Assembly: GCA_019429125.1 (NCBI GenBank)
Contig: JAHYJO010000017.1
Span: 1 to 22,084, forward strand
Source: Nanobdellati archaeon
Lineage (GTDB): Archaea; EX4484-52; GLR71
Length of the DNA: 22,084 bases
Direction of reading: 5' to 3'
The position numbers and the translations under genes were made by a program. Below, in pieces: positions 1-22,084 of the stretch. Numbering within the stretch: the first letter of the stretch is position 1; every line of letters starts with the position of its first letter. The notes under the pieces were generated by a model, which ran no database searches, was not told where the DNA came from, and saw only the letters and a program-made list of their open reading frames with translations.

Positions 1-1
1 A

Positions 2-1195
2 AATTCAGAAGACACAAGCGGACTAGATGCAAGTTCAAGAGATTTTTTAGAAAATGCCATTGAAGATTATAACAAGATGTTTGGAACATCGTACGATACT
101 TCCTCAGACAAATTCCAAAATTACTATGAAGATGTTAGCAAGCGCGTGAAAAACAGGGAGATAGATATTTTAATCGTAGTAAATATGTTTTTAACCGGAT
201 TTGATGCAACTACATTAAACACTCTTTGGGTAGATAAAAATTTAAGATTGCATGGCTTGCTTCAAGCATATTCTCGTACTAACCGTATTTTAAACAGCAT
301 AAAAACTTTTGGAAATATTATTTGTTTTAGAAATTTAGAAAAAGCTACTAATGAATCCATATCGCTTTTCGGAGATAAAGAAGCAAGTGGAATTGTACTA
401 TTAAAAACATATAATGAATATTATAACGGTTATGAGAATGAAGGGAAAGAAGTAAAAGGATATAAAATATTAGTTGAAGAATTACAAGACAAATTTCCGA
501 TTGGGCAAAGAATACTCGGAGAACAAAATCAAAAAGATTTCATTAAACTTTATGGTGGAATTTTAAGAGTTAGAAATATTCTTACTACTTTTGATGAATT
601 TGAAGGAAACGAAATTTTATCAGAAAGAGATGTTCAAGATTATCATAGTTTATACATTGACCTTTATAACGAATTTAGAAAAGGTAAAGATGTAGAAAAA
701 GAAAATATTAATGATGATATTGTTTTTGAAATGGAACTTATCAAACAAATAGAAATCAATATTGATTATATTCTAAAATTAATAAAAAAATATCATGAAG
801 AACATACAAAAGATAAAGAAATTTTATTAGACATAAATAAAGCAATAGATTCAAGTGTAGAATTAAGAAACAAAAAAGATCTTATCCATCAATTTATTGA
901 ATCTCTTAATATGAAATCTATTGTAGATGAAGATTGGCAAAAATTTGTAGAGAAAAAGAAAATTGAAGAATTAGAGAAAATAATAAAAGATGAAAATCTT
1001 AATAAGGATGAAACATACAAATTTATAAAAAATGCATTCAGAGATGGAAATATTCCAACAACTGGAACAGCATTACCTAAGGTTTTTCCTCCAATATCAA
1101 GATTTTCAAAAACTGGAGAAAGAACCAAAAAAATAGAAACCATAATTGAAAAATTCACTAGATTCTTTGAAAAATTTTTTGATATAACAAAATAA
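2..1195 (+). CDS. hsdR: Type I restriction-modification endonuclease subunit R, C-terminal part (5' truncated by window edge)
   Basis: Frame is open from base 2. Helicase motifs typical of HsdR: DILIVVNMFLTGFDATTLNTLWVDKNL and HGLLQAYSRTNR. Confidence 0.93.
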   Translation, partial: NSEDTSGLDASSRDFLENAIEDYNKMFGTSYDTSSDKFQNYYEDVSKRVKNREIDILIVVNMFLTGFDATTLNTLWVDKNLRLHGLLQAYSRTNRILNSIKTFGNIICFRNLEKATNESISLFGDKEASGIVLLKTYNEYYNGYENEGKEVKGYKILVEELQDKFPIGQRILGEQNQKDFIKLYGGILRVRNILTTFDEFEGNEILSERDVQDYHSLYIDLYNEFRKGKDVEKENINDDIVFEMELIKQIEINIDYILKLIKKYHEEHTKDKEILLDINKAIDSSVELRNKKDLIHQFIESLNMKSIVDEDWQKFVEKKKIEELEKIIKDENLNKDETYKFIKNAFRDGNIPTTGTALPKVFPPISRFSKTGERTKKIETIIEKFTRFFEKFFDITK

Positions 1196-1335
1196 AAAAT
1201 ATGACGCCCCTCTCTAGTCCTTCGGACATATTCTCTCCCTGCGGTCGAAATTTATTATCGTGAAAATTTAACTCTGCGGTTTTCCTTCGCTACGGAACGT
1301 TGCACTAAACCTTGGTCTTCCCTTTAGTCAGACGC

Positions 1336-1427
1336 GTATAACAGGGCTTAAAGGGCTCCGAAACCTTGCAGTTTCTTCCACCCAAATTTTGCCTACTGCA
1401 AAACTTCTCTAAATCCCGATGTTATAT
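1336..1427 (+). other. attC-like imperfect hairpin (putative integron cassette recombination site)
   Basis: GTATAAC (1336-1342) and GTTATAT (1421-1427) are complementary R''/R'-like boxes. Inner arms AGGGCTTA...TAAATCCC pair partially. Internal hairpins GAAAC/GTTTC (1360-1375) and TTTTGC/GCAAAA (1387-1403). No integrase in window. Confidence 0.4.
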
Positions 1428-1601
1428 TCAATTTTGTATTTGAGAACAGAGAATACAATACACTTTCTTTTCTGTTTGGATTAAAATGATAAACACAACT
1501 TCCCACACCCGCACCCCACAGTTAACTTTATAAATAAACCACAGATAACAATGTATATAATAAAAATCTTAAACATATATTATACACGAGATACGATTCT
1601 A

Positions 1602-2867
1602 ATGGAAACTACAACATCATTTAAAGATCTAAACTTAATACCCCAACTCGAAAGAGCATTGACTAAACAAGGTTACACCCACCCTACACCAATACAAGAA
1701 AAATCAATCCCCGGTTTGTTACAAGGTCACGATTTAATAGGCATTGCGCAAACAGGCACTGGCAAAACCGCAGCATTCACATTACCTATTCTGCAAAATA
1801 TGACCCAAAAAGGTCCAAGAACAATCAAGACTTTGGTATTAACCCCCACCCGAGAACTTGCAGCGCAAATTGGCGAGAGCTTTGCCGCATATGGCGAGTT
1901 TCTTTCATTTAAACACACTGTCATCTTCGGTGGTGTCGGTCAAGGAAACCAAGTTCATGCACTCTCCAAGGGTGTAGATATTGTAATTGCAACACCTGGT
2001 CGTTTACTAGACCTAATGAATCAGGGAAAGGTCAACCTTAACAATATAGAATTTTTCGTATTAGATGAAGCAGACCGAATGCTAGACATGGGTTTCATCA
2101 ATGACATCAAAAAAGTAATTATAAAATTACCAAAAAAAAGACAATCACTATTCTTCTCAGCAACAATGTCACCAGAAATCAGTAAACTTGCAAAAAGCCT
2201 GCTTACAAATCCCATCCATGTTGAAGTTACACCTCAGGCAACAACGGTTGAACTGATAAAACAACAGATCTTTTTCATTGATCAATCTTCAAAAGAACAA
2301 TTATTACTAGAACTTCTAAGACCTAAACATCTTACCCGTGTCTTAGTTTTCACCCGAACAAAACATAGGGCAAACAAAGTAGCATTATTCCTTGACAAAA
2401 ATGGTATATCATCCGACGCCATCCACGGAAACAAATCACAAAACGCAAGAACTAAAGCCATAACAGATTTCAAAAGCGGTGAAACCAAAGTATTGGTCGC
2501 AACAGATATCGCTGCAAGAGGAATAGACATAGATAACATATCTCATGTCATAAATTTTGAGCTTCCAAATGAACCAGAAAGCTATGTCCACAGAATTGGA
2601 AGGACAGCAAGAGCCGGCACTGATGGAACCGCCTACTCATTTTGTTCAGCTGAAGAAAGGGACTATCTTCGTAATATCGAAAAATTGATAAAGCAGACAA
2701 TTGAAGTTACTAATCACAAATTTCATTCAGAAACTGCAAAAAACGCAACAGGCTCAGCAGCTAAACCTGCACCAAAAGGAAAAAGAACCTTTTCAAGAAC
2801 AGCAAGGTCAAATAATAAGCCAAAACAAAGTTCTAATAATAAACCTAAACACGGTTTCAGAAGATGA
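1602..2867 (+). CDS. rhlE: DEAD-box ATP-dependent RNA helicase, RhlE-like
   Basis: Q motif (GYTHPTPIQ), AQTGTGKT, PTRELA, TPGR, LDEAD, SAT, ARGIDI, HRIGRTAR, basic C-tail. ATG 1602 (METTTSF) preferred to 1551. Confidence 0.92.
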   Translation: METTTSFKDLNLIPQLERALTKQGYTHPTPIQEKSIPGLLQGHDLIGIAQTGTGKTAAFTLPILQNMTQKGPRTIKTLVLTPTRELAAQIGESFAAYGEFLSFKHTVIFGGVGQGNQVHALSKGVDIVIATPGRLLDLMNQGKVNLNNIEFFVLDEADRMLDMGFINDIKKVIIKLPKKRQSLFFSATMSPEISKLAKSLLTNPIHVEVTPQATTVELIKQQIFFIDQSSKEQLLLELLRPKHLTRVLVFTRTKHRANKVALFLDKNGISSDAIHGNKSQNARTKAITDFKSGETKVLVATDIAARGIDIDNISHVINFELPNEPESYVHRIGRTARAGTDGTAYSFCSAEERDYLRNIEKLIKQTIEVTNHKFHSETAKNATGSAAKPAPKGKRTFSRTARSNNKPKQSSNNKPKHGFRR

Positions 2868-2930
2868 TTTCTCAATCATGTTCACTACCAATTCTTAATG
2901 TGCCATTTAATGTTAAACTCAATCAAATTT
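2838..2930 (+). repeat. Helicase 3' end/downstream region; copy A of a degenerate direct repeat (copy B 3721-3804)
   Basis: 2838-2883 vs 3721-3766 match 40/46 by hand alignment. Weaker similarity continues after an 11-nt gap. Confidence 0.75.
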
Positions 2931-3005
2931 TAATTTTTTTATATGTAAAAATAAATCATTCAAAAAAACAGGCATGCATTCTTATCGATAATGTATGGGT
3001 AACAC

Positions 3006-3527
3006 TCAGCAATATATCTTAAAGTTTGAACATCTATAATCAACAGCTACTGCATCACTTTTTGAAGAATAGCACTTACCGTTACAATAATATCTGGCAG
3101 AAGTAGGGCAACAATGCCCATTTGACACACAAGTACCCACAGGACAACCGCTTTGCTCCCTTAAAGTTTTAGAATCGGAGACACTAGAGGAATAAGAAGA
3201 GTCAGAAGACCCACTAAAAGATTGACTGAGCGACTGGCAAATCTCATCTACAGTATCAGGATATGCACCTGTTGCACATAGGACACTATATCCTGCTAAC
3301 CATAATATCATTAAAACCACAAAAAGAAGGGGAATACCTATAAAAATAGCCTCTAGAGGATTAGAAAAATTCACCTGCCTTTTACCTTTAGGAACAAGAG
3401 ATTTCTCAGTTATAGGTTCTTTTTTCATAATTTCCTTTAAGGGTTCAGTTAAAACCGTCCCACACTCTTTACAGAATTTGTCAATAGGATTTACTTTTTT
3501 CCCACATTTATGACAATAATTAACCAT
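3006..3527 (-). CDS. Zinc-ribbon domain membrane protein with Ser-rich linker and Cys-rich C-terminal domain
   Basis: N-terminal CHKCG...FCKECG, one hydrophobic helix (LEAIFIGIPLLFVVLMILWLAG), Ser-rich stretch, 8 Cys in the last ~46 aa. Confidence 0.8.
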   Translation of the reverse strand: MVNYCHKCGKKVNPIDKFCKECGTVLTEPLKEIMKKEPITEKSLVPKGKRQVNFSNPLEAIFIGIPLLFVVLMILWLAGYSVLCATGAYPDTVDEICQSLSQSFSGSSDSSYSSSVSDSKTLREQSGCPVGTCVSNGHCCPTSARYYCNGKCYSSKSDAVAVDYRCSNFKIYC

Positions 3528-3720
3528 AATATTCTATATACCTCCAAACTATATAAAAATTTAGTTAAACACACCTCTAAAATAACCTTGACATCCTCAA
3601 AGACCTAAAGGCAAGATCTATTACTATACAACAGACCTATAGAATTTCTTAATAATTTTCTTAAAGAAACTCCATACTCATTAATCACAAAATAAAAACG
3701 CTTCTGAAAACAATAGCAAA

Positions 3721-3804
3721 AATAAACCAAAACACGTTTTCAGAATATGATTTTTTAATCCTGTTCTTAATGTAACAATTAATATTCAAATAAAATCAAA
3801 AATT
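3721..3804 (+). repeat. Degenerate copy B of helicase 3' end
   Basis: Translates NKPKHVFRI* versus helicase end NKPKHGFRR*. Confidence 0.75.
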
Positions 3805-4062
3805 GTACTTGTTTAGCAAAAAAATAATCAATATACTCCAACCGTTATGGTGTAATTCTCAATAAGTTATAATTTTTACAAAATCAATATCTAACGCTTA
3901 AAAATGTGTTGTTAAAAAATATTAAAAATCATTTACTCTTATTTTTATAAAATCTATGGCTTGCAACCAACTTAAAAAAGTATAAACATAATTATATCAA
4001 AAAATAGTAGTTATCTCATAAAAAATCAAAATCAAGCAAGACAAAAATTAGCTAAAAAATAC
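3805..4062. mobile_element. MITE family A, copy 1 (258 bp)
   Basis: Terminal inverted repeats GTACTTGTTTAGC / GCTAAAAAATAC. Perfect 8-bp target duplication CAAAAATT (3797-3804, 4063-4070). Second copy at 20679-20937. Confidence 0.9.
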
Positions 4063-4069
4063 CAAAAAT

Positions 4070-4351
4070 TTATTTTTTTTCCCTATAATAAAATACCTGA
4101 AAAACAATCATCCCAGTTGTTAAAATTCCTGCCCCTCACCCAATAATTAAAACCCAATCGTTTTGCAAGTAACCATGAATTATCCATAAAATGTATGATA
4201 TAAATGCAAGCACTATAAAAATAGTAGATAATCCCTCAGTGGATTTTCTCTTATAATTTTTCATAAATTAATCCGGAAATCCAAGTACCTTAACAAGAAT
4301 TCCGATAAATACAGTAAATACACCAATTATTACTGCAAAAGTAATATCTAT
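4070..4351 (-). pseudogene. SemiSWEET / PQ-loop family transporter pseudogene
   Basis: Hand translation IDITFAVIIGVFTVFIGILVKVLGFPD*FMKNYKRKSTEGLSTIFIVLAFISYILWIIHGYLQNDWVLIIG*GAGILTTGMIVFQVFYYREKK*. Three hydrophobic helices and a KRKSTEGLS motif. Stops at 4268-4270 (TAA) and 4136-4138 (TGA). ATA where ATG is expected. Confidence 0.8.
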
Positions 4352-4481
4352 AATCCTATTTATTCTAATAATTATATATACTAAATTTATTCGAATAATT
4401 GTCTTCAATCAAATCTAAATTATAAAAAAAGAAACATTTAGGCACTATACACAAATCTAAAAAGAAAAATAATCCTCAAAC

Positions 4482-4637
4482 CTATGCAGTCTCTACATAT
4501 TTTTTCATAAGTCCTTCAAGTACAGTACTTGGAGTATATCCCTTACGCACACATGTTTTGATAAATCCATCATAAGTAGTTCTATCAACACTATAGTCCA
4601 GTTTCATCTTTTTTACACCTTTTGGAGTTGATGCCAT
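4482..4637 (-). CDS. Small (51 aa) ribbon-helix-helix-like putative DNA-binding protein
   Basis: Below ORF-track cutoff: MASTPKGVKKMKLDYSVDRTTYDGFIKTCVRKGYTPSTVLEGLMKKYVETA*. Strand-helix-G-helix pattern. TATA-like sequence upstream on minus strand (~4671-4680). Confidence 0.65.
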   Translation of the reverse strand: MASTPKGVKKMKLDYSVDRTTYDGFIKTCVRKGYTPSTVLEGLMKKYVETA

Positions 4638-4706
4638 ATATTATCACTATATATTTTTTGACCTTGAACCTTTATATAATACGAAAATTTATTAACCTTA
4701 CAAAAA

Positions 4707-4753
4707 AGGTCATCCAGTTAAACTCAATTTTTCAATCCTTAACTAGATGACCT
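4707..4753. mobile_element. 47-bp mini-element homologous to the right end of the IS at 6507-7911
   Basis: Inverted repeats AGGTCATCCAGTTAA / TTAACTAGATGACCT (14/15). Reverse complement matches 7869-7908 at 35/40. Confidence 0.75.
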
Positions 4754-4790
4754 CCAGAACTATATAAAACTCTAAACACCAATAGGATTC

Positions 4791-5267
4791 ATGCTTGAAA
4801 ATCTTATCAACATATTAAACCTCCAAAATCCTTGGATTATCCTAGCAATCCTTGCAATGGCACCAATTACAGAAGCCAGAGGCGCAATCATCTACGGTCT
4901 ATCCCAAAATCTTAATCCCTTAAACGTATTCATTATCTCTATAACCTTAAACACATTAGCAATCATACCGCTTTTATACATCCTAAGACTGAAACAAATA
5001 ATGACATTTATACACAAGATAATAGGAAAACGAATAACAAATATTATTGAAAAAAACAAAAAAAGATTTGAATTGTATGAAGAGTTGGCGCTATTTAGTT
5101 TTGTTGCAATTCCCGCAATTGGAACCGGTGCCTGGACTGGCGCATTAATTGCAACTATCTTAAAAATTGACATGAGAAAATCTTTTTATATCATAACCGC
5201 CGGCATCTTTGCAGCTGCACTGATTGTCTTTTTAGGCACTAACAGCATATTTTTCCTTCTTAAATGA
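4791..5267 (+). CDS. COG2426 / small multi-drug export family membrane protein
   Basis: Motifs AMAPITEARGAI and FVAIPAIGTGAWTGALIA; multiple hydrophobic helices. Confidence 0.85.
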   Translation: MLENLINILNLQNPWIILAILAMAPITEARGAIIYGLSQNLNPLNVFIISITLNTLAIIPLLYILRLKQIMTFIHKIIGKRITNIIEKNKKRFELYEELALFSFVAIPAIGTGAWTGALIATILKIDMRKSFYIITAGIFAAALIVFLGTNSIFFLLK

Positions 5268-5289
5268 AATAATTAGAATCACAGTTTAA

Positions 5290-5457
5290 GGCACTGTCCA
5301 AAAAGTGAGTACTCTTGAATATTTTTTAAATATTGTTTGTTTATAAACTCCTACAGAGACTCATTTAATATACACATTTCACGTCTAATTACAAAAGAAA
5401 TAAAGGTATTTAATTAACTACATTTTGTTTGAAATCACTCAAAAAATGAACTGTGCC
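5290..5457. mobile_element. MITE family B (168 bp), IS1595-like ends
   Basis: Left end GGCACTGTCCAAAAAGTGAGT vs right end (revcomp) GGCACAGTTCATTTTTTGAGT. Flanked by CAGTTTAA (5282-5289) and CAGTTTAC (5458-5465), an 8-bp duplication with one mismatch. Confidence 0.7.
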
Positions 5458-5497
5458 CAGTTTACAAAAACTTTATATCTATATTAATTTCAATAGT

Positions 5498-5592
5498 ATT
5501 ATGAAACTTGTAAATACTTGTCTAGCGTGATGAGGTTCAAGAGTTCCTGCGCATTGACCCGTAATTATGAAACTTGTAAATACTTGTCTAGC
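5498..5592. repeat. Repeat-spacer-repeat unit: perfect 29-bp direct repeat around a 37-bp insert (CRISPR-like geometry)
   Basis: ATTATGAAACTTGTAAATACTTGTCTAGC at 5498-5526 and 5564-5592. Insert GTGATGAGGTTCAAGAGTTCCTGCGCATTGACCCGTA (5527-5563, 19/37 GC). Confidence 0.9.
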
Positions 5593-5995
5593 CGGAATCA
5601 ATTGTAAATGAAATGGCAAAGCAAAACCTTGTCAAAAAGTTATTGAATTAGTTAAACAAGGTAAAGCAATTCCAGTCTGCCCTGAACAATTAGGTAGATT
5701 AACAACTCCCCGAGATGTAGCAGAACAAAAAGGTGATAAGATATTTACAAAAGATGGATATAACTTAACTTTTCAATTTGAAAAAGGCGCAGAAGAAGGA
5801 CTAAAAATCGCAAAACTTGCAAATTGTACTGAAACCATTCTAAAAGCAAATTCACTGTCTTGCGGTTCCGGTAAAGTTTTTGATGGAACTTTCTCAGGTA
5901 ATTTAACAGCATGCGACGGAATATTCACAAAACTTCTCAAAAAAAATAATATCAAAGTATTCACAGAAGATGAAATTAACAATAAAGCGCAATAA
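5567..5995 (+). pseudogene. DUF523 / TudS (2-thiouracil desulfidase)-like pseudogene
   Basis: Hand translation MKLVNTCLAGINCK*NGK...PVCPEQLGRLTTPR...ILKANSLSCGSGKVFDGTFSG... matches the family motifs VSACL.G..C, VCPE..GGL..PR and SPSCG. In-frame TGA at codon 15. Confidence 0.85.
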
Positions 5996-6039
5996 TCTAA
6001 ACGAATAATCTTATAACTATCCAAATAGATATTCTAAAC

Positions 6040-6420
6040 ATGAAACTACTTTTTATTTGTCAAGGAAACTCGGAAAGAAGCGTAATTGCCCAAGAACTTT
6101 ACAACAAACATTCTAACTCAACAGATTCTCAAAGCGCAGGCCTAAACGTTTCAGATTTACCAAGAACAGAATTGATGTTTAAACTGATGAAATCCGAAAA
6201 CATAGATATCACAGATAAACCAAAAACTCAACTGACAGAAGACATGCTAACTAAAGTAGATAAAGTAATAGTCCTTTGTTCAAAAGACAAATGCCCAAAT
6301 TACCTATTAAACTCTGAAAAAGTATCGTTCTGGGATATACCAAATCCCTGGAACCAAAATTATGAATTCTTATTACAAACCAAAAAATTGATTAAAGAAC
6401 ATCTAAATAGTCTCCTTTGA
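6040..6420 (+). CDS. Low-molecular-weight phosphatase / thioredoxin-type arsenate reductase family protein
   Basis: P-loop LFICQGNSERS, SAG motif, VIVLC, WDIPNP. Confidence 0.85.
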   Translation: MKLLFICQGNSERSVIAQELYNKHSNSTDSQSAGLNVSDLPRTELMFKLMKSENIDITDKPKTQLTEDMLTKVDKVIVLCSKDKCPNYLLNSEKVSFWDIPNPWNQNYEFLLQTKKLIKEHLNSLL

Positions 6421-6506
6421 AAACCATATTTGTCTATTAAACAAATATTATTTCACCCAACCCTAAACAACTCCATATACTCTTCTTATTCTTGCAATTG
6501 ACCTGA

Positions 6507-7911
6507 AGACCCTCCAGTTAAGATAATCCCTTTTAAAGCAATCTCTTTTTTAACGAAGACCTAATTCGACTTATCAACAGTTAACTATATATACTCCAAC
6601 TTCGAATGGCTCATGGTAAAAGCGATAACAGTGGAGTATTCAGCTGGTGTTTATATAAAACAAACATTAACTGAATTGACACAAAATAGTTGTACGCTCT
6701 TTGAGTATCTTGCACATTTAGATATATCGGAGCTTGAAGATTATGTTCTAAAAAAATATTATCTTCGAACACCAACACACCGTGTTGGTACAATGATAAG
6801 ATTGGCTAATACATATTATTTCTATGATTGTGGATATGAAAAAATATTAAGGTCCTTATCAGAATTTAATCAAAAAATATTGAAATTGAAAACGATTCCG
6901 TCAGTTTCAACACTTAATGATTTTGTTCATCTGCGATTGAGCGAACAAGGTTTTGATGATATTATGATTTATGTCGCAAAAAGTCTAAATAAGTATGTCA
7001 CAAAACGAAATGGTAATCTTGATTCAACACCGAACGAAGCTGAAAAGTATGACAAACATGCAAAATTTAACCCACATTATGAATGCAAAATGTATAAATC
7101 ACATATTGTTATGATTGATAAAATACCACTAATTATGACATTTAGTAATGGTCTTGCAAATGATTCTCCATACCTGAAACCACTTGCATATAAACTGCAT
7201 GATGCTAGCATAACTTTTGATCTGATGAATCTTGATGGTGGTTATGATTCATTTGAAAATCATGCGTTAGTAAAGCATGTTATTGGTGCTGACCCGTATA
7301 TTGGATTACCTATAAATGCAGTTCAAAATGAGGATGGAACAGTAGACAGAATCAAACATTTTTGCAATAAGCTATGGAAACAAGGTGGGTCAAAATACAA
7401 GACTATTGAAGAACAGCTTCAATTTCTATTTGAAAACGATAGAATAGAACAAGTTGGTGCATATTATAGAAATATCAACCATTTAAATATGCCAAAAGAG
7501 ATTACAGCTTTGCTTTCCCGACAGGAACGCATACACGCACACATGAAAATCACTGTTAAATTCGATGTGCGTAAACGTAAAAATTCAAAAAAGGGATTGC
7601 ATATAAAAGCTGCATTCGTATCATATCAATTGTTGTGTTTATGTGCTCTTCAAAATGATATGAATCCAAATCAATTTGAATTTATACAATAAAAATAGTT
7701 TTTAATCCCTAAAACGGGTTTTTGCCTAGCTTGTGCTATGTTTTGAGTTCTAGATTCCTTTGATTTTTCTCAAAATAGTAATATGTTTAATAAATAATTA
7801 TGTGATAAAATTGATTTTTTGATGAATTTGTTAATATTTTTGAAAATTTAATCAATTTAAAAAAATAGCATCCAATTAAGGATTGCAAAATTGGGCTTAA
7901 CTGGATGAGTT
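6507..7911 (+). mobile_element. Insertion sequence (~1.4 kb) with DDE transposase
   Basis: Imperfect TIRs AGACCCTCCAGTTAAG (6507-6522) and CTTAACTGGATGAGTT (7896-7911), 12/16, enclosing the transposase. No clear target duplication, so ends are uncertain by a few bp. Confidence 0.75.
6613..7692 (+). CDS. DDE transposase (IS4/IS5-superfamily type)
   Basis: IPSVSTL, LDST, LDGGYDS and ERIHAHMK give an intact D-D-E triad. Confidence 0.88.
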   Translation: MVKAITVEYSAGVYIKQTLTELTQNSCTLFEYLAHLDISELEDYVLKKYYLRTPTHRVGTMIRLANTYYFYDCGYEKILRSLSEFNQKILKLKTIPSVSTLNDFVHLRLSEQGFDDIMIYVAKSLNKYVTKRNGNLDSTPNEAEKYDKHAKFNPHYECKMYKSHIVMIDKIPLIMTFSNGLANDSPYLKPLAYKLHDASITFDLMNLDGGYDSFENHALVKHVIGADPYIGLPINAVQNEDGTVDRIKHFCNKLWKQGGSKYKTIEEQLQFLFENDRIEQVGAYYRNINHLNMPKEITALLSRQERIHAHMKITVKFDVRKRKNSKKGLHIKAAFVSYQLLCLCALQNDMNPNQFEFIQ

Positions 7912-7997
7912 CAAAATAAAATTCAAAAACAAACCTATTCTTTTATAAAGAAACATAATCACAATACTAATTTCATAAAGACAAATGTGATTTGAAT

Positions 7998-8531
7998 ATG
8001 GTACGAATTAAAGGACACGAAATTACTCCAGTAATTACTAAACTCGCATATAACAGAAAAGCTTTACAGTTCAAAAATAATATTATCTCAACCCTAAGAT
8101 CTATCGGCGTCGATGAATACGACATCACAATACCTCTTGAAAGTATCTCAATAAAAAAAGCAAAAGCTCAAGCAACATGGTACTTAGACGGTTACAGAAT
8201 GCATTACAGCTACAATCTACAGAACAAATTTGTAGACAACTTATGGGTTGTACTCAAAGTTATAGAACTTGAAAGCAAACTGCTTATTTCTAAAGAACAC
8301 ACACTTGCAGAATTCGTCGCATCATTCAAAGAAGACAAAGATATTGATAAACAAAGAATAAACGCACGAGAACATATAGGTGTGGCTCACGATGAAACAG
8401 ATATAGAAACTATAAATCAAAAATACAAAGAAATGGCTCGAACATTACACCCTGACATGCCAACAGGCGACGTGGAAAAATTCAAGAAACTAAATAATGC
8501 GCACAAGATTTTAAAACGAGAATTGAGTTAA
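7998..8531 (+). CDS. Protein with C-terminal DnaJ (J) domain
   Basis: INQKYKEMARTLHPD...GDVEKFKKLNNAHKIL. ATG 7998 follows a GTGA SD-like motif. Confidence 0.85.
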   Translation: MVRIKGHEITPVITKLAYNRKALQFKNNIISTLRSIGVDEYDITIPLESISIKKAKAQATWYLDGYRMHYSYNLQNKFVDNLWVVLKVIELESKLLISKEHTLAEFVASFKEDKDIDKQRINAREHIGVAHDETDIETINQKYKEMARTLHPDMPTGDVEKFKKLNNAHKILKRELS

Positions 8532-8569
8532 AAATAACTCAAAAACTCTTTTTCTTTATTTTTTAAAAA

Positions 8570-10015
8570 TCAAGCCACATGTTCACAAACATCTTCTGCC
8601 TTCTTTGAAAAGAATTTGATAGCCTCAGCCAGTTCAACATGTTTCTTTGAATACTTAACAATATCAATGCCTGCAAGATACGCATCACATGCCTGCACCA
8701 ATGCCCGAGCCCCAGCCTTTGTCCCAGACGGATGCGCATGACACCCCGCACCCATAGTAGTGATGAAATCCACACCACCTATTGCATCAATGAACGGTTT
8801 AAGTAAAACAGGATTAAGCCCACCTGAAACGATAGGACAACATTTCTTCATACCACGCCAACTATCATCAGTCAGTATCACATGATGCGCAACATCTTCA
8901 TGCACAAGCCTCAAGACATCATCATCCTTGTCAGGTACCATAGCCCATGACTGACTAAAGAAATGCCCACGAGCAACAAGATTTAAAATCCCATGAGCTG
9001 CAGTTATGTCCTCTTTCTTGTCTCCCTGCATCTTACCTATTCCAGCCGTCCCCGTATGAATCCCTGACGCCCCCGCAAGACGAGCAAACTTAGAAAGCAC
9101 AAGAACAGTAAACCCGAACGGATTTTCAGATCTTGTAAACGCACCGTGCGCAGCCCTATGGAAATGTATGAAAACATCAGGATATCGTCTCCTTAACGTC
9201 TGAACAGCCATCCAGCCCGCAGTAATACCATCAATTAAAAAAGCATAACTTCCCGGCTCAAAACCGGCATTTCGAATCATCTCGCACCGAGTAATCATCG
9301 TATCAAAATCAGATGCAGATACATTAAACGAATGCACCTTCCTACAACCAGTCTCTTTCACAGCCTTGTCCATTGCCTCTTTAACATGTTTGATCATCTT
9401 ATCATACGGACAGAAATCCTGATTTGCCTGTGGCTCATCATTCTTTACAAAATCACCGCCACCAACCCAGAAATCATAGCATACCTCAGCATATTCAGCT
9501 GAAGTCAGCCCCATCTTTGGCTTTATTATGGTCCCTAAAATTGGTCGCTTATAAACATTAAGATATTTTCGCATGTCATCGATTGTATAACTTGGTCCGT
9601 CATACTGCTCAAGCATTGCCGGCGGAAACCAGAGATCCAGAAGTTTCAGTGCAGAAACCTGTTTCATCCCCAATACATTGCCTACAATATAAGTCAAGAT
9701 ATTCTGGACATTACCCACACGATCAAAAAGTCTCCAAGGATATGCGACCCATACCAGATTCTTTTTCATATCCACTTTATAGACTAGCGCATTCATCGCC
9801 CTTGAAAATGGAGTCTCAGTAGTGACCTTAAAATTAGTACCAGTTGACGATTCAGCCGCAATCTCAGCTGCAGCCTGAAGAATATTTAAACCATCACCGG
9901 CAATAAAATGAAACACGCAAAGAAGATATTCACCATTTTGAGTATTAGACAAATCCAAATTGACATAAGCTGCCTGTTTAGGATTCAACGTTTTAAGATA
10001 TTTATTCACTGTCAT
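8570..10015 (-). CDS. rbcL: RuBisCO large subunit, form II/III-type
   Basis: AAESSTGT, GTIIKPKMGL, GGDFVKNDEPQANQ, HFHRAAHG, GTAGIGKM, PIVSGG, GAGCHAHP. Extra insertion before KKCCPIVSGG. ATG at 10015 follows a GGTG SD-like motif. Confidence 0.95.
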   Translation of the reverse strand: MTVNKYLKTLNPKQAAYVNLDLSNTQNGEYLLCVFHFIAGDGLNILQAAAEIAAESSTGTNFKVTTETPFSRAMNALVYKVDMKKNLVWVAYPWRLFDRVGNVQNILTYIVGNVLGMKQVSALKLLDLWFPPAMLEQYDGPSYTIDDMRKYLNVYKRPILGTIIKPKMGLTSAEYAEVCYDFWVGGGDFVKNDEPQANQDFCPYDKMIKHVKEAMDKAVKETGCRKVHSFNVSASDFDTMITRCEMIRNAGFEPGSYAFLIDGITAGWMAVQTLRRRYPDVFIHFHRAAHGAFTRSENPFGFTVLVLSKFARLAGASGIHTGTAGIGKMQGDKKEDITAAHGILNLVARGHFFSQSWAMVPDKDDDVLRLVHEDVAHHVILTDDSWRGMKKCCPIVSGGLNPVLLKPFIDAIGGVDFITTMGAGCHAHPSGTKAGARALVQACDAYLAGIDIVKYSKKHVELAEAIKFFSKKAEDVCEHVA

Positions 10016-10158
10016 TTCAAAAGCACCATACACATAAAACTATTGATTCAAGTGTATATAAATATTATTATGTTATAACAATCACAATCATACAACAAAA
10101 TCATAAACATCCAATAACCTATAAATACAGACCTGACCATTTAATCTATGTGTGCCTT

Positions 10159-10749
10159 ATGATATCTAAACCAAAAAATAAAATTATAGTTGTAACCGGA
10201 ATCCCTGGCTCAGGAAAGACAACCATATTAACCCGTGCTTTAACAGCACTCAAAACCCAAAACATAAATTATACGCACCTGAGTTTCGGAACCGAGATGT
10301 TTGATATCGCAAAAAAAGAGGGCATAGTCAATACACGTGACCAACTACGAAAGATAGACACAGAAACACAAAAAAAAATACAGGTAAAAGCATCCAAACA
10401 AATAGTCAAAATATCAAAAAAGACAAACATAGTATTTGACACTCACGCCACAATCAAGACACCAAAAGGATACCTTATAGGTTTTCCTGAATGGGTCGTA
10501 AAAGAGATACGACCCGACATCCTTGTAATCATGGAAGCCACACCAAAAGAAATCCACCACAGAAGACAGGCAGATAAATCAAGAATAAGAGACCACGAGA
10601 CCGAAGAAGCAATTGAAGAGCACCAGATGATGAACCGTTCTGCGACAATTGTTTCAGGAACCATGAGCGGTTCCACAATAAACATAATAAAAAACAGACA
10701 CAATAAGATAAATGAAGCAGTCCATGAGCTTGTTGAAGTCATGAAATAG
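10159..10749 (+). CDS. adkA: Adenylate kinase, archaeal type
   Basis: VTGIPGSGKTT, SFGTEM, RDQLRK, DTHATIKTPKGYLIGFPEWV, RRQADKSRIRD. Confidence 0.92.
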   Translation: MISKPKNKIIVVTGIPGSGKTTILTRALTALKTQNINYTHLSFGTEMFDIAKKEGIVNTRDQLRKIDTETQKKIQVKASKQIVKISKKTNIVFDTHATIKTPKGYLIGFPEWVVKEIRPDILVIMEATPKEIHHRRQADKSRIRDHETEEAIEEHQMMNRSATIVSGTMSGSTINIIKNRHNKINEAVHELVEVMK

Positions 10750-10789
10750 AGATATAAAACTGATAAGACTAAATTATAAACAGATTATC

Positions 10790-11032
10790 ATGAAACAAAA
10801 TACAAAAACAAAATTAATCTCATTAATCATCAAAGACACAGCCAACCTAAAAAGGATTATCTCAGCAGCAATAATTATAATTATAATACTGATTACAGAC
10901 CTATCATCAATGTCACCTAATCAAACACGATTAATTCTGATAATACTTATTCTAGCCTCATACAACCTAGTAATATCCTTATTTGAAAGTCTAAAAAATC
11001 TAAAAAGGAAAAAACCGCTCAAAACAAAATAA
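10790..11032 (+). CDS. Small two-helix membrane protein, unknown function
   Basis: Two hydrophobic stretches, basic tail, TATA-like sequence ~35 bp upstream. Confidence 0.55.
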   Translation: MKQNTKTKLISLIIKDTANLKRIISAAIIIIIILITDLSSMSPNQTRLILIILILASYNLVISLFESLKNLKRKKPLKTK

Positions 11033-11052
11033 TGAAAAAGAAACCTCAAAAC

Positions 11053-11901
11053 TCATTTTACAATCTCATCTGATATTATATCTCCCTGAACACCTACAAC
11101 AATCAACCTTACATCTATTTTTCGAACTGATTCTTGAACCGCGCTAAGAACCAAATAAAACAGACCACTACAACAAGGCACTTCCATAATGATAACAGAC
11201 AATGACTTTATCTTTGCATCGTCAATCAATGCCACTAACTTACCAAGATAAACATCCTGACCCGAATCAAGCTTTGGACAAGCTATAGCAAGACTTCTGC
11301 CACAAAGATAATCTTTATGAAAATCACCAAGCGCATAAGCTGTACAATCAGCAGCCAGCAACACATCCTTCCCCTTAAAATACGGTGCAGAAACAGACAC
11401 TAAATGCAACTGCAAAGGCCATTGCATCAATTGAGATGCCCGTTTACCAGACTCATCACCACTAGACACAGCCTCAAACACACGCTCATTTGACTCTGGA
11501 CAATTACAATGCACATTCATACTCTTTGAACCACAAACATCAGAAAGTGGATTATAAATACCATTATCGCGAAGATAATCTACAGCTTCATCCAGATACT
11601 CTTTAGCATCATGATCTCTTAAATGTTCCATGTGCGCACGTATTACATTAACCCCTTTAGGCACTATATTTAATTCCATAACCTTTCTTTCATCATAAGG
11701 TTCTACATCTTGCTCAGAAATAGTAATAGCATCCAATGGACAATGCCCTATACACACCCCAAGACCATCACAAAAAATATCGCTTATAAGCCGTGCTTTC
11801 CCATCTATTATCTGCAGTGCACCCTCATGGCAATTAGGAACGCACTGCCCGCAACCATTACATTTCTCTTCATCAATCAACACAATTTTTCGCAAAACCA
11901 T
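11053..11901 (-). CDS. 4Fe-4S ferredoxin-domain iron-sulfur protein
   Basis: CNGCGQCVPNC and CDGLGVCIGHCP, plus C-terminal QWPLQLHLV, AADC, IACPKLD and MEVPCC motifs. Confidence 0.9.
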   Translation of the reverse strand: MVLRKIVLIDEEKCNGCGQCVPNCHEGALQIIDGKARLISDIFCDGLGVCIGHCPLDAITISEQDVEPYDERKVMELNIVPKGVNVIRAHMEHLRDHDAKEYLDEAVDYLRDNGIYNPLSDVCGSKSMNVHCNCPESNERVFEAVSSGDESGKRASQLMQWPLQLHLVSVSAPYFKGKDVLLAADCTAYALGDFHKDYLCGRSLAIACPKLDSGQDVYLGKLVALIDDAKIKSLSVIIMEVPCCSGLFYLVLSAVQESVRKIDVRLIVVGVQGDIISDEIVK

Positions 11902-11953
11902 AATAACTACCTTTTATATACTAAGTATAATAAAAATACTTATATATACCAAA

Positions 11954-11973
11954 TAGTATCAAAATAGATACTA
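11954..11973. promoter_or_regulatory. Palindromic operator, probable binding site of the adjacent HxlR regulator
   Basis: TAGTATC-AAAATA-GATACTA, perfect 7-bp arms, between a TATA-like box (11940-11948) and the ATG at 11973. Confidence 0.65.
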
Positions 11974-12335
11974 TGGATAGAGAATGTACAGTCGAAAAAA
12001 CAATTGATATCATATCAAAGAGATGGAGCCTTTTCATAGTATTGAGCATCTACAAAGACAACAACAATTCAAAAAGATACAACCAAATTAAAAATGACCT
12101 GAAAGACATAACACCAAAAATGTTATCCTTACGGCTCAAAGAACTAGAGACTGAAGGAATAATCAAAAAGATGATAGACTCTACAAACATACCAATAAAA
12201 ACCTTCTATTCCCTTACAGATTGTGGCAAAGATCTGATAACAATTTTGCAAGACATAAAATTATGGGGACTAAAATGGAAATTTGAAAACAAAATATGCA
12301 AAAATACAGCTTGTAAAGAATGTATATTACAATAA
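11973..12335 (+). CDS. HxlR/DUF24-family winged-helix transcriptional regulator
   Basis: CTVEKTIDIISKRWSLFI, ITPKMLSLRLKELETEGII, YSLTDCGKDL; C-terminal CxxxxCxxC. Confidence 0.92.
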   Translation: MDRECTVEKTIDIISKRWSLFIVLSIYKDNNNSKRYNQIKNDLKDITPKMLSLRLKELETEGIIKKMIDSTNIPIKTFYSLTDCGKDLITILQDIKLWGLKWKFENKICKNTACKECILQ

Positions 12336-12469
12336 AAATAATGACACAAATATGAAACATTTATATATATCATCAAATAAATCAATAGAATATATAATTA
12401 ACAAATATAAAACCCATAACATCAAAACAAAAATATATCATTTAAAAAAGCAAAAAGGATTAGATTCAA

Positions 12470-13243
12470 ATGACTCGTGTAATATGTATCGCTTCAGGAA
12501 AGGGTGGTGTCGGAAAGACAACACTTGCATCAAACCTCGCTCTTGCATTGAACGACTTCAACAAAAGAGTACTGATTATAGACACAAACCTTACAACCCC
12601 AAACCTAGGTTTCCACATGGGTATACCCTTATACCCAAAAACATTCCACGATCTCTTAAGAGGTGAAGCTTATGCTGAAGAAGCCACATACATACATCCC
12701 TCAGGCGTACACATAATGCCTGCTGGAATCTCACTCAGCGACCTTAAAAAAACAGACCCAAAAAACATGGACAACGTAATCCTTGACCTTGTAGGCAATC
12801 ATGACATAATAATTTTAGATGGTGCTGCAGGACTTGGCAATGAAGGCATAGCAGGACTAAAAGCTGCAGACGAAGTATTAATTGTTACAAATCCCGAACT
12901 GCCAGCCGTAACAGATGCCCTAAAGACAGTAAAGATTGCAGAAGAGATGGGCACACACATCTTAGGCATAGTATTAAACAAGCACAGAAATCAACCTTCT
13001 GAATTATCAATATCTGAAGTAGAAGCTCTTATGGGTTATCCAATCATCTCAATAATCCCTGAAGAGAAATACATGCAGGAAAGTCTTGCAGCAAAGACAC
13101 CTCTTGTCTCCTATAGACCAAACTCTATCACATCCCATGATATAAAGAAACTTGCAGGAAACATAATAGGTGTTGATTACCAACCACCGGTACAAGCAAG
13201 AGCATCTGGTCTTTTCTCAAAGATATTCAGTTTCTTGAAATGA
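12470..13243 (+). CDS. minD: Archaeal MinD-family ATPase
   Basis: Deviant Walker A ASGKGGVGKTT, DGAAGLG, VTNPELPAVTDA, C-terminal amphipathic helix GLFSKIFSFLK. Confidence 0.92.
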   Translation: MTRVICIASGKGGVGKTTLASNLALALNDFNKRVLIIDTNLTTPNLGFHMGIPLYPKTFHDLLRGEAYAEEATYIHPSGVHIMPAGISLSDLKKTDPKNMDNVILDLVGNHDIIILDGAAGLGNEGIAGLKAADEVLIVTNPELPAVTDALKTVKIAEEMGTHILGIVLNKHRNQPSELSISEVEALMGYPIISIIPEEKYMQESLAAKTPLVSYRPNSITSHDIKKLAGNIIGVDYQPPVQARASGLFSKIFSFLK

Positions 13244-13248
13244 ACTAA

Positions 13249-14098
13249 TTAAGAATCCAAATTATATTTGAATACAAAAGGTTTTGAACCTATTTTTTCA
13301 ATATGAGGCACTAATGGTGTTATATATCTACAAAAAACAGAAAAACCATATAATTTTGAAGGTTTAAGATTAACAACATACTTTAATACCTCAAACATTG
13401 AATCTCCATACTCAATAACATCATCAATCACAAATACATTCTGACCAGTAAGATTCTCACCTAAAAAATAATTATTATCTTTTTCAAAAACCTGTACTTT
13501 ACAATCGCTTCTTCTTGTTGAATATCTTAAAACAAACAGATGATCTTTTTCCATTATATGCATTATAAGATAAGCTGGCTCAAAACCACCAGATGCAACA
13601 GAAACAATGACGTCGTGCACTTTAAACTCACTATCAAAATTTTCCTGCAAAGCAATACCTAACTTTTGAACCCCATACCAAAAATGTCTCAAATAACGAA
13701 CCTTTGAAGATATATCAGTTTCACCATATTCAAAAATATCTGATAAATATGGCATAAATATATCCCATACCCTATAAGTATCAATACCTTTACCTTCATA
13801 AAAAGAACCAACTGACACAGTACCCGCTAAAATCAATTTGTTTAATATCTCCAATTTTAACGAAAAAACTTTACTTTTTCTACCAAAAACCTCATCCTGC
13901 CATTTTTGATTTTTTAATATATCATCTAATACAACTGAGTTATCATAAAAAGCTGTTCTTTAAAATCCACAGAGGATTATTCTCTTTTTGAATCATCTCC
14001 AAAAGTTCATCAAGCTTATGATTAGATACATATGATTTTGAATTAAGAAATTCAGTTTTATAGATTTCATCCAAATCAATTGATTCAACCATTTTCAT
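13249..14098 (-). pseudogene. Type I phosphoribosyltransferase-family gene with a single +1 frameshift
   Basis: PRPP motif VFVIDDVIEYGDS and VASGG. The annotated frame stays open upstream to ~13959. An ATG-led frame from 14098 (MKMVESIDLDEIY...NPLWIL) joins it if one A is removed at 13959-13961. Span 850 = 3n+1. Confidence 0.65.
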
Positions 14099-14197
14099 AA
14101 GGATTAATAAATACAGTTAATCTTTATAAATCATATAATTCTTAAAAAAACAGACAAATATCAAAAACTATAAAATATTACTATACCAACGATAGTC

Positions 14198-15199
14198 ATG
14201 AACACAGACAGATACTCTCGCCAAGTAAGACTCAAAGAATTCTCAGAAAATGATCAAAAACAGCTTCTAAAAAGCAAGATTGCAATAATAGGTATAGGTG
14301 CAACAGGAACAGTTGTTGCCGAACTCCTAGCACGCGCAGGCGTAGGCGACATCACAATCGCCGACCGTGACTACATAGAAACAAGCAATCTCCAAAGACA
14401 GACACTCTTTGACGAAAAAGACATAGGAAAAGCAAAAGCAGACGTTGCAAAAGAAAAACTCATACAGATAAACTCCGAAATAACAATAAACTCAATAACA
14501 CAAGACATAAACGCAACAAACATCCAACAAATAATAGATGGAAAAGACCTGATAATCGACTGCACAGACAACATAGAAACCCGTTTTCTTATAAATGACT
14601 GTTCAATGAAACACAAGATACCTTGGATCTATACAGCAGCCATAGGCTCAACAGGCGCCACCATGAACTTTGTCCCAAAAGACAGACCATGCTTTCGTTG
14701 TGTCTTCAAAGACATACCTAAAGGCCCAACCGAAACCTGTGAAACAAGCGGTATCTTAAACAGCGCATCGACGGCCATTGCAAGTTTTGCAGCAACCGAA
14801 GCCATAAAGATTCTGACCAAGAAAAAACACTCGACCACACTTATATACATAGATCTCTGGAACCAGAAGATAGACAAGATATATGTAAAGAAGAGAACAG
14901 AATGCCCATCCTGTAAAGGCGAATACGAATTCCTTGAAAGAAAAAAAGAGACTAAGATAATAACCTTATGCGGAAAAGGCGCATACCAAATAGTACCTGC
15001 AAAAGAGAAAAAACTAGACCTTGTAAAGATGTACCCGCAATTTAAAAACATAGGGACTGCAAGCGTCTTCGGCCCAGTATTACATTTCAAGCATGACCCT
15101 ATAGACATATCAATATTCAATGATGGCCGTGCAATAATAAAAAATGTCAAGAGCATTGACGAAGCAAAAAGCATATATTCAAGATATGTAGGCAACTAA
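14198..15199 (+). CDS. ThiF/MoeB/E1-like adenylyltransferase with C-terminal extension domain
   Basis: RYSRQ, GIGATG, DRDYIETSNLQRQ, DCTDN, CFRC/CPSC Zn sites, TCETSG, LCG...IFNDGRAII tail. Confidence 0.92.
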   Translation: MNTDRYSRQVRLKEFSENDQKQLLKSKIAIIGIGATGTVVAELLARAGVGDITIADRDYIETSNLQRQTLFDEKDIGKAKADVAKEKLIQINSEITINSITQDINATNIQQIIDGKDLIIDCTDNIETRFLINDCSMKHKIPWIYTAAIGSTGATMNFVPKDRPCFRCVFKDIPKGPTETCETSGILNSASTAIASFAATEAIKILTKKKHSTTLIYIDLWNQKIDKIYVKKRTECPSCKGEYEFLERKKETKIITLCGKGAYQIVPAKEKKLDLVKMYPQFKNIGTASVFGPVLHFKHDPIDISIFNDGRAIIKNVKSIDEAKSIYSRYVGN

Positions 15200-15231
15200 T
15201 TTATAAAAACTCAACTCCAAAAATGATAATT

Positions 15232-15864
15232 ATGAAACTAATAACACTTCTCTCAGGCGGTATAGACAGCCCAGTAGCAACTCACTTAATGCTTGAAAAA
15301 GGATGCAACATAATAGCACTCCACATGGACAACCGCCCATTCATAGACGACAGACCATTTGAGAAAGTAAAGAAACTTTTGACAATACTTGCAAAACACC
15401 ACAAGACAACAATAAAACTCTACGTTGCAAAACACGGACCTACCCAAGCCGAAGTAGTAAAGAAATGCGACAGGAAACTAACTTGTATCCTCTGCAGACG
15501 ATTCATGTACATGGTAGCAGAAAAGATTGCAGAAAAAGAAAAAGCAGATGGAATAATTACGGGCGAAAGCTTAGGTCAGGTAGCAAGCCAGACCCTTGAC
15601 AATCTATATGTCGAGGATTCCTGTATAACAACAAAAGTGCTAAGACCACTGATAGGTCTTGATAAACTAGAAATAATAAAGATTTCAAAAGAAATAAACA
15701 CATACCCTATATCAATCCTGCCCGGACAATGTTGCGGCCTAACCCCTATGTTCCCTGAAACTCACGGAAAGACTGAAGACATCAAATACGCAGAAAGTAA
15801 GCTAGATGTTAAAAATCTTGTAGATGATGCTGTAAATAGCGCAATAATAATAGAAGTCAAATAA
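15232..15864 (+). CDS. ThiI-like PP-loop tRNA sulfurtransferase catalytic domain (no THUMP domain)
   Basis: LLSGGIDSPVA, CILCRRFM, ITGESLGQVASQTLDNL, RPLIGLDKLEI, GQCC. Start is 15223 or 15232. Confidence 0.88.
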   Translation: MKLITLLSGGIDSPVATHLMLEKGCNIIALHMDNRPFIDDRPFEKVKKLLTILAKHHKTTIKLYVAKHGPTQAEVVKKCDRKLTCILCRRFMYMVAEKIAEKEKADGIITGESLGQVASQTLDNLYVEDSCITTKVLRPLIGLDKLEIIKISKEINTYPISILPGQCCGLTPMFPETHGKTEDIKYAESKLDVKNLVDDAVNSAIIIEVK

Positions 15865-15866
15865 TA

Positions 15867-16760
15867 TTATATATGCATAATTTGATTTATTAATTCAACA
15901 ATTTTTTCTTTAGTCTTCTTGACTGATTTCAAACGAATACTTATTATTTCATTAATTAAATTATTATTGTCCTCAAAAAAATAATTAATTTTATTCATGA
16001 GAAAATTATATTTTCTATCATCACTTAAATCCCCATAATGCCCAAAATTATAATCAATTTTAATATTTGCTAAATATTTCGGCAAAACCTCACGAGAATT
16101 AAGATAAATATATTTAGTATATAATTTAAGACGTCCTTCTTTTTCAAATCGTCTATTAGAAAAATATATATAAGTATTAATCATCCTAAATTCAGAATAT
16201 TTATATGCACGGCGCACAAAATCAACATCTTCAGCAACATATAATCCCTCATCAAACCCCCCAACCATATTAAAAAGAGCCACATCTACATATATAAAAA
16301 AACCAGGAGTTATAGGATTTATATAAGAATATGCTTTAAAATAAAGATTCAGGACAATATTTGCAGGAATATCTTTTACATTAAAAGGATAAAGAAAATG
16401 AAAACAATTAGCAATCCTTAATTTTTTAGATTTAACTTCACACAAAAATTTCTCTAAAAAATCATCATGAGGCAATAGCACATCTGCATCCAAAAAAAGA
16501 AGAGAGCGACCTTTAGCGATTTTAGCACCAGAATTACGTCCATGACCTGGACCTTTTCGCGCAATGTTCAAAACTTTAGCCCCATACCCTTCTGCAATGA
16601 TACACGTCTTGTCTTTTGAATCAGAATCTGCAACAATTACTTCATAATCCCTAAAGGTTTGTCTTTTTAAGACCTCTAACAATTTAGGTAAATATCTTTC
16701 TTCGTTCAAGGTAGGAATAATTATTGAAAGTTCAGGAGATCCATATGACAAAATAACCAC
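15867..16760 (-). CDS. Glycosyltransferase family 2
   Basis: SIIIPTLNEE, VIVADSDSKD, RNSGA, FLDAD, GGFDE..AEDVDF. Confidence 0.92.
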   Translation of the reverse strand: MVILSYGSPELSIIIPTLNEERYLPKLLEVLKRQTFRDYEVIVADSDSKDKTCIIAEGYGAKVLNIARKGPGHGRNSGAKIAKGRSLLFLDADVLLPHDDFLEKFLCEVKSKKLRIANCFHFLYPFNVKDIPANIVLNLYFKAYSYINPITPGFFIYVDVALFNMVGGFDEGLYVAEDVDFVRRAYKYSEFRMINTYIYFSNRRFEKEGRLKLYTKYIYLNSREVLPKYLANIKIDYNFGHYGDLSDDRKYNFLMNKINYFFEDNNNLINEIISIRLKSVKKTKEKIVELINQIMHI

Positions 16761-16863
16761 ACAAATAAGTAATTATCAGAAACATATTTAACTGTTTACA
16801 TAAAATTAATCTAAACACAATAATTCCAAATTTAATACAAATCATATTAAAGGTGAAAATTAA

Positions 16864-18789
16864 ATGGCTGAAAAAAAGGTTAAAAAACCGGCAAGACATA
16901 TAAAAACTGTTACAAAGACACAGAAAAATACAGTCCCAAAAAAAAAGAATATGACTGAAACTGCACAAAAAAAAGAACCATTAACAACAAAAAGTGACAG
17001 GAACTCACTGCAGAAAGATAAGAACACCTGGATGCTTTCAACCGCAGTCCTTGCAATACTTCTAATTGCGTCAATGTTTACAGGTGGATTCAATTTCAAT
17101 AAGAGCAATGATTACGACACAACAATAGACCGCATAGACACACTTTTAAGTTCAGCAACAACTTCAGAGGCAAAGACCGCCCTTACAACTGCAAAAGAAG
17201 AATTGACAACAGCCCTTGTAGCCGAAAAAAAGATGATAACCTCGCCAAAAAACACAGTTAAAACCAACAACATTGATGACTCAGACAAACCAGTAACCTT
17301 AGACATGTATGTAATGAGCCAGTGCCCTTATGGTGTCCAGGCAGAAGACGGAGCAATACCAGCAGTAAAAAGACTTATAGATTCAGTTGATTACAACATA
17401 TATTTCATCGCAAACGAAAACGGTGACGGAACTTTCTCAAGTCTTCACGGTCAGCCAGAAGTTGACGAAAATCTAAGACAGGTATGCATAATAGACAAAT
17501 ATCCAGACCAAGCCCTCGACTACATCACCTGCCTCAACAAAAATTACAGAAACGCTGAAACTGCATGGAAAACATGTGCAACTGCAAACAATATAGACAT
17601 AAATGCAATAAACACCTGCCAGACAGGTGATGAAGGAAAAGCACTTTTATCAGAAAGCACAAAAAAATCAAAATCCGTAGGAGCATCAGGTTCACCGACA
17701 ATATACATAAACGACAAACCATACCAGCAAGGACGGGACACACAGTCATTCACTAGAGCAATATGTCAACTTGCACCTGAAAACCCCGCATGTGACTCAA
17801 TACCCACATGTTCATCAGACGCAGACTGCACAAAAACAGGATTTGTAGGCAAATGTATTGATGCCAACACAGAAACAGCTAAATGTGAGTACACACAGCC
17901 ACCTGTCGTTAACATAAAGGTATTAAATGATGAAACATGTGACGGCTGCGATACAGCAACGTTTAATAGCATAAATGAACAGATTTTCATAAACATAGAA
18001 ATAACAACAGTAGATGTATCAACTACTGAAGGTAAAGCGCTTCTTGCAGAACTGAACCCGCAAGTGATTCCAGTCTACCTTTTTGACGAGACAGTCCTTG
18101 AATCATCCGAATACCCAAGACTTGCACAGTTTTTCACAAAGAAAGGCGACTACTACATGTTAAGTTCTGAAATAGTGAGCCAATACATATCAAGCCCAAA
18201 ACTAGTAGGTAGAGACACAATAACAAACAAGCTAGACTTATTTGTTATGAGTGAATGCCCATACGGTGTCCAGGCAGAAAACAACATGAAAGAAGTAATT
18301 GACACATTCGGCAACAATATGAATTTCTCAATCCATTTCATAGCGACAGACAACGGTGACGGCACTTTCTCAAGTCTTCACGGTCAAAAAGAAGTAGATG
18401 AAAACATAAGACAGGTATGTGCAATCAAATACGCAGAAGATACATATTTTGACTATATACTTTGCCAGAACAAGAACTATGAAGCAGGACAAGACCTAGG
18501 AACTACCTGGAAAACTTGCGCAACAGAGACTTCAATTGACGTTGAAACTATAGATACATGTTTCACTGGTGATGAAGGTAAAGAACTGTTGCGTGCAAAC
18601 ATCGCATTGACAAATGAATTAGGCATTGGAAGTTCACCAACATTCCTTGTAAACAACCAAGTCAAGTTCGGTGGGGCACTGCCTGCAGACGAGATCAAGA
18701 CAAACTTCTGCGCAGTAAACAAAGACTCAGAAGGTTGTGAGACAACGCTATCCACAAATACAAACATCGCACCTTCAGGCGCTTGTTAA
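16864..18789 (+). CDS. Membrane-anchored multi-domain thioredoxin-fold protein with two GILT-like domains
   Basis: TM helix WMLSTAVLAILLIASMF. Two homologous domains MS[QE]CPYG...FSSLHGQ.EVDEN.RQVC...SPT (cis-Pro loop) flank a central CDGC domain. GGTGA SD upstream. Confidence 0.8.
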   Translation: MAEKKVKKPARHIKTVTKTQKNTVPKKKNMTETAQKKEPLTTKSDRNSLQKDKNTWMLSTAVLAILLIASMFTGGFNFNKSNDYDTTIDRIDTLLSSATTSEAKTALTTAKEELTTALVAEKKMITSPKNTVKTNNIDDSDKPVTLDMYVMSQCPYGVQAEDGAIPAVKRLIDSVDYNIYFIANENGDGTFSSLHGQPEVDENLRQVCIIDKYPDQALDYITCLNKNYRNAETAWKTCATANNIDINAINTCQTGDEGKALLSESTKKSKSVGASGSPTIYINDKPYQQGRDTQSFTRAICQLAPENPACDSIPTCSSDADCTKTGFVGKCIDANTETAKCEYTQPPVVNIKVLNDETCDGCDTATFNSINEQIFINIEITTVDVSTTEGKALLAELNPQVIPVYLFDETVLESSEYPRLAQFFTKKGDYYMLSSEIVSQYISSPKLVGRDTITNKLDLFVMSECPYGVQAENNMKEVIDTFGNNMNFSIHFIATDNGDGTFSSLHGQKEVDENIRQVCAIKYAEDTYFDYILCQNKNYEAGQDLGTTWKTCATETSIDVETIDTCFTGDEGKELLRANIALTNELGIGSSPTFLVNNQVKFGGALPADEIKTNFCAVNKDSEGCETTLSTNTNIAPSGAC

Positions 18790-18810
18790 GATAAAAGGTC
18801 AAACCCTTTA

Positions 18811-18830
18811 TCTCTTTTTTTTTCTTTTAT
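18811..18830 (+). terminator. Oligo-T archaeal-type terminator
   Basis: TCTCTTTTTTTTTCTTTTAT about 20 bp after the stop at 18789. Confidence 0.5.
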
Positions 18831-18858
18831 TTCAAATTTCTCAAATAATACAAAAAGA

Positions 18859-19194
18859 ATGATACCTATGAAAAAAAATAACATCCTAATCATACGACCC
18901 TGCCACACTAAAGGCATGATAATGGCAGAGGCACGAGTTTCAGACATCGACAATTATTATGATATGGAAAAATTAAATGCAATCCTAAAAGACAATAAAT
19001 ACTTTACAAACATCAACTATTCAAAAGATATAGACACAATATCATTCACATATGATACAAGACATATCTTCATCTTCTCAAACAGTTTCATAAGGATAAA
19101 ACAGGCAAAATCAAAAAAAGATGCAGAAGAAAGCTTTAACACAATTAAAGAAATAGCATCAGAAGCGATAAGGTCACAACCTAATTTTTCCTGA
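18859..19194 (+). CDS. Small alpha/beta protein resembling the C-terminal domain of the ThiF-like protein
   Basis: HIFIFSNSFIRIKQAKSKKDAEESF parallels DISIFNDGRAIIKNVKSIDEAKSIY. Single Cys in IRPCH. Confidence 0.6.
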   Translation: MIPMKKNNILIIRPCHTKGMIMAEARVSDIDNYYDMEKLNAILKDNKYFTNINYSKDIDTISFTYDTRHIFIFSNSFIRIKQAKSKKDAEESFNTIKEIASEAIRSQPNFS

Positions 19195-20401
19195 AAAAAT
19201 CAACTACTTTACCCAATGCTTCAATAAACACCTTGACCTCATCTTTTGTATTATAAATATATACAGATGCCCTAGCAGAACCATTTGGAAGCTTGTGTGC
19301 ATTAAACCAAGAGTGTACACAGTGCGCACCAGATCGCATCATTATAGATGACGACTGGTCCAGAAGCATAACAATATCATGCGGACTTATACCCTCAACA
19401 GAAAATGAAAGTATCCCCCCTCGCAAAGAAGCATCACCTGGACCTATTATATCAAGACCGGAAATATCTTTAATCCCAAGAGTCATAAGCTTATTAAGAT
19501 TCAACTCATGACGAGAAATATTATCAATGCCAATACCGCGAACATAATCAACTGCTGCAGAAAAACCAATTGCGCCAGCATAATCCTGCAACCCAGCCTC
19601 AAACCGTTCAGGCAATCCTGAAAGCTTATAGCCAGAATAAGTAGTGTCAATTACAGTATCACCCCCAACATTATGAGGGTTCAAATCAGACAGCAACTCT
19701 TTTTTCCCATAAAGCATTCCAATTCCTGACGGACCAAGCATCTTGTGCCCCGAACATGCAAAAAAGTCAACATCAAGCTTTTTAATATCAATTTTCTTAT
19801 GAGGAGCACTCTGCGCCCCGTCAAGCATGACAAGAGCACCATAGTCATGCGCAATCTTGATTATCTTCTCAGCAGGTATAGTGTACCCGTCAAGATTAGA
19901 TGTATGCACCATAGACACCAGCTTGACATCACGAGTCATCATGTCCTCAAAACGCGCCATATCAAAAGTATTGTCAACATTAGACTCAACAACCTTATGT
20001 TTAATCCCATCTCTTTCGGAACGCACAAGCCACGGCACAAGATTAGAGTTATGTTCTCGGTCAGTCGTAAGGACAACATCATCTTTCTTAAAATTCATAC
20101 CGCGCGACACAACATTTATCGCCTCAGTAGTATTTCTTGTAAATATGATTTCTGAAGAATCCCCAGCATTAAAAAAATGTTGAACATTTTCACGCGCACC
20201 ATTATAATTTTCAGTTACCATGCGTGCCATACTGTGAAGGCTTCTGCCTGCGCATCCAGGATATTCGACATAATATTCACATATCTTATCAATTACTTGC
20301 TGTGGTCTAAGCGTCATGCATGCATTATCAAAATAGACCGGAGGCTTACCAGAATTAAGTATTGGAAAATCCGCCCGTATCTTATCAGTATTCAATGCCA
20401 T
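19181..20401 (-). CDS. sufS: Cysteine desulfurase, SufS/CsdA group (PLP-dependent)
   Basis: YFDNA, FTRNTTEAIN, EHNSN, DGAQS, SGHKMLGPSGIG, RSGAHC, ARAS.YIYNT. Confidence 0.92.
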   Translation of the reverse strand: MALNTDKIRADFPILNSGKPPVYFDNACMTLRPQQVIDKICEYYVEYPGCAGRSLHSMARMVTENYNGARENVQHFFNAGDSSEIIFTRNTTEAINVVSRGMNFKKDDVVLTTDREHNSNLVPWLVRSERDGIKHKVVESNVDNTFDMARFEDMMTRDVKLVSMVHTSNLDGYTIPAEKIIKIAHDYGALVMLDGAQSAPHKKIDIKKLDVDFFACSGHKMLGPSGIGMLYGKKELLSDLNPHNVGGDTVIDTTYSGYKLSGLPERFEAGLQDYAGAIGFSAAVDYVRGIGIDNISRHELNLNKLMTLGIKDISGLDIIGPGDASLRGGILSFSVEGISPHDIVMLLDQSSSIMMRSGAHCVHSWFNAHKLPNGSARASVYIYNTKDEVKVFIEALGKVVDFFRKN

Positions 20402-20485
20402 AAAAACTACCTACACACAATACATAACAGTGTTATATTTATAAGGTTTTTGATTATGGCAAACAAAAATCTGCACCTACAATCA

Positions 20486-20496
20486 CATATATAAAA
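20486..20496 (+). promoter_or_regulatory. TATA box of tRNA-Cys promoter
   Basis: CATATATAAAA about 30 bp upstream of the tRNA. Confidence 0.55.
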
Positions 20497-20524
20497 TTAA
20501 CTCAGCAATTAAATCATAATCAAT

Positions 20525-20598
20525 GCGGAGATAGTCTAGTTCGGTAGGGCGGTTGACTGCAGATCAACATATCGTGAGTTCAAATCTCACTCTTCGCT
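20525..20598 (+). tRNA. tRNA-Cys (GCA), intron-less, CCA not encoded
   Basis: Acceptor GCGGAGA/TCTTCGC with U discriminator. Anticodon arm GTTGA-CTGCAGA-TCAAC. T arm GTGAG-TTCAAAT-CTCAC. Followed by a T-run. Confidence 0.96.
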
Positions 20599-20678
20599 TT
20601 TCTTTTTAAAAAAATACAGATTAAGACAATAACAAATAAGATGTATAAAAAAATAGATAAAAATAAAGTAAAATATAG

Positions 20679-20937
20679 GTACTTGTTTAACAAAAAAATA
20701 ATCAATATGCCTCGGCCGTTATGATGTGATTCTCAATAAGTTATAATTTTTACAAAATCAATAGCTAACGCTTAAAAATGTGTTGTTAAAAAATCTTAAA
20801 AATTATTTAATCTTATTTTTATAAAATCGATAGCTTGCACCCAACTTAAAAAAGCATAAATATAATTATTTTAAAAAATAGTAGTTATCTCTTAAAAAAT
20901 CAAAATTAAGCAAGACAAAAATTAGCTAAACAAATAC
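20679..20937. mobile_element. MITE family A, copy 2 (259 bp)
   Basis: TIRs GTACTTGTTTAAC / GCTAAACAAATAC. Perfect 8-bp target duplication AAATATAG (20671-20678, 20938-20945). About 22 differences from copy 1 by hand alignment. Confidence 0.9.
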
Positions 20938-20999
20938 AAATATAGTAATAACTATCAAAACAAAAACCGTCGAAAAAAACTCAAAGAATTATTTCTAGT

Positions 21000-21137
21000 T
21001 TATTCGTTTATAGTTGCGCTAAACTGGGACCCACGGAATTTGATTATTTTATTTATTCTTTCAACTTCCCTAAAGTTACCCATACCTAGCATCTCTCTCT
21101 TCATTGCCATTAGTTGTTCTAAACTGATATGTATCAC
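21000..21137 (-). CDS. Possible 45-aa small protein or gene remnant
   Basis: GTG-led frame MIHISLEQLMAMKREMLGMGNFREVERINKIIKFRGSQFSATINE* in a locally coding-like patch. No recognised family. Confidence 0.3.
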   Translation of the reverse strand: MIHISLEQLMAMKREMLGMGNFREVERINKIIKFRGSQFSATINE

Positions 21138-21300
21138 CGTATTTAAATATTAAAAAACAGAAGTACTGTTATTCAAATATTTTTATTTTAAGTTAAAATA
21201 AATTTCATCTGCAATAAAACAAATAAAGATATATAGGATAACTAAAGTATATAAAGGTTTCGCTAACAAAAACATATCACTATATAACCATTTTGGTTTT

Positions 21301-21957
21301 TCAGTTAAAAAACTCAGTTTCAATATATTTAGTAATTTTATTCCAGCAGTCAAAAGATGCATCTGCTACATTCCGGACCTCAGAAGTCTTGGGACAAAAA
21401 GCAATACTATGTCCAGCGACATTCATCGCAGATATATCATTTTCATGATCACCTATAAAAAGAACTTGACTTAACGGCACATTAAATTTCTCAGCCAACT
21501 CAACAAGTTTCTTATCCTTATCCCACAGTTGAACTATTGTCTTTGCAGTACCAGTAAAAGCACCATCAATTACATCAAGCTTGTTTGCCACAGAAAAATC
21601 TAACAAAAGATCCTCTTTAACCCTGTCAGCCACAAAATCAACACCACTTGAAAGAAGCCCACATAGACAATTCATCTTTTTAAGAAAGTCCACAGTATCT
21701 TTCACACCATCAGCATAAGGTGGTGGAAAAATAGATTTGCCTATCTCGGAAATTTTAATCCCAATAAGGAGTTCAGCATTTTTCTGCAACCATTCATCAT
21801 ACTTATCTTTACGAGGGTAATAATAATCACAGATTCTATCATGTTCTTCTTTGTGGCCACTTGCATCACCTATTGCATCCCAACTGCTGTGCCACCTGCC
21901 ACCATACTTAACAACAGTACCATCAAGATCAAAAACTGCAAGCTTTATTTTACCCAT
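21301..21957 (-). CDS. HAD-superfamily phosphatase, phosphoserine phosphatase (SerB)-like
   Basis: VFDLDGT, LLSSG, ANKL...FTG, FIGDHENDISAM. Confidence 0.88.
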   Translation of the reverse strand: MGKIKLAVFDLDGTVVKYGGRWHSSWDAIGDASGHKEEHDRICDYYYPRKDKYDEWLQKNAELLIGIKISEIGKSIFPPPYADGVKDTVDFLKKMNCLCGLLSSGVDFVADRVKEDLLLDFSVANKLDVIDGAFTGTAKTIVQLWDKDKKLVELAEKFNVPLSQVLFIGDHENDISAMNVAGHSIAFCPKTSEVRNVADASFDCWNKITKYIETEFFN

Positions 21958-22084
21958 ATATAGTCAAAGCGACAAATAATTAGAAAGTTTATGTGTAAAA
22001 AACCCATTTACCCATAATTTACTTAAACTACTCAACAACTCTGTTTTTTTAGAGAATGAATACAGTTGTAATAATTCTTGTCTT

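Follow-up and report, generated by a model that had tools for sequence, protein, structure and literature searches.

The start of the DUF523 gene in the genome of a small archaeon raises the question of how a perfect duplication of ordinary gene sequence came to enclose a short stretch of DNA that occurs nowhere else in the same genome. The window analyzed here (22,084 nt) is one entire 22-kb contig of the genome G000, which comprises 1,158,795 nt in 32 contigs with 34% G+C and 93.5% completeness. Its source is a DPANN-type archaeon with a small genome of the symbiotic type, as is that of the related genome G008. Within the window, identical 29-mers (100%) occupy positions 5498-5526 and 5564-5592, 66 nt apart from start to start, and a 37-nt insert lies between them at 5527-5563. 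An earlier reading of the sequence alone had described this arrangement and had proposed that it was a natural off-target integration of a CRISPR spacer, and our verification of the coordinates and of the identity established that the duplication around the insert is real. With up to 3 mismatches allowed, the 29-mer matches the window twice, and not one match arose in 100 shuffles. Searches of all 1,158,795 nt of G000, allowing up to 6 substitutions, returned no further copies of the 29-mer or of the 37-mer, so that the absence of the insert elsewhere in the window, formerly judged by eye, holds genome-wide. The 51% GC reported for the insert was likewise reproduced; at 0.51 its G+C content falls within the top 4.6% of G000 37-mers, which is unusual for this genome but not extreme. 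Translation of the insert also gave the described frame, DEVQEFLRIDP, followed by a stop. None of the 19 window ORFs scanned is a cas gene, in agreement with the sequence-only reading, and windows 5200-5700 and 6350-7100 gave no Rfam matches.

The two copies of the 29-nt target stand in different relations to the gene. The first (5498-5526) holds the DUF523 start codon that is nearer to the promoter, ATG 5501-5503, and the second (5564-5592) begins the reading frame itself, with its ATG at 5567. This plus-strand ORF (5567-5995) belongs to the DUF523 / 2-thiouracil desulfurase family (PF04463, E 9.7e-36). The AT-rich box that had been noticed upstream of the duplication was found as a TATA-box-like element, TTTATATC, at 5472-5479 of the plus strand, and it probably serves as the promoter. 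It stands 22 nt from the first ATG and now 88 nt from the gene's own ATG; the A/T-rich boxes of DUF523 homologues are spaced from their ATG similarly to the former. As had also been recognized, the insertion gives rise to a 9-codon decoy mini-ORF on the plus strand (5501-5530), in which the frame from ATG 5501 reads MKLVNTCLA and then meets TGA TGA. DUF523 keeps a complete start copy, now placed 66 nt further from the promoter and behind the decoy ORF, and this displacement may affect its expression.

The gene also carries an in-frame TGA at 5609-5611, a position occupied by TGG in G008 and by TGG, TAC, TAT or CGA in the homologues. This codon is an apparent nonsense change because the organism reads TGA as stop, and the window ORF appears to be a pseudogene; a sequencing error or read-through are the alternatives. 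A genetic code with TGA as a sense codon, under which the 66-nt insertion would be an in-frame extension, was ruled out since other genes end at TGA. Table 11 leaves the long G000 ORFs intact, and under table 25 several of them merely extend past a TGA. Both window copies read AAT ACT where G008 reads AGT GCT and most of the homologues displayed have AGT or AGC followed by GCN, and from these codons it had been argued that the insertion post-dates the decay of the gene. That order of events may or may not hold: G008 has an intact DUF523 gene with the same insertion arrangement upstream. Because G008 combines this arrangement with an intact gene, the insertion alone is no proof that DUF523 was inactivated.

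The sequence-only reading had regarded the structure as a lone fossil and had suggested a genome scan for other duplications of about 29 bp with inserts of about 37 bp. A first scan of G000 sought exact seeds recurring 30-120 nt apart, and a stricter scan applied a 28-nt window with at least 25 matches at offsets of 35-130, retaining loci that repeat at one offset only. Two more such structures (hereafter scars) were present in G000, one at G000:C17:49369 (duplication of 32 nt, insert of 33 nt) and one at G000:C27:34764 (duplication of 32 nt, insert of 34 nt), giving units of 65 and 66 nt; under the stricter scan, 3 of the 5 isolated repeat loci fell at offsets 65-66. G008, which represents another genus of the same family, was scanned whole (15 contigs, 1,078,986 nt), and 13 of its 21 loci fell at offsets 64-67, that is, at 4 of the 96 offsets covered. 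Two more G008 loci are multi-unit with an identical insert. One follows the pattern A-X-A-X-A (G008:C7:26561-26723, three copies of 29 nt with two identical 38-nt inserts), and the other has four A and three X (G008:C11:189465-189691, four copies of a 32-nt stretch with three identical 33-nt inserts); each could be a scar amplified by slippage or an unrelated 65-67-nt tandem repeat. Partial samples of three other genomes gave 0 of 8 loci at 64-67 in 314 kb of G010, which is Cas1-positive, 0 of 2 in 234 kb of G001, a genome of the same genus as G000 in which Cas1 was not found, and 1 of 2 in 272 kb of G016, which belongs to another family and in which Cas1 was not found (28 nt duplicated and 36 nt inserted). 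With three scars in G000, 13 plus the two multi-unit loci in G008 and one in G016, the lone fossil was not upheld. Spread within the family is known from G000, G008 and the 234 kb of G001.

The 19 events of G000, G008 and G016 (at least 17 single and 2 multi-unit) are confined to a narrow range of sizes, with unit lengths of 64 nt in four, 65 in four, 66 in eight and 67 in three. Apparent duplications measure 27-33 nt in 18 of the 19 events and 37 nt in one, and inserts measure 33-39 nt in 18 and 27 nt in one. The exceptional values belong to a single outlier at G008:C10:61344-61444, in which a 37-nt duplication and a 27-nt insert make a unit of 64 nt that disrupts a 133-aa ORF; chance extension does not account for the long duplication. 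The inserts share no sequence with one another. Most scars are intergenic or lie at gene ends, and the 66-nt scars within ORFs preserve the frame, a placement that is what purifying selection would leave. Since 13 of the 15 duplicate pairs in G008 are perfect, the activity appears to have been recent in lineages without visible cas genes.

Other direct repeats of different dimensions were encountered in the sampled genomes. In G010, the loci L252, L257-L263 and L265 are clustered occurrences of an element about 125 nt long and rich in palindromes (GGTTAACGGGAAG ... CTTCCCGTTAACC), which is found in many places with a spacing of 119-130 nt. In G001, isolated direct repeats of 25 and 51 nt, 119 and 113 nt apart, occur at L274:5431 and L282:10576 and enclose related hairpin-rich inserts (…CTGGCTTCAGAAAGCCAG…), one of them beside a tRNA-like stretch as judged by eye; they represent a small insertion element of another kind, whose target duplications are long.

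Comparison with relatives established that the scars are true insertions accompanied by a repeat-length target duplication, as had been proposed for the window. The target of the C17 scar is single-copy and lacks the insert in the congener G007, the target of the C27 scar is single-copy in G003 and G007, and in 13 of the 13 DUF523 homologues displayed the A/T-rich promoter box leads directly into the ATG. Tandem duplication of native sequence was ruled out by the same relatives without the structure and by the flanks, which never repeat the insert. The C27 region also contains a 1.4-kb insertion (G000:C27:33311-34840) with a putative AAA-ATPase-like gene (462 aa, minus strand), located between the 3' end of an apparent tRNA-synthetase gene and a downstream 456-aa gene and bordered by a 64-nt direct repeat that is 94% identical. 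The flanking genes are adjacent in G003 and G007, and G006 has a different insertion there with a 43-nt repeat.

Transposons and miniature elements also insert with a direct duplication of their target, as the scars do, and one such element lies close to the window scar. A 168-nt MITE at 5290-5457 separates the DUF523 promoter from the gene upstream; it has terminal inverted repeats (GGCACTGT... / ...ACAGTGCC), gave no Rfam match and is absent from this position in G008. Its target duplication, CAGTTTA, is found at 5282-5288 and 5458-5464, and blastn returned 37 matches in G000, including partial copies, at about 76-95% identity, as well as matches at 73% in G006 and G007. Whereas the MITE duplicates 7 nt and carries terminal inverted repeats, the scars duplicate 27-33 nt around unrelated inserts. 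The scars do not fit transposable element insertion, given the uniqueness of the window insert in G000, the lack of shared sequence among inserts and the duplication of about 30 nt. On the other side of the locus, the window ORF at 6613-7692 (359 aa) has a weak match to IS5-family transposases (E 1.7e-4, far below the cut-off). Window positions 6507-6977, which include the 5' part of this ORF, are 93% identical to G008:C4:240-710 in inverted orientation, where the genome-wide level is 67-76%; 6507-7692 is probably a mobile element common to G000 and G008 beside the DUF523 locus.

Alignment of the scar borders revealed a preference at the target. The trinucleotide (C/G)CT immediately precedes the 5' end of the duplication on one of the strands at 9 of 18 sites against an expectation of 0.031 per site (binomial P 9e-10, a generous value because the motif was picked after viewing the sites). 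At other border shifts the motif was met at 0-1 sites, except for 3 at shift +1. Among the 10 sites that could be oriented, A12 is present in 9, and A8 as well as a G or C at position 31 in 8 each; 7 of the 10 oriented inserts begin with C or T followed by A (P 4e-4). The duplication opens with G at only 11 of 32 borders. At the window site itself the corresponding minus-strand flank (5593-5595) is CCG and not (C/G)CT, while G008 has CCT in this position; judged from the flank motif, the window unit would be oriented on the minus strand.

One insert could be traced to its source. The 34-nt insert at G008:C11:226014-225981, read on the reverse strand, is an exact copy of the ORF-internal sequence at C11:38047-38080, 188 kb away, and the identity ends at both borders of the insert (225981-226014). 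It is the only one of the 19 inserts with an exact source in its own chromosome, and the remaining inserts have no second copies in G000 or G008. Exact searches of viral contigs with eight inserts and of metagenome contigs with the window 37-mer returned no match, blastn of the 37-mer against phages and plasmids gave chance-level matches only (E 0.5 or more), the 42 related genomes contained no match to it when up to 3 mismatches were allowed, and none of the inserts matched in roughly 1.45 Mb of further loci. The viral, plasmid or metagenomic protospacer anticipated for the 37-mer was therefore not recovered in these collections.

The dimensions of the scars are those of the CRISPR arrays of the same order. 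G010 encodes cas6-cas7-cas5-cas3-cas4-cas1-cas2 adjoining an array with a 30-nt repeat, whose 19 periods measure 66 nt (11), 67 (4), 68 (3) and 69 (1), and G022 has an array with a 30-nt repeat and periods of 65-68. These type I-B loci, with 30-nt repeats, 35-39-nt spacers and periods of 65-69 nt, are close to the 64-67-nt units of the scars. They differ from the scars in having many spacers, one conserved repeat, adjacent cas genes and leaders that end in CGG rather than CCT (in G010 and G022), while the 'repeat' of a scar differs at each site, is local sequence and lacks cas genes. Pseudo-repeats and the CRISPR repeats of the order show weak resemblances by eye. The match of repeat and spacer lengths that the sequence-only reading looked for thus exists in the arrays of relatives but not in G000, where no array was found. 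With one spacer and no cas6/cas7/cas5/cas3 homologues in G000, the window locus is not a functional CRISPR array.

Nor was an adaptation gene recovered from the organism itself, where the same reading had looked for one. Pfam Cas1 gave no matches in G000 and G008, and Pfam Cas2 gave none in G000, G008 and G016. Cas1 scored above the cut-off in 8 of 42 genomes of the order, only outside family f1, to which G000 and G008 belong; the nine other genomes of that family contained no Cas1 above the cut-off, with one weak match of 17.5 bits in G004. Seven Cas1 proteins of the order (that of G010 and six obtained via phmmer) were combined into a local profile, which was run together with the Cas2 and Cas4 of G010 against the G000 and G008 ORFs of at least 40 aa; the best E was 0.31. 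Proteins of the relatives' cas operons gave no cas match in G000 by tblastn, including cas6, cas7, cas5 and cas3, and no multi-spacer arrays were found in G000 or G008. G000 and G008 are both about 93% complete, and the absence of cas genes from them falls short of proof; metagenome-assembled genomes of this completeness easily miss cas islands, and cas islands and arrays are often missed. Solo Cas4-family PD-(D/E)XK nucleases are encoded at G000:C13:11215-11832, directly upstream of a HerA-type helicase gene, and at G008:C10:5674-6861. These were ruled out as an adaptation module on account of their neighbours, which are HerA or unrelated genes, with no cas1/cas2 nearby.

We consider it fairly probable that the structure at 5498-5592 and its kin arose by ectopic integration through a Cas1-Cas2-type integrase whose gene has been lost, was left unbinned, resides on a mobile element or acts in trans from outside. 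A short double-stranded DNA fragment, here of 37 nt, would be joined into two opposite-strand nicks about 29-30 nt apart, and gap filling would duplicate the 29 nt between the nicks, leaving a pseudo-repeat, a spacer and a pseudo-repeat. The enzyme would most likely be of the kind that serves the 30-nt-repeat type I-B arrays of the order, acting at sites with (C/G)CT just beyond one border. The proposal of ectopic spacer acquisition is strengthened by the lengths, by the signatures of target and insert and by the one self protospacer, and it is weakened by the failure to find Cas1 in G000. Also counting against a Cas1-Cas2 origin are the failure to find an integrase or array in G008, the perfect state of 13 of the 15 G008 pairs, the 0 scars in 314 kb of the Cas1-positive G010, the CGG leader ends, the low frequency of G1 (11 of 32 borders), the event of 37 plus 27 nt and the lack of a foreign protospacer.

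The leading alternative is a Cas1-independent native route in which an integrase or break repair inserts 33-39-nt fragments at staggered breaks of about 30 nt, so that the likeness to CRISPR adaptation would reflect convergence or distant ancestry. It would explain why most duplications are perfect although G000, G008 and G016 have no cas1/cas2, why 13+2 scars occupy a cas-less genome of 1.08 Mb when 314 kb of a Cas1-positive relative has none, and why the flank motif is unlike the leader ends of the order's arrays. Set against it, the scars have the period of the local CRISPR arrays as their unit, their CCT border and A12 are reminiscent of a characterized Cas1-Cas2 preference, and a cas island is easily missed at 93% completeness. 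We know of no other enzyme class that produces target duplications of about 30 nt together with spacer-sized inserts, and we regard such a route as rather doubtful.

The DUF523 site bears on a further alternative. In G008 the start codon of the gene lies within that genome's own 29-mer, present twice with borders identical to those of the window, and the three substitutions that separate the G008 29-mer from the window 29-mer are all present in both G008 copies. The G008 insert is 36 nt long, A/T-rich and unrelated to the window 37-mer. Identity between G000 and G008 is 67-76% at alignable genes and 81% at DUF523, and an old event inherited by both genera without turnover is excluded by the unrelated inserts. 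The site either received independent hits in the two genera or is a unit that was re-used with loss of the old spacer, and it is accordingly either a hot spot or a re-used unit. Among DUF523 relatives (67 genome and 67 metagenome loci), a repeat at the gene start was found in G008 only and is absent in 133 of 134.

The same borders in two genera, the different inserts and the homogeneity of the copies within each genome would also suit a maintained functional element with spacer turnover, either an orphan mini-array or a regulatory leader with a decoy ORF. The G008 gene behind the unit is intact, and its decoy ORF appears, from the sequence by eye, to stop 2 nt before the true ATG. Such a role is nevertheless quite improbable: two different spacers were seen together at 0 of 18 loci, the remaining scars are scattered over unrelated places, for the most part between genes or at the ends of genes, cas6 and an effector for the use of crRNA are lacking, the window gene carries a nonsense codon, and all but one of the DUF523-relative loci searched lack the unit. 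An assembly or library artefact is the least credible origin, for although every genome is a metagenome assembly, the scars come from three separate assemblies (G000, G008 and G016), two of which are occupied at the same orthologous site. The sites also have a motif in common and vary little in size, the duplications span 27-37 nt rather than one k-mer size, and the partial samples of two other assemblies contain no scar.

Ectopic integration by Cas1-Cas2, the reading that we favor, has precedents in characterized systems. According to papers that cite Nivala, Shipman and Church (2018, Nat Microbiol), off-target integration by the E. coli Cas1-Cas2 creates 'neo-CRISPR' units as rarer events under over-production of Cas1-Cas2; one of them, a preprint, credits the same authors with circumstantial natural evidence in two other species. 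The scars resemble these units in placing a spacer-sized insert between repeat-length genomic duplications, which results in a one-spacer pseudo-array. The E. coli events, as described there, followed over-expression of Cas1-Cas2 in a host with arrays, whereas the scars are natural, fixed and as frequent as 15 per megabase, occur in genomes without detected cas1, cas2 or array, and include one site used in two genera.

A second precedent concerns the choice of target. In the study by Grainy et al. (2019, PMC6698737), the P. furiosus Cas1-Cas2 in vitro makes paired opposite-strand integrations 30-31 bp apart at non-CRISPR sites, with a critical junction 5'-CCCT|GTTA, enrichment of leader C-3 and repeat A12, and G/C 30 bp apart. 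The scars show some resemblance to the sites described there in the CCT border and A12, with the border motif picked after the sites had been viewed and with CCG at the window's own site. That study used plasmid targets in vitro and recorded a strong preference for G1, unlike the 11 of 32 borders with G1 in the scars. A literature search with reach into few subscription journals returned no report of such genome-wide scars in DPANN archaea or elsewhere. The kind of event is already known from the off-target 'neo-CRISPR' integration in E. coli, as the citing papers describe it; new are the number of events, their occurrence in genomes without visible adaptation genes, the target rule, the self-derived insert and the site shared by two genera.

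Laboratory work has demonstrated ectopic spacer integration, and the natural cases so far, as represented in the sources available, are circumstantial and limited to two species. If the present scars are confirmed on sequencing reads, isolated perfect repeats of about 30 nt spaced 64-67 nt apart would provide a signature for annotation, direct tests would become feasible of how CRISPR arrays originate and of what adaptation costs a tiny genome, and the question would arise of where the integrase comes from. A bolder interpretation, which we put forward only tentatively and think unlikely, is that cas-less DPANN archaea keep receiving spacer-sized DNA from an integrase that their own chromosome does not encode or that is not Cas1 at all; a Cas1-Cas2 source could then be a mobile element, a virus or the attached host cell. 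If true, these archaea would carry a natural stock of proto-CRISPR units, governed by a defined (C/G)CT target rule and with hot spots that can be re-used, and would offer a live picture of how a CRISPR array originates.
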